Shown here one piece after another: positions 1 through 64,000 of a stretch of 64,000 nucleotides of DNA. Positions within the stretch are counted from its first letter, which is position 1, and each line of letters begins with the position of its first letter. The translations under genes were made by a program, and so were the position numbers. The stretch lies in the NCBI RefSeq assembly GCF_003334335.1, contig NZ_QOWQ01000002.1; one strand, given 5' to 3'. Under the pieces are notes generated by a model. It had not been told where the DNA came from. It searched no databases and worked only from the letters and a program-made list of their open reading frames with translations. The DNA comes from Escherichia coli. Its GTDB lineage: Bacteria > Pseudomonadota > Gammaproteobacteria > Enterobacterales > Enterobacteriaceae.

Positions 1-65
1 AGATATTCCATATCGTATAATGCGATTAAATACGCCGTCTTATAGAAAATGATGGTTAGATTAAT

Positions 66-3000
66 ATGCGGATTATCTTTCTACGCAAGGAGTATTTATC
101 TTTACTCCCGTCAATGATTGCATCTCTTTTCTCTGCTAACGGTGTCGCGGCGGTCACTGATTCATGCCAGGGATATGATGTCAAAGCGAGTTGTCAGGCC
201 AGCAGGCAAAGCCTTTCAGGCATTACGCAGGACTGGAGTATCGCTGATGGGCAATGGCTGGTTTTTTCGGATATGACCAATAACGCCAGCGGTGGGGCCG
301 TATTTTTGCAACAAGGAGCGGAATTTTCACTATTACCAGAAAATGAAACTGGAATGACTCTGTTTGCCAATAACACCGTTACAGGAGAATATAATAACGG
401 CGGGGCCATATTTGCTAAAGAAAACTCAACGCTGAATCTTACTGATGTTATTTTTTCCGGTAACGTCGCAGGCGGCTATGGTGGCGCAATCTATTCTTCT
501 GGTACTAACGATACTGGTGCCGTCGATTTACGTGTCACTAACGCCATGTTTCGCAATAACATCGCTAATGATGGCAAAGGTGGCGCAATTTATACCATTA
601 ATAATGACGTTTATTTAAGTGATGTTATTTTTGATAACAACCAGGCATATACATCAACAAGTTACAGTGATGGCGATGGCGGGGCAATCGATGTTACCGA
701 TAATAATAGCGACAGCAAGCATCCTTCAGGTTATACGATAGTAAATAACACTGCCTTTACAAATAACACTGCCGAAGGTTATGGCGGGGCGATATATACC
801 AATAGCGTGACGGCTCCCTATCTTATTGATATTTCTGTTGATGACAGCTACAGCCAGAACGGAGGCGTGTTAGTCGATGAGAACAATAGCGCAGCAGGCT
901 ATGGAGATGGTCCTTCCTCTGCGGCGGGTGGCTTTATGTATCTCGGCTTAAGTGAAGTTACCTTTGATATTGCCGACGGAAAAACGCTGGTTATTGGCAA
1001 TACAGAGAATGACGGAGCTGTTGACTCTATTGCTGGTACCGGGTTAATCACCAAAACAGGTTCCGGCGATCTGGTACTTAATGCAGATAACAATGACTTT
1101 ACTGGTGAGATGCAGATTGAAAACGGTGAAGTTACCCTGGGCCGCAGCAACTCCCTGATGAATGTCGGCGATACGCATTGCCAGGACGATCCGCAAGACT
1201 GCTACGGTCTGACGATAGGGAGTATTGATCAGTATCAGAATCAGGCTGAGCTAAACGTTGGCTCGACCCAACAAACTTTTGTGCACGCATTGACGGGCTT
1301 TCAGAATGGCACTTTAAATATCGATGCTGGTGGCAACGTTACTGTTAATCAGGGCAGTTTTGCTGGCATCATCGAAGGTGCTGGTCAGCTCACCATTGCG
1401 CAAAACGGCAGCTACGTGCTGGCAGGGGCGCAGTCGATGGCGCTAACCGGCGATATAGTCGTTGATGATGGTGCGGTGCTTTCGCTGGAAGGCGACGCGG
1501 CAGATCTTACCGCTCTCCAGGACGATCCGCAGTCGATCGTGTTAAACGGCGGTGTGCTCGATCTCTCTGATTTCTCCACCTGGCAGAGCGGCACATCATA
1601 CAACGATGGCCTTGAAGTCAGTGGCAGCAGCGGAACGGTTATCGGCAGTCAGGATGTGGTAGATCTTGCAGGTGGCGACAATTTGCATATCGGCGGCGAC
1701 GGGAAAGATGGCGTCTACGTGGTGGTCGATGCGAGCGACGGGCAGGTAAGTCTGGCAAACAATAATAGTTATTTGGGCACAACACAAATCGCCTCCGGTA
1801 CGCTGATGGTGAGCGACAACTCGCAGCTTGGAGATACCCACTATAACCGCCAGGTTATCTTTACCGATAAGCAACAAGAAAGCGTGATGGAGATTACCTC
1901 CGACGTTGACACGCGTTCAGATGCGGCAGGCCACGGACGTGATATTGAAATGCGCGCCGACGGTGAAGTGGCAGTTGATGCGGGGGTAGACACGCAGTGG
2001 GGCGCACTGATGGCTGACAGCAGCGGGCAGCATCAGGATGAGGGTAGCACATTGACTAAAACGGGGGCTGGTACACTGGAGCTGACCGCCAGCGGTACAA
2101 CGCAGTCGGCGGTACGTGTCGAAGAAGGCACCCTGAAAGGTGATGTTGCTGATATCCTTCCTTATGCTTCGTCACTGTGGGTTGGTGATGGGGCAACGTT
2201 CGTTACTGGCGCGGATCAGGATATTCAGTCAATTGATGCTATTTCCAGCGGCACTATCGACATCAGCGATGGTACGGTTTTGCGCCTGACCGGGCAGGAT
2301 ACTTCCGTCGCCCTTAATGCCTCACTATTTAACGGCGATGGGACGCTGGTGAATGCCACCGATGGTGTGACGTTGACAGGTGAGCTTAATACCAACCTTG
2401 AAACTGACAGCCTGACTTATCTTTCCAACGTGACGGTTAATGGCAATCTGACCAATACGTCCGGTGCGGTTAGCCTGCAAAATGGCGTCGCTGGCGATAC
2501 GCTGACGGTAAACGGTGATTATACCGGCGGCGGTACGCTACTGCTCGATAGCGAATTAAACGGCGATGACTCGGTAAGCGATCAATTGGTGATGAACGGT
2601 AATACTGCTGGCAACACAACTGTGGTGGTTAACTCCATTACAGGGATTGGTGAGCCGACATCGACAGGCATTAAAGTGGTTGATTTCGCAGCTGATCCCA
2701 CGCAGTTTCAAAACAATGCGCAGTTCAGTCTGGCAGGCAGCGGCTACGTCAATATGGGAGCGTATGACTACACGCTGGTGGAAGATAACAACGACTGGTA
2801 TCTGCGATCGCAAGAAGTAACGCCGCCATCGCCACCTGATCCAGACCCGACTCCCGATCCTGATCCCACGCCGGATCCTGATCCAACACCCGACCCGGAA
2901 CCTACGCCTGCTTACCAGCCGGTGTTGAATGCCAAAGTTGGCGGTTATCTCAATAACCTGCGGGCGGCAAATCAGGCGTTTATGATGGAGCGACGCGATC

Positions 3001-3818
3001 ACGCAGGTGGCGATGGTCAGACGCTGAATTTACGTGTTATCGGCGGAGATTATCATTACACAGCAGCGGGGCAACTGGCTCAACATGAAGACACTTCTAC
3101 GGTGCAACTTAGCGGCGATCTGTTTAGCGGGCGCTGGGGCACGGATGGCGAGTGGATGCTTGGGATTGTTGGTGGCTACAGCGATAACCAGGGCGACAGC
3201 CGCTCGAATATGACCGGAACTCGCGCCGATAACCAGAACCACGGTTATGCCGTTGGGCTGACATCAAGCTGGTTTCAGCACGGTAATCAGAAGCAAGGGG
3301 CCTGGCTGGATAGCTGGCTGCAATACGCGTGGTTTAGCAATGATGTTTCCGAACAAGAAGATGGCACAGATCATTACCACTCGTCGGGGATTATCGCCTC
3401 GCTGGAGGCGGGGTATCAGTGGTTACCGGGGCGTGGTGTGGTGATTGAACCGCAGGCGCAGGTGATTTATCAGGGCGTGCAGCAGGATGATTTTACCGCC
3501 GCTAACCGTGCGCGCGTGTCACAATCGCAGGGTGATGATATTCAGACGCGGCTGGGTTTACACAGCGAATGGCGTACCGCTGTTCATGTCATACCAACAT
3601 TAGATCTGAATTATTATCACGATCCCCATTCGACGGAAATTGAAGAGGATGGCAGCACTATCAGTGACGATGCGGTGAAGCAACGGGGTGAAATAAAAGT
3701 GGGAGTCACGGGCAATATCAGTCAGCGAGTGTCCCTGCGCGGCAGCGTGGCGTGGCAGAAAGGGAGTGATGATTTTGCCCAGACGGCAGGGTTTTTGTCG
3801 ATGACGGTGAAATGGTAA
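66..3818 (+). CDS. yfaL: Autotransporter adhesin (type Va), 1250 aa; signal peptide, Asn/Gly-rich beta-helical passenger, Pro/Asp/Thr linker, C-terminal beta-barrel ending in W
   Basis: Full-length ORF in track; architecture and sequence recognised as E. coli YfaL; synteny next to ubiG-gyrA. Confidence 0.9.
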   Translation: MRIIFLRKEYLSLLPSMIASLFSANGVAAVTDSCQGYDVKASCQASRQSLSGITQDWSIADGQWLVFSDMTNNASGGAVFLQQGAEFSLLPENETGMTLFANNTVTGEYNNGGAIFAKENSTLNLTDVIFSGNVAGGYGGAIYSSGTNDTGAVDLRVTNAMFRNNIANDGKGGAIYTINNDVYLSDVIFDNNQAYTSTSYSDGDGGAIDVTDNNSDSKHPSGYTIVNNTAFTNNTAEGYGGAIYTNSVTAPYLIDISVDDSYSQNGGVLVDENNSAAGYGDGPSSAAGGFMYLGLSEVTFDIADGKTLVIGNTENDGAVDSIAGTGLITKTGSGDLVLNADNNDFTGEMQIENGEVTLGRSNSLMNVGDTHCQDDPQDCYGLTIGSIDQYQNQAELNVGSTQQTFVHALTGFQNGTLNIDAGGNVTVNQGSFAGIIEGAGQLTIAQNGSYVLAGAQSMALTGDIVVDDGAVLSLEGDAADLTALQDDPQSIVLNGGVLDLSDFSTWQSGTSYNDGLEVSGSSGTVIGSQDVVDLAGGDNLHIGGDGKDGVYVVVDASDGQVSLANNNSYLGTTQIASGTLMVSDNSQLGDTHYNRQVIFTDKQQESVMEITSDVDTRSDAAGHGRDIEMRADGEVAVDAGVDTQWGALMADSSGQHQDEGSTLTKTGAGTLELTASGTTQSAVRVEEGTLKGDVADILPYASSLWVGDGATFVTGADQDIQSIDAISSGTIDISDGTVLRLTGQDTSVALNASLFNGDGTLVNATDGVTLTGELNTNLETDSLTYLSNVTVNGNLTNTSGAVSLQNGVAGDTLTVNGDYTGGGTLLLDSELNGDDSVSDQLVMNGNTAGNTTVVVNSITGIGEPTSTGIKVVDFAADPTQFQNNAQFSLAGSGYVNMGAYDYTLVEDNNDWYLRSQEVTPPSPPDPDPTPDPDPTPDPDPTPDPEPTPAYQPVLNAKVGGYLNNLRAANQAFMMERRDHAGGDGQTLNLRVIGGDYHYTAAGQLAQHEDTSTVQLSGDLFSGRWGTDGEWMLGIVGGYSDNQGDSRSNMTGTRADNQNHGYAVGLTSSWFQHGNQKQGAWLDSWLQYAWFSNDVSEQEDGTDHYHSSGIIASLEAGYQWLPGRGVVIEPQAQVIYQGVQQDDFTAANRARVSQSQGDDIQTRLGLHSEWRTAVHVIPTLDLNYYHDPHSTEIEEDGSTISDDAVKQRGEIKVGVTGNISQRVSLRGSVAWQKGSDDFAQTAGFLSMTVKW

Positions 3819-3840
3819 TCACTGTCTAGTCGGCACGGTT

Positions 3841-3923
<83 letters not shown>

Positions 3924-3945
3924 TTGGCGCGGCCAAACATCAACC

Positions 3946-4668
3946 TCACTTATTCTGCGTGTGCAGCATATAGTTCACATCCACGCCGGGGCCGAGTTTA
4001 AAAGTATTAGTGATCGGGTTGTAATGCAGCCCAGTGATATGCCGCTCTTTTAAACTGGTCTGATCCACCCAGCCCAGCAATTCTGCCGGTTTAATAAACT
4101 TCTTCACATCATGCGTGCCTTTGGGCACCATGCGCAAAATATATTCCGCACCAACCACCGCCATCAGCCATGACTTGCCGTTGCGGTTAAGTGTCGAGAA
4201 AAAGACATCGCCGCCTGGTTTCACCAGTTGCGCACAGGCTCTGACCACTGACTGCGGATCGGGGACGTGCTCCAGCATCTCCATGCAGGTCACCACATCA
4301 TACTGCCCGGCATGTTTTGCCGCGTGCTCTTCCACGGTTTCCTGCACGTAATCCACCTGAATGCCGCTTTCCAGTGCGTGCAGTTTTGCCACCTGCAATG
4401 GCTCAAAGCCCATATCCAGACCGGTCACCGTCGCGCCTTCGCGCGCCATACTCTCGGCCAGAATGCCGCCGCCACAACCGACATCGAGCACCTTTTTGCC
4501 AAATAAACCGCCAGCACGCTCGGCAATATAGCCCAGACGCAGCGGGTTAATGCGGTGCAGCGGTTTGAACTCACCTTCCAGATCCCACCAGCGGGAGGCG
4601 ACGGCTTCAAATTTAGCGATCTCTTCGTGGTCTACGTTATGGTTTACCGGCGATTTTTCGGCATTCAT
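3946..4668 (-). CDS. ubiG: Ubiquinone biosynthesis O-methyltransferase, 240 aa
   Basis: Track ORF 3946..4716 trimmed to the internal Met ([11 protein letters not shown]...) matching known UbiG N-terminus; SAM-binding motif VLDVGCGGG present. Confidence 0.92.
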
Positions 4669-4761
4669 TGGCACTTCTACTCCGTAATTGGCAAGACAAA
4701 CGAGTATATCAGGCATTGGATGTGAATAAAGCGTATAGGTTTACCTCAAACTGCGCGGCTG

Positions 4762-4770
4762 TGTTATAAT
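4762..4770 (+). promoter_or_regulatory. Candidate extended -10 promoter element (TGtTATAAT) for gyrA
   Basis: tgttataat about 45 bp upstream of the gyrA ATG; TSS not determinable from sequence. Confidence 0.5.
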
Positions 4771-4814
4771 TTGCGACCTTTGAATCCGGGATACAGTAGA
4801 GGGATAGCGGTTAG

Positions 4815-7442
4815 ATGAGCGACCTTGCGAGAGAAATTACACCGGTCAACATTGAGGAAGAGCTGAAGAGCTCCTATCTGGATTATGCGATGTCGGTCAT
4901 TGTTGGCCGTGCGCTGCCAGATGTCCGAGATGGCCTGAAGCCGGTACACCGTCGCGTACTTTACGCCATGAACGTACTAGGCAATGACTGGAACAAAGCC
5001 TATAAAAAATCTGCCCGTGTCGTTGGTGACGTAATCGGTAAATACCATCCCCATGGTGACTCGGCGGTCTATGACACGATCGTCCGCATGGCGCAGCCAT
5101 TCTCGCTGCGTTATATGCTGGTAGACGGTCAGGGTAACTTCGGTTCTATCGACGGCGACTCTGCGGCGGCAATGCGTTATACGGAAATCCGTCTGGCGAA
5201 AATTGCCCATGAACTGATGGCCGATCTCGAAAAAGAGACGGTCGATTTCGTTGATAACTATGACGGCACGGAAAAAATTCCGGACGTCATGCCAACCAAA
5301 ATTCCTAACCTGCTGGTGAACGGTTCTTCCGGTATCGCCGTAGGTATGGCAACCAACATCCCGCCGCACAACCTGACGGAAGTCATCAACGGTTGTCTGG
5401 CGTATATTGATGATGAAGACATCAGCATTGAAGGGCTGATGGAACACATCCCGGGGCCGGACTTCCCGACGGCGGCAATCATTAACGGTCGTCGCGGTAT
5501 TGAAGAAGCTTACCGTACCGGTCGCGGCAAGGTGTATATCCGCGCTCGCGCAGAAGTGGAAGTTGACGCCAAAACCGGTCGTGAAACCATTATCGTCCAC
5601 GAAATTCCGTATCAGGTAAACAAAGCGCGCCTGATCGAGAAGATTGCGGAACTGGTAAAAGAAAAACGCGTGGAAGGCATCAGCGCGCTGCGTGACGAGT
5701 CTGACAAAGACGGTATGCGCATCGTGATTGAAGTGAAACGCGATGCGGTCGGTGAAGTTGTGCTCAACAACCTCTACTCCCAGACCCAGTTGCAGGTTTC
5801 TTTCGGTATCAACATGGTGGCATTGCACCATGGTCAGCCGAAGATCATGAACCTGAAAGACATCATCGCGGCGTTTGTTCGTCACCGCCGTGAAGTGGTG
5901 ACCCGTCGTACTATTTTCGAACTGCGTAAAGCTCGCGATCGTGCTCATATCCTTGAAGCATTAGCCGTGGCGCTGGCGAACATCGACCCGATCATCGAAC
6001 TGATCCGTCATGCGCCGACGCCTGCAGAAGCGAAAACTGCGCTGGTTGCTAATCCGTGGCAGCTGGGCAACGTTGCCGCGATGCTCGAACGTGCTGGCGA
6101 CGATGCTGCGCGTCCGGAATGGCTGGAGCCAGAGTTCGGCGTGCGTGATGGTCTGTACTACCTGACCGAACAGCAAGCTCAGGCGATTCTGGATCTGCGT
6201 TTGCAGAAACTGACCGGTCTTGAGCACGAAAAACTGCTCGACGAATACAAAGAGCTGCTGGATCAGATCGCGGAACTGTTGCGTATTCTTGGTAGCGCCG
6301 ATCGTCTGATGGAAGTGATCCGTGAAGAGCTGGAGCTGGTTCGTGAACAGTTCGGTGACAAACGTCGTACTGAAATCACCGCCAACAGCGCAGACATCAA
6401 CCTGGAAGATCTGATCACCCAGGAAGATGTGGTCGTGACGCTCTCTCACCAGGGCTACGTTAAGTATCAGCCGCTTTCTGAATACGAAGCGCAGCGTCGT
6501 GGCGGGAAAGGTAAATCTGCCGCACGTATTAAAGAAGAAGACTTTATCGACCGACTGCTGGTGGCGAACACTCACGACCATATTCTGTGCTTCTCCAGCC
6601 GTGGTCGCGTCTATTCGATGAAAGTTTATCAGTTGCCGGAAGCCACTCGTGGCGCGCGCGGTCGTCCGATCGTCAACCTGCTGCCGCTGGAGCAGGACGA
6701 ACGTATCACTGCGATCCTGCCAGTGACCGAGTTTGAAGAAGGCGTGAAAGTCTTCATGGCGACCGCTAACGGTACCGTGAAGAAAACTGTCCTCACCGAG
6801 TTCAACCGTCTGCGTACCGCCGGTAAAGTGGCGATCAAACTGGTTGACGGCGATGAGCTGATCGGCGTTGACCTGACCAGCGGCGAAGACGAAGTAATGC
6901 TGTTCTCCGCTGAAGGTAAAGTGGTGCGCTTTAAAGAGTCTTCTGTCCGTGCGATGGGCTGCAACACCACCGGTGTTCGCGGTATTCGCTTAGGTGAAGG
7001 CGATAAAGTCGTCTCTCTGATCGTGCCTCGTGGCGATGGCGCAATCCTCACCGCAACGCAAAACGGTTACGGTAAACGTACCGCAGTGGCGGAATACCCA
7101 ACCAAGTCGCGTGCGACGAAAGGGGTTATCTCCATCAAGGTTACCGAACGTAACGGTTTAGTTGTTGGCGCGGTACAGGTAGATGACTGCGACCAGATCA
7201 TGATGATCACCGATGCCGGTACGCTGGTACGTACTCGCGTTTCGGAAATCAGCATCGTGGGCCGTAACACCCAGGGCGTGATCCTCATCCGTACTGCGGA
7301 AGATGAAAACGTAGTGGGTCTGCAACGTGTTGCTGAACCGGTTGACGAGGAAGATCTGGATACCATCGACGGCAGTGCCGCGGAAGGGGACGATGAAATC
7401 GCTCCGGAAGTGGACGTTGACGACGAGCCAGAAGAAGAATAA
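4815..7442 (+). CDS. gyrA: DNA gyrase subunit A, 875 aa; QRDR wild-type (Ser83 TCG at 5061-5063, Asp87 GAC at 5073-5075); acidic C-terminal tail
   Basis: Full ORF; active-site and QRDR stretch [17 protein letters not shown] read directly from translation. Confidence 0.97.
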
Positions 7443-7590
7443 TTTTACTTCTTCATGCCAAAAGGGAGCTATCTCCCTTGTTTGAATTGAAAAGTCCAGG
7501 CTGCAAAGTCTGGGCTTTTGTCGTATTAGGGCACGGTAAAGTTTGGCTGTGCCCGTAAAAAATGGCTGGCTATACACAAGGAATGTGGCA

Positions 7591-14437
<6,847 letters not shown>

Positions 14438-16087
14438 GTGAACTGGCGCAGAATCGTCTGGCTATTGGCGTTGGTTACTCTGCCAACACTTGCGGAGGAG
14501 ACGCCGTTACAACTGGTGCTGCGCGGTGCGCAGCACGATCAACTGTATCAGCTGTCGTCATCAGGCGTGACCAAAGTCTCAGCATTACCTGACTCGCTCA
14601 CCACGCCGTTAGGGAGTTTGTGGAAACTGTATGTTTACGCCTGGCTGGAGGATACCCATCAACCGGAGCAGCCCTACCAGTGTCGCGGAAACTCCCCGGA
14701 AGAGGTTTATTGTTGTCAGGCTGGGGAGAGCATAACGCGCGATACCGCGCTGGTACGTTCCTGTGGGCTCTATTTTGCGCCGCAGCGGTTGCATATTGGC
14801 GCAGATGTGTGGGGGCAATACTGGCAACAGCGTCAGGCACCTGCGTGGTTAGCGTCTCTGACTACGCTGAAGCCAGAAACCTCGGTAACGGTTAAATCGC
14901 TGCTTGATTCATTAGCGACGTTACCCGCGCAAAACAAAGCTCAGGAAGTCTTACTGGATGTGGTGCTGGACGAGGCGAAAATCGGTGTCGCATCCATGCT
15001 CGGTAGTCGGGTACGGGTGAAAACCTGGAGCTGGTTTGCCGATGATAAACAGGAAATCCGTCAGGGTGGTTTTGCTGGCTGGTTAACCGATGGTACACCG
15101 CTGTGGGTTACTGGCAGTGGCACCAGCAAAACGGTACTAACCCGTTATGCGACGGTGCTTAATCGGGTTTTGCCAGTGCCGACGCAGGTTGCCAGTGGGC
15201 AATGTGTAGAGGTGGAGCTGTTTGCCCGCTATCCGCTGAAGAAAATCACAGCGGAAAAGAGTACGACGGCAGTAAATCCCGGCGTACTTAATGGGCGCTA
15301 TCGTGTGACGTTTACTAATGGTAACCACATTACGTTTGTCAGCCACGGTGAGACGACCTTACTGAGCGAAAAGGGCAAACTGAAATTGCAGTCGCATCTC
15401 GATCGTGAAGAGTACGTTGCCAGAGTTCTGGATCGCGAGGCGAAAAGTACGCCCCCTGAGGCAGCGAAAGCCATGACCGTGGCGATTCGCACTTTTTTAC
15501 AGCAAAACGCCAATCGGGAAGGCGATTGCCTGACCATCCCCGACAGCAGCGCCACGCAGCGTGTTTCTGCTTCGCCAGCGACCACGGGGGCGCGAACGAT
15601 GACCGCCTGGACGCAGGATCTCATCTATGCAGGCGATCCGGTTCATTATCATGGCAGTCGCGCTACCGAAGGGACACTTTTCTGGCGGCAAGCCACGGCC
15701 CAGGCGGGGCAGGGAGAGCGTTACGATCAGATACTCGCGTTTGCTTATCCCGACAACAGTCTTAGCCGCTGGGGAGCGCCACGCTCAACCTGCCAGTTAT
15801 TACCCAAAGCGAAAGCCTGGCTGGCGAAAAAAATGCCGCAGTGGCGGCGTATATTACAAGCTGAGACGGGGTACAACGAACCAGACGTGTTTGCGGTTTG
15901 CCGTTTAGTCTCAGGTTTCCCCTATACCGATCGGCAGCAGAAACGGCTGTTTATTCGTAACTTCTTTACGCTTCAGGATCGGCTGGATTTAACCCATGAG
16001 TATCTGCACCTGGCCTTTGATGGTTATCCCACCGGGCTTGATGAGAACTATATCGAAACGCTGACCCGACAATTATTAATGGACTAA
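14438..16087 (+). CDS. yfaQ: DUF2300-family secreted protein, 549 aa
   Basis: GTG start directly abutting the yfaS TAA stop; signal peptide MNWRRIVWLLALVTLPTLA. Confidence 0.8.
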   Translation: MNWRRIVWLLALVTLPTLAEETPLQLVLRGAQHDQLYQLSSSGVTKVSALPDSLTTPLGSLWKLYVYAWLEDTHQPEQPYQCRGNSPEEVYCCQAGESITRDTALVRSCGLYFAPQRLHIGADVWGQYWQQRQAPAWLASLTTLKPETSVTVKSLLDSLATLPAQNKAQEVLLDVVLDEAKIGVASMLGSRVRVKTWSWFADDKQEIRQGGFAGWLTDGTPLWVTGSGTSKTVLTRYATVLNRVLPVPTQVASGQCVEVELFARYPLKKITAEKSTTAVNPGVLNGRYRVTFTNGNHITFVSHGETTLLSEKGKLKLQSHLDREEYVARVLDREAKSTPPEAAKAMTVAIRTFLQQNANREGDCLTIPDSSATQRVSASPATTGARTMTAWTQDLIYAGDPVHYHGSRATEGTLFWRQATAQAGQGERYDQILAFAYPDNSLSRWGAPRSTCQLLPKAKAWLAKKMPQWRRILQAETGYNEPDVFAVCRLVSGFPYTDRQQKRLFIRNFFTLQDRLDLTHEYLHLAFDGYPTGLDENYIETLTRQLLMD

Positions 16088-16091
16088 TGCT

Positions 16092-16868
16092 ATGCGAAAG
16101 ATTTTTCTTCCGTTGTTACTGGTGGCGCTTTCGCCTGTCGCTCACAGTGAAGGTGTGCAGGAAGTCGAGATTGATGCACCGCTCTCAGGCTGGCATCCGG
16201 CAGAGGGCGAAGATGCCAGTTTTTCACAATCGATCAATTACCCGGCGTCGTCCGTCAACATGGCAGATGATCAAAATATCTCAGCGCAGATCCGCGGCAA
16301 AATAAAGAATTATGCTGCGGCGGGTAAAGTTCAGCAGGGCCGGCTGGTGGTCAACGGTGCCAGTATGCCGCAGAGAATTGAATCCGATGGTTCATTTGCA
16401 CGCCCTTATATTTTCACTGAAGGCAGCAACAGCGTGCAGGTCATCAGCCCGGATGGGCAAAGCCGACAAAAAATGCAGTTTTACTCAACGCCGGGTACAG
16501 GAACGATTCGTGCACGTTTACGGCTGGTTCTCTCGTGGGATACGGACAATACCGACCTCGACCTTCACGTTGTTACGCCCGATGGCGAACACGCCTGGTA
16601 CGGTAACACCGTGCTGAAAAACAGTGGTGCACTGGATATGGATGTCACGACGGGGTACGGACCCGAGATTTTCGCCATGCCCGCGCCAATTCACGGGCGC
16701 TATCAGGTGTATATCAACTACTATGGTGGGCGCAGCGAAACGGAATTAACCACCGCCCAACTGACGCTGATCACCGATGAAGGATCGGTCAATGAGAAAC
16801 AGGAAACATTTATTGTACCGATGCGTAATGCTGGCGAGCTGACGCTGGTGAAAAGTTTTGACTGGTGA
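16092..16868 (+). CDS. yfaP: DUF2135-family secreted protein, 258 aa
   Basis: ORF begins 4 nt after the yfaQ stop; signal peptide MRKIFLPLLLVALSPVAHS. Confidence 0.85.
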   Translation: MRKIFLPLLLVALSPVAHSEGVQEVEIDAPLSGWHPAEGEDASFSQSINYPASSVNMADDQNISAQIRGKIKNYAAAGKVQQGRLVVNGASMPQRIESDGSFARPYIFTEGSNSVQVISPDGQSRQKMQFYSTPGTGTIRARLRLVLSWDTDNTDLDLHVVTPDGEHAWYGNTVLKNSGALDMDVTTGYGPEIFAMPAPIHGRYQVYINYYGGRSETELTTAQLTLITDEGSVNEKQETFIVPMRNAGELTLVKSFDW

Positions 16869-16900
16869 TTAATGGGGTTACCTTCGCCGTCGATGTTCAA

Positions 16901-16938
16901 GAAAACACCCGATAACTTTCGCTATCGGGTGTTTTTAT
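16901..16938. terminator. Bidirectional rho-independent terminator between convergent yfaP and atoB
   Basis: aaaacacccgata...tatcgggtgttttt: GC-rich stem with an A-run upstream and a T-run downstream. Confidence 0.8.
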
Positions 16939-16941
16939 TGA

Positions 16942-18126
16942 TTAATTCAACCGTTCAATCACCATCGCAATTCCCTGACCGCCGCCAATGCACAGTGTTG
17001 CCAGCCCCAGCGTTTTATCGCGTGCCTGCATGGCATGTAATAGTGTGACCAGAATACGAGCACCACTGGCACCGATAGGATGCCCGAGCGCGATGGCCCC
17101 GCCGTTGACATTCACTTTCTCAGAATCAAAGCCCAGGTTTTTCCCAACGGCAAGGAACTGTGCAGCAAATGCTTCATTAGCCTCAATGAGATCAATATCC
17201 GCCAGTTGCAGCCCCGCCAGTTGTAACGCTTTTTGCGTGGCAGGTACTGGCCCCATACCCATCAATGCGGGGGGCACGCCACCGCTGGCATAACTTTTAA
17301 TGCGAGCCAGGGGGGTAAGGCCTGCTGCCAGCGCCGCAGATTCTTCCATAATCACCAGAGCGGCAGCACCGTCGTTAATACCAGACGCGTTCCCAGCGGT
17401 GACTGTTCCTGCTTTATCGAAGGCCGGGCGCAATGCACCTAACGCTTCAGCCGTTGAATTCGCTTTCGGGAATTCGTCTTGACTGAAGACGAAGGTTTTC
17501 TTTCGAGTGACAACATTTACCGGGACGATTTCGGCTGTAAAAGCACCGGACTCAATTGCGGCTGCCGCTTTACGCTGTGAATGTAGCGCCAGTTCATCCT
17601 GCATTTCACGGGTAATTCCGTACTCTTTAGCCACGTTTTCGGCGGTAATCCCCATATGATAACCATGGGTGGCGCACATCAGGCCATCGCGCAGGATTAC
17701 GTCATAAACCTGTCCGTCTCCAAGACGATAACCAGAGCGTGCTTTTGCATCGAGTAAGTAGGGGGCTAAACTCATATTTTCCATACCCCCCGCCACAATG
17801 CTCTGCGCCTGACCTGCCTGAATGGCCTGGGCGGCAAGCGCCACACTTTTAAGACCCGAACCACATACTTTATTGACCGTGAATCCGCACACCGTTTCTG
17901 CCAGCCCGCTTTTTAACAGTGCCTGACGCGCCGGATTTTGCCCCAGCCCGGCTTGTAACACGTTACCCATAATCACTTCATCAACGTGTTGTGAATCGAT
18001 TTTTGCACGTTCAATGGCGGCTTTAATTACTGTCGCCCCCAGGTCGATGGCGCTGGTGGAAGCGAGTGAACCGTTAAAACTACCGATAGCAGTACGTACC
18101 GCACTGACGATGACACAATTTTTCAT
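16942..18126 (-). CDS. atoB: Acetyl-CoA acetyltransferase (thiolase II), 394 aa
   Basis: Full ORF; thiolase active-site motifs ([17 protein letters not shown]) visible. Confidence 0.95.
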
Positions 18127-18156
18127 TTTATATTCCTTCTGTTTGTAGGGGTGCCG

Positions 18157-19479
18157 TCAGAACAGCGTTAAACCAATGACGAAAATGACACCGGAGAAGA
18201 GCAGGGCAGTGATGCAGTAGCCCATGATGTCGCGGACACCGAGTCCGGCGATTGCCAGTGCTGGCAGCGCCCAGAATGGTTGTGCCATGTTCATCCATTG
18301 CTCGCCGTAGGCGATCGCCATTACCGATTTACCGAGATCAGCGCCCAGCGCCTGGGCTGCGGGTATCACGAAAGGTCCCTGAATAACCCAGTGACCGCCG
18401 CCAGACGGAACGGCGAAGTTAATCAGTGCAGAACTAAAAAAGGTCATTACCGGGAAGGTGTCTTTGTTCGCAACATTGATGAAGAATTCGGTAATGAGTC
18501 CGCCCAGACCGGAATGCTCCATCATCAGTTGGATCCCAGCGTAGAAGGGGAATTGCACCAGAATACCGGCAGTACTGCGTGCTGCCGCGCTGATAGCACG
18601 CATATAAGCCATTGGCGTTTTATGTAGCAGCAGACCCGCAATCATAAACATCAGGTTGACGGTATTGATGGTGATGTTGAAGCCATGTTCGCTGAAGTAC
18701 ATCGCAAGGTAAGCGATACCGAGTGCGCCGATGATCAACGTCAGAATGCGGCTTTCTTCCAGTCGCTCGGATGGTGGGGCATCTTTCGGTAGCTGCTTTT
18801 GAAAATCAGCCTCTTCCATGAGTAGTTTTGGATCGATACTCACCACGTCAGACGGTTTTGGCATCATCATGCGGGTGATAAATGGCATCACCACAATCAA
18901 CGCCACAGTGATGAAAATGTTAAAACCACTGAACAGAGTATCGCCCACCGGGATCAGCCCGGCGATATGCTCAACCGGGTTGCCCGGTGTTGCAGCCAAC
19001 AGAGGCATTGATCCAGAGAAGCCGCCACCCCAGGTGAGAAAACCAATGTAGGCGCAGGCAATGAGCAACGGATAATCAGAACCGGGGACTCGCCGGGCGA
19101 CTTCACGGGCAAACATTGCGCCGACAACCAAACCAAATCCCCAGTTGATGACACAAGCGACTGAACCGAAGAAAGTGACCAGCATGACGCCCTGTACGGG
19201 CGTCTTTGCGGCGGAGGCGGCAGTACGCAGCAAACTTTTCACCGGAGCAGAGCTGGCAAGGGCATGACCGGTAACGATGATAAGCGCCATCTGCATACCA
19301 AACGCCAGCAAGTTCCAGAAACCGTCACCCCACATTTTCACCATGCTGATCGGCGTTTGTGGTGTTAACCAAAGCGCGATCACGAATGTTAGCAATGTCA
19401 GCAACATGGCAAAGATCAGTGGATCGGGAAGCCACCGGCTGACAAAACGCGTCATAAAACGCGATATGCGACCAATCAT
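18157..19479 (-). CDS. atoE: Short-chain fatty acid transporter, 440 aa
   Basis: Full ORF, multi-pass membrane protein; operon position between atoA and atoB. Confidence 0.93.
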   Translation of the reverse strand: MIGRISRFMTRFVSRWLPDPLIFAMLLTLLTFVIALWLTPQTPISMVKMWGDGFWNLLAFGMQMALIIVTGHALASSAPVKSLLRTAASAAKTPVQGVMLVTFFGSVACVINWGFGLVVGAMFAREVARRVPGSDYPLLIACAYIGFLTWGGGFSGSMPLLAATPGNPVEHIAGLIPVGDTLFSGFNIFITVALIVVMPFITRMMMPKPSDVVSIDPKLLMEEADFQKQLPKDAPPSERLEESRILTLIIGALGIAYLAMYFSEHGFNITINTVNLMFMIAGLLLHKTPMAYMRAISAAARSTAGILVQFPFYAGIQLMMEHSGLGGLITEFFINVANKDTFPVMTFFSSALINFAVPSGGGHWVIQGPFVIPAAQALGADLGKSVMAIAYGEQWMNMAQPFWALPALAIAGLGVRDIMGYCITALLFSGVIFVIGLTLF

Positions 19480-20126
19480 AAATCACCCCGTTGCGTATTC
19501 AGATCGGCGGCGACTTCAAACCGAGCTTCTGTTTTGGCACGCACGGTGGCTAAATCACACCCGTCGGCAATTTCGGTGAGCCACATTTTGCCGTCAATAA
19601 AACGAAAGACAGCCAGTTCAGTAACCAGCATATGCACCGCATGTTGCGCAGTGAGTGGCATGGTGCAGCGGCGCAAAATTTTTGCTGAACCATCTTTGGC
19701 GCAATGTTCCATGGCGATGATCACTTTGCGCGACCCGGTCACCAGATCCATCGCGCCACCCATACCGGGCACCATTTTCCCAGGCACTACCCAGTTCGCG
19801 AGGTTTGCTTCTTCGTCTACTTGCAAACCGCCGAGCACGCAGGCATCAATATGACCGCCACGGATTAGCGCAAATGACATGGCGCTATCAAACATGGCTG
19901 CACCGGGTAAAACACCGCACGGTTGCCCGCCAGCGTTCACCAGATCTGGATGCGCTGTCGTGACCGGGCCTAAACCGAGGAAGCCGTTTTCCGATTGCAG
20001 AGTGATATGAATACCCTCCGGTAAATAATTGGCGACCATTGTGGGTAAACCGATCCCTAAGTTAACGATGTCACCATCACGAAGCTCTTGCGCCACACGG
20101 CGCGCAATACGTTGTTTCGCATCCAT
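19476..20126 (-). CDS. atoA: Acetate/acetoacetate CoA-transferase beta subunit, 216 aa
   Basis: Full ORF; 4-nt overlap with atoE. Confidence 0.95.
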   Translation of the reverse strand: MDAKQRIARRVAQELRDGDIVNLGIGLPTMVANYLPEGIHITLQSENGFLGLGPVTTAHPDLVNAGGQPCGVLPGAAMFDSAMSFALIRGGHIDACVLGGLQVDEEANLANWVVPGKMVPGMGGAMDLVTGSRKVIIAMEHCAKDGSAKILRRCTMPLTAQHAVHMLVTELAVFRFIDGKMWLTEIADGCDLATVRAKTEARFEVAADLNTQRGDL

Positions 20127-20788
20127 TATTTGCTCTCCTGTGAAACGATGATGTAGTCGATAACGGCACCAGGGGTGACAATATGGTCAGGTTGCAGCTC
20201 GCCGGTTTCGACCAGTTCATCTGGCTCTACCAGCGTGATATCAGCCGCAAGGGCTATCAGGGGGTTAAAGTTGCGGGCGCTAAGTTGATAGGTCAGGTTG
20301 CCAAGTGTGTCGCAACGATGAGCGCGAATTAGCGCCAGGTCGGCGCGCAGTGGGCGTTCGAGCAGCCAGGTTTTACCGTCGAGTGTCAGTGTCTGTTTGC
20401 CTTCCTCTACGACGGTGCCGACACCCGTTGGGGTGAGAAAACCACCAAGTCCAGCTCCACCACAGCGAATTTGCTCGATTAGCGTACCTTGCGGCACCAG
20501 AACGACGTCCATCTCACCAGATATCATGCGCCGACCTGTTTCCGGGTTGGTGCCGATATGTGAAGCAATCACTTTGCGGACTCGACCATTGACGATGAGC
20601 GGACCGATGCCGGTATCAACAAACGCGGTATCATTGGCTATCAATGTCAGGTCGCGAACACCAGATTCCAGTAATGCTTCAACCAGGCGGGATGGAGTGC
20701 CAATCCCCATAAATCCGCCCACCATGATGGTCATGCCGTCACGAAAGAAGCCGGTGGCGTCTTGTAATGTCATCAATTTTGTTTTCAT
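20126..20788 (-). CDS. atoD: Acetate/acetoacetate CoA-transferase alpha subunit, 220 aa
   Basis: Full ORF; 1-nt overlap with atoA; SD GAGGG upstream. Confidence 0.95.
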
Positions 20789-20833
20789 TTTTTATCCCTC
20801 TTGCATACACCGTTGTGGGTACAGTCAGGCAAT

Positions 20834-20849
20834 AGCAAGGGGAGTGCCA
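20834..20849 (-). promoter_or_regulatory. Sigma-54 (-24/-12) promoter of atoDAEB
   Basis: Minus strand reads TGGCAC-tcccc-TTGCT, matching TGGCAC-N5-TTGCW; about 45 nt upstream of the atoD ATG. Confidence 0.8.
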
Positions 20850-20931
20850 GAATGAGATTATTGGATTTAGTTATTTAACTAATTGAATATGAAGGGATAA
20901 ATTGGATGGGGATTTATAAGGAGAATGAGCG

Positions 20932-20972
20932 GCTATGCAGAAAATTGCGCACTGTGCAAATTTCTGCATAGC
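20932..20972. promoter_or_regulatory. AtoC upstream activator site: inverted 20-bp repeat
   Basis: gctatgcagaaaattgcgca / ctgtgcaaatttctgcatagc, arms 18/20 complementary, centred about 110 bp upstream of the sigma-54 promoter. Confidence 0.75.
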
Positions 20973-20983
20973 AAGTTTTGGTG

Positions 20984-22369
20984 TTATACATCCGCCGGAT
21001 CGATACCGTATTCCTGGAGTTTATACATCAATGCACGGCGACTGATGCCCAGCATTAAAGCAGTGCGGGTTCGGTTTCCTTCTTGTTGTTCCAGCACTTC
21101 CATAATGATGCGTTTTTCGACGCGTTTAATTTCCTCTTTTAAATTACGCTCACCGACAGGGGCTGTTTTTACCTCGCCAGCATTACAGACTGGCTGACGA
21201 ATCTGTGGCGGAAGATCCTCAGAAAAAATGATCGGGCCTGAATTCATCACGACGGCGCGTTCAATAACGTTGGAAAGCTCTCGAATATTTCCCGGCCATG
21301 ACCAGGCGGTAAGCAGTGACATTGCCATCGGATCGATGTCGATAATATCGCGCTGATTCTCACTACTGAATTTTTGCAAAAAGTGATTAGCTAACAGGGA
21401 AATATCTTCCCGGCGATCGCGCAGAGGCGGCAGTATTAAATGAATAACGTTAAGGCGATAAAAGAGATCTTCACGGAAGGTGCCTTCTTTTACCATTGCC
21501 TGCAAGTCGCGGTTGGTGGCAGCAATGATGCGGATATCAACTTTTATGGTCTGATGGCCGCCAATCCGTTCAAATTCCCGTTCCTGTAGAATGCGTAGTA
21601 ATTTGGCTTGTAGTACCAGCGGCATTTCGCCAATTTCGTCGAGGAGCAGAGTACCTTCGTTGGCTCGTTCAAATAATCCCTGACGCAAGGTTTGTGCACC
21701 AGTAAATGCACCTTTTTCATGACCAAACAGTTCACTTTCGAGCAACGATTCCGGCAGCGCCGCGCAGTTGACTTTAATGAACGGCCCCTTTGCCCGCCGC
21801 GAATTGTAGTGAATCGCTCTGGCAATCAACTCTTTCCCGGTGCCGCTTTCACCGCTAATCAAGACGCTGGCCTGAGAAAGGGCAATTTTGGCGGTGTCTT
21901 TGCAGATGTCCATCATCGCCGGGCTGTTGGTGAGAATGTGCCCCCATTGCCAGCTGGTGCTCAGTGCCTGGTGCAGATGACGGATCTCTTTTTTCATTGA
22001 CTGGAGTTGTAAAGCGCGCTGAACGATTAAATTCAACTCATCGAGATCAAACGGTTTAATAACATAGTCGAAGGCTCCGCAGCGTAGCGCTTCGACGGCG
22101 GTTTCCACTTCCGCATAGGCCGTCATCAGAATAACGGGTGTCCGGGTCTCATGGCTGCGCATCTCCTTTAGTGCCTTGATGCCGTCCATCTCTGGCATGC
22201 GGATATCCATCAACACCACATCAGGGTGAATATCGGCAAACAGGTGTAATGCTGTGCGTCCGTTGTTCGCACAATGTGTTTCGAATCCTTGTAGTGCAAA
22301 AGCGGTGCTCAGCATACGGCGAACATTATCTTCATCATCCACAATAAGGATGCGATTAATAGCAGTCAT
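20984..22369 (-). CDS. atoC: Sigma-54-dependent response regulator (NtrC family), 461 aa
   Basis: Receiver domain, AAA+ motifs GESGTGKE and GAFTGA, C-terminal HTH. Confidence 0.95.
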   Translation of the reverse strand: MTAINRILIVDDEDNVRRMLSTAFALQGFETHCANNGRTALHLFADIHPDVVLMDIRMPEMDGIKALKEMRSHETRTPVILMTAYAEVETAVEALRCGAFDYVIKPFDLDELNLIVQRALQLQSMKKEIRHLHQALSTSWQWGHILTNSPAMMDICKDTAKIALSQASVLISGESGTGKELIARAIHYNSRRAKGPFIKVNCAALPESLLESELFGHEKGAFTGAQTLRQGLFERANEGTLLLDEIGEMPLVLQAKLLRILQEREFERIGGHQTIKVDIRIIAATNRDLQAMVKEGTFREDLFYRLNVIHLILPPLRDRREDISLLANHFLQKFSSENQRDIIDIDPMAMSLLTAWSWPGNIRELSNVIERAVVMNSGPIIFSEDLPPQIRQPVCNAGEVKTAPVGERNLKEEIKRVEKRIIMEVLEQQEGNRTRTALMLGISRRALMYKLQEYGIDPADV

Positions 22370-24192
22370 ACAGTCTGATTTCCCTGCGGGTTGATCGGTA
22401 AAATAAGCGTGAAGGTTGCGCCGTAGCCCGGCAAACTGGCGACGCGAATATCACCCTGATGGGCATTAATGATGCGTTGACTTAACGCCAGACCAAGCCC
22501 GGTTCCTGAGGCTTTGGTGGTGAAAAAGGGATCGAAGATCTTTTTTTGCAGCGAGAGATCAATGCCACAGCCGTTGTCCTCTATCGAAATGGCCTGTTGT
22601 GAGTCGCTGTATTGCCAGGTTTGAATGCGAATTTTCCCTCGTGCGCTGATAGCCTGGACGGCATTGATCAGGATATTCAGTAGTACCTGTTTGAGCAGTT
22701 CACGATCGGCGTTAATCGGGCTTAATTCATTATCCAGTTCGCTTATGAAGTCGACCCGCGCTTGTACGCCGGCGGTTTGTACCAGTACCAGAGTTTCTTC
22801 AACCAATGCATTGAGGCTGACTTGTTGCCATTGACTGTGGCGTGGACGTGAAAATTCGAGCAATTGCTGAATAACTTTGTTAATTGAATCGATTTCTTTG
22901 AGTACTACGGACAGATATTCCTGATGTATTGGGTCACTGGTTTGTTGGCGCAAGATCTGTACATAACCACGAATAGCCGTTAACGGATTACGTACTTCAT
23001 GCGCGACGCCAGCCATCAGCTCACCCAGTGTGGCGAGGCGTTCTGCTTGCGCCATGCGGCGCTGGGTTTCTTTGCGGGCAGTTAAATCAGAGAAAATCAC
23101 CAAAGCACCTATCATTTCACCGTGCGTGTTATGAATACGACTGGTAGTGACACTGAGTTCAATGGTGCGGTCACGACCTGGAAAACTGATCTCCAGCGCC
23201 ACATGTTCGGTGCCATGTTCCAGCGTATCCAGTACTGGACTGTAGAACTGAGTATTGTCGAACAACATGGAGTAAGGCTGCCCTACCAGTTCATGGCGTT
23301 GATAGCCAGTGATAACTTCTGCTGCTGGGTTCATGGTGGTTACATCACCCTGGCGGTCAATGGCAATGACGCCATCGGCAGCGTTTTCAATAATCAGATC
23401 GTTAAGTGTCCGCGTTTCACGCAGTGCCTGGGCGAGGTTATTAACACTCTGACTGATTTGCCCCATTTCACCGGGCAATTGTGGTAATCGAGTGGGAATA
23501 TTTTGTGCCAGAGTCGAGAGGCCATCGGTGATGATATCAATATTGGCGCTCAGGCGACGGGAGAAAAGGACAATCAACAGCAGGCTTATCAGCAAACCAG
23601 CGGTTAGCACAATGATAATCCTCACATCCATTTTCCAGGCCTGGCGGCGAATATCTTCGGTTAATTCATTGGCCCAGATATAGCCGAGGATTTCACCATT
23701 ACGCTCAATGGGGAGCATTGAATTCAAAATATCGCCGCGCACCTGCCTGCCTGAATAAACTAAAGGGGTATTTGTACGCATCACTTCGCGACCAGGGTGA
23801 TCTGCGGCAATGGTAACGCCGACATTATTCTGATATAGCGCTGAAGGCGCGTAGGTGATTATCGCATCCAGCATTTTGTTGTAATAACCAGCACCGATGC
23901 CAGGGAAGGCGTGAGTGATATTTTCGGTAATGGGGGCAAGTTCTGCATTTAATGCGCGGATACGCTCCTCACGTGGTAAGTCGATGTAGAGATCATAGCG
24001 ATCGCCTAGTGCCTGATTAAGCAGGTTGACCACGGCAGAAAGTTTTTTCTCTTTTTCAGATAAGACTGCTGAACGTCCTTCCGTTTCTACGATATAACCA
24101 ATAGTAAGCGTTGGGACAATGACCATCAGGATTGCCATCAGGATCATTTGATTGCGTAAGCGGCGTGGATAAATCCACTTCATATAATGCAT
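22366..24192 (-). CDS. atoS: Sensor histidine kinase, 608 aa
   Basis: Track ORF trimmed to MHYMKW start; H-box HEVRNPL and ATPase motifs; 4-nt overlap with atoC. Confidence 0.9.
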   Translation of the reverse strand: MHYMKWIYPRRLRNQMILMAILMVIVPTLTIGYIVETEGRSAVLSEKEKKLSAVVNLLNQALGDRYDLYIDLPREERIRALNAELAPITENITHAFPGIGAGYYNKMLDAIITYAPSALYQNNVGVTIAADHPGREVMRTNTPLVYSGRQVRGDILNSMLPIERNGEILGYIWANELTEDIRRQAWKMDVRIIIVLTAGLLISLLLIVLFSRRLSANIDIITDGLSTLAQNIPTRLPQLPGEMGQISQSVNNLAQALRETRTLNDLIIENAADGVIAIDRQGDVTTMNPAAEVITGYQRHELVGQPYSMLFDNTQFYSPVLDTLEHGTEHVALEISFPGRDRTIELSVTTSRIHNTHGEMIGALVIFSDLTARKETQRRMAQAERLATLGELMAGVAHEVRNPLTAIRGYVQILRQQTSDPIHQEYLSVVLKEIDSINKVIQQLLEFSRPRHSQWQQVSLNALVEETLVLVQTAGVQARVDFISELDNELSPINADRELLKQVLLNILINAVQAISARGKIRIQTWQYSDSQQAISIEDNGCGIDLSLQKKIFDPFFTTKASGTGLGLALSQRIINAHQGDIRVASLPGYGATFTLILPINPQGNQTV

Positions 24193-24358
24193 GCTGAAAT
24201 CCACTAGTCTTGTCCGGTATATGACGATTATCAGAGGTTAAGGTGATGATTTCTCGGCGGTGTATCATATTCCAGAGAAGAGAGAACATTGCGGTAACAC
24301 GCTTTTACCGCTACCTTAACCACACTCCATCGGTCACCTGAGGCGGAGCTTCGCCCCT

Positions 24359-27205
24359 TTGAAATACCTTGCTTCTTTTCGTACAACCCTGAAAGCCTCG
24401 CGCTACATGTTCAGAGCATTGGCGTTAGTGCTCTGGCTGTTGATTGCTTTTTCATCCGTTTTTTACATCGTTAATGCGTTACATCAGCGAGAATCGGAAA
24501 TTCGTCAGGAATTTAATCTGAGTTCCGATCAGGCTCAGCGCTTTATTCAACGCACCTCTGATGTGATGAAAGAGCTGAAGTACATCGCCGAAAATCGCTT
24601 ATCGGCAGAAAACGGTGTGCTTTCCCCGCGTGGACGAGAAACGCAGGCGGATGTGCCTGCGTTTGAACCGCTGTTTGCCGACTCCGATTGTTCCGCAATG
24701 AGTAACACCTGGCGAGGTTCTCTGGAGTCATTGGCGTGGTTTATGCGCTACTGGCGCGATAATTTTTCTGCGGCTTACGATCTAAACCGGGTATTTTTAA
24801 TCGGCAGCGATAACCTCTGCATGGCCAATTTCGGTCTGCGTGATATGCCAGTGGAACGCGATACCGCGTTGAAAGCTTTGCATGAACGCATCAATAAATA
24901 TCGAAATGCACCACAAGATGATAGCGGCAGTAACCTCTACTGGATCAGCGAAGGTCCGCGCCCTGGCGTCGGGTATTTTTACGCGTTGACGCCAGTTTAT
25001 CTGGCGAACCGGTTGCAGGCGCTTTTGGGTGTCGAGCAGACCATCCGGATGGAGAACTTTTTCTTACCGGGTACGTTGCCGATGGGGGTTACCATTCTTG
25101 ATGAAAATGGTCATACCCTGATTTCGCTTACCGGACCAGAAAGTAAAATTAAGGGCGATCCTCGCTGGATGCAGGAACGCTCCTGGTTTGGCTATACGGA
25201 AGGGTTCCGGGAGCTGGTGCTGAAGAAAAATCTGCCACCCTCATCGCTAAGCATCGTGTATTCGGTGCCGGTTGATAAGGTGCTGGAACGCATTCGCATG
25301 TTGATCCTTAACGCAATTTTGCTGAATGTGCTTGCCGGAGCTGCATTGTTTACTCTCGCACGGATGTACGAGCGACGTATTTTCATTCCGGCGGAAAGCG
25401 ACGCCCTGCGACTGGAAGAACATGAGCAGTTCAATCGCAAGATTGTCGCCTCCGCGCCAGTGGGTATCTGCATTTTGCGTACCGCTGATGGCGTCAATAT
25501 TTTAAGTAACGAACTGGCGCATACCTATCTCAATATGCTTACGCATGAGGACCGCCAACGACTGACGCAAATTATCTGTGGGCAGCAGGTCAATTTTGTT
25601 GATGTCCTGACCAGCAACAATACCAATCTGCAAATCAGCTTCGTCCATTCGCGCTATCGTAATGAAAACGTGGCCATTTGTGTGCTGGTGGATGTTTCTT
25701 CGCGCGTGAAGATGGAAGAGTCGTTGCAGGAGATGGCACAAGCAGCGGAACAGGCGAGCCAGTCAAAATCGATGTTCCTTGCCACCGTCAGTCATGAGCT
25801 GCGAACGCCGCTGTATGGCATTATCGGTAACCTGGATCTGTTGCAAACCAAAGAGTTACCGAAAGGCGTCGATCGGCTGGTGACGGCAATGAACAACTCT
25901 TCCAGCCTGTTGTTGAAAATTATCAGCGATATTCTCGATTTCTCGAAGATTGAATCGGAACAGTTGAAGATCGAACCGCGTGAGTTTTCACCGCGTGAAG
26001 TGATGAACCACATCACCGCCAACTATTTACCGCTGGTGGTACGCAAGCAGTTAGGCTTGTACTGCTTTATTGAACCGGATGTGCCAGTGGCCTTAAATGG
26101 CGACCCGATGCGTTTACAGCAGGTCATCTCCAACCTGTTGAGTAACGCCATAAAATTCACCGATACCGGCTGTATAGTTTTGCATGTTCGCGCGGATGGC
26201 GATTATCTCTCTATCCGTGTTCGCGATACCGGCGTGGGGATACCGGCGAAAGAAGTGGTGCGCTTGTTTGATCCCTTCTTCCAGGTCGGAACGGGCGTAC
26301 AGCGTAATTTCCAGGGGACCGGTCTGGGTCTGGCGATTTGTGAAAAACTGATCAGCATGATGGACGGCGATATCTCGGTAGATTCAGAACCGGGAATGGG
26401 CAGCCAGTTTACCGTGCGTATTCCGTTGTACGGCGCTCAGTACCCGCAGAAAAAAGGCGTGGAAGGGTTGAGTGGTAAACGCTGCTGGCTGGCGGTCCGC
26501 AATGCGTCGCTCTGTCAGTTCCTGGAAACCAGTTTGCAGCGCAGCGGCATCGTCGTTACAACATACGAAGGGCAGGAACCGACTCCCGAAGATGTGTTGA
26601 TCACTGACGAGGTAGTGAGTAAAAAATGGCAGGGCAGAGCGGTAGTGACCTTCTGTCGTCGCCATATTGGTATTCCGCTGGAGAAAGCGCCAGGGGAGTG
26701 GGTACACAGTGTGGCTGCTCCGCATGAGCTACCGGCATTGTTGGCGCGTATTTATTTGATCGAGATGGAGAGCGACGATCCTGCTAACGCTCTGCCGTCA
26801 ACGGACAAAGCGGTCAGCGATAATGACGATATGATGATTCTGGTCGTGGATGATCATCCGATTAACCGGCGTTTGCTGGCAGATCAGTTGGGATCGTTGG
26901 GCTATCAATGTAGAACCGCGAATGATGGCGTCGATGCGCTTAATGTACTTAGCAAGAATCATATTGATATCGTGCTTAGCGACGTCAACATGCCAAATAT
27001 GGATGGTTACCGCTTGACGCAACGCATTCGTCAGTTGGGACTGACGTTGCCGGTAATCGGAGTAACTGCTAATGCGTTGGCTGAAGAGAAGCAGCGGTGT
27101 CTGGAGTCCGGTATGGACAGCTGCCTGTCGAAGCCGGTAACGCTGGATGTGATAAAACAGACGCTGACGTTATATGCCGAGAGGGTCAGGAAATCGCGGG
27201 ATTCG

Positions 27206-27208
<3 letters not shown>
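24359..27208 (+). CDS. rcsC: Hybrid sensor kinase of the Rcs phosphorelay, 949 aa; TTG start
   Basis: Full ORF MKYLASF...; H-box HELRTPL; C-terminal receiver domain. Confidence 0.93.
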
Positions 27209-27401
<193 letters not shown>

Positions 27402-27407
27402 AGGTGA

Positions 27408-28058
27408 TTAGTCTTTATCTGCCGGACTTAAGGTCACTGAAGAGAGATAATTCAGCAGGGCGATATCGTTCTCGACACCCAGCTTCATCATCGCAGATTT
27501 CTTCTGGCTACTGATGGTTTTAATACTGCGGTTCAGCTTTTTAGCGATCTCGGTCACCAGGAAGCCTTCCGCAAACAGGCGCAGAACTTCACTCTCTTTT
27601 GGCGAGAGACGCTTGTCACCGTAACCACCAGCACTGATTTTTTCCAACAGGCGAGAAACGCTTTCCGGGGTAAATTTCTTCCCTTTCTGCAGCGCGGCGA
27701 GAGCTTTCGGCAGATCGGTCGGTGCACCTTGTTTCAGCACGATCCCTTCGATATCCAGATCCAATACCGCACTAAGAATCGCCGGGTTGTTGTTCATAGT
27801 CAGAACAATGATCGACAGGCTTGGGAAATGGCGCTTGATGTACTTGATTAAGGTAATGCCATCGCCGTACTTATCGCCAGGCATGGAGAGATCGGTAATC
27901 AACACATGCGCATCCAGTTTCGGCAGGTTGTTGATCAGTGCTGTAGAGTCTTCAAATTCGCCGACAACATTCACCCACTCAATTTGCTCAAGTGATTTGC
28001 GAATACCGAACAAGACTATCGGATGGTCATCGGCAATAATTACGTTCATATTGTTCAT
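27408..28058 (-). CDS. rcsB: Response regulator RcsB (LuxR/FixJ family), 216 aa
   Basis: Track ORF trimmed to MNNMNVIIADDHP start. Confidence 0.93.
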   Translation of the reverse strand: MNNMNVIIADDHPIVLFGIRKSLEQIEWVNVVGEFEDSTALINNLPKLDAHVLITDLSMPGDKYGDGITLIKYIKRHFPSLSIIVLTMNNNPAILSAVLDLDIEGIVLKQGAPTDLPKALAALQKGKKFTPESVSRLLEKISAGGYGDKRLSPKESEVLRLFAEGFLVTEIAKKLNRSIKTISSQKKSAMMKLGVENDIALLNYLSSVTLSPADKD

Positions 28059-28074
28059 GTAATAGGCTACCTTG

Positions 28075-30747
28075 CTACAGCAAGCTCTTGACATAACTGT
28101 CAATGTCGCTGATGTATTTTTCTATTCCTGGAACATCCTTCTCACGAATCAGATGTTCCAGCGTTTCACATAACTGCTTGCCGGGTACCAGATTTAGCAT
28201 GGCAAATACGCCTTTAAGACGATGAGCCGTTTGGGCTAACGCAGCAAAGTCACTGGTTGCTGCTTCAGTATACAGCCTCTTAACATCATCCGGTACTGTG
28301 TCTACAAAGAGCGCATAATAGCCGCTGGCATGGAGTTGCGCATTTTCATCTCCGCCCAGAGGCGATTCTGTCACCTCTTCCTGCGCCAGTTGCACTTCAA
28401 TTAATTGTAAGACCGCTTCCTGCATAGCGTTGCTCATATTGAAGTTGACGCACAATTGACCAGGCCCAATTTCCCGTACGCCAGACTCATCATCGCTTAA
28501 AAGCAAGCCAGAGGCAGTAAGATTAGACGGATTATCCGTTAAAAAGATATCATAATCTTGACTAATTAATCTTTCATCGGGTGTGATACAGGTTGCACCC
28601 CAATTTTCTAACTGGCGAGTGACAATATTCCGAATTTCTGCCGAAGTAACATCCACCATTACGCAGACATCATCCAGTAAACGCTCTTCTTCCTCTTCAA
28701 CTTCCGGGTCAGCTGCGAGCATTTTGATATGCACAGAGTAGCGTGTACCAAGCCCATCCCGCGTTTTGATGTTTAAATGACCGCCCAGTTTACGTGCCAG
28801 TTGATCGCTCAGCCAGAATGCCAGCGGGTCCGCCTTGCCATAGCGATCGTTTTGGGTCTGGTTGATAAACGGGAAGTGCAAATTATCCATTTCATGAATA
28901 CTTACGCCTTCTCCCGTGTCCAGAATGCGGAACGTCAGGCGGTCTTCGGAGGACTCATCCTGATCAACCTCAAGGGTGATTTTTCCCAATTGCGTTGAGG
29001 TCACGGCATATTGCATCAGTAGCAGCAAAATACGTCGTAAGGCATCGCGATCGCCGCGGCGCATATCGTGTGCTTTCAGATGATTGTTAATCAGCAGTTG
29101 CAGACCTTTACGCTTGATGGCAGGCAACACTGAAGGCACAACTTCATCAATTAAATCCTGCACGGAGAACAGCACCGTCTCACTTTTCCAGCTATCATCC
29201 GCAAGCATGTTCGCTAACTGTATTTCATCAACCAGCCGCACCAGCACATCTGCCTGATTCGCCAGTTGTTTGCTTTCCGGGGCGTTGAGTTTAGCCGCGC
29301 TCTCCGCCAGGGACTGTGCGGGTTCTTTCAGCGCATCGCCAATGTTTTTCATAAAGATCATCCGCCCCTGCTGGTTTTTCTCATACAGACGCTGCGCCTG
29401 CTTGAGTTTCTTGTTTACCAGCACTTCGCGATCCTGATCGCGAATAATGAAAATTTGTGTGCGCGGCGCGACCTGGCTGCGGAACATGCGGATCTCATAC
29501 AGCTCGTTATTGATCGTCGCCTGAATAATCCCCTGATGCTGTTCCGCCATGGTGGTGATGTTTTGCAGATTCAAATGCGGCAGCAAATGATCGGCAATTT
29601 TGTTACTTATGACAGTGCGGTTCGATTCCTGATCGTGAACCAGCAGGCCGAGCGGCAGCAGTGAGACTATCTCTTCATTGATTGCCCGTAAAATGCGCAA
29701 TTCGTTATTGACCGCCGTGCTGGGGACGTTTTCTGTACTGCGGCTGGAGAAATGGCGGAATGTGGTATAGCCAAATAACGCCAGCGCCAGCAAACCGATG
29801 TTCAGCAGCAGTGGCAGCAGAATGTTTTGCAACGTATCCAGCAATAAGGTGCCATAAGGAACCTGCCAGACCAGGCGCATATCGGTAGAGTTGAGTGCCG
29901 AGGAGATTTCAATCTTCGTACTGTTAAAGTGGATACTGACGCTATCCGTCCCTTCTTTCTCATTATCATTGTTTCCCGTTGCCGTCGCGTCTGGCTCAAG
30001 GCGGAAACTGTCCAGCGGCATACCCGGTGGGATCAAATCATTAATCGGCAGATCAAAAGCCACGACCGTTGCCAGATGTCCTGGCTGGTTAAAGGTAGTA
30101 CGCAATGTAAAGTAATGACCGTTCTGCCAGGCCAGGCGGCGCATGTTAGAAAAGCTTTCGCGTTCATCGAGGGCGTTGGCCTGTTGCAACATCTCTGCAC
30201 GACGTGAATCAACAATGTCGCTGACGGTCGATTCTTTAAATCCGGAGGTGAGATCTTTAAGGGGTAGGGTTGAGATCAGCACCAGACTGTTATCCTGACC
30301 ATTCAGGTAATACATCGACCACGGTACATTTTCTGCGCCCCACAATGTATCCAGATAAGTGGACATCCGCTGAGTCATCTCAAGCGTTGAGTTGTCGTGA
30401 GAGCCAAAGATTAACGCTTCCGTTTTGCGGCGTGGTTTCTCCAGATAGTAGACATCCTGTTTCAGGCGCGTCTCTTGTAAACCTTCGCCGGAGGAGGGGG
30501 AGGTCGTCGCGGCAATGTTGTCGTAGATCTGCCAGGTCACGTAACGCCAGTTATCGACGCGCTTTTGGATAGCATGGGTAATGTCGACAATCTGGTAACT
30601 TTTATCTTTCAGCCAGGCGTTAACGGCGCTTTGTACCATTACACCCATCGTCACCAGTAACACAATGATCAACAGTAAAAAGAAGCGGGTAATGCTCCCC
30701 GGTAGGAGTGAAAAGCGGGTCGTGGCCGTTGTCTCTTTCTGACGCAT
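28075..30747 (-). CDS. rcsD: Phosphotransfer protein RcsD, 890 aa
   Basis: Full ORF; membrane-anchored N-terminus and C-terminal HPt domain; synteny with rcsB. Confidence 0.92.
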   Translation of the reverse strand: MRQKETTATTRFSLLPGSITRFFLLLIIVLLVTMGVMVQSAVNAWLKDKSYQIVDITHAIQKRVDNWRYVTWQIYDNIAATTSPSSGEGLQETRLKQDVYYLEKPRRKTEALIFGSHDNSTLEMTQRMSTYLDTLWGAENVPWSMYYLNGQDNSLVLISTLPLKDLTSGFKESTVSDIVDSRRAEMLQQANALDERESFSNMRRLAWQNGHYFTLRTTFNQPGHLATVVAFDLPINDLIPPGMPLDSFRLEPDATATGNNDNEKEGTDSVSIHFNSTKIEISSALNSTDMRLVWQVPYGTLLLDTLQNILLPLLLNIGLLALALFGYTTFRHFSSRSTENVPSTAVNNELRILRAINEEIVSLLPLGLLVHDQESNRTVISNKIADHLLPHLNLQNITTMAEQHQGIIQATINNELYEIRMFRSQVAPRTQIFIIRDQDREVLVNKKLKQAQRLYEKNQQGRMIFMKNIGDALKEPAQSLAESAAKLNAPESKQLANQADVLVRLVDEIQLANMLADDSWKSETVLFSVQDLIDEVVPSVLPAIKRKGLQLLINNHLKAHDMRRGDRDALRRILLLLMQYAVTSTQLGKITLEVDQDESSEDRLTFRILDTGEGVSIHEMDNLHFPFINQTQNDRYGKADPLAFWLSDQLARKLGGHLNIKTRDGLGTRYSVHIKMLAADPEVEEEEERLLDDVCVMVDVTSAEIRNIVTRQLENWGATCITPDERLISQDYDIFLTDNPSNLTASGLLLSDDESGVREIGPGQLCVNFNMSNAMQEAVLQLIEVQLAQEEVTESPLGGDENAQLHASGYYALFVDTVPDDVKRLYTEAATSDFAALAQTAHRLKGVFAMLNLVPGKQLCETLEHLIREKDVPGIEKYISDIDSYVKSLL

Positions 30748-31058
30748 TCGTGTTTATGACCTGTTAAAACTTCGCGAAGTGATAGGGCAGTATAAAGGGT
30801 ACAGTGTGAAATTCCAGACTCTTACCTGATTGATGATTCTCTATTCTCCCGTGATATTTATCATCCTGCATTGGGGGAAATAGATGTACAAGCGCCATTT
30901 TGCTGTACAAATAACCTACAAAAAGCCCAACAAAAATAATTGCAAATAAACAAAGATTGCTGGAAATTATGCGGATGTTAATTATTTGTGAAATAGTTAA
31001 CAAGCGTTATAGTTTTTCTGTGGTAGCACAGAATAATGAAAAGTGTGTAAAGAAGGGT

Positions 31059-31151
31059 AAAAAAAACCGAATGCGAGGCATCCGGTTGAAATAGGGGTAA
31101 ACAGACATTCAGAAATGAATGACGGTAATAAATAAAGTTAATGATGATAGC
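31059..31151 (-). ncRNA. micF: micF antisense sRNA (93 nt) with terminator hairpin and U8 tail
   Basis: Reverse complement matches the known MicF sequence GCTATCATCATTAACTTTATTT...CGCATTCGGTTTTTTTT; divergent from ompC. Confidence 0.93.
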
Positions 31152-31296
31152 GGGAGTTATTCTAGTTGCGAGTGAAGGTTTTGTTTTGACATTCAGTGCT
31201 GTCAAATACTTAAGAATAAGTTATTGATTTTAACCTTGAATTATTATTGCTTGATGTTAGGTGCTTATTTCGCCATTCCGCAATAATCTTAAAAAG

Positions 31297-31400
31297 TTCC
31301 CTTGCATTTACATTTTGAAACATCTATAGCGATAAATGAAACATCTTAAAAGTTTTAGTATCATATTCGTGTTGGATTATTCTGCATTTTTGGGGAGAAT
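31297..31400 (+). promoter_or_regulatory. ompC promoter region with tandem OmpR boxes
   Basis: tttacattttgaaacatcta followed by further GAAACAT-containing boxes; exact TSS not determinable from sequence. Confidence 0.75.
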
Positions 31401-31470
31401 GGACTTGCCGACTGATTAATGAGGGTTAATCAGTATGCAGTGGCATAAAAAAGCAAATAAAGGCATATAA

Positions 31471-32589
<1,119 letters not shown>

Positions 32590-32607
32590 TCTCGATTGAT
32601 ATCGAAC

Positions 32608-32630
32608 AAAGGGCCTGCGGGCCCTTTTTT
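32608..32630 (+). terminator. ompC rho-independent terminator
   Basis: gggcctgcgggccc followed by tttttt. Confidence 0.85.
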
Positions 32631-32700
32631 CATTGTTTTCAGCGTACAAACTCAGTTTTTTGGTGTACTCTTGCGACCGTTCGCATGAGGATAATCACGT

Positions 32701-33756
32701 ATGGAAATAAGCTTTACCCGCGTGGCACTGCTGGCTGCCGCGCTCTTCTTTGTTGGTTGCGATCAAAAACCACAACCCGCCAAAACCCACGCTACTGAAG
32801 TTACCGTTCTTGAAGGCAAAACTATGGGTACCTTCTGGCGTGCCAGCATCCCGGGCATTGACGCCAAACGCAGCGCCGAACTTAAAGAAAAGATTCAGAC
32901 CCAACTGGACGCCGACGATCAGCTGCTTTCGACCTATAAAAAAGATTCCGCGCTGATGCGCTTTAACGACTCGCAAAGTTTATCGCCGTGGCCGGTAAGT
33001 GAAGCGATGGCCGATATCGTCACCACCTCGCTGCGCATTGGCGCGAAGACCGATGGCGCGATGGATATAACCGTCGGGCCGCTGGTGAATCTGTGGGGCT
33101 TTGGCCCGGAACAACAGCCGGTTCAAATTCCGAGCCAGGAACAGATCGATGCGATGAAAGCCAAAACCGGCTTACAGCACCTGACGGTCATCAATCAGTC
33201 GCATCAGCAATATCTGCAAAAAGACCTGCCGGATTTATATGTCGATCTCTCCACCGTCGGCGAAGGCTATGCGGCCGATCATTTGGCACGCTTGATGGAG
33301 CAGGAAGGGATTTCCCGCTATCTGGTGTCGGTGGGCGGCGCGCTGAACAGCCGTGGTATGAACGGTGAAGGCCTGCCGTGGCGGGTAGCGATTCAAAAAC
33401 CAACCGATAAAGAAAACGCGGTTCAGGCTGTGGTGGATATCAACGGTCATGGGATTAGCACCTCTGGCAGCTACCGTAACTATTACGAACTGGACGGCAA
33501 ACGTCTTTCCCATGTTATCGATCCGCAAACCGGGCGTCCCATCGAACACAATCTGGTATCCGTGACGGTGATTGCTCCGACGGCGCTGGAAGCCGATGCC
33601 TGGGATACTGGCTTGATGGTACTCGGGCCGGAGAAAGCTAAAGAGGTTGTTCGCCGGGAAGGGCTGGCGGTTTATATGATCACCAAAGAAGGCGATAGCT
33701 TTAAAACCTGGATGTCACCACAGTTTAAAAGCTTCCTTGTCAGCGAAAAAAATTAA
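32701..33756 (+). CDS. apbE: FAD:protein FMN transferase (lipoprotein), 351 aa
   Basis: Full ORF; lipobox FFVGC. Confidence 0.92.
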   Translation: MEISFTRVALLAAALFFVGCDQKPQPAKTHATEVTVLEGKTMGTFWRASIPGIDAKRSAELKEKIQTQLDADDQLLSTYKKDSALMRFNDSQSLSPWPVSEAMADIVTTSLRIGAKTDGAMDITVGPLVNLWGFGPEQQPVQIPSQEQIDAMKAKTGLQHLTVINQSHQQYLQKDLPDLYVDLSTVGEGYAADHLARLMEQEGISRYLVSVGGALNSRGMNGEGLPWRVAIQKPTDKENAVQAVVDINGHGISTSGSYRNYYELDGKRLSHVIDPQTGRPIEHNLVSVTVIAPTALEADAWDTGLMVLGPEKAKEVVRREGLAVYMITKEGDSFKTWMSPQFKSFLVSEKN

Positions 33757-33762
33757 AGCGCA
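33755..33762 (+). promoter_or_regulatory. Ada box (AAAGCGCA) of the ada-alkB promoter
   Basis: aaagcgca overlapping the apbE TAA stop, about 70 bp upstream of the ada ATG. Confidence 0.6.
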
Positions 33763-33829
33763 AGATTGTTGGTTTTTGCGTGATGGTGACCGGGCAGCCT
33801 AAAGGCTATCCTTAACCAGGGAGCTGATT

Positions 33830-34894
33830 ATGAAAAAAGCCACATGCTTAACTGACGATCAACGCTGGCAATCTGTCTTAGCCCGCGACCCGAATGCCGA
33901 CGGCGAATTCGTTTTCGCCGTGCGTACCACAGGCATCTTTTGCCGTCCGTCTTGCCGCGCCAGACATGCTTTGCGGGAAAACGTCTCCTTCTACGCAAAT
34001 GCCAGCGAGGCACTCGCCGCTGGCTTTCGCCCCTGCAAACGTTGTCAGCCAGAAAAAGCCAATGCCCAGCAACATCGGTTGGATAAAATCACCCACGCGT
34101 GTCGACTGCTGGAACAGGAAACGCCTGTAACGCTGGAAGCCTTAGCCGACCAGGTGGCGATGAGTCCATTTCATCTACATCGGTTGTTTAAAGCGACTAC
34201 CGGAATGACGCCTAAAGCCTGGCAACAGGCCTGGCGCGCTCGCCGTTTGCGCGAATCGCTGGCGAAAGGGGAGAGCGTGACGACGTCTATTCTTAACGCC
34301 GGATTCCCCGACAGCAGCAGTTACTATCGCAAAGCTGACGAAACGCTGGGCATGACGGCTAAACAATTCCGTCACGGTGGCGAAAATCTGGCGGTGCGTT
34401 ACGCGCTGGCTGATTGTGAGCTGGGTCGTTGCCTGGTGGCAGAAAGCGAGCGGGGGATTTGCGCGATATTGCTGGGCGATGATGACGCGACACTAATCAG
34501 CGAGTTGCAGCAGATGTTTCCCGCTGCCGACAACGCGCCTGCCGATCTGATGTTTCAGCAACATGTGCGTGAAGTGATCGCCAGCCTCAATCAACGCGAT
34601 ACGCCGCTGACGTTACCGCTGGACATTCGCGGCACTGCTTTTCAGCAACAAGTCTGGCAGGCACTGCGCACGATACCTTGCGGTGAAACCGTCAGTTATC
34701 AGCAACTGGCTAACGCCATCGGCAAACCGAAAGCGGTACGGGCCGTTGCCAGCGCCTGTGCCGCCAACAAGCTGGCTATCATAATACCCTGTCATCGGGT
34801 GGTCCGTGGTGATGGCACACTTTCCGGTTACCGCTGGGGCGTGTCGCGTAAAGCGCAACTGCTGCGCCGCGAAGCTGAAAATGAGGAGAGGTAA
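33830..34894 (+). CDS. ada: Bifunctional Ada regulator / O6-methylguanine-DNA methyltransferase, 354 aa
   Basis: Full ORF; zinc-Cys cluster at N-terminus and C-terminal PCHRV active site. Confidence 0.95.
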   Translation: MKKATCLTDDQRWQSVLARDPNADGEFVFAVRTTGIFCRPSCRARHALRENVSFYANASEALAAGFRPCKRCQPEKANAQQHRLDKITHACRLLEQETPVTLEALADQVAMSPFHLHRLFKATTGMTPKAWQQAWRARRLRESLAKGESVTTSILNAGFPDSSSYYRKADETLGMTAKQFRHGGENLAVRYALADCELGRCLVAESERGICAILLGDDDATLISELQQMFPAADNAPADLMFQQHVREVIASLNQRDTPLTLPLDIRGTAFQQQVWQALRTIPCGETVSYQQLANAIGKPKAVRAVASACAANKLAIIIPCHRVVRGDGTLSGYRWGVSRKAQLLRREAENEER

Positions 34895-35544
34895 TGTTGG
34901 ATCTGTTTGCCGATGCTGAACCGTGGCAAGAGCCACTGGCGGCTGGTGCGGTAATTTTACGGCGTTTTGCTTTTAACGCTGCGGAGCAACTGATCCGCGA
35001 TATTAATGACGTTGCCAGCCAGTCGCCGTTTCGCCAGATGGTCACCCCCGGGGGATATACCATGTCGGTGGCGATGACCAACTGTGGGCATCTGGGCTGG
35101 ACGACCCATCGGCAAGGTTATCTCTATTCGCCCATTGATCCGCAAACAAATAAACCGTGGCCCGCCATGCCACAGAGTTTTCATAATTTATGTCAACGTG
35201 CGGCTACGGCGGCGGGCTATCCAGATTTCCAGCCAGATGCTTGTCTTATCAACCGCTACGCTCCTGGCGCGAAACTGTCGCTGCATCAGGATAAAGACGA
35301 ACCGGATCTGCGCGCGCCAATTGTTTCTGTTTCTCTGGGCTTACCCGCGATTTTTCAATTTGGCGGCCTGAAACGAAATGATCCGCTCAAACGTTTGTTG
35401 TTGGAACATGGCGATGTGGTGGTATGGGGCGGTGAATCGCGGCTGTTTTATCACGGTATTCAACCGTTGAAAGCGGGGTTTCATCCACTCACCATCGACT
35501 GCCGCTACAACCTGACATTCCGTCAGGCAGGTAAAAAAGAATAA
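34894..35544 (+). CDS. alkB: Fe(II)/2-oxoglutarate-dependent DNA dealkylation dioxygenase, 216 aa
   Basis: Full ORF; start overlaps the ada stop (taATG). Confidence 0.95.
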   Translation: MLDLFADAEPWQEPLAAGAVILRRFAFNAAEQLIRDINDVASQSPFRQMVTPGGYTMSVAMTNCGHLGWTTHRQGYLYSPIDPQTNKPWPAMPQSFHNLCQRAATAAGYPDFQPDACLINRYAPGAKLSLHQDKDEPDLRAPIVSVSLGLPAIFQFGGLKRNDPLKRLLLEHGDVVVWGGESRLFYHGIQPLKAGFHPLTIDCRYNLTFRQAGKKE

Positions 35545-35619
35545 AAATAAGAATTATTATTGCTGTGCGCGCGAAGATGTTTAAACTGCGGGCTGTAATT
35601 CATTGTCCGGGTTTTCTGC

Positions 35620-37263
35620 ATGGAACTTCTTGTACTTGTCTGGCGGCAGTATCGCTGGCCATTTATCAGTGTGATGGCGCTAAGCCTCGCCAGTGCGGCA
35701 TTAGGCATTGGCTTAATTGCTTTTATCAATCAGCGCCTTATCGAAACGGCGGATACCAGTCTGCTGGTGTTGCCGGAGTTTCTGGGATTATTGCTGCTGT
35801 TGATGGCAGTCACTCTCGGATCGCAACTGGCGCTCACCACTTTGGGGCATCACTTCGTTTACCGACTGCGTAGTGAATTTATCAAGCGGATTCTGGATAC
35901 TCACGTCGAGCGCATTGAACAACTCGGTAGCGCCTCGTTGCTGGCGGGGTTAACCAGCGATGTGCGCAATATCACCATTGCTTTTGTGCGTCTGCCGGAA
36001 CTGGTGCAGGGGATCATTCTCACTATCGGTTCAGCGGCGTATCTGTGGATGCTGTCGGGCAAAATGTTGCTGGTAACGGCTATCTGGATGGCGATCACCA
36101 TCTGGGGCGGTTTTGTGCTGGTGGCGCGGGTGTACAAACATATGGCGACCCTGCGTGAAACCGAAGACAAGCTGTACACGGATTTTCAAACTGTACTTGA
36201 AGGGCGCAAAGAGCTGACTCTGAACCGGGAACGCGCCGAGTATGTGTTTAACAACCTCTACATTCCTGATGCGCAAGAGTATCGCCACCATATTATTCGC
36301 GCAGACACCTTCCATCTTAGTGCCGTGAACTGGTCAAACATCATGATGCTGGGCGCAATCGGCCTGGTGTTCTGGATGGCGAACAGCCTCGGTTGGGCTG
36401 ATACCAACGTTGCCGCGACCTATTCGTTGACGCTTTTATTCCTGCGTACGCCGCTGCTTTCGGCGGTTGGCGCATTGCCGACGCTGCTGACGGCGCAGGT
36501 GGCGTTTAACAAGCTGAACAAATTCGCGCTCGCGCCTTTCAAAGCAGAGTTTCCGCGCCCGCAGGCGTTTCCCAACTGGCAAACGCTGGAGCTGCGTAAC
36601 GTGACGTTTGCTTATCAGGATAACGCGTTTTCCGTTGGTCCGATTAATCTCACCATCAAACGTGGCGAGCTGCTGTTTCTGATTGGCGGCAACGGTAGCG
36701 GAAAATCGACGCTGGCGATGTTGTTGACGGGCTTGTATCAGCCACAAAGCGGCGAAATCTTGCTGGATGGCAAACCTGTCAGCGGCGAACAACCGGAAGA
36801 TTATCGCAAACTGTTTTCGGCAGTGTTTACCGATGTCTGGCTGTTTGATCAACTGCTGGGGCCGGAGGGTAAACCCGCTAACCCGCAACTGGTTGAGAAG
36901 TGGCTGGCGCAGCTGAAAATGGCTCATAAGCTTGAGTTAAGCAACGGGCGTATTGTTAACCTGAAGTTATCAAAAGGGCAGAAAAAACGCGTGGCGCTGT
37001 TGCTGGCGCTGGCAGAAGAACGCGATATTATCCTGCTGGATGAATGGGCGGCGGATCAGGATCCACACTTCCGTCGTGAGTTTTATCAGGTGTTGCTGCC
37101 GCTGATGCAGGAGATGGGTAAAACTATTTTCGCTATCAGTCATGATGATCATTACTTTATCCACGCCGACCGCCTGCTGGAAATGCGCAATGGGCAACTT
37201 AGCGAGCTGACGGGCGAAGAGCGCGATGCCGCTTCGCGTGATGCCGTTGCCCGGACGGCATAA
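35620..37263 (+). CDS. yojI: ABC transporter, fused permease/ATPase (microcin J25 efflux), 547 aa
   Basis: Full ORF; Walker [10 protein letters not shown] and ABC signature. Confidence 0.9.
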
Positions 37264-37468
37264 TATTACGACGCTGACCTGGCGGACTGCTGCCGTCAGG
37301 TCAATATGCTAAAAATCCCTTCATTTCTAATAACCCTATAATTAATCAACGAAATTATAATGTTTCTAAAATTAGAATATAATTTATAAACATTATTTAA
37401 ATGTTGTTACTTAAGTGTTACCGTTGATGCCGCGCAAATCTCACCTGCAATAAAGCGACTAAAAGTAA

Positions 37469-39127
<1,659 letters not shown>

Positions 39128-39129
39128 TG

Positions 39130-40290
39130 ATGCGCCACATCCGGCATGGTATGCCGGATGTGGCGTATGCTGATAAGACGCGCCAGCGTCGCATCAGGCA
39201 ACCGGCTCGGGCGTTAGATGTTGGATGCGGCGTAACCGCCTTATCCAACCTACGGGGTGGAGCACTTCACAGCGGTGTAGGCCTGATAAGACGCGCCAGC
39301 GTCGCATCAGGCAACCGGCTTGGGCGTTAGATGTCGGATGCGGCGTAACCGCCTTATCCGACCTACGGGGTGGAGCACTTCACAGCGGTGTAGGCCTGAT
39401 AAGACGCGCCAGCGTCGCATCAGGCAACCGGCTCGGACGTTGGATGTCGGATGCGGCGTAACCGCCTTATCCAACCTACGGGGTGGAGCACTTCACAGCG
39501 GTGTAGGCCTGATAAGACGCGCCAGCGTCGCATCAGGCAACCGGCTTGGGCGTTAGATGTCGGATGCGGCGTAACCGCCTTATCCGACCTACGGGGTGGA
39601 GCACTTCACAGCGGTGTAGGCCTGATAAGACGCGCCAGCGTCGCATCAGGCAACCGGCTCGGACGTTGGATGTCGGATGCGGCGTAACCGCCTTATCCAA
39701 CCTACGGGGTGGAGCACTTCACAGCGGTGTAGGCCTGATAAGACGCGCCAGCGTCGCATCAGGCAACCGGCTCGGGCGTTGGATGTCGGATGCGGCGTGA
39801 CCGCCTTGTCTGACCTACGGGGTGCCGCACTTCACAGCGGTGTAGGCCTGATAAGACGCGCCAGCGTCGCATCAGGCAACCGGCTCGGGCGTTGGATGTC
39901 GGATGCGGCGTGACCGCCTTGTCTGACCTACGGGGTGCCGCACTTCACAGCGGTGTAGGCCTGATAAGACGCGCCAGCGTCGCATCAGGCAACCGGCTCG
40001 GGCGTTGGATGTCGGATGCGGCGTGACCGCCTTGTCTGACCTACGGGGTGCCGCACTTCACAGCGGTGTAGGCCTGATAAGACGCGCCAGCGTCGCATCA
40101 GGCAACCGGCTCGGGCGTTGGATGTCGGATGCGGCGTGACCGCCTTGTCTGACCTACGGGGTGCCGCACTTCACAGCGGTGTAGGCCTGATAAGACGCGC
40201 CAGCGTCGCATCAGGCAACCGGCTCGGGCGTTGGATGTCGGATGCGGCGTGACCGCCTTGTCTGACCTACGGGGTGCCGCACTTCACGGC
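39130..40290. repeat. Large tandem BIME array: about ten 113-bp units, each with two inverted REPs; three 226-bp double units of alternating variants, then five near-identical 113-bp units
   Basis: Periodicity counted directly (103+123 bp alternation, then 113 bp steps at 39791, 39904, 40017, 40130, 40243); phantom 78-84 aa ORFs in track are repeat artefacts. Confidence 0.9.
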
Positions 40291-40293
40291 AGT

Positions 40294-40782
40294 TTAGCGA
40301 ACTACCGCGTTGTCAATTTTCTCTTCCGCCTTCCAGACGCGGTACTTCACATCTACATTGTCTGGCGTATACACCACGATCGGCAGCTTGCTGTTGTAAC
40401 GCAGCATTCCAGCATCGCCCAGATACGCGGTGACAAATTTCTTCTCTTTCTTGCCATCCGGGCAGGCCATCATCGTTGAAACCGGGGAACTGACTTTATC
40501 AAAGACATAATAATCATAGCCCCAGCCTTCCAGCGTTTTGTTTTCCAGCTTCCCGCCGAGACGATGCAAATTGCAATCGACTTCCAGCGTCTGACCGATT
40601 AACAGTTCTACTTTCAGGGTAGATTCATCTTCTTGCGGGGTTAACTGAATCACCTGACGCTTCATCCCTTTTTCAGCTTGTGGATAAGGCGCGATTTTTT
40701 CCAGTGGCTGGACGCTTTCTGCCGCCCAGGCGGAAGTGGTAGCGAAAGCGGCAAACAATACTGCAGGTAGAATGGTCTTCAT
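40294..40782 (-). CDS. eco: Ecotin, periplasmic serine protease inhibitor, 162 aa
   Basis: Track ORF trimmed to [10 protein letters not shown] start. Confidence 0.93.
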
Positions 40783-41041
40783 TTTTTTGCTTTCCTTCTT
40801 CATTTATAGGTTTTCACCGATGATGTCGCTGAAGGTTAACATATTCATCAGATTTATTAATTTGCTTTATGAATAACTTAAAGAACATTCAGACAATTTT
40901 ACCTGCTCTTTTAGTGTTAAATTCTAATGAGAGAGCAAACCAGCAGAAATATCTCTGGTGAATCAATCGCTATATAAATATATTTATAACCATTTGAAAT
41001 GTGAGCAAAAGCCCGTTTTTGCCACGCTTCCCGCCACTCTT

Positions 41042-41055
41042 TTGATCCTGCTACA
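41042..41055 (+). promoter_or_regulatory. Candidate FNR site in the napF promoter (TTGAT-cctg-CTACA)
   Basis: Perfect left half-site and weak right half-site, centred 20 bp upstream of the NarP site. Confidence 0.55.
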
Positions 41056-41060
41056 GGTTT

Positions 41061-41076
41061 TACCCCGATCGGGGTA
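41061..41076 (+). promoter_or_regulatory. NarP/NarL 7-2-7 heptamer pair (TACCCCG-at-CGGGGTA)
   Basis: Perfect inverted heptamers with 2-bp spacer upstream of napF. Confidence 0.8.
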
Positions 41077-41189
41077 TGCATCTTTGACACATCCTTTAAT
41101 ATCTTAGCGGCTATAAAAATGGCTTATTAATTATGCGGTTTATTTGGTCGCTCTCAATTTTCAGAGCGCGTTAATGATGGAAGGTCAAT

Positions 41190-41684
41190 GTGAAGATTGA
41201 TGCATCCCGTCGGGGCATACTCACTGGTCGCTGGCGCAAAGCCAGTAACGGTATCCGTCCGCCCTGGTCCGGTGATGAATCTCATTTTCTGACCCATTGC
41301 ACCCGCTGCGACGCCTGTATTAATGCTTGTGAAAACAACATTCTGCAACGCGGCGCGGGCGGCTATCCGAGCGTTAATTTCAAAAATAACGAGTGCAGCT
41401 TCTGTTACGCCTGCGCGCAGGCTTGCCCCGAATCGCTATTTTCTCCGCGCCACACCAGGGCCTGGGATTTGCAGTTCACCATCGGGGACGCGTGCCTGGC
41501 GTATCAGTCAGTTGAATGCCGCCGCTGTCAGGATAGCTGTGAGCCAATGGCAATTATCTTTCGCCCGACGCTCTCCGGGATCTACCAGCCGCAACTTAAT
41601 AGCCAACTTTGCAACGGATGTGGAGCATGTGCAGCCAGCTGTCCGGTATCAGCCATAACTGCGGAGTATCTCCATGCACACTAA
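41190..41684 (+). CDS. napF: Ferredoxin-type protein NapF (4Fe-4S clusters), 164 aa; GTG start
   Basis: Full ORF; multiple CxxCxxCxxxCP motifs. Confidence 0.9.
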   Translation: MKIDASRRGILTGRWRKASNGIRPPWSGDESHFLTHCTRCDACINACENNILQRGAGGYPSVNFKNNECSFCYACAQACPESLFSPRHTRAWDLQFTIGDACLAYQSVECRRCQDSCEPMAIIFRPTLSGIYQPQLNSQLCNGCGACAASCPVSAITAEYLHAH

Positions 41685-41937
41685 CTGGCAAGTTTGCAGC
41701 CTGGTCGTGCAGGCCAAAAGCGAACGAATTTCAGACATCAGCACCCAACTGAACGCCTTTCCCGGCTGTGAAGTTGCTGTCAGCGACGCGCCGAGCGGTC
41801 AGTTGATTGTGGTGGTGGAAGCAGAAGACAGCGAAACGCTGATCCAAACCATTGAGTCAGTACGCAACGTAGAGGGCGTGCTGGCGGTGTCGCTGGTTTA
41901 TCACCAGCAGGAAGAGCAAGGTGAGGAAACACCATGA
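41674..41937 (+). CDS. napD: NapA chaperone NapD, 87 aa
   Basis: Full ORF; overlaps napF end and napA start. Confidence 0.92.
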
Positions 41938-44420
41938 AACTCAGTCGTCGTAGCTTTATGAAAGCTAACGCCGTTGCGGCCGCTGCGGCGGCTGCCGGTC
42001 TCAGCGTGCCGGGCGTTGCCCGCGCCGTTGTTGGTCAGCAGGAAGCCATCAAATGGGATAAAGCGCCGTGCCGTTTCTGCGGTACTGGTTGCGGCGTTCT
42101 GGTCGGAACGCAGCAGGGACGTGTGGTGGCCTGTCAGGGCGACCCGGACGCACCGGTTAACCGTGGCCTGAACTGCATTAAGGGCTATTTCCTGCCCAAA
42201 ATCATGTACGGTAAAGACCGTTTGACGCAGCCGCTGCTGCGTATGAAAAACGGTAAATATGACAAAGAAGGCGAATTTACCCCAATCACCTGGGATCAGG
42301 CCTTCGATGTGATGGAAGAGAAATTCAAAACCGCCCTGAAAGAAAAAGGGCCGGAATCGATCGGTATGTTCGGTTCTGGTCAGTGGACTATCTGGGAAGG
42401 TTATGCCGCGTCCAAGCTGTTTAAAGCGGGCTTCCGTTCGAACAACATCGACCCGAACGCGCGTCACTGTATGGCGTCGGCAGTAGTTGGCTTTATGCGT
42501 ACCTTTGGTATGGATGAGCCGATGGGCTGCTATGACGACATCGAGCAGGCTGACGCGTTTGTGCTGTGGGGCGCAAACATGGCGGAAATGCACCCGATCC
42601 TCTGGTCGCGCATCACTAACCGTCGTCTCTCTAACCAGAACGTCACCGTGGCGGTGCTTTCTACCTACCAGCATCGTAGCTTCGAGCTGGCGGATAACGG
42701 CATCATCTTTACGCCGCAATCTGACCTGGTGATCCTGAACTACATCGCCAACTATATCATTCAAAACAATGCGATAAATCAGGACTTCTTCAGCAAGCAC
42801 GTTAACCTGCGCAAAGGGGCGACGGACATCGGCTACGGTTTACGTCCGACCCATCCGCTGGAAAAAGCAGCGAAGAATCCGGGTTCTGACGCCTCCGAAC
42901 CGATGAGCTTTGAAGATTACAAAGCCTTCGTTGCCGAGTATACGCTGGAAAAAACTGCCGAAATGACCGGCGTGCCGAAAGACCAGTTAGAACAACTGGC
43001 GCAGCTGTATGCCGATCCGAACAAGAAAGTCATCTCCTACTGGACGATGGGCTTCAACCAGCATACTCGTGGCGTGTGGGCTAACAACCTGGTCTACAAC
43101 CTGCACCTGCTGACCGGCAAAATTTCCCAGCCGGGTTGCGGTCCGTTCTCCCTGACCGGGCAACCTTCTGCGTGTGGTACTGCGCGTGAAGTGGGCACCT
43201 TTGCTCACCGTCTGCCTGCGGACATGGTGGTGACCAACGAGAAACACCGTGATATCTGCGAGAAGAAGTGGAATATCCCGAGCGGCACCATTCCGGCGAA
43301 AATCGGTCTGCACGCGGTGGCACAAGACCGTGCGCTGAAAGACGGCAAACTGAATGTTTACTGGACCATGTGTACCAACAACATGCAGGCCGGGCCGAAC
43401 ATCAATGAAGAGCGTATGCCGGGCTGGCGCGATCCGCGCAACTTCATCATCGTCTCCGATCCGTATCCGACAGTCAGTGCGCTGGCCGCCGACTTGATCC
43501 TGCCGACCGCAATGTGGGTAGAGAAAGAGGGCGCTTACGGTAACGCCGAACGCCGTACTCAGTTCTGGCGTCAACAGGTACAGGCACCGGGCGAAGCGAA
43601 ATCGGATCTCTGGCAGTTAGTCCAGTTCTCCCGCCGCTTCAAAACTGAAGAAGTATGGCCGGAAGATCTGCTGGCGAAGAAACCGGAACTGCGTGGCAAA
43701 ACGCTGTACGAAGTGCTGTATGCCACACCGGAAGTGAGCAAATTCCCGGTATCCGAACTGGCGGAAGATCAGCTGAACGATGAATCCCGCGAGCTGGGCT
43801 TCTATCTGCAAAAAGGGCTGTTCGAAGAGTACGCATGGTTTGGTCGCGGTCACGGTCACGATCTGGCACCGTTCGATGACTACCACAAAGCGCGCGGTCT
43901 GCGCTGGCCGGTGGTGAACGGTAAAGAAACGCAGTGGCGTTACAGCGAAGGTAACGACCCGTACGTGAAAGCGGGCGAAGGCTATAAGTTCTACGGTAAA
44001 CCGGATGGCAAAGCGGTGATCTTCGCACTGCCATTCGAACCGGCGGCGGAAGCACCGGATGAAGAGTACGACCTGTGGCTCTCTACCGGACGCGTTCTGG
44101 AGCACTGGCACACCGGCAGTATGACTCGCCGTGTACCAGAACTGCACCGCGCCTTCCCGGAAGCGGTCCTGTTTATTCACCCGCTGGATGCGAAAGCGCG
44201 CGATCTGCGCCGTGGCGACAAAGTGAAAGTGGTTTCTCGCCGTGGCGAAGTGATCTCGATTGTTGAAACGCGCGGTCGTAACCGTCCGCCACAGGGCCTG
44301 GTGTACATGCCGTTCTTCGACGCCGCACAGTTGGTTAACAAACTGACGCTGGATGCGACCGATCCGCTCTCGAAAGAGACGGACTTCAAGAAGTGCGCGG
44401 TCAAACTGGAGAAGGTGTAA
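41934..44420 (+). CDS. napA: Periplasmic nitrate reductase catalytic subunit (molybdoenzyme), 828 aa; Tat signal SRRSFMK
   Basis: Full ORF; twin-arginine leader and N-terminal Cys cluster. Confidence 0.96.
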
Positions 44421-44426
44421 GCCATT

Positions 44427-45122
44427 ATGTCCCGGTCAGCGAAACCTCAAAATGGTCGCCGCCGCTTTCTGCGCGATGTCGTTCGCACAGCAGGCGGGCT
44501 GGCTGCCGTGGGTGTGGCGCTGGGGTTACAACAGCAAACCGCACGCGCATCTGGCGTGCGGTTGCGCCCGCCCGGAGCCATAAACGAGAACGCCTTTGCC
44601 AGTGCCTGTGTGCGTTGCGGTCAGTGTGTTCAGGCTTGCCCTTACGACACCTTAAAACTGGCGACGCTGGCCTCTGGTCTGTCGGCGGGCACGCCATATT
44701 TTGTCGCACGGGATATTCCTTGCGAAATGTGTGAGGACATTCCGTGCGCCAAAGTGTGCCCAAGCGGTGCGCTGGATCGTGAGATTGAATCGATCGACGA
44801 CGCGCGGATGGGGCTGGCGGTACTGGTGGACCAGGAAAACTGTCTCAACTTTCAGGGGCTGCGCTGCGATGTTTGTTATCGCGAATGCCCGAAAATTGAT
44901 GAGGCCATCACCCTGGAGCTGGAGCGCAACACGCGTACCGGTAAGCACGCCCGCTTTCTGCCGACGGTTCACAGCGACGCCTGTACCGGTTGCGGTAAGT
45001 GCGAAAAAGTATGCGTGCTGGAACAACCGGCAATCAAGGTGTTACCGCTGTCACTGGCGAAAGGGGAGTTAGGTCACCATTACCGCTTCGGCTGGCTGGA
45101 GGGGAACAATGGCAAATCGTAA
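44427..45122 (+). CDS. napG: Ferredoxin-type protein NapG, 231 aa; Tat-like leader
   Basis: Full ORF; four 4Fe-4S Cys motifs. Confidence 0.93.
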
Positions 45123-45972
45123 ACGTGACGCCGGGCGCGAGGCGCTGGAGAAAAAAGGCTGGTGGCGCAGTCACCGTTGGCTGGTGTTACGTCGCCTTTG
45201 TCAGTTCTTCGTGCTGGGGATGTTTTTGAGCGGTCCATGGTTTGGTGTGTGGATCTTGCACGGCAACTACAGCAGTAGCCTGTTATTCGACACCGTTCCG
45301 CTGACCGATCCGCTGATGACGCTGCAAAGTCTTGCCAGTGGTCATCTGCCTGCCACGGTGGCGTTGACCGGTGCGGTGATTATCACCGTGCTCTACGCCC
45401 TGGCGGGAAAGCGATTATTTTGCAGCTGGGTCTGCCCGCTGAACCCGATTACCGACTTAGCGAACTGGTTACGCAGGCGCTTTGACCTCAATCAGTCTGC
45501 GACGATCCCTCGCCACATTCGCTACGTGCTGTTGGTGGTCATTCTGGTGGGATCAGCCTTAACTGGCACGCTCATTTGGGAATGGATCAACCCCGTTTCT
45601 CTGATGGGGCGTAGCCTGGTAATGGGCTTCGGCAGCGGCGCGCTGCTTATTCTCGCGCTGTTTTTATTTGATCTACTGGTCGTTGAACACGGCTGGTGCG
45701 GGCACATTTGTCCGGTTGGCGCGCTGTATGGCGTGCTGGGTAGCAAAGGTGTGATTACCGTTGCGGCCACCGATCGGCAGAAATGTAACCGCTGTATGGA
45801 TTGTTTTCATGTTTGCCCGGAACCGCATGTGCTACGTGCCCCGGTGCTGGATGAACAAAGCCCGGTGCAGGTCACCAGCCGCGATTGCATGACGTGCGGT
45901 CGCTGCGTGGATGTCTGTTCTGAGGATGTATTTACAATAACTACACGATGGAGTTCGGGAGCGAAATCATGA
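45109..45972 (+). CDS. napH: Membrane ferredoxin-type protein NapH, 287 aa
   Basis: Full ORF; TM segments and C-terminal Cys clusters. Confidence 0.93.
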
Positions 45973-46418
45973 AAAGCCATGACCTGAAGAAAGCGCTGTG
46001 TCAATGGACGGCGATGCTGGCCCTGGTGGTAAGCGGCGCGGTTTGGGCGGCTAATGGCGTCGATTTTAGCCAGTCGCCGGAAGTATCCGGGACACAGGAA
46101 GGGGCCATTCGGATGCCAAAAGAGCAGGATCGGATGCCGCTGAACTATGTGAATCAGCCGCCAATGATCCCGCATAGCGTTGAAGGTTATCAGGTAACGA
46201 CCAATACCAATCGCTGCTTGCAGTGCCACGGTGTCGAAAGCTATCGCACCACTGGCGCGCCGCGTATCAGTCCTACTCACTTTATGGACAGCGACGGCAA
46301 AGTGGGCGCGGAAGTGGCTCCGCGTCGTTATTTCTGTCTGCAATGTCACGTACCGCAGGCCGATACCGCGCCAATCGTGGGGAATACCTTTACCCCATCA
46401 AAAGGTTACGGGAAATAA
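45969..46418 (+). CDS. napB: Di-haem cytochrome c NapB, 149 aa
   Basis: Track ORF trimmed to MKSHDLKK start (ATGA overlap with napH stop); two CxxCH motifs. Confidence 0.92.
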   Translation: MKSHDLKKALCQWTAMLALVVSGAVWAANGVDFSQSPEVSGTQEGAIRMPKEQDRMPLNYVNQPPMIPHSVEGYQVTTNTNRCLQCHGVESYRTTGAPRISPTHFMDSDGKVGAEVAPRRYFCLQCHVPQADTAPIVGNTFTPSKGYGK

Positions 46419-46427
46419 GAGGTTATT

Positions 46428-47030
46428 ATGGGAAATTCTGACCGTAAGCCTGGTCTGATTAAGCGCCTGTGGAAATGGTGGCGTACCCCCAGCCGTCTGG
46501 CGCTGGGGACGCTGCTGTTGATCGGTTTTGTTGGCGGCATCGTCTTCTGGGGTGGCTTTAACACCGGGATGGAAAAAGCCAATACCGAAGAGTTCTGCAT
46601 TAGCTGCCACGAAATGCGCAACACGGTGTATCAGGAATACATGGATTCCGTGCACTACAACAACCGTAGCGGCGTCCGTGCGACCTGTCCGGATTGTCAC
46701 GTTCCGCACGAGTTTGTGCCGAAGATGATACGCAAGCTCAAAGCAAGTAAAGAGCTGTATGGTAAAATTTTTGGCGTTATTGACACGCCGCAGAAATTTG
46801 AAGCTCATCGTCTGACGATGGCACAGAATGAGTGGCGGCGCATGAAGGACAATAACTCGCAGGAGTGCCGTAACTGTCACAACTTCGAGTATATGGATAC
46901 AACCGCCCAGAAATCGGTTGCCGCGAAGATGCATGACCAGGCGGTGAAAGATGGGCAAACCTGTATTGATTGCCATAAAGGGATAGCGCACAAGCTGCCC
47001 GATATGCGTGAAGTCGAGCCAGGTTTTTAA
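46428..47030 (+). CDS. napC: Tetra-haem cytochrome c NapC (NapC/NirT family), 200 aa
   Basis: Full ORF; four CxxCH motifs. Confidence 0.95.
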   Translation: MGNSDRKPGLIKRLWKWWRTPSRLALGTLLLIGFVGGIVFWGGFNTGMEKANTEEFCISCHEMRNTVYQEYMDSVHYNNRSGVRATCPDCHVPHEFVPKMIRKLKASKELYGKIFGVIDTPQKFEAHRLTMAQNEWRRMKDNNSQECRNCHNFEYMDTTAQKSVAAKMHDQAVKDGQTCIDCHKGIAHKLPDMREVEPGF

Positions 47031-47042
47031 CAGGGTTATTGC

Positions 47043-47666
47043 GTGGGTATGCTTGAAGCCAGAGAGTTACTTTGTGAGCGGGATGAACGAACCTTATTTA
47101 GTGGCTTGTCATTTACGCTGAACGCAGGAGAGTGGGTACAAATCACCGGTAGCAACGGCGCGGGGAAGACAACGCTTCTCCGTTTGCTGACGGGGTTGTC
47201 TCGCCCTGACGCAGGCGAGGTTCTCTGGCAAGGGCAGCCCTTGCATCAGGTACGCGACAGCTACCATCAAAACCTGTTATGGATAGGCCATCAGCCGGGG
47301 ATCAAAACCCGGCTGACGGCGTTAGAAAATCTGCACTTTTATCATCGCGATGGCGATACCGCACAATGTCTGGAAGCCCTGGCGCAGGCCGGGCTTGCCG
47401 GATTCGAAGATATTCCTGTAAATCAGCTCTCGGCCGGGCAACAACGCCGCGTCGCTTTAGCGCGTCTGTGGCTGACCCGTGCCACGTTATGGATCCTCGA
47501 CGAGCCTTTTACCGCGATTGACGTTAACGGTGTCGATCGTCTGACCCAGCGTATGGCGCAGCATACGGAGCAGGGGGGGATTGTGATTCTGACTACCCAC
47601 CAGCCGCTCAACGTTGCTGAAAGTAAAATTCGCCGCATTTCACTGACGCAAACGAGGGCCGCATGA
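47043..47666 (+). CDS. ccmA: Cytochrome c maturation ABC ATPase, 207 aa; GTG start
   Basis: Full ORF; Walker [10 protein letters not shown]. Confidence 0.93.
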
Positions 47667-48325
47667 TGTTCTGGCGCATTTTCCGTCTTGAGCTGCGTGT
47701 AGCGTTTCGCCATAGCGCCGAAATCGCCAACCCGCTGTGGTTCTTCCTGATTGTAATTACCCTTTTTCCGCTCAGTATCGGTCCGGAGCCGCAACTGCTG
47801 GCGCGTATTGCACCGGGCATTATCTGGGTTGCTGCGCTGCTTTCATCCTTGCTGGCGCTGGAACGACTGTTCCGTGACGATTTGCAGGACGGCAGTCTTG
47901 AACAATTGATGTTGTTGCCGTTACCCTTGCCCGCCGTTGTGCTGGCGAAGGTGATGGCGCACTGGATGGTAACCGGTCTGCCGTTACTCATCCTTTCGCC
48001 ACTGGTAGCAATGCTACTGGGAATGGATGTTTATGGCTGGCAAGTGATGGCGCTGACGCTGCTGCTGGGAACGCCTACGCTTGGCTTTCTCGGTGCACCG
48101 GGCGTGGCGCTGACAGTGGGACTTAAGCGCGGTGGTGTGCTGCTCAGCATACTGGTGTTACCGCTGACTATCCCATTACTCATCTTTGCCACCGCCGCGA
48201 TGGACGCGGCTTCTATGCATTTGCCCGTTGACGGGTATCTGGCAATTTTAGGCGCGTTGCTGGCAGGCACCGCGACATTAAGTCCTTTTGCGACGGCGGC
48301 AGCGTTACGAATCAGCATTCAATAA
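47663..48325 (+). CDS. ccmB: Haem exporter membrane protein CcmB, 220 aa
   Basis: Full ORF; 4-nt overlap with ccmA. Confidence 0.93.
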
Positions 48326-48366
48326 CGCTGGATTACTGATTTTTGTTCGAGTCTGGTATCGAAACT

Positions 48367-49104
48367 ATGTGGAAAACACTGCATCAACTGGCGATCCCAC
48401 CACGGCTGTATCAAATCTGTGGCTGGTTTATACCGTGGCTGGCAATTGCCAGTGTGGTCGTGCTTACCGTCGGCTGGATCTGGGGATTCGGCTTTGCTCC
48501 GGCTGATTATCAGCAGGGAAATAGCTACCGCATTATCTACCTGCATGTGCCTGCGGCGATCTGGTCGATGGGCATTTATGCATCAATGGCAGTGGCAGCG
48601 TTTATTGGCCTTGTCTGGCAGATGAAAATGGCCAACCTGGCGGTGGCGGCGATGGCCCCCATTGGTGCCGTGTTTACCTTTATTGCCCTGGTTACCGGCT
48701 CTGCATGGGGAAAACCGATGTGGGGCACCTGGTGGGTATGGGATGCACGTCTGACTTCTGAACTGGTGCTGCTGTTTTTGTATGTGGGTGTGATTGCCCT
48801 GTGGCACGCCTTCGACGACCGCCGTCTGGCGGGCCGTGCGGCAGGTATCCTGGTGCTGATTGGCGTGGTGAATCTGCCGATTATTCATTACTCCGTGGAG
48901 TGGTGGAACACCCTGCATCAGGGATCAACGCGGATGCAGCAAAGTATCGATCCGGCGATGCGTTCGCCGCTGCGCTGGTCGATTTTTGGCTTCCTGCTCC
49001 TGTCTGCCACGCTGACGCTGATGCGGATGCGTAATTTGATTTTGCTGATGGAAAAACGCCGTCCGTGGGTGAGTGAACTGATACTGAAAAGAGGCCGTAA
49101 ATGA
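48367..49104 (+). CDS. ccmC: Haem exporter protein CcmC, 245 aa
   Basis: Track ORF trimmed to MWKTLHQ start; WGxxWxWD motif present. Confidence 0.9.
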   Translation: MWKTLHQLAIPPRLYQICGWFIPWLAIASVVVLTVGWIWGFGFAPADYQQGNSYRIIYLHVPAAIWSMGIYASMAVAAFIGLVWQMKMANLAVAAMAPIGAVFTFIALVTGSAWGKPMWGTWWVWDARLTSELVLLFLYVGVIALWHAFDDRRLAGRAAGILVLIGVVNLPIIHYSVEWWNTLHQGSTRMQQSIDPAMRSPLRWSIFGFLLLSATLTLMRMRNLILLMEKRRPWVSELILKRGRK

Positions 49105-49310
49105 CCCCTGCATTTGCTTCCTGGAATGAATTTTTCGCAATGGGCGGTTACGCCTTTTTTGTCTGGCTGGCGGTGGTGATGACCGTTATTCCGCTGGTGG
49201 TTTTGGTCGTGCACTCGGTGATGCAACATCGCGCAATTCTGCGTGGCGTGGCGCAACAGCGGGCGCGTGAGGCGCGTTTACGTGCTGCGCAACAGCAGGA
49301 GGCTGCATGA
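49101..49310 (+). CDS. ccmD: CcmD, 69 aa
   Basis: Full ORF; overlaps neighbours. Confidence 0.9.
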
Positions 49311-49786
49311 ATATTCGCCGTAAAAACCGCTTGTGGATTGCCTGTGCCGTGTTGGCAGGGCTGGCGCTGACTATCGGTCTGGTGCTATATGCGCTGCGCT
49401 CGAATATCGATCTCTTTTATACGCCGGGGGAAATTCTCTACGGCAAGCGTGAAACTCAGCAAATGCCGGAAGTCGGTCAGCGTCTGCGCGTTGGCGGGAT
49501 GGTGATGCCGGGTAGTGTGCAGCGCGATCCCAATTCGCTGAAAGTGACCTTCACCATTTACGATGCTGAAGGCTCAGTGGATGTCTCTTACGAAGGCATT
49601 TTGCCGGATCTGTTCCGTGAAGGGCAGGGCGTTGTGGTGCAGGGCGAACTGGAAAAAGGCAATCATATCCTCGCGAAAGAAGTGCTGGCGAAACACGATG
49701 AAAACTATACGCCGCCAGAAGTTGAGAAAGCGATGGAAGCTAACCACCGTCGCCCGGCGAGTGTTTATAAGGACCCAGCATCATGA
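49307..49786 (+). CDS. ccmE: Haem chaperone CcmE, 159 aa
   Basis: Full ORF. Confidence 0.93.
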
Positions 49787-51726
49787 TGCCAGAAATTGGT
49801 AACGGACTGCTGTGCCTGGCGCTGGGAATTGCGCTGCTGCTGTCCGTGTATCCGCTATGGGGCGTGGCGCGCGGAGATGCGCGCATGATGGCGTCTTCCC
49901 GCTTGTTTGCCTGGCTGCTGTTTATGTCTGTGGCTGGCGCATTTCTGGTGCTGGTCAATGCTTTCGTGGTCAACGACTTCACCGTCACCTATGTTGCCAG
50001 CAACTCCAATACCCAGCTTCCGGTGTGGTATCGCGTGGCGGCTACCTGGGGCGCGCATGAAGGCTCGCTACTGCTGTGGGTGCTGCTGATGAGCGGCTGG
50101 ACCTTTGCGGTGGCGATTTTTAGTCAGCGTATTCCGCTGGATATTGTGGCCCGTGTACTGGCGATAATGGGGATGGTCAGTGTCGGCTTTTTGCTGTTCA
50201 TTCTCTTTACCTCTAACCCGTTCTCTCGCACGTTGCCGAACTTCCCGATTGAAGGTCGCGATCTTAACCCGCTATTGCAGGATCCGGGGCTGATCTTCCA
50301 TCCGCCTCTGCTTTATATGGGGTACGTGGGTTTCTCGGTGGCGTTTGCTTTTGCCATTGCTTCTTTGCTGAGCGGGCGTCTGGACAGCACTTATGCGCGT
50401 TTTACTCGTCCGTGGACGCTGGCAGCGTGGATCTTCCTGACGCTTGGCATCGTGCTCGGTTCCGCATGGGCCTATTACGAACTCGGCTGGGGTGGCTGGT
50501 GGTTCTGGGATCCGGTAGAAAACGCCTCGTTTATGCCGTGGCTGGTGGGGACTGCGCTGATGCACTCACTGGCGGTCACTGAACAACGCGCCAGCTTCAA
50601 AGCGTGGACATTACTGCTGGCAATCAGTGCCTTCTCGTTGTGTCTGTTGGGGACTTTCCTCGTGCGTTCCGGCGTGCTGGTATCGGTACACGCGTTTGCG
50701 TCTGATCCGGCGCGCGGTATGTTTATCCTCGCCTTTATGGTGCTGGTGATTGGCGGTTCGCTGCTGCTGTTTGCCGCGCGTGGACACAAAGTTCGCTCAC
50801 GCGTAAACAATGCGCTGTGGTCGCGGGAATCTTTGCTGTTAGCGAACAATGTTTTGCTGGTCGCTGCGATGCTGGTGGTGTTGCTGGGGACGCTGCTGCC
50901 GTTGGTGCATAAGCAACTGGGACTGGGCAGTATTTCGATTGGCGAACCGTTCTTCAACACCATGTTTACCTGGCTGATGGTGCCGTTTGCGCTACTGCTT
51001 GGTGTCGGTCCTCTGGTGCGCTGGGGGCGGGATCGCCCGCGTAAGATCCGCAATTTATTGATTATCGCCTTCATCTCTACGCTGGTGCTGTCGCTGCTGT
51101 TGCCGTGGCTGTTCGAAAGCAAAGTTGTGGCGATGACGGTGCTCGGCCTGGCAATGGCCTGCTGGATTGCGGTGCTGGCAATTGCGGAAGCTGCGCTACG
51201 TATTTCACGCGGCACGAAAACCACCTTCAGTTATTGGGGGATGGTGGCGGCTCACCTTGGGCTGGCAGTGACAATTGTTGGCATTGCCTTTAGCCAGAAC
51301 TATAGCGTTGAGCGTGATGTGCGCATGAAGTCCGGCGATAGCGTCGATATTCATGAATATCGCTTCACCTTCCGTGATGTCAAAGAGGTGACTGGCCCGA
51401 ACTGGCGTGGCGGTGTGGCGACTATCGGCGTAACGCGCGATGGCAAGCCGGAAACGGTGCTGTATGCGGAAAAACGTTATTACAACACTGCCGGGTCGAT
51501 GATGACCGAAGCGGCAATTGACGGCGGCATCACGCGTGACCTGTACGCGGCCCTCGGTGAAGAGCTGGAAAACGGCGCGTGGGCCGTGCGTCTTTACTAC
51601 AAACCATTTGTTCGCTGGATTTGGGCGGGCGGGCTGATGATGGCGTTGGGCGGACTGCTGTGTCTGTTTGATCCTCGCTATCGTAAGCGCGTGAGTCCGC
51701 AAAAAACTGCGCCGGAGGCCGTATGA
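49783..51726 (+). CDS. ccmF: Cytochrome c haem lyase subunit CcmF, 647 aa
   Basis: Full ORF; [12 protein letters not shown] motif. Confidence 0.95.
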
Positions 51727-52280
51727 AGCGCAAAGTATTGTTAATTCCGTTGATTATCTTCCTGGCGATTGCCGCGGCGCTGCTGTGGCAGCTGGCGCGT
51801 AATGCCGAAGGGGATGATCCGACCAATCTGGAATCGGCGCTCATTGGCAAGCCTGTGCCGAAGTTTCGTCTCGAATCACTGGACAATCCGGGGCAGTTTT
51901 ATCAGGCGGATGTGCTGGCTCAGGGCAAACCAGTACTGCTTAACGTCTGGGCGACCTGGTGTCCGACCTGCCGTGCGGAACATCAATATCTGAATCAGCT
52001 TTCTGCGCAGGGCATCCGCGTGGTCGGCATGAACTATAAAGACGATCGCCAGAAGGCAATCAGCTGGCTGAAAGAGCTGGGCAATCCTTACGCGCTAAGC
52101 CTGTTTGATGGCGATGGCATGTTAGGGCTGGATCTCGGTGTCTATGGCGCGCCAGAAACGTTTCTTATTGACGGCAACGGCATCATTCGCTATCGCCATG
52201 CGGGCGATCTGAATCCTCGCGTCTGGGAAGAAGAGATCAAGCCGCTGTGGGAGAAATACAGTAAGGAGGCCGCACAATGA
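51723..52280 (+). CDS. ccmG: Thiol:disulfide interchange protein CcmG/DsbE, 185 aa
   Basis: Full ORF; WCPTC motif. Confidence 0.95.
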   Translation: MKRKVLLIPLIIFLAIAAALLWQLARNAEGDDPTNLESALIGKPVPKFRLESLDNPGQFYQADVLAQGKPVLLNVWATWCPTCRAEHQYLNQLSAQGIRVVGMNYKDDRQKAISWLKELGNPYALSLFDGDGMLGLDLGVYGAPETFLIDGNGIIRYRHAGDLNPRVWEEEIKPLWEKYSKEAAQ

Positions 52281-53329
52281 GGTTTTTATTGGGCGTGCTG
52301 ATGCTGATGATCTCCGGCTCAGCGCTGGCGACCATCGATGTGTTGCAGTTTAAAGATGAAGCACAGGAACAACAGTTCCGTCAGCTCACTGAAGAACTGC
52401 GCTGCCCGAAATGCCAGAACAACAGCATTGCCGATTCCAACTCGATGATTGCCACCGACCTGCGTCAGAAAGTGTATGAACTGATGCAGGAAGGTAAAAG
52501 TAAAAAAGAGATTGTCGATTATATGGTGGCGCGTTACGGCAACTTCGTCACTTACGATCCGCCGTTAACGCCGCTGACCGTGCTGCTGTGGGTGCTGCCA
52601 GTAGTGGCTATTGGCATTGGCGGTTGGGTCATATACGCCCGCTCGCGGCGTCGGGTACGCGTGGTGCCGGAAGCGTTTCCTGAACAAAGCGTGCCGGAAG
52701 GTAAGCGTGCCGGATATGTTGTTTATCTGCCGGGTATTGTGGTGGCGTTAATTGTGGCTGGCGTCAGCTACTACCAGACTGGCAATTATCAGCAGGTGAA
52801 AATCTGGCAGCAGGCCACGGCACAGGCTCCGGCGTTGCTGGACAGGGCGCTGGATCCGAAAGCCGATCCGCTCAACGAAGAAGAGATGTCGCGTCTTGCG
52901 CTGGGGATGCGTACTCAACTGCAAAAAAATCCGGGAGATATAGAAGGCTGGATTATGTTGGGCCGCGTTGGCATGGCGCTGGGTAACGCCAGTATCGCCA
53001 CCGATGCATACGCCACTGCGTATCGCCTCGATCCGAAAAACAGTGATGCTGCACTGGGATACGCTGAAGCGTTGACTCGTTCATCTGATCCCAACGACAA
53101 CCGCCTCGGCGGTGAACTGCTACGTCAGCTGGTGAGAACGGACCATAGCAATATCCGTGTGCTAAGCATGTATGCGTTTAATGCCTTTGAGCAGCAGCGA
53201 TTTGGCGAAGCCGTTGCCGCGTGGGAGATGATGTTGAAACTCTTACCTGCCAACGATACTCGCCGTGCGGTGATTGAACGTAGTATCGCGCAGGCGATGC
53301 AACATTTGTCGCCGCAGGAGAGTAAATAA
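52277..53329 (+). CDS. ccmH: Cytochrome c haem lyase subunit CcmH, 350 aa
   Basis: Full ORF; LRCPKC motif and TPR-like C-terminal half. Confidence 0.93.
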   Translation: MRFLLGVLMLMISGSALATIDVLQFKDEAQEQQFRQLTEELRCPKCQNNSIADSNSMIATDLRQKVYELMQEGKSKKEIVDYMVARYGNFVTYDPPLTPLTVLLWVLPVVAIGIGGWVIYARSRRRVRVVPEAFPEQSVPEGKRAGYVVYLPGIVVALIVAGVSYYQTGNYQQVKIWQQATAQAPALLDRALDPKADPLNEEEMSRLALGMRTQLQKNPGDIEGWIMLGRVGMALGNASIATDAYATAYRLDPKNSDAALGYAEALTRSSDPNDNRLGGELLRQLVRTDHSNIRVLSMYAFNAFEQQRFGEAVAAWEMMLKLLPANDTRRAVIERSIAQAMQHLSPQESK

Positions 53330-53388
53330 AAAGAGGCCCGATGGTGATGCCATCGGGCTAGACTGTTGACAAAGTGCGCTTAGTTTAT

Positions 53389-53485
53389 GCCGGATGCGGC
53401 GTGAACGCCTTATCCGGCCTACAAAATTGTGTAAATTCAATAAATTGATCGATCCACGTAGGCCTGATAAGCGTAGCGCATCAGG
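53389..53485. repeat. RIP/BIME-1: two inverted REPs around an AT-rich IHF-like linker
   Basis: gccggatgcggcgtgaacgccttatccggcctac - aaaattgtgtaaattcaataaattgatcgatccac - gtaggcctgataagcgtagcgcatcaggc. Confidence 0.8.
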
Positions 53486-53510
53486 CAGTTTTGCGTTTGT
53501 CATAAATCTC

Positions 53511-53540
53511 AGCCCGATGATAAATCCATCGGGCTATTTT
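53511..53540 (+). terminator. Rho-independent terminator closing the nap-ccm operon
   Basis: agcccgatgataaatccatcgggct followed by atttttatt. Confidence 0.7.

Positions 53541-64000: not shown

Follow-up and report, generated by a model that had tools for sequence, protein, structure and literature searches.

The window, by which we mean the whole 64,000-nt stretch of Escherichia coli DNA analysed here, carries near its start the gene yfaL (also called ehaC) on the plus strand at 66–3818, an open reading frame of 1250 amino acids that NCBIfam and RefSeq assign to an AIDA-I-type (type Va) autotransporter adhesin. Its product covers the YfaL/EhaC equivalog model NF007285 completely (1–1250 of 1250) with 2812 bits against a cut-off of 1459, and DNA identical to the window gene carries the annotation yfaL in RefSeq E. 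coli genomes. The name of the family and the literature mark YfaL as a putative adhesin displayed on the cell surface, and expression tables show weak yfaL expression in K-12 cultures (PMC6389913). According to the annotation of matching RefSeq loci, the gene is followed downstream by ubiG (3946–4716, minus strand) and gyrA (4815–7442, plus strand), hence the window represents the yfaL-ubiG-gyrA chromosomal region of E. coli. Over 551 nt the window was identical to several non-K-12 strains and differed by 1 nt from K-12 derivatives. yfaL was found in 5,419–5,420 of 5,426 complete E. coli genomes, and in two strains it was seen to be inactivated away from the segment studied below, by an internal stop codon in OkiPb01681 and by an IS1A truncation in C6. 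An antisense open reading frame at 2556–3002 (148 aa) was rejected as a gene: it mirrors the sense frame, is rich in Arg, Ile and Trp, and shows no gene sign.

We searched Pfam with YfaL residues 501–1250 and found an autochaperone or pertactin-like junction domain at residues ∼794–914 (2445–2807, plus strand) with a DWYLRS motif at its end. Two models hit this domain, AC_1 (PF18883, residues 794–904, E=1.3e-18) and Pertactin (PF03212, residues 811–914, E=5.7e-9), and it aligns to residues 29–138 of the AIDA-I structure 4MEE and to the IcsA autochaperone 3ML3. Further downstream come a predicted alpha-helix that would plug the barrel pore (residues 956–970, 2931–2975, plus strand; AlphaFold2), where the second stretch aligned to 4MEE starts, and the autotransporter beta-barrel domain (residues 989–1228, 3030–3749, plus strand; PF03797 with E=1.2e-34, TIGR01414 and the AlphaFold2 strands). 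YfaL thus has the C-terminal 12-stranded beta-barrel with its pore helix behind an autochaperone domain, as seen by Pfam, by 4MEE and in the AlphaFold2 model. Between the helix and the junction domain lies a proline-rich acidic spacer, PPSPP(DPDPTP)3DPEPTP, at residues 920–948 (2823–2909, plus strand). The AIDA-I transport unit 4MEE aligns with YfaL residues 808–917 and 957–1244 but not across the spacer, and the connection from autochaperone to helix takes ∼10 residues in AIDA-I versus ∼40 in YfaL. In the AlphaFold2 model of residues 801–1250 (mean pLDDT 86.8, pTM 0.83), beta strands run through residue 919 and are followed by coil at 920–948, by the helix at 956–970 and then by the barrel, and the pLDDT of the coil, 57–62, is the minimum of the whole model. 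These alignments place the spacer as an insert that separates the autochaperone, at the end of the passenger, from the pore helix. The first-pass annotation had placed it at the passenger-to-barrel junction, and Pfam, the 4MEE alignment and the AlphaFold2 model all agree with that placement.

The spacer peptide of YfaL residues 920–948, PPSPPDPDPTPDPDPTPDPDPTPDPEPTP, is exactly the one quoted in the first-pass annotation, whose coordinates of 2826–2910 gave the right region with a start off by 3 nt and an end off by 1 nt. Sixteen of the 31 prolines of YfaL fall inside these 29 residues, a concentration for which chance is excluded, and no long open reading frame of the window contains an equally dense proline-rich stretch elsewhere. 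At the DNA level, Tandem Repeats Finder and a repeat search resolve four 18-nt units, GAY CCN GAY CCN ACN CCN, at 2838–2909 on the plus strand. The earlier wording of repeated ccNgaYccNgaYccNacN units fits this DNA apart from unit four, which has GAA (Glu). Tandem Repeats Finder, which had been suggested as a check, did report an in-register tandem repeat of period 18 (sub-period 6) at 2838–2908, with 3.9 copies, 75% matches and a score of 65, together with a second call at the spacer of period 36 and score 86; the separate repeat search returned four copies spaced 18 nt at 2835–2912 that are 67–75% identical. The longest exact direct repeat in the window allele is only 11 nt long, GATCCTGATCC, and occurs at 2856 and 2874 in units 2 and 3.

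We then compared the window allele with 5,000 synonymous re-encodings of the 24-residue periodic peptide, resampled with the codon usage of yfaL. Its lag-18 DNA identity was 74% against an expected mean of 78%, the observed value was reached by 93% of resamples, and the 11-nt repeat equalled the median expectation. Because lag-18 identity was no higher than in the resampled sequences, the DNA repeat is a shadow of the periodic peptide with scrambled synonymous sites, and the window-allele spacer is not a recently amplified microsatellite. The allele that we call B1-type differs in this respect, since its units are perfect copies of GATCCTGACCCAACACCC, unlike the degenerate units of the window allele. 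No DNA secondary structure that could explain instability or assembly breaks was found at the spacer (z-score 0.10). Five GATC (Dam) sites crowd into 46 nt of spacer DNA, at 2838, 2856, 2862, 2874 and 2880, and form the densest such cluster of the 64-kb window, because Asp(GAT)-Pro(CCN) codon pairs produce them. A perfect 13-nt inverted repeat (2826–2838, CCATCGCCACCTG, and 3004–3016, CAGGTGGCGATGG, with arms 165 nt apart) flanks the spacer and the pore-helix coding region; its arms encode PSPP and AGGDG, and it is probably coincidental because alleles encoding AGGNG or PLPP break it.

Linker length was compared across 5,426 complete genomes, as the first-pass annotation had advised with the remark that one identical length in all alleles would refute its proposal. 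The survey revealed an in-frame, whole-unit length polymorphism with at least seven in-frame lengths of 17–35 aa. All length differences are multiples of 6 nt, and the sampled genes are all in frame across the spacer. An even sample taken along the ranked matches to a 161-nt query gave 59 informative rows, of which 40 had the window length, 13 were shorter by 18 nt, four (∼7%) were longer by 6 nt and two were shorter by 24 nt. Twenty fetched alleles encoded 16 distinct spacer peptides of seven lengths, 17–35 residues as the first-pass annotation delimits the linker, and their spacer sequence also varies through swaps among D, E, A, I, V, S and L. To count alleles in complete genomes we used allele-specific searches with E-value limits that pass only near-perfect full-length matches. 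The window allele was present in ∼1,959 genomes, and a B1-type allele with two units, marked by ‘DPIP’ and 18 nt shorter, in 1,175. Other B1-type alleles had one unit (−36 nt, 21 genomes) or three units, which restore the window length (10 genomes), and two further classes, the L004 type at −24 nt (174 genomes) and the L001 type at −12 nt (26 genomes, including EAEC 042), were also recovered. Above the window length we found an exact duplication of unit 2 (+18 nt) in two records, apparently of one strain, and a duplication of GATCCT (+6 nt) in one genome. These +18 and +6 window-type alleles were revealed by a synthetic six-unit query, which left the B1-type alleles unranked as BLAST tiling gave full coverage everywhere. 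The rarest alleles, +6 and +18, could in principle be assembly errors, though an exact in-frame unit duplication is an unlikely type of error. One of the ∼5,420 matches to the spacer part of yfaL lay in a plasmid-labelled record.

The major length classes follow deeply split yfaL lineages, which differ at 14–50 positions per 500-nt flank. Thus most of the standing variation is old or recombination-borne, and slippage adds occasional variants to it. The divergence of yfaL between E. coli lineages is itself unusually high, 3–10% over the 500 nt flanking the spacer. Some yfaL alleles look mosaic, one of them with a B2-like start and an ‘APDPTP’ end, which suggests recombination inside the gene.

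The slipped-strand mechanism put forward by the first-pass annotation agrees with the whole-unit nature of the changes, with their occurrence, as recent events, on identical backgrounds and with the short direct repeats at their junctions. In the +18 allele, GATCCTGATCCCACGCCG (unit 2) is duplicated exactly, with the 11-nt repeat as its boundary; in the +6 allele the duplicated piece is GATCCT; and the 500-nt flanks of the window, +18 and +6 alleles are identical. The B1-type series consists of 1, 2 or 3 copies of the perfect unit GATCCTGACCCAACACCC; a one-unit and a two-unit allele were found with identical flanks, and the one-unit and three-unit alleles each occur with at least three flank variants. 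Moreover, two O111:H8 strains showed 0 mismatches over 5.84 kb of yfaL-ubiG-gyrA while one 18-nt unit was lost in one of them. A larger event involves a 12-nt direct repeat, CTGATCCCACGC, located by the repeat search at 2692–2703 on the plus strand with its partner at 2860–2871 in the spacer: in VTB97022v, a natural 168-nt in-frame deletion has the two CTGATCCCACGC copies as end points, and takes out 56 codons, from late in the autochaperone domain to midway through the spacer. The yfaL gene of VTB97022v is still annotated as intact.

How often such changes occur can be judged roughly from the genomes. A unit more or a unit fewer was present in 31 of ∼1,206 B1-type genomes (2.6%), and on the window haplotype ∼4 of ∼1,960 records (0.2%) were derived; both figures count genomes, not events, and because genomes are not independent the contrast between 2.6% with perfect units and 0.2% with 11-nt exact repeats is only indicative. 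Slippage itself is supported, but to call the repeat prone to it says too much for the window allele, which has units ∼74% identical and ∼0.2% derived records and is stable rather than hypermutable. The first-pass statement that length would change without breaking the frame was borne out by every variant: length always changed by a multiple of 6 nt, and the reading frame held across the spacer. With head-to-tail units that are a multiple of 3, whole-unit differences in copy number and changes on identical backgrounds, the locus behaves as a coding variable-number tandem repeat; the spacer is a slow coding minisatellite and no switch.

Runs in which proline alternates with Asp and Thr have no compact fold and tend to an extended, polyproline-II-like conformation. 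Very probably, the YfaL spacer is a non-globular, proline-rich, stalk-like element whose length is changed in whole units by occasional slippage or unequal exchange. The DPDPTP periodicity of the peptide puts direct repeats, short and spaced at 6 and 18 nt, into its coding DNA; when replication slips or exchange is unequal between them, which would happen occasionally, whole units would be gained or lost without disturbing the frame. The spacer would act as an extended, polyproline-II-like stalk that holds the beta-helical passenger off the barrel mouth and the lipopolysaccharide layer; at ∼3.1 Å per residue, 17–35 aa would span ∼5–11 nm. The claim that a change in linker length alters surface exposure, or the reach of the adhesin, is plausible given the predicted position at the barrel mouth. 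A stronger version holds that spacer length is selected to match the thickness of O-antigen or capsule in a phylogroup-specific manner, with the perfect B1-type units being more evolvable and the scrambled units of the window or K-12 type damping slippage; we consider this version unlikely. If it were true, the lengths of 17–35 aa would set how far the YfaL passenger projects, and length changes of the B1 type would be ∼10 times more frequent per genome sampled.

Spacers of this kind are known in the family. TibA of E. coli has an extra proline-rich domain at residues 627–677, between the junction (autochaperone) region and the membrane-embedded C-terminal domain (PMC3835316). Like YfaL, TibA is an AIDA-I-type type Va autotransporter, and the spacer has the same position in both, the TibA region being ∼50 aa long versus 29 aa in YfaL, and we liken them on the basis of the published description of TibA. 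The YfaL spacer shares with it the position, the proline-rich (16 Pro in 29 aa) and non-globular character, and the retention in relatives. Among 13 diverse homologues with the full-length domain that were inspected, 12 have a proline-rich stretch at the spacer position, and relatives that are 30–35% identical (from Citrobacter, Stenotrophomonas, Paraburkholderia and metagenomes) nearly all show a stretch rich in Pro, Asp, Thr and Glu. This stretch, usually acidic, comes after the WYL(R/T)S motif and ahead of (Y/F)RPE, where the helix begins; its length runs from ∼11 to >90 residues, and some distant relatives show clear repeats in it, for example PDPEPTPDPDPT... or (DPDDGGSDVTPV)n. Alternating proline and charged residues are also thought to form extended rods in the (Glu-Pro)n and (Lys-Pro)n regions of TonB and in the Glu-Pro and Asp-Pro repeats of trypanosome procyclin. 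With these proteins the YfaL spacer has composition in common and no homology; Pfam procyclin (PF05887) matches residues 920–948 with a non-significant E=0.53, a compositional hit. One distant homologue (P0074) carries the procyclin Pfam label.

Whether the lengths matter to the cell is the point on which the main alternative differs, namely that the spacer undergoes neutral low-complexity drift and need only be flexible or unfolded, so that all observed lengths are equivalent and have no phenotype. The slippage genetics are the same as in the stalk-like reading and the two part on function only; we give neutrality a chance a little short of even. It is favoured by the drift of the spacer sequence as well as its length, as seen in the 16 peptides among 20 sampled alleles, by the spacers of distant homologues, which range from almost none (P0110) to >90 aa (P0094), by AIDA-I having only ∼10 residues at this position, and by the weak expression of yfaL in K-12 cultures. 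However, most relatives keep a proline-rich spacer at the same position, a sign that its composition is under some constraint.

For the (GGXXP)n and (PQP)n repeats of Bordetella pertactin, antigenic variation of an exposed stretch under immune pressure has been proposed; in our judgement the like is improbable for YfaL. These two regions, named R1 and R2 in Bordetella pertussis, are the classic polymorphic proline repeats of the superfamily (PMC3279416). Both proteins are beta-helical autotransporters with in-frame, proline-containing tandem repeats of strain-variable copy number, and in both a polymorphic repeat rich in proline is found towards the C-terminal end of the passenger (PMC3279416). 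The YfaL junction domain matches the Pfam Pertactin family, and by prediction the YfaL spacer is exposed and unstructured. The motif is different, however, and in YfaL the autochaperone domain precedes the spacer, which is immediately followed by the pore helix. Moreover, the major YfaL alleles are stable over thousands of genomes and follow allele lineages, expression in culture is weak, and we saw no sign of YfaL being an immunodominant antigen or of the vaccine-driven selection that is discussed for pertactin (PMC3279416).

It is highly improbable that the spacer is a contingency (phase-variable) locus in which slippage toggles YfaL expression at high frequency: a tandem repeat within the coding region of a surface adhesin invites the idea, yet all units are multiples of 3 and the sampled alleles are in frame across the spacer, the units are degenerate in most lineages, the window allele having a longest exact repeat of 11 nt, ∼99.8% of genomes with the window haplotype share one length, variants make up 2.6% on the B1 haplotype, and the inactivated genes were hit outside the spacer, by the internal stop codon and by IS1. 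Neither frame-shifting nor high variability was found, and a phase-variable spacer is effectively refuted. Equally remote is the explanation that the length variation comes from errors in sequencing or assembling a difficult repeat. Short-read draft contigs do very often break in or beside the spacer, but the survey was restricted to complete genomes, the main classes occur with identical sequences in 21 to 1,959 independent genomes from many laboratories, and the differences are exact whole-unit insertions or deletions, unlike homopolymer errors.

Draft assemblies deserve a separate remark. In hundreds of short-read drafts of Shigella sonnei and E. coli the YfaL protein is only partial, as contigs break off within the spacer or shortly ahead of it and pick up again directly beyond it. 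The upstream fragments (for example L021 and L022) finish anywhere from ∼residue 881 to 940, and the downstream fragments (L023–L025) begin with APTPAYQP or YQPVLN and form clusters of 303 and 519 members. No IS sequence was seen at the inspected contig ends near the spacer, and the breaks look like a systematic coverage or assembly drop-out. Since yfaL is often broken at the spacer in short-read assemblies, calls of presence or absence, or of a ‘truncated’ gene, from draft genomes should be treated with care.

As a variable repeat, the spacer can be compared with the generic multilocus variable-number tandem repeat (MLVA) loci of E. coli, which have units of 6, 15, 18 and 39 bp (scheme in PMC8143711). 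Coding loci of this type have in common with the YfaL spacer units that are a multiple of 3, copy-number differences between strains and slippage as the mechanism. None of the ten generic MLVA primer pairs maps to the yfaL spacer, the sole match in the window being one primer with 3 mismatches outside it, so that primer mapping rules out the spacer as one of these loci; its low variability would make it a poor typing marker. Among the papers searched, none described a repeat or linker polymorphism of yfaL, and where laboratory evolution is reported to have mutated yfaL, the changes were point mutations or frameshifts that lie outside the spacer. Hence the catalogue of spacer alleles may be new, while its kind is well known.

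The practical value of these observations is modest, and they point to no new mechanism. Proline-rich spacers are common at this place in AIDA-type autotransporters such as TibA, and the variation of the YfaL spacer is ordinary for such proteins. YfaL is a widely conserved E. coli adhesin that also serves as a surface-display anchor, and its natural spacers of 17–35 residues offer a ready allelic series for the stand-off of a passenger from the outer membrane.

Follow-up and report, generated by a model that had tools for sequence, protein, structure and literature searches.

The atoC–atoD spacer of an Escherichia coli contig as the sigma-54-dependent control region of atoDAEB: published AtoC sites, a conserved module layout, and a candidate IHF site

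[quoted passage not shown] According to the literature, acetoacetate leads, via AtoS, to the phosphorylation of AtoC, which is named among 12 enhancer-binding proteins of E. coli (PMC8743547). Two AtoC sites have been described upstream of atoD, GCTATGCAGAAATTTGCACA at −184 to −165 and GCTATGCAGAAAATTGCGCA at −163 to −144 relative to the ATG; both are experimentally verified and ChIP-positive, and together they are described as an inverted palindrome of 40 bp that drives expression dependent on sigma-54 (PMC3118216). The sequence attcTGGCACTCCCCTTGCTATtgcc, located at −61 to −44, is tabulated among 18 known sigma-54 promoters, and atoD expression is 12.6-fold higher upon sigma-54 overexpression and 2.3-fold lower in an rpoN deletion strain (PMC2831329). 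Sigma-54 occupies this promoter in vivo, as indicated by the ChIP-seq peak OS21 on CTGGCACTCCCCTTGCT upstream of atoD, carrying an EcoCyc-confirmed flag (PMC4591121), and in vitro, where genomic SELEX demonstrated binding of the RpoN holoenzyme to the atoC>atoD spacer (PMC8743547).

The locus analysed here lies in a 64-kb stretch of DNA from E. coli (contig NZ_QOWQ01000002.1), referred to below as the window. On the minus strand, between 16.9 and 24.2 kb, it comprises, in this order, atoS, atoC, a spacer of about 195–196 bp, atoD, atoA, atoE, and atoB. The atoS gene (22366..24192, with the start taken from the RefSeq annotation of K-12, while the longest open reading frame extends to 24204) codes for a sensor histidine kinase scoring 997 bits against the NCBIfam equivalog AtoS (cutoff 646), and atoC occupies positions 20984..22369. 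The regulated operon atoDAEB (16942..20788), identified by NCBIfam matches and RefSeq annotation, comprises atoD (20126–20788), atoA (19476–20126), atoE (18157–19479), and atoB (16942–18126), all on the minus strand.

The window is of K-12-like E. coli. Many E. coli chromosomes, with the neighbouring genes annotated as atoC and atoD, match the 601 bp around the atoC–atoD spacer at 100% identity. A 241-bp spacer query showed 100% identity to K-12 MG1655, and only six positions differ between the surrounding 24.2 kb and one MG1655 assembly. One of the six, position 13936, falls within yfaS, an open reading frame of the alpha-2-macroglobulin family (9818–14437, plus strand), which in the window is intact, with 1539 codons and TGG at 13934–13936; in one MG1655 assembly this codon is TGA and is annotated as an 'internal stop'. 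The atoC–atoD junction (20600–21200) is present in 3926 of 5426 complete E. coli genomes, about 28% being devoid of it. An Rfam scan of the same interval at E <= 1 found no family.

AtoC, a sigma-54 enhancer-binding response regulator of 461 amino acids, was assigned by its match to an NCBIfam equivalog (NF008469, 1004 bits with a cutoff of 714), its Pfam domains, and its motifs. Its N-terminal Response_reg domain (residues 7–115, E = 1e-31) contains the phospho-acceptor D55 within DIRMP, and the central part comprises Sigma54_activat (145–311, E = 2e-75) together with AAA_lid_14. Walker A (GESGTGKE, 173–180), GAFTGA (220–225), and Walker B (LLLDE, 241–245) are all present, so the AAA+ and GAFTGA motifs attributed to AtoC in a first-pass annotation of this DNA are indeed there. 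The C-terminus carries a Fis-type helix-turn-helix (HTH_8, 415–454, E = 3e-14).

The AtoC upstream activating sequence (20932..20972) consists of two inverted 20-bp sites (GCTATGCAGAAWWTTGCRCA) with one central base. Read from 20972 to 20932 it is GCTATGCAGAAATTTGCACA-G-TGCGCAATTTTCTGCATAGC, with arms of 20 nucleotides complementary at 18 of 20 positions and separated by 1 nucleotide. The first-pass annotation had described it as a 41-bp imperfect palindrome starting 12 bp after the end of atoC, and both its coordinates and its position proved correct: the stop codon TAA lies at 20986–20984 and is followed by 11 nucleotides, the palindrome beginning with the 12th base. It ranks first among the close inverted repeats of the 64 kb and is the longest of them. 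The second-best is found at 39130–39168, with 18-nucleotide arms, ATGCGCCACATCCGGCAT and ATGCCGGATGTGGCGTAT, showing 94% complementarity around a 3-nucleotide loop. The AtoC half-site pattern, with up to three mismatches allowed, occurs twice in the window, in the two arms, against 0.04 occurrences expected. When set beside the published AtoC sites, the arms at 20972–20953 and 20951–20932 are identical to them letter for letter, and since 20972 − 20788 = 184 and 20932 − 20788 = 144, their distances from the atoD ATG match exactly as well (PMC3118216).

The sigma-54 (−24/−12) promoter, TGGCACTCCCCTTGCT, is located on the minus strand at 20834..20849, precisely where the first-pass annotation had placed it, and its assignment is based on an exact pattern match, a matrix, the literature, and conservation. 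It comprises TGGCAC (20849–20844), a 5-nucleotide spacer TCCCC, and TTGCT (20838–20834), in which, following TGGCAC-N5-TTGCW, the GG and GC dinucleotides are set ten bases apart. This pattern has a single exact match in the 64 kb, both strands included, against 0.18 expected. Allowing one mismatch makes the pattern uninformative (one match in the window, 4.2 expected), and as it does not exceed chance, the exact match and a matrix were used instead. The matrix was built in a leave-one-out manner from the known E. coli sigma-54 promoters tabulated in PMC2831329, 17 once atoD is set aside. It ranked the atoD site first among approximately 128,000 positions, with 14.9 bits versus 12.5 for the runner-up, and this score lies within the range of 2.4–21.0 bits obtained when each of the 18 known sigma-54 promoters was scored by the same leave-one-out procedure. 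The promoter is oriented along the strand of atoD, and the predicted start of transcription lies about 35 nucleotides ahead of the ATG.

Two natural variants in and next to the promoter deserve mention. In E. coli CUVM53 (L085, 1501–1720) a deletion begins within the −24/−12 spacer, after TGGCACTCC (about position 20840 of the window), and takes out the −12 element, the leader, and the N-terminus of AtoD; atoD is annotated there as a pseudogene. At position 20830, four bases beyond the −12 TTGCT, the K-12 type carries G (TTGCTATTGCC), and C (ATTCCC) is found in five divergent E. coli alleles, in the other Escherichia, and in all five Citrobacter sequences.

The distance between the centres of the palindrome and the promoter is about 110 bp, as had been claimed earlier, and 103.5 bp separate the palindrome centre from the GG dinucleotide. 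The intervening 82 bp (20850–20931) contain 69.5% A+T, with the local G+C content at 0.30–0.32, in line with the AT-rich segment noted in the first-pass annotation. Within this spacer a candidate IHF site, ATTCAATTAGTTA (20876..20888, minus strand, i.e., in the orientation of atoD), has one mismatch to the consensus WATCAANNNNTTR and is the only match with no more than one mismatch. Its centre precedes the predicted start by about 59 bp, and a location of about −59 is typical of IHF at sigma-54 promoters. IHF has been reported in the literature to occupy 40% of sigma-54-regulated genes in vivo.

The conservation of these elements was followed in a scan with one genome per species, which yielded at least eight AtoC-type loci (L001–L008). 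Seven atoC–atoD spacers were aligned: that of the window, one from another Escherichia (L001, whose AtoC is 90% identical to that of the window), and five from Citrobacter (L002–L006, 83–86% AtoC identity). The palindrome has 31 of 41 columns invariant (76%), the sigma-54 16-mer 69%, the IHF-like 13-mer 6 of 13 (46%), and the leader 23 of 37 (62%); in the two intervening stretches the figures drop to just 9% and 4%. CTGGCA[CT]-N5-CTTGC[AT] is present in all seven spacers, in each of which the enhancer centre is 103.5–106.5 bp, about ten helical turns, away from GG. In six of the seven, exactly one match to the IHF consensus with up to one mismatch lies in the same orientation at an offset of −39 to −41 from GG, amid diverged sequence. 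The 13-mer is also invariant in all seven aligned E. coli sequences. Substitutions in five divergent E. coli alleles (95–98% identity) fall almost exclusively within the two variable stretches, the exceptions being two single changes, the first affecting a degenerate W in the palindrome and the second immediately downstream of the −12 element.

The same arrangement is found in two distant metagenome-assembled genomes (MAGs), one of Nitrospiraceae (L007, 4384–4507) and one deltaproteobacterial (L008, 4371–4534), whose AtoC proteins are 56% identical to that of the window and score at or just under the equivalog cutoff. In both, atoS–atoC is followed by a repeat of the TGCRCA-GG-TGCGCA type abutting or overlapping the atoC stop codon, with the core TGCATA-GG-TGCGCA or TGCGCA-GG-TGCGCA, and then by a sigma-54 promoter, TGGCAY-N5-TTGCW, about 85–130 bp beyond the repeat; the genes after the promoter are atoD–atoA in L007 and an atoE-like gene in L008. 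The half-sites of the two repeats each resemble a pair of TGCNCA submotifs spaced by roughly one helical turn. The fixed offset of the IHF-like 13-mer and the occurrence of the module layout in Citrobacter and the two MAGs are what the comparison of sequences adds to the published picture.

Taken together, the atoC–atoD spacer is almost certainly the native control region of atoDAEB, a classical enhancer-dependent sigma-54 promoter. It is extremely improbable that the −24/−12 match is incidental, with a sigma-70 promoter or read-through from atoSC accounting for most atoDAEB transcription. Strings resembling the sigma-54 pattern with one mismatch are indeed common by chance, but the window holds no second exact match, this site tops the matrix ranking, and a promoter scan of 20700–21100 found no sigma-70-like site. 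Moreover, sigma-54 is bound there in vivo and in vitro, the expression is rpoN-dependent, and the −24/−12 element is conserved across genera and distant phyla. A further question is whether ATTCAATTAGTTA is the exact place of IHF, for which the first-pass annotation suggested the segment between 20860 and 20930: the 13-mer falls inside that segment and its position is conserved, but as a match it is statistically weak. One of such quality arises in 19% of composition-matched shuffles, three further matches with two mismatches are present in the 82-bp spacer, the Citrobacter spacer L006 has none with up to one mismatch, and literature searches on IHF at atoD returned nothing specific to the candidate site. 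IHF might therefore act elsewhere, the bend might be intrinsic to the DNA, or the conserved island might belong to another factor. This is nevertheless rather doubtful in view of the constant orientation and offset in diverged spacers, the invariance within E. coli, the uniqueness of the match at this stringency, the location typical of IHF, and the frequency of IHF at sigma-54-regulated genes. The conserved 13-mer is thus probably the IHF site.

The palindrome could also be viewed as an RNA element, mainly or additionally a hairpin with which the atoSC transcript would end and which stabilises the mRNA or stops read-through into atoDAEB. As RNA it folds at the end of the atoC message into a hairpin of −23.3 kcal/mol (z = −5.2 relative to shuffled sequences), it begins 12 nucleotides past the atoC stop codon, and the equivalent repeat abuts or overlaps that stop codon in both distant MAGs. 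The fold by itself proves nothing, though, as any DNA palindrome yields a hairpin, and an intrinsic terminator was rejected because the palindrome is not followed by a U-tract; a terminator scan made no call. The published binding of AtoC to exactly both 20-mers (PMC3118216) argues against such a role, as does the asymmetry of the inner core TGCACA-N-TGCGCA, where the A/G difference, giving an A–C mismatch in RNA, is kept unrepaired in all seven orthologous spacers. An RNA hairpin as the element's main or additional function is accordingly improbable. A speculative variant, of similarly low probability, is a dual-use element bound as DNA by AtoC and serving, in the same 41 nucleotides, as the 3′ hairpin of atoSC for mRNA protection or insulation of atoDAEB; it would account for the close juxtaposition of enhancer and atoC stop codon seen in E. 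coli, Citrobacter, and the two MAGs. Were it true, then together with the IHF-like 13-mer and the Spot 42-complementary leader described below, four regulatory layers would be stacked in the spacer. The preferred reading of the palindrome remains that of the AtoC enhancer.

The start of atoDAEB transcription is predicted at 20823..20826 (minus strand) from spacing and footprint numbering. The AtoC footprint reportedly spans −146 to −107, which would imply a start at 20825–20826. Canonical spacing, with GG at −25/−24, puts it 2–3 nucleotides away, at 20823, 35 nucleotides ahead of the atoD ATG, and the distance to atoD given in PMC4591121 is the same 35. The atoD leader (20789..20822, minus strand) contains the Shine–Dalgarno sequence GAGGG (20800–20796). 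When folded alone it forms no stable structure (z = 0.58). Across Escherichia and Citrobacter it is nearly as conserved as the promoter.

The atoD mRNA is a reported target of Spot 42, a small RNA of catabolite repression. In the leader, CTGTACCC at 20824–20817 (also written CUGUACCC) is a perfect complement of Spot 42 nucleotides 4–11, as verified on the sequence, and its GTACCCA is invariant in all seven species. The duplex with Spot 42 nucleotides 1–15 reaches −18.9 kcal/mol, a value that includes four pairs with GCCU (20830–20827), which lies upstream of every candidate start and therefore outside the mRNA. For the full-length leader, the duplex energy with Spot 42 (−25.0) is no better than that of shuffles (mean −26.5), an uninformative measure; what stands out is solely the pairing with the small RNA's 5′ end. 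The pairing site would be situated at the extreme 5′ end of the predicted mRNA. As chance gives such an 8-mer four occurrences in the window, and in view of this terminal location, the possible pairing with Spot 42 is treated as a lead only.

The following scheme of activation may be proposed. Sigma-54 RNA polymerase binds 20849..20834 as a closed complex, as the in vitro and in vivo data show (PMC8743547, PMC4591121). AtoS, sensing acetoacetate, phosphorylates AtoC at D55, and AtoC binds both inverted 20-bp sites (20972..20932), where it would form an active AAA+ ring. The AT-rich DNA would then be bent, most likely by IHF at the candidate site ATTCAATTAGTTA, so that the enhancer, about ten helical turns (104–107 bp) from the −24 element, could meet the polymerase by looping across that distance. 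Finally, the GAFTGA loop and ATP hydrolysis would open the promoter, with transcription starting about 35–38 nucleotides ahead of the atoD ATG. The sequence elements, the identity with the published AtoC sites, the domains of AtoC, and the conserved elements and spacing are documented in this analysis or in the literature, and the binding of sigma-54 at the promoter is established by PMC4591121 and PMC8743547. The oligomerisation, the looping, the engagement of sigma-54 by the GAFTGA loop, and the ATPase step are proposed by analogy with the NtrC family, and the exact start and the assignment of the 13-mer to IHF are likewise proposed from what is known of such systems.

The module was already known in detail; the present analysis confirms the observation of the first-pass annotation and supports its interpretation, as every element of the enhancer-binding-protein layout matches published work and nothing contradicts it. 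Its value is that of a positive control for the deduction of regulatory elements from raw sequence, where the enhancer, the IHF region, and the sigma-54 promoter were recovered with no new biology. The candidate IHF 13-mer, the constant spacing, the layout in distant phyla, and the Spot 42-complementary leader are additions that could be of use to builders of acetoacetate biosensors on this promoter, and they could steer the mapping of IHF and small-RNA sites.

The closest known system is the atoDAEB promoter of E. coli K-12 (Matta et al. 2007, Pilalis et al. 2011), which is the very locus analysed here: the MG1655 spacer shows 100% identity to that of the window, and the AtoC 20-mers, their distances from the ATG, and the sigma-54 string are all identical, with no sequence difference. 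In its general design it resembles NtrC/glnAp2, glnHp2, NifA/nifH, and XylR/Pu, having a dyad for an AAA+ activator about 100–150 bp from the −24/−12 element, and an activator, AtoC, equipped with the GAFTGA loop as in the NtrC-, NifA-, and XylR-type systems. As in glnHp2, nifH, and Pu, the intervening segment is AT-rich with an IHF-type bend, here represented by a candidate site. Unlike those types, atoDAEB has a single 41-bp dyad instead of several separate sites, and its enhancer is located directly behind the stop codon of the activator's own gene. A further relative is the prpR–prpBCDE system, likewise a short-chain acid operon with a dedicated sigma-54 activator and, according to the literature, IHF; its promoter core TGGCACACCCCTTGCT is almost identical to TGGCACTCCCCTTGCT of atoDAEB (PMC2831329). 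The two differ in that prpR is divergently transcribed, PrpR is not a two-component response regulator, and the enhancer sequences are different.

Follow-up and report, generated by a model that had tools for sequence, protein, structure and literature searches.

The 1,166-bp spacer between the convergent genes mqo and eco in the Escherichia coli stretch analyzed here (the window, 64,000 nucleotides from a single assembly) is filled by a tandem repeat, a BIME-2 array of ten 113-bp units, more than in any of the 5,426 complete genomes of the species that were examined. Taking origin and function together, this array is very probably a hyper-expanded allele of the BIME-2 cluster that resides between eco and mqo in K-12. 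The element, its class, its targeting by gyrase and the variability of its copy number had already been described, and the sole new fact is an allele of record length, about 1.7 times as long as the longest BIME-2 interval listed for K-12.

Tandem Repeats Finder (TRF) returned one array at 39170-40287 with a period of 113, 9.9 copies, 97% matches, 0% indels and a score of 1984, and printing the repeat in register gave ten units between the two genes (Table 1). With T1 to T5 standing for the distinct unit sequences, the order in the window is T1 T2 T3 T2 T3 T4 T4 T4 T4 T5, and this allele carries 20 REPs within 1,124 bp. The terminal T5, directly adjacent to the stop codon of eco, is a T4 truncated and diverged over its last 6 nt. 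A previous sequence-only reading of this DNA had proposed a 113-bp periodicity with about ten units, which the TRF run bore out, and the motifs that it quoted (ccttatccaacc, ccttatccgacc and gtgaccgccttgtctgacc) were all found in the array. The last five units, which it called near-identical, are indeed alike, with T5 differing as described. Other details had to be corrected. The first part of the array, taken for three 226-bp double units, actually consists of five units, a T1 followed by two T2-T3 doublets, and the array proper begins at 39170 and not at 39130, where a separate palindrome is located. The end of the array had been placed 4 bp from the eco stop; the distance is 6 nt by the TRF end and 0 nt by unit homology (with 2 mismatches), and the closest REP hairpin, the Y REP of unit 10, lies 23 nt away.

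Table 1 Features of the mqo-eco region and other features found in the window.
Feature	Position	Strand	Evidence and remarks
mqo (malate:quinone oxidoreductase) CDS, 548 aa	37481-39127	+	ORF list; named mqo in all matching E. coli genomes; 3' end directed towards the array
Palindrome, 18-nt arms and 3-nt loop	39130-39168		Inverted repeat search, arms 94% complementary; begins 3 nt past the mqo stop
Whole BIME-2 array, ten 113-bp units, 10 Z2 and 10 Y REPs	39170-40293		TRF, register, Z2 consensus, Y positions, minus-strand Rfam naRNA4
Unit 1, T1	39170-39282		Z2 without GTAG tail; Y REP 39220-39253, with a compensated T-A stem pair; Rfam 61.9 bits
Unit 2, T2	39283-39395		Z2 with GTAG tail 39277-39312; Y REP 39333-39366; Rfam 76 bits
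Unit 3, T3	39396-39508		Y REP 39446-39479; Rfam 74.2 bits
Unit 4, T2	39509-39621		Same sequence as unit 2
Unit 5, T3	39622-39734		Same sequence as unit 3; extra relative to MG1655 and FORC_081; makes the T3-T4 junction
Units 6-9, four identical T4	39735-39847, 39848-39960, 39961-40073, 40074-40186		Rfam 63.7 bits each; MG1655 has one T4
Unit 10, T5	40187-40293		Y REP 40237-40270; same terminal unit in most multi-unit alleles
eco (ecotin) CDS, 162 aa in most RefSeq annotations	40294-40782	-	ORF list; stop codon 40294-40296
Two-unit BIME-2	27208-27398	+	naRNA4 matches of 77.5 and 80.4 bits; between the 3' ends of convergent rcsC and rcsB (alignment to FORC_081)
MicF sRNA, full length	31059-31152	-	Rfam 114 bits; upstream of ompC as in K-12
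tRNA	57204-57277	-	Rfam gathering scan; tRNA-Pro by position in ER1821R and DH1
L25 (rplY) ribosomal-protein leader	60993-61018	-	Rfam gathering scan

The start of eco is annotated inconsistently in RefSeq, mostly as a CDS of 489 nt (162 aa, MKTILPAV...) and elsewhere as one of 510 nt (169 aa). An in-frame ATG upstream would lengthen the CDS of the window to 40803 (169 aa).

Every unit is made of one Z2 REP and one inverted Y REP. The 36-nt Z2 consensus (GCCTGATGCGACGCTGGCGCGTCTTATCAGGCCTAC) has nine exact matches in the array, all on the minus strand, against none expected in shuffled sequences, which excludes a chance origin, and the tenth Z2 (unit 1) lacks only the GTAG/CTAC tail. The Y REP (GTYGGATGCGGCGTRACCGCCTTRTCYRACCTAC) is found in ten copies, and the T2-type version has 3 differences from the Y REP of the REP325 cluster over 34 positions. 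The two types are mutually inverted, since on the plus strand GTAG opens the Z2 copies and CTAC closes the Y copies, and the linkers measure 20 nt where REPs meet head-to-head and 23 nt where they meet tail-to-tail. BIME-2 elements have been described as combinations of y and z2 REPs, repeated in tandem, with a copy number that varies among strains, and the linkers of BIME-2 and of atypical BIMEs vary in length and sequence (PMC3333891). The mqo-eco array has Z2 REPs alternating with inverted Y REPs, in tandem copies whose number depends on the strain, and is located outside genes, between convergent stop codons. It is a BIME-2, as the tandem BIME array of the sequence-only reading had anticipated. 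Being a head-to-tail repeat with polymorphic copy number and conserved flanks, it is also a VNTR or minisatellite; a literature search found no report of this locus as an MLVA/VNTR marker and none pairing mqo with BIME.

BIME-1 elements share with the array an inverted REP pair that includes a Y REP, the location outside genes and the position at 3' ends. They are, however, single copies with a Z1 REP and a long L linker that holds an IHF site (PMC3333891), and here there are Z2 and Y REPs in ten tandem copies. The binding of IHF belongs to this L linker and not to BIME-2 (PMC3333891), and none of the three matches of the IHF consensus (WATCAANNNNTTR) in the window falls within 39100-40300. 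BIME-1 (RIB/RIP) was discarded on the REP type, Z2 and not Z1, and on the missing IHF consensus, and the suggestion that arrays like this can bind IHF does not apply to this one. A CRISPR array is ruled out, since what lies between the palindromes is repeated as well, almost unchanged from unit to unit, with no unique spacers. The ORFs of 44-84 aa over the array are by-products of the repeat, whose 113-bp period is not divisible by 3, and protein coding was rejected. The 222-bp repeats known as RRS or "replication risk sequences" (PMC10592627) are close in length to the 226-bp doublet; they are located at lysO and dusC and are unrelated.

In MG1655 the spacer between mqo and eco (2304394-2305107, 714 bp) contains six units, T1 T2 T3 T2 T4 T5. 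The locus, the flanks, the unit types T1-T5, the terminal unit and the mqo-proximal palindrome are all shared with the window, which differs by having ten units instead of six (one additional T3 and three additional T4) and a G instead of an A at position 39132 of the palindrome. A supplementary table of Sutormin 2019 lists 263 BIME-2 intervals for W3110, of which eco>-<mqo (654 bp) is the longest and the second has 582 bp, probably corresponding to REP325 by its position. We infer that the mqo-eco cluster is probably the REP161 of EcoCyc, because the spacer has 601 bp in DH1 (T1 T2 T3 T2 T5) and 714 bp in ER1821R, and this difference of 113 bp fits the "small expansion of REP161" in ER1821R vs DH1 reported in a genome announcement (PMC4982283). 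REP325 itself (naRNA1-6, located between yjdM and yjdN in MG1655) is a similar element, with tandem Z2-linker-Y units (six in K-12), a 3'-UTR position and matches to Rfam RF02564 on the transcribed strand. It differs in its 100-bp unit, in its linkers of 13 and 17 nt, whose sequence is unrelated, and in its genomic context, tandem and not convergent genes, and its overall identity to the mqo-eco cluster is about 75%.

We have compared the number of units in the 5,426 complete E. coli genomes. The coverage given by BLAST with the whole locus is misleading, since off-diagonal pieces are joined and even one-unit genomes reach about 100%; this search retrieved no full-length identical match among the 5,426 genomes, and an evenly spaced sample of its matches had spans of 1, 3, 4, 5, 6 and 7 units. 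The query of the census was a degraded ten-unit sequence that scores all unit types equally, with 98 bits per unit by local calibration, and E-value cut-offs were used as length filters. By this measure, under which strongly diverged arrays could be under-counted, at least two units were present in 1,998 of the 5,426 genomes (about 63% have fewer than two), at least six in about 1,222, at least seven in 167 and at least eight in 6, all of them with exactly eight, and no complete genome had nine or more. The sequence-only reading had put this array at the upper end of BIME-2 clusters, and rightly so, given that the six-unit K-12 allele is already the longest of the W3110 list and that none of the 5,426 genomes goes beyond eight units.

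The eight-unit alleles differ in the order of their units (one of them reads T1 T2 T3 T3 T3 T2 T2 T5), indicating that they expanded independently. At the other extreme, O157:H7 and ST131 have a single unit. Three units are found at the same locus in Escherichia sp. E1V33, which belongs to a separate lineage, indicating that the element is old and fixed in position. In the contigs of the GTDB collection an exact pattern for the junction of the palindrome and unit 1 had no matches, and a second exact pattern for the locus matched only Escherichia sp. E1V33 and not the E. coli representative, which presumably carries a diverged single-unit allele. Variation extends to the laboratory derivatives of K-12, with four units in W3110-P, five in DH1 and TUM24566, six in MG1655 and ER1821R and seven in CP178206; either these lines really changed within a laboratory time scale or their assemblies contain errors. 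The range of one to eight units among the complete genomes and the changes among the K-12 derivatives sustain the idea, already advanced from the sequence, of a hotspot of copy-number variation.

The flanks of the array indicate how recent the expansion is. On the mqo side, 12 kb match FORC_081 and three other genomes with 100% identity and differ from K-12 by one base, and on the eco side 4.4 kb are identical to MG1655. The relatives with identical flanks carry five or six units. With no substitutions in the flanks relative to six-unit genomes, the extra units must be very recent, confirming the recent amplification that had been suspected. The exact T3-T4 junction of the window was found in only 3 of the 5,426 genomes, two of which, a7 and PEC1009, have the order T1 T2 T3 T4 T5 together with the palindrome variant of the window. 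The simplest path would start from such a T1 T2 T3 T4 T5 allele, and one 226-bp duplication of the pair T2 T3 plus the gain of three T4 would produce the order seen here. The locus would behave like a minisatellite, changing its copy number by whole units through unequal sister-strand recombination, replication slippage between direct repeats or, possibly, the addition of units by TnpA-REP/RAYT. The unit T3 looks like a chimera of T2 and T1, as would be expected from in-register exchange: in the table of variable sites the 5' arm of its Y stem is like that of T2 and the 3' arm like that of T1.

It is unlikely that the RAYT protein (TnpA-REP, encoded by yafM), rather than homologous recombination or slippage, added the BIME units. 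The RAYT gene of E. coli is flanked by REPs of the Y and Z2 types (PMC2817692), BIMEs are cleaved and recombined by TnpA-REP in vitro, and there are proposed models of tandem unit addition (PMC3333891). Furthermore, a mobilome preprint includes REP161 among eight REP regions that resist exonuclease under stress, a protection that its authors attribute to the binding of RAYT. However, the same study found no circular BIME intermediates, perfect 113-bp direct repeats offer ample substrate for RecA-dependent or slippage events, the laboratory lines of K-12 show deletions as well as gains, and units that look chimeric, T3 for example, are in keeping with in-register homologous exchange. The RAYT gene is not within the window. 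The array is comparable to the REPIN-RAYT system in having inverted REP doublets of the Y and Z2 types that are tied to yafM, but REPINs are usually dispersed single doublets and this is a tandem array bound to one locus that changes in copy number and not in position. From the sequence, the recombination and RAYT routes are indistinguishable, because the boundaries of the units are not resolvable in identical repeats.

As for function, the binding of gyrase that had been suggested for arrays of this kind is directly documented at the K-12 allele of the locus. The table of Sutormin 2019 gives for the eco>-<mqo BIME-2 11 cleavage sites with ciprofloxacin (Cfx), 7 with rifampicin plus ciprofloxacin (RifCfx), 2 with microcin B17 (Micro) and 5 with oxolinic acid (Oxo), compared to 0, 2, 0 and 0 Topo-seq sites at REP325, and it annotates the locus with "Espeli, Boccard 1997: 6 cuts". 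Gyrase cuts y REPs more often than z2 REPs, and six cuts for the six K-12 units fit this preference. BIME-2 elements as a class are strong gyrase sites independent of transcription and have been implicated as barriers to supercoil diffusion. In the K-12 allele the Y REPs are cleavage sites of gyrase in vivo, about one per unit, and the array would represent a cluster of strong gyrase sites where, judging from its position, the positive supercoils generated by the convergent transcription of mqo and eco meet. The four extra units of the window probably add gyrase sites and hairpins, with the same kind of function.

In addition, the array probably serves both mqo and eco as a bidirectional 3'-UTR element, in which the REP hairpins would attenuate read-through and block 3' exonucleases, by analogy with REP325, itself located between tandem genes. 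Harris et al. (2026 preprint) described REP325 as a partially Rho-dependent attenuator and mRNA stabilizer that produces a ladder of hairpin-ended transcripts. In the same work, the presence of REPs between convergent genes was correlated with higher expression of the two, and no genome-wide effect of REPs on half-life was found. A pattern scan of the spacer detected no intrinsic terminator and no promoter. The z-scores of the RNA folds of single units were not significant, and only the mqo-proximal palindrome stands out, with a dG of -34 kcal/mol and z = -7.0. This palindrome, whose right arm resembles the 5' arm of the Y REP, was seen in all the inspected alleles, from one to ten units, its left arm showing G/A and C/T changes, and is a probable 3'-end hairpin of mqo. 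The left arm reads ATACGCC in K-12, ATGCGCC in the window and ATGTGCC in most others, and the right arm is constant. In the mqo-sense RNA these variants replace Watson-Crick pairs by G-U wobbles, a hint that the hairpin is maintained at the RNA level. A 2-nt GG insertion in the right arm was observed in strains 214-4, C3728, HH194M and 600029.

The unit that was amplified, T4, is the one with the weakest Y hairpin. In its Y REP (e.g. 39785-39818) two stem pairs are mismatched, reading G-T on the plus strand, hence G-U in the mqo-sense RNA, and A-C on the minus strand, and its Rfam score is low. T3 shows the opposite asymmetry in its stem pairs, and for both T4 and T3 selection on the RNA from the nearer gene would be expected to give the contrary orientation. 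That the extra units were selected, with a copy number that tunes the expression of eco and/or mqo or the local supercoiling, as in a contingency locus, seems quite improbable to us. The high polymorphism of the copy number and its shifts on laboratory time scales would be compatible with such tuning, and so would the correlation of convergent REPs with higher expression and the transcript ladder of REP325, which ends at successive hairpins. But the majority of the genomes get by with fewer than two units, and the amplification of T4 runs contrary to selection for stronger hairpins and speaks for a near-neutral expansion. The four extra units may be selectively near-neutral. A still stronger version, in which the locus is a fast-mutating "dial" where gains and losses of 113 bp grade the number of gyrase sites and 3'-UTR hairpins and the ten-unit allele is a selected extreme and not the product of drift, we consider very unlikely.

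The main residual doubt about the hyper-expanded allele is the correct assembly of the identical units, since their count rests on a single assembly. The true allele could have about five to seven units, the ten being the result of mis-assembled identical 113-bp repeats. None of the complete assemblies exceeds eight units, four to five identical units are difficult to count without spanning reads, and some of the differences between the assemblies of K-12 derivatives could be errors too. Nevertheless, short-read assemblers tend to collapse tandem repeats and not to expand them, long reads easily span a 1.1-kb array, the order of the units is regular and derivable from observed alleles in two simple steps, and the existence of alleles with seven and eight units makes ten the extension of a continuous distribution. 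We give this explanation only a slight chance.

All ten units match the Rfam model RF02564 (naRNA4) over its full length (model positions 1-77) on the minus strand, i.e. the eco-sense strand, with 61.9-76 bits for a gathering score of 59.5 bits; the matches on the plus strand (21.7-41.6 bits) are below this threshold. Since the same model also matches the second BIME-2 of the window (Table 1), the similarity appears to reflect the BIME-2 architecture rather than a specific function or RNA gene. It is highly improbable that the array is chiefly a cluster of naRNA4-type genes, with nucleoid-associated RNAs that condense the chromosome together with HU and ten copies giving more RNA: the matches do lie on the strand of eco read-through and Qian et al. 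2015 described HU-binding naRNAs from the architecturally similar REP325, but the model is shared with that other BIME-2 and a 2026 preprint (Adhya among the authors) finds nucleoid volume and long-range contacts unchanged by deletion or overexpression of REP325/naRNA4.

A hyper-expanded allele of the eco-mqo BIME-2 leaves the current understanding of REP and BIME elements unchallenged, and its practical value is limited. For annotation, it means that Rfam naRNA4 matches mark the BIME-2 architecture and not a demonstrated RNA gene. The variation of the array among the laboratory derivatives of K-12 (four to seven units) can serve as a check or sentinel for assembly quality and strain drift. 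If copy number did act as a dial, the number of units would change the expression of eco and mqo or the local supercoiling. With its alleles of one to ten units the locus offers a natural series in which the number of REPs could be set against gyrase cleavage, topological insulation, transcription attenuation and mRNA protection, to see if these scale with it.

What the first reader, a model, noticed from the sequence alone, without database searches (positions are those of the whole stretch)
53336..53540. Near-identical hairpins flanking the REP-IHF-REP element between ccmH and narP
Two hairpins with the same core, ggcccgatggtgatgccatcgggctag (53335-53361) and agcccgatgataaatccatcgggctat (53510-53536), are 22/27 identical and bracket about 150 bp holding the RIP element. 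The upstream copy has its A/T-run on the side that would terminate minus-strand (narP) transcripts; the downstream copy has a T-run terminating plus-strand (ccm) transcripts. So each terminator sits on the far side of the REP cluster from the gene it would serve. One reading is that an ancestral bidirectional terminator was duplicated when the BIME inserted, which would be a footprint of how REP elements spread.
Basis: inference. Interest (0 to 1): 0.4.

Follow-up and report, generated by a model that had tools for sequence, protein, structure and literature searches.

The report
Duplicated terminator hairpin around a BIME-1
The two look-alike hairpins are two copies of one old transcription terminator that now sit on either side of a known 150-bp repeat element (BIME-1/REP160) between ccmH and narP in E. 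coli K-12; the same layout recurs at other BIME-1 sites, which hints at how these elements insert, though the parts themselves are already catalogued.

Summary
Hairpins at 53336-53360 and 53512-53536 share a 9-bp stem and lie 176 nt apart, exactly against the inverted-repeat ends of a BIME-1 (y REP, IHF linker, z1 REP). They are the only pair among 33 strong hairpins in the window with the same arm.

About 72% of 5,426 complete E. coli genomes lack exactly those 176 nt and carry one A-run/hairpin/T-run terminator. That REP-free allele is probably a secondary deletion. The two-hairpin allele is orthologous in E. albertii and two other Escherichia lineages, and it diverges about as much as the flanking genes.

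They put ccm-strand ends at hairpin 1 too, not hairpin 2.

Five of 15 other-or-same BIME-1 sites show locus-specific hairpin repeats above every one of 240 mismatched controls. All five have BIME-free alleles with one hairpin. This supports duplication at insertion, with a repeat length set by the hairpin (about 18-27 nt).

The element, the terminator and BIME-1 presence/absence polymorphism are known. I could not confirm that the duplication footprint is new.

The parts
52277..53329 (+). ccmH coding sequence (stop TAA 53327-53329)
   Evidence: ORF list; annotated ccmH in matching E. coli records
53327..53335 (-). U-run of the narP-strand terminator (CCTCTTTTTA on the minus strand). The mapped RNA 3' end at 53328 lies inside the ccmH stop codon.
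   Evidence: Terminator scan. Term-seq 3' end at MG1655 2291359(+) equals window 53328(-), present in two of the three growth-condition sheets. Coordinate mapping.
53336..53360 (.). Hairpin 1 (stem 53336-53344 / 53350-53358, loop TGATG). It is the left copy of the duplicated terminator hairpin and the working bidirectional terminator in K-12.
   Evidence: RNA fold -17.7 kcal/mol on the narP strand. SEnd-seq overlap region 2291323-2291356 equals window 53331-53364.
53360..53387 (+). Left external motif of the BIME-1 (AGACTGTTGACAAAGTGCGCTTAGTTTA). It is an inverted repeat of the right external motif.
   Evidence: Inverted repeat I5. The motif has a median of 12 places per E. coli genome and lies at the left end of all 15 BIME-1 sites examined.
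53388..53422 (+). y-type REP/palindromic unit in iREP orientation (ends ...GGCCTAC)
   Evidence: exact match to the pattern, which has five related copies in the window; inverted repeat I2
53423..53457 (+). L linker of the BIME-1, with an IHF-consensus-like site GATCAATTTATTG at 53438-53450 on the minus strand
   Evidence: Sub-threshold Rfam match ES036/CssrF at 53423-53465. BIME-1 definition from PMC3333891.
53458..53487 (+). z1-type REP/palindromic unit (GTAGGCCTGATAAGCGTAGCGCATCAGGCA)
   Evidence: Sequence; inverted repeats I3 and I7 with the y REP
53488..53510 (+). Right external motif of the BIME-1 (GTTTTGCGTTTGTCATAAATCTC)
   Evidence: (I5)
53511..53536 (.). Hairpin 2 (stem 53511-53519 / 53527-53535, loop ATAAATC). 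It is the right copy of the duplicated hairpin. narP transcripts read through it.
   Evidence: Fold -15.9 kcal/mol on the plus strand and -16.5 on the minus strand. No 3' end is listed here.
53537..53545 (+). T-run after hairpin 2 (TTTTTATTG). It overlaps the narP stop codon (53540-53542) and is the predicted plus-strand terminator tail.
   Evidence: Use as a terminator is not shown.
53540..54187 (-). narP coding sequence (annotated 648 nt)
53361..53536 (.). The 176-nt segment (BIME-1 plus one hairpin copy) that is precisely absent from about 72% of complete E. coli genomes. Its boundaries can slide within the repeat.

Best explanation
A BIME-1 lies between ccmH and narP. It is about 150 bp long: external motif, y REP, IHF linker, z1 REP, external motif, with inverted-repeat ends AGAyTGwTGACAAA...TTTGTCAwCArTCT. 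It is catalogued in E. coli K-12 as REP160.

This element went in at the foot of a single A-run/hairpin/T-run bidirectional terminator, and the insertion duplicated the whole hairpin. The result is A-run, hairpin 1, BIME-1, hairpin 2, T-run. This happened before the Escherichia species split. Since then the stems have been kept and the loops have drifted. In the K-12 haplotype the 3' arm of hairpin 1 has become identical to that of hairpin 2 again.

In K-12, hairpin 1 is the working terminator. narP transcripts read through hairpin 2 and the BIME and stop in the U-run beyond hairpin 1. ccm-strand 3' ends also map at hairpin 1. Hairpin 2 has no mapped role.

Because the BIME is bracketed by direct repeats, it can be lost precisely. 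Most E. coli have lost it and so have a single bidirectional terminator again.

Shown: the anatomy, the polymorphism, the orthology across species, the mapped 3' ends, and the recurrence at other loci. Inferred: that insertion itself made the duplication, how it did so (nicks at the two feet of an extruded hairpin, or a template switch across its foot), and the direction of change within E. coli.
For: Anatomy: the repeats abut the inverted-repeat ends of the element.

Not chance.

Population: 1,505 of 5,426 genomes hold the long allele. Most of the rest hold an allele exactly 176 nt shorter with one hairpin, TAAATAAAAAGAGGCCCGATGGTGATGCCATCGGGCTATTTTTATTG.

Age: the long allele occurs in E. 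albertii and in two further species representatives. Intergenic identity to K-12 is 0.88-0.90, against 0.85-0.91 for the ccmH 3' end and 0.91-0.94 for narP. Both hairpins and their distinct loops are present in all of them.

Deletion direction: a second E. coli long haplotype (33E type, about 55 genomes) has a ccmH flank identical (0/230) to the O157 short allele. The K-12-type flank differs from every short allele at 6-9 of 230 positions.

Function: Term-seq 3' end at window 53328(-). SEnd-seq bidirectional terminator entry 181 equals hairpin 1.

Generality: at 5 of 15 distinct BIME-1 sites the left and right flanks align as direct repeats with scores 11-18, against a maximum of 9 in 240 mismatched pairings. 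The repeats are locus-specific hairpins, with an A-run before the left copy and a T-run after the right copy. barA-gudD shows a decayed pair. BIME-free alleles with exactly one hairpin exist at rlmC-artJ, yqjF-yqjG, mscK-rsmS and lpdA-yacH.
Against: No young insertion with two identical copies was found, so duplication at insertion is inferred, not seen.

Loops of the two copies differ at 30-70% of positions while stems are identical. That needs either great age plus constraint on the stems, or a process that never copied the loop.

About half of the BIME-1 sites have a hairpin on one side only, or none.

IS200/IS605-type transposases, the relatives of the REP-associated transposase, make no target duplication (PMC3333891).

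The hairpin arms equal those of a z1-like REP that Citrobacter carries in the same spacer, so the hairpin itself may descend from a REP.

Confidence: 0.6

Rival explanations
1. Recent insertion. The single-hairpin allele is the ancestral empty site, and the BIME-1 inserted (with duplication) within the E. coli lineage leading to K-12.
For: The short allele is the majority allele. It carries the loop of hairpin 1 unchanged. S. enterica subsp. diarizonae has a single similar hairpin, GGCCCGGTGGTGCCAGGCCATCGGGC, in this spacer.
Against: The same element sits at the same position and in the same orientation, with both hairpins, in E. albertii and two other Escherichia lineages. It diverges in step with the flanking genes. 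Two long haplotypes 4% apart exist inside E. coli, and the short allele nests with one of them. The loops already differ in every lineage.
Confidence: 0.07
2. The hairpins are decayed REPs. On this reading the region is an old four-unit REP cluster whose outer units shrank into short hairpins, and no target duplication is involved.
For: The arms GGCCCGAT / GCCATCGGGC are identical to those of the z1-like REP GTAGGCCCGATAAGCGTAGCGCCATCGGGCA, which lies next to the narP stop in at least eight Citrobacter loci. They are one compensated base pair away from E. coli z1 arms. In the 33E haplotype the 3' arm of hairpin 1 reads CCATCAGGCC. The REP160 annotation appears to include hairpin 1.
Against: There is no GTAG/CTAC tag. 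The hairpins are 23-25 nt with a perfect stem, not a 30-40 nt imperfect palindrome. There are no other copies in the window or in 300 kb of related loci. At other BIME-1 sites the flanking hairpin pairs have unrelated, locus-specific sequences, which a REP origin cannot explain. A REP origin of the ancestral single hairpin is still compatible with the best explanation.
Confidence: 0.15
3. The duplication came from another process. Examples are a tandem duplication or replication slippage of the terminator before or after the BIME arrived, or gene conversion making two unrelated terminators alike.
For: The K-12 haplotype shows signs of homogenisation: the 3' arm of hairpin 1 plus TA equals that of hairpin 2, unlike other lineages. 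Loops are dissimilar, as expected if only the stems were copied or converted.
Against: The repeats abut the element ends to within 1-2 nt at several independent loci. Unrelated duplications would have to do this each time. No allele with two hairpins and no BIME was found.
Confidence: 0.13
4. Two independent terminators resemble each other by chance or by convergent selection for a stable GC stem.
For: Both are short GC-rich stems of the kind terminators need.
Against: The arms are an identical 8-9 nt sequence, with 0.02 matches expected by chance. They are the only shared arm among 33 hairpins. The shared arm is conserved in five lineages. The pattern is absent elsewhere in 300 kb.
Confidence: 0.02

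Closest known systems
BIME-1 / RIP (RIB) elements of E. coli (y REP, L linker with IHF site, z1 REP); this copy is catalogued as REP160
   Same: It has the same units in the same order. It is a single copy, extragenic, and lies at the 3' ends of genes. Presence/absence between strains is a known trait of BIME-1 (PMC1187871 citing Bachellier 1997; PMC3333891).
   Different: Nothing about the element itself differs. What the papers I could read do not mention is that the element is bracketed by two copies of a local terminator hairpin, here and at other sites.
Overlapping bidirectional intrinsic terminators between convergent genes (SEnd-seq list of Ju et al. 2019, as re-tabulated in bioRxiv 10.64898/2026.03.23.713779)
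   Same: Hairpin 1 is entry 181 of that list, with converging 3' ends 34 nt apart. The short allele has the textbook A-run/hairpin/U-run form.
   Different: In K-12 the hairpin has a U-run on the narP strand only. The ccm-strand end lies after UAGACU, so it may come from trimming or polymerase collision rather than classic termination. The second copy, hairpin 2, is not used in the mapped conditions.
Miniature inverted-repeat elements (MITEs) with target-site duplications
   Same: It has terminal inverted repeats, direct repeats of target sequence against both ends, and empty alleles with one repeat copy.
   Different: The repeat is about 18-27 nt and its length follows the local hairpin rather than being fixed. 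The presumed mobilising enzyme family (REP-associated Y1 transposase) is not known to make duplications.
REP dimers lying inside palindromes in other phyla (Di Nocera et al. 2013, PMC3733652)
   Same: In both cases REP doublets are associated with flanking palindromic sequence.
   Different: There the doublet splits one conserved family-wide palindrome, one arm on each side. Here each side holds a complete, locus-specific hairpin.
Deletion between short direct repeats that flank a palindrome (replication slippage; own knowledge of the classic E. coli work)
   Same: A 176-nt segment, largely palindromic and bracketed by 25-nt repeats, is lost precisely and leaves one repeat.
   Different: The deletion was not observed happening. 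It is inferred from haplotypes.

Membership tests
BIME-1 / RIP element | One y-type and one z1-type palindromic unit in inverted orientation (…GGCCTAC / GTAGGCC…) | tested here: met
   y unit at 53388-53422 and z1 unit at 53458-53487. Definition from PMC3333891. Assignment of the 30-nt unit to z1 rests on my own knowledge of the consensus.
BIME-1 / RIP element | Long (L) linker carrying an IHF site | tested here: met
   The linker is 35 nt. GATCAATTTATTG at 53438-53450(-) fits ATCAANNNNTTR; the first W position is G. IHF binding itself cannot be tested here.
BIME-1 / RIP element | Single copy per locus, extragenic, with conserved external motifs shared by other copies | tested here: met
   It lies between two stop codons. 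The left external motif has a median of 12 places per genome. The same ends occur at 15 sites.
Intrinsic (Rho-independent) terminator | GC-rich stem-loop followed by a U-run on the transcribed strand | tested here: met
   Hairpin 1 on the minus strand and hairpin 2 on the plus strand. Fold energies are -17.7 and -15.9 kcal/mol.
Intrinsic (Rho-independent) terminator | RNA 3' ends mapped in the U-run | tested here: met
   For hairpin 1 on the narP strand only: Term-seq 3' end at window 53328 and SEnd-seq entry 181.
Intrinsic (Rho-independent) terminator | Hairpin 2 terminates ccm transcripts | tested here: inconclusive
   No 3' end at hairpin 2 appears in either data set. The ccm-strand end is listed at hairpin 1. 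The data come from aerobic cultures in which the nap-ccm operon is probably poorly expressed (my own knowledge).
Mobile element with target-site duplication | Direct repeats of target sequence immediately against both ends, locus-specific at different copies | tested here: met
   Met here and at 4 other sites beyond every control, plus 2 weaker cases.
Mobile element with target-site duplication | Alleles without the element carry exactly one repeat copy | tested here: met
   Five loci. These alleles may, however, be secondary deletions.
Mobile element with target-site duplication | Duplication of fixed length set by the transposase | tested here: not met
   Repeat length follows the hairpin, about 18 nt at rlmC-artJ to about 25-27 nt at ccmH-narP and yqjF-yqjG.
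Mobile element with target-site duplication | Observed transposition, or a fresh insertion with identical repeats | not testable with these tools
   All pairs seen have diverged loops. No young copy was found.
REP / palindromic unit (for the hairpins themselves) | GTAG/CTAC tag, 30-40 nt imperfect palindrome, many copies per genome | tested here: not met
   The flanks are AGAG... and ...CTAT. The hairpins are 23-25 nt with a perfect 9-bp stem. There are two copies in the window, 1-2 places per genome, and occurrences only at this spacer in 300 kb of related loci.

The most novel reading that the evidence does not exclude
BIME-1 elements, the REP doublets of E. coli, insert at the foot of intrinsic-terminator hairpins and duplicate the entire hairpin. 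The target duplication therefore has a length set by DNA structure (about 18-27 nt) rather than by the enzyme. That would point to insertion into extruded hairpins or cruciforms (nicks at the two feet, or a template switch across the foot). It would also explain why BIME-1 sit at gene ends, why they can be lost precisely, and why they leave a spare terminator behind. This would be a previously undescribed footprint of how REP elements spread.
Probability: 0.3. Interest if true: 0.65.

Novelty: already known. Interest (0 to 1): 0.4.

Why it matters
How REP/BIME sequences spread has been open for about forty years, and no insertion has been watched. If hairpin-length duplications are a general footprint, they give a concrete hypothesis to test on DNA substrates: a hairpin or cruciform as the target.

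The locus is also a ready natural experiment. About a quarter of E. coli strains give narP a 3' untranslated region of about 210 nt that runs through a hairpin and a BIME. The rest give it about 35 nt ending at a classic bidirectional terminator. The two forms can be compared for narP mRNA stability and for interference with ccm.

For annotation, it shows that a catalogued 'REP' can include a working terminator that is not REP sequence.

Tried and rejected
1. I first took the REP-free allele for the ancestral empty site. I dropped this after the outgroup loci and the divergence comparison.

2. I read the E. whittamii single hairpin (loop GGTTAATCC) as proof of an independent deletion with a different crossover. 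I downgraded this to suggestive. The loop matches hairpin 2 at 7/9 positions and hairpin 1 at 6/9. Also, an O157:H7 strain (TR01) shows a similar loop with no hairpin 2 in its genome.

3. I suspected the BIME-free allele always keeps the left copy's loop. The lpdA-yacH locus refutes this.

4. I looked for the hairpin 2 loop as a copy of the BIME end, because ATAAATC occurs twice in K-12. The match is specific to E. coli and does not hold at other loci.

5. I tried to read Bachellier et al. 1997 and Gilson et al. 1991 to learn whether flanking repeats of BIME-1 were described and to name the external motifs. Neither paper is held.

6. I looked for narP/ccmH 3' ends in two further papers. No supplementary text is held for them.

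7. The Rfam scan gave only sub-threshold REP-derived matches (naRNA4, ES036), so no separate RNA gene is indicated.

8. The RefSeq record of MG1655 lists no repeat feature here.

Full report
**What is there**

The window matches E. coli K-12 at 100% across this region. It is the reverse complement of MG1655 here: narP is 2290500-2291147(+) and ccmH is 2291358-2292410(-).

ccmH ends at 53329 on the plus strand. narP ends at 53540 on the minus strand.

The 210-nt spacer reads as follows:
- an A-rich run;
- hairpin 1 (53336-53360, stem GCCCGATGG/CCATCGGGC, loop TGATG);
- a 28-nt external motif;
- a y-type REP (53388-53422);
- a 35-nt linker with an IHF-like site;
- a z1-type REP (53458-53487);
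- a 23-nt external motif that is an inverted copy of the first;
- hairpin 2 (53511-53536, stem AGCCCGATG/CATCGGGCT, loop ATAAATC);
- a T-run that overlaps the narP stop.

The middle part is a standard BIME-1, also called RIP (definition in PMC3333891).

**Checking the observation**

Copy 2 starts at 53511, not 53510. The 27-mers match at 21 positions, not 22.

The resemblance is not generic:
- The pattern GCCCGATG-N7-CATCGGGC occurs only at these two places in 64 kb, against 0.02 expected.
- Among 33 perfect 8-bp-stem hairpins in the window, only these two share an arm.
- In about 300 kb of related enterobacterial loci, the GCCCGAT...ATCGGGC palindrome occurs only in the ccmH-narP spacer.

A 411-nt query across the spacer finds the full-length allele in 1,505 of 5,426 complete E. 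coli genomes. In most of the others it finds an allele exactly 176 nt shorter, and 176 nt is the repeat spacing.

The short allele reads TAAATAAAAAGAGGCCCGATGGTGATGCCATCGGGCTATTTTTATTG. That is one hairpin with the loop of copy 1, an A-run before it and a T-run after it, and no REP. A second query puts about 3,940 genomes in this class.

No genome or outgroup had two hairpins without a BIME between them.

**Which state is older**

A scan of one genome per species with CcmH returned the spacer from other Escherichia.

E. albertii and two further species representatives carry the same hairpin 1, BIME-1, hairpin 2 arrangement at the same place. The two representatives are labelled E. coli in their records but are 9-15% divergent from K-12 in ccmH.

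Intergenic identity to K-12 is 0.88-0.90. The last 300 nt of ccmH give 0.85-0.91 and the last 300 nt of narP give 0.91-0.94. The element has therefore been inherited with its flanks since before these species split.

In all of them the two loops already differ: GTGAYG in hairpin 1 and RTAAAT in hairpin 2. E. whittamii has a single hairpin.

Inside E. coli there are two long haplotypes about 4% apart:
- The K-12 type is in about 1,450 genomes. Its ccmH flank differs from every short allele examined at 6-9 of 230 positions.
- The 33E type is in about 55 genomes. Its flank is identical to that of the O157 short allele.

The simplest history is an old insertion followed by a precise deletion on a 33E-like haplotype. 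The junction lies within CCATC: hairpin 1 ...GATGCCATC|AGGCC and hairpin 2 ...AAATCCATC|GGGCT give the short allele. That deletion then became the common E. coli allele. The direction of change is inferred from haplotypes, not observed.

The other lineages and the 33E type have an imperfect 3' arm in hairpin 1 (CCATCGGGGCC or CCATCAGGCC). The K-12 type has CCATCGGGCTA, the same as hairpin 2.

**What the hairpins do**

Term-seq of MG1655 (Adams et al. 2021, PMC7815308, supplementary file 1) lists a 3' end at 2291359(+), in two of the three growth-condition sheets. Its context is ...AGCCCGATGGCATCACCATCGGGCCTCTTTTT. That position is window 53328 on the minus strand, the last U of the run after hairpin 1.

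narP transcripts therefore read through hairpin 2, which starts four bases after the narP stop codon, and through the BIME.

The list of 306 bidirectional terminators from SEnd-seq is re-tabulated in bioRxiv 10.64898/2026.03.23.713779. Its entry 181 is 2291323-2291356, seen in log and stationary phase. This is window 53331-53364, which is hairpin 1. The converging ccm-strand ends therefore also lie at hairpin 1, five or six bases past its stem, where there is no U-run.

Neither data set has an end at hairpin 2. These were aerobic cultures, however, so it is not excluded.

The same table tags the entry as overlapping REP160 by 29 nt. This implies that the catalogued REP160 reaches window 53336, the outer foot of hairpin 1.

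At barA-gudD, the intact hairpin copy next to another BIME-1 is likewise the listed bidirectional terminator.

**Is this a one-off?**

The left external motif has a median of 12 detectable places per E. coli genome, so it is part of the repeated element.

A pattern scan of metagenome contigs gave 15 distinct BIME-1 sites with both flanks. The element ends are inverted repeats, CAGAyTGwTGACAAAG...CTTTGTCATCAGTCTy.

I aligned 36 nt outside the left end with 36 nt outside the right end. Five sites score 11-18: ccmH-narP, rlmC-artJ, yqjF-yqjG, mscK-rsmS and lpdA-yacH. The 240 mismatched left/right pairings never exceed 9. A sixth site scores 9, and barA-gudD has a decayed pair (17/25 by eye).

In each case the repeat is a different, locus-specific hairpin lying within 1-2 nt of the element ends. 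An A-run precedes the left copy and a T-run follows the right copy. The other sites have a strong hairpin on one side only, or none.

All four additional loci are presence/absence polymorphic in E. coli, and the BIME-free allele holds exactly one hairpin:

| Locus | Genomes with the BIME-1 (of 5,426) |
|---|---|
| rlmC-artJ | 3,192 |
| yqjF-yqjG | 78 |
| mscK-rsmS | 3,881 |
| lpdA-yacH | 494 |

At lpdA-yacH, K-12 itself has the BIME-free form.

**How it most likely works**

Direct repeats of local sequence against the ends of an element with terminal inverted repeats are the classic mark of insertion with target duplication. Here the repeat is a whole hairpin, and its length follows that hairpin (about 18-27 nt). 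This suggests that DNA structure, not a fixed enzyme stagger, sets the cut sites.

Two mechanisms would fit: nicks on opposite strands at the two feet of an extruded hairpin, or a polymerase template switch across the foot. This step is inference. I found no fresh insertion with identical copies. The transposase family linked to REPs is described as making no duplications.

The loops of the paired copies differ at 30-70% of positions while the stems match. I cannot explain this beyond great age with constrained stems.

After insertion, one copy keeps working as the terminator and the other is spare. The repeats make the element precisely deletable.

**Rival readings**

- A recent insertion in the K-12 lineage is contradicted by the orthologous alleles in other species.
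- Chance resemblance is excluded.
- The hairpins could descend from a REP. Their arms equal those of the z1-like REP that Citrobacter carries next to the narP stop. They fail the REP definition, though, and the hairpin pairs at other loci are unrelated to REP sequence. This could explain the origin of the ancestral hairpin but not the pairing.
- Duplication by an unrelated process would have to land against the element ends at several loci.

**Comparison with what is known, and novelty**

Already on record:
- the BIME-1 itself;
- its catalogue entry, REP160;
- the terminator at hairpin 1;
- the fact that BIME-1 copies are present or absent between strains (Bachellier et al. 1997, as cited in PMC1187871).

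I found no mention of duplicated flanking terminator hairpins in the papers I could search or read. I could not read the 1997 paper, whose abstract, as I remember it, reports 'excisions of a whole BIME-1'.

I therefore rate the object as already known. I give 0.3 probability to the reading that the hairpin-length duplication is a real, general and undescribed footprint of BIME-1 insertion.

**Limits**

- The genome collection is RefSeq complete assemblies, not a random sample of E. coli.
- The direction of change within E. coli rests on a handful of sequenced flanks.
- The functional data are from published aerobic cultures.

Noticed in passing
L007 (E. coli O157:H7 strain TR01), equivalent to window 53344-53350: The short allele has loop GGTAAATCC instead of GGTGATGCC. 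These are three clustered changes that recreate the hairpin-2-type loop in a genome without hairpin 2. The flanks are identical to other O157 strains. It is a singleton among 5,426 genomes. It could be a templated mutation, a tiny import or an assembly error.
   Followed up: partly
L008 (E. coli strain 33E) 828 onward, equivalent to window 53541: An IS200C copy is inserted directly after the T-run of hairpin 2 (GGGCTATTTTT|GTGCACAG...), between the terminator and narP. Three related farm isolates share it.
   Followed up: partly
L191 (E. coli strain 1943), rlmC-artJ spacer: A second BIME-1 allele lies at the same site, only 84% identical to the common one. It has the left hairpin only and runs straight into the artJ end. 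This is either an independent insertion at the same hairpin or an old haplotype that lost the right copy.
   Followed up: no
window 53503-53509 and 53520-53526: ATAAATC occurs both at the right end of the BIME and in the hairpin 2 loop, 17 nt apart. Other Escherichia have ATCAATC at the BIME end, so the match arose within E. coli.
   Followed up: partly
window 53329-53545 (both strands): The whole spacer is one long imperfect palindrome. The predicted minimum-energy fold of either full 3' UTR pairs hairpin 1 arms with hairpin 2 arms in a single ~200-nt hairpin (-93 and -90 kcal/mol).
   Followed up: no
L018, L023, L025, L026, L031, L033, L035, L046 (Citrobacter spp.), about 70-100 nt after the ccmH stop: The ccmH-narP spacer holds a y-type REP and a z1-like REP, GTAGGCCCGATAAGCGTAGCGCCATCGGGCA. 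Its arms equal those of the E. coli hairpins. S. enterica subsp. diarizonae (L061) has a single hairpin, GGCCCGGTGGTGCCAGGCCATCGGGC.
   Followed up: partly
window 53383-53419 (-) and 53423-53465 (+): There are sub-threshold Rfam matches to naRNA4 (38.3 bits against a gathering score of 59.5) and ES036/CssrF (35.6 against 37.6). Both sit on REP/BIME sequence.
   Followed up: no
window 3841-3922; 27205-27400; 60568-60601: Other REP clusters are present. The first is a y plus long z-type pair. The second is two y/z pairs about 115 nt apart. The third is a lone degenerate y unit, followed 40 nt later by a strong terminator, AAAAAACCCCGCCGGAGCGGGGTTTTTT. None has the BIME-1 linker or external motifs.
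   Followed up: no
E. coli strains FDAARGOS_1370 and FDAARGOS_1371, ccmH-narP spacer: These carry a short allele that aligns over 77 nt to a 75-nt query, so it is a 2-nt longer variant of the single hairpin region.
   Followed up: no
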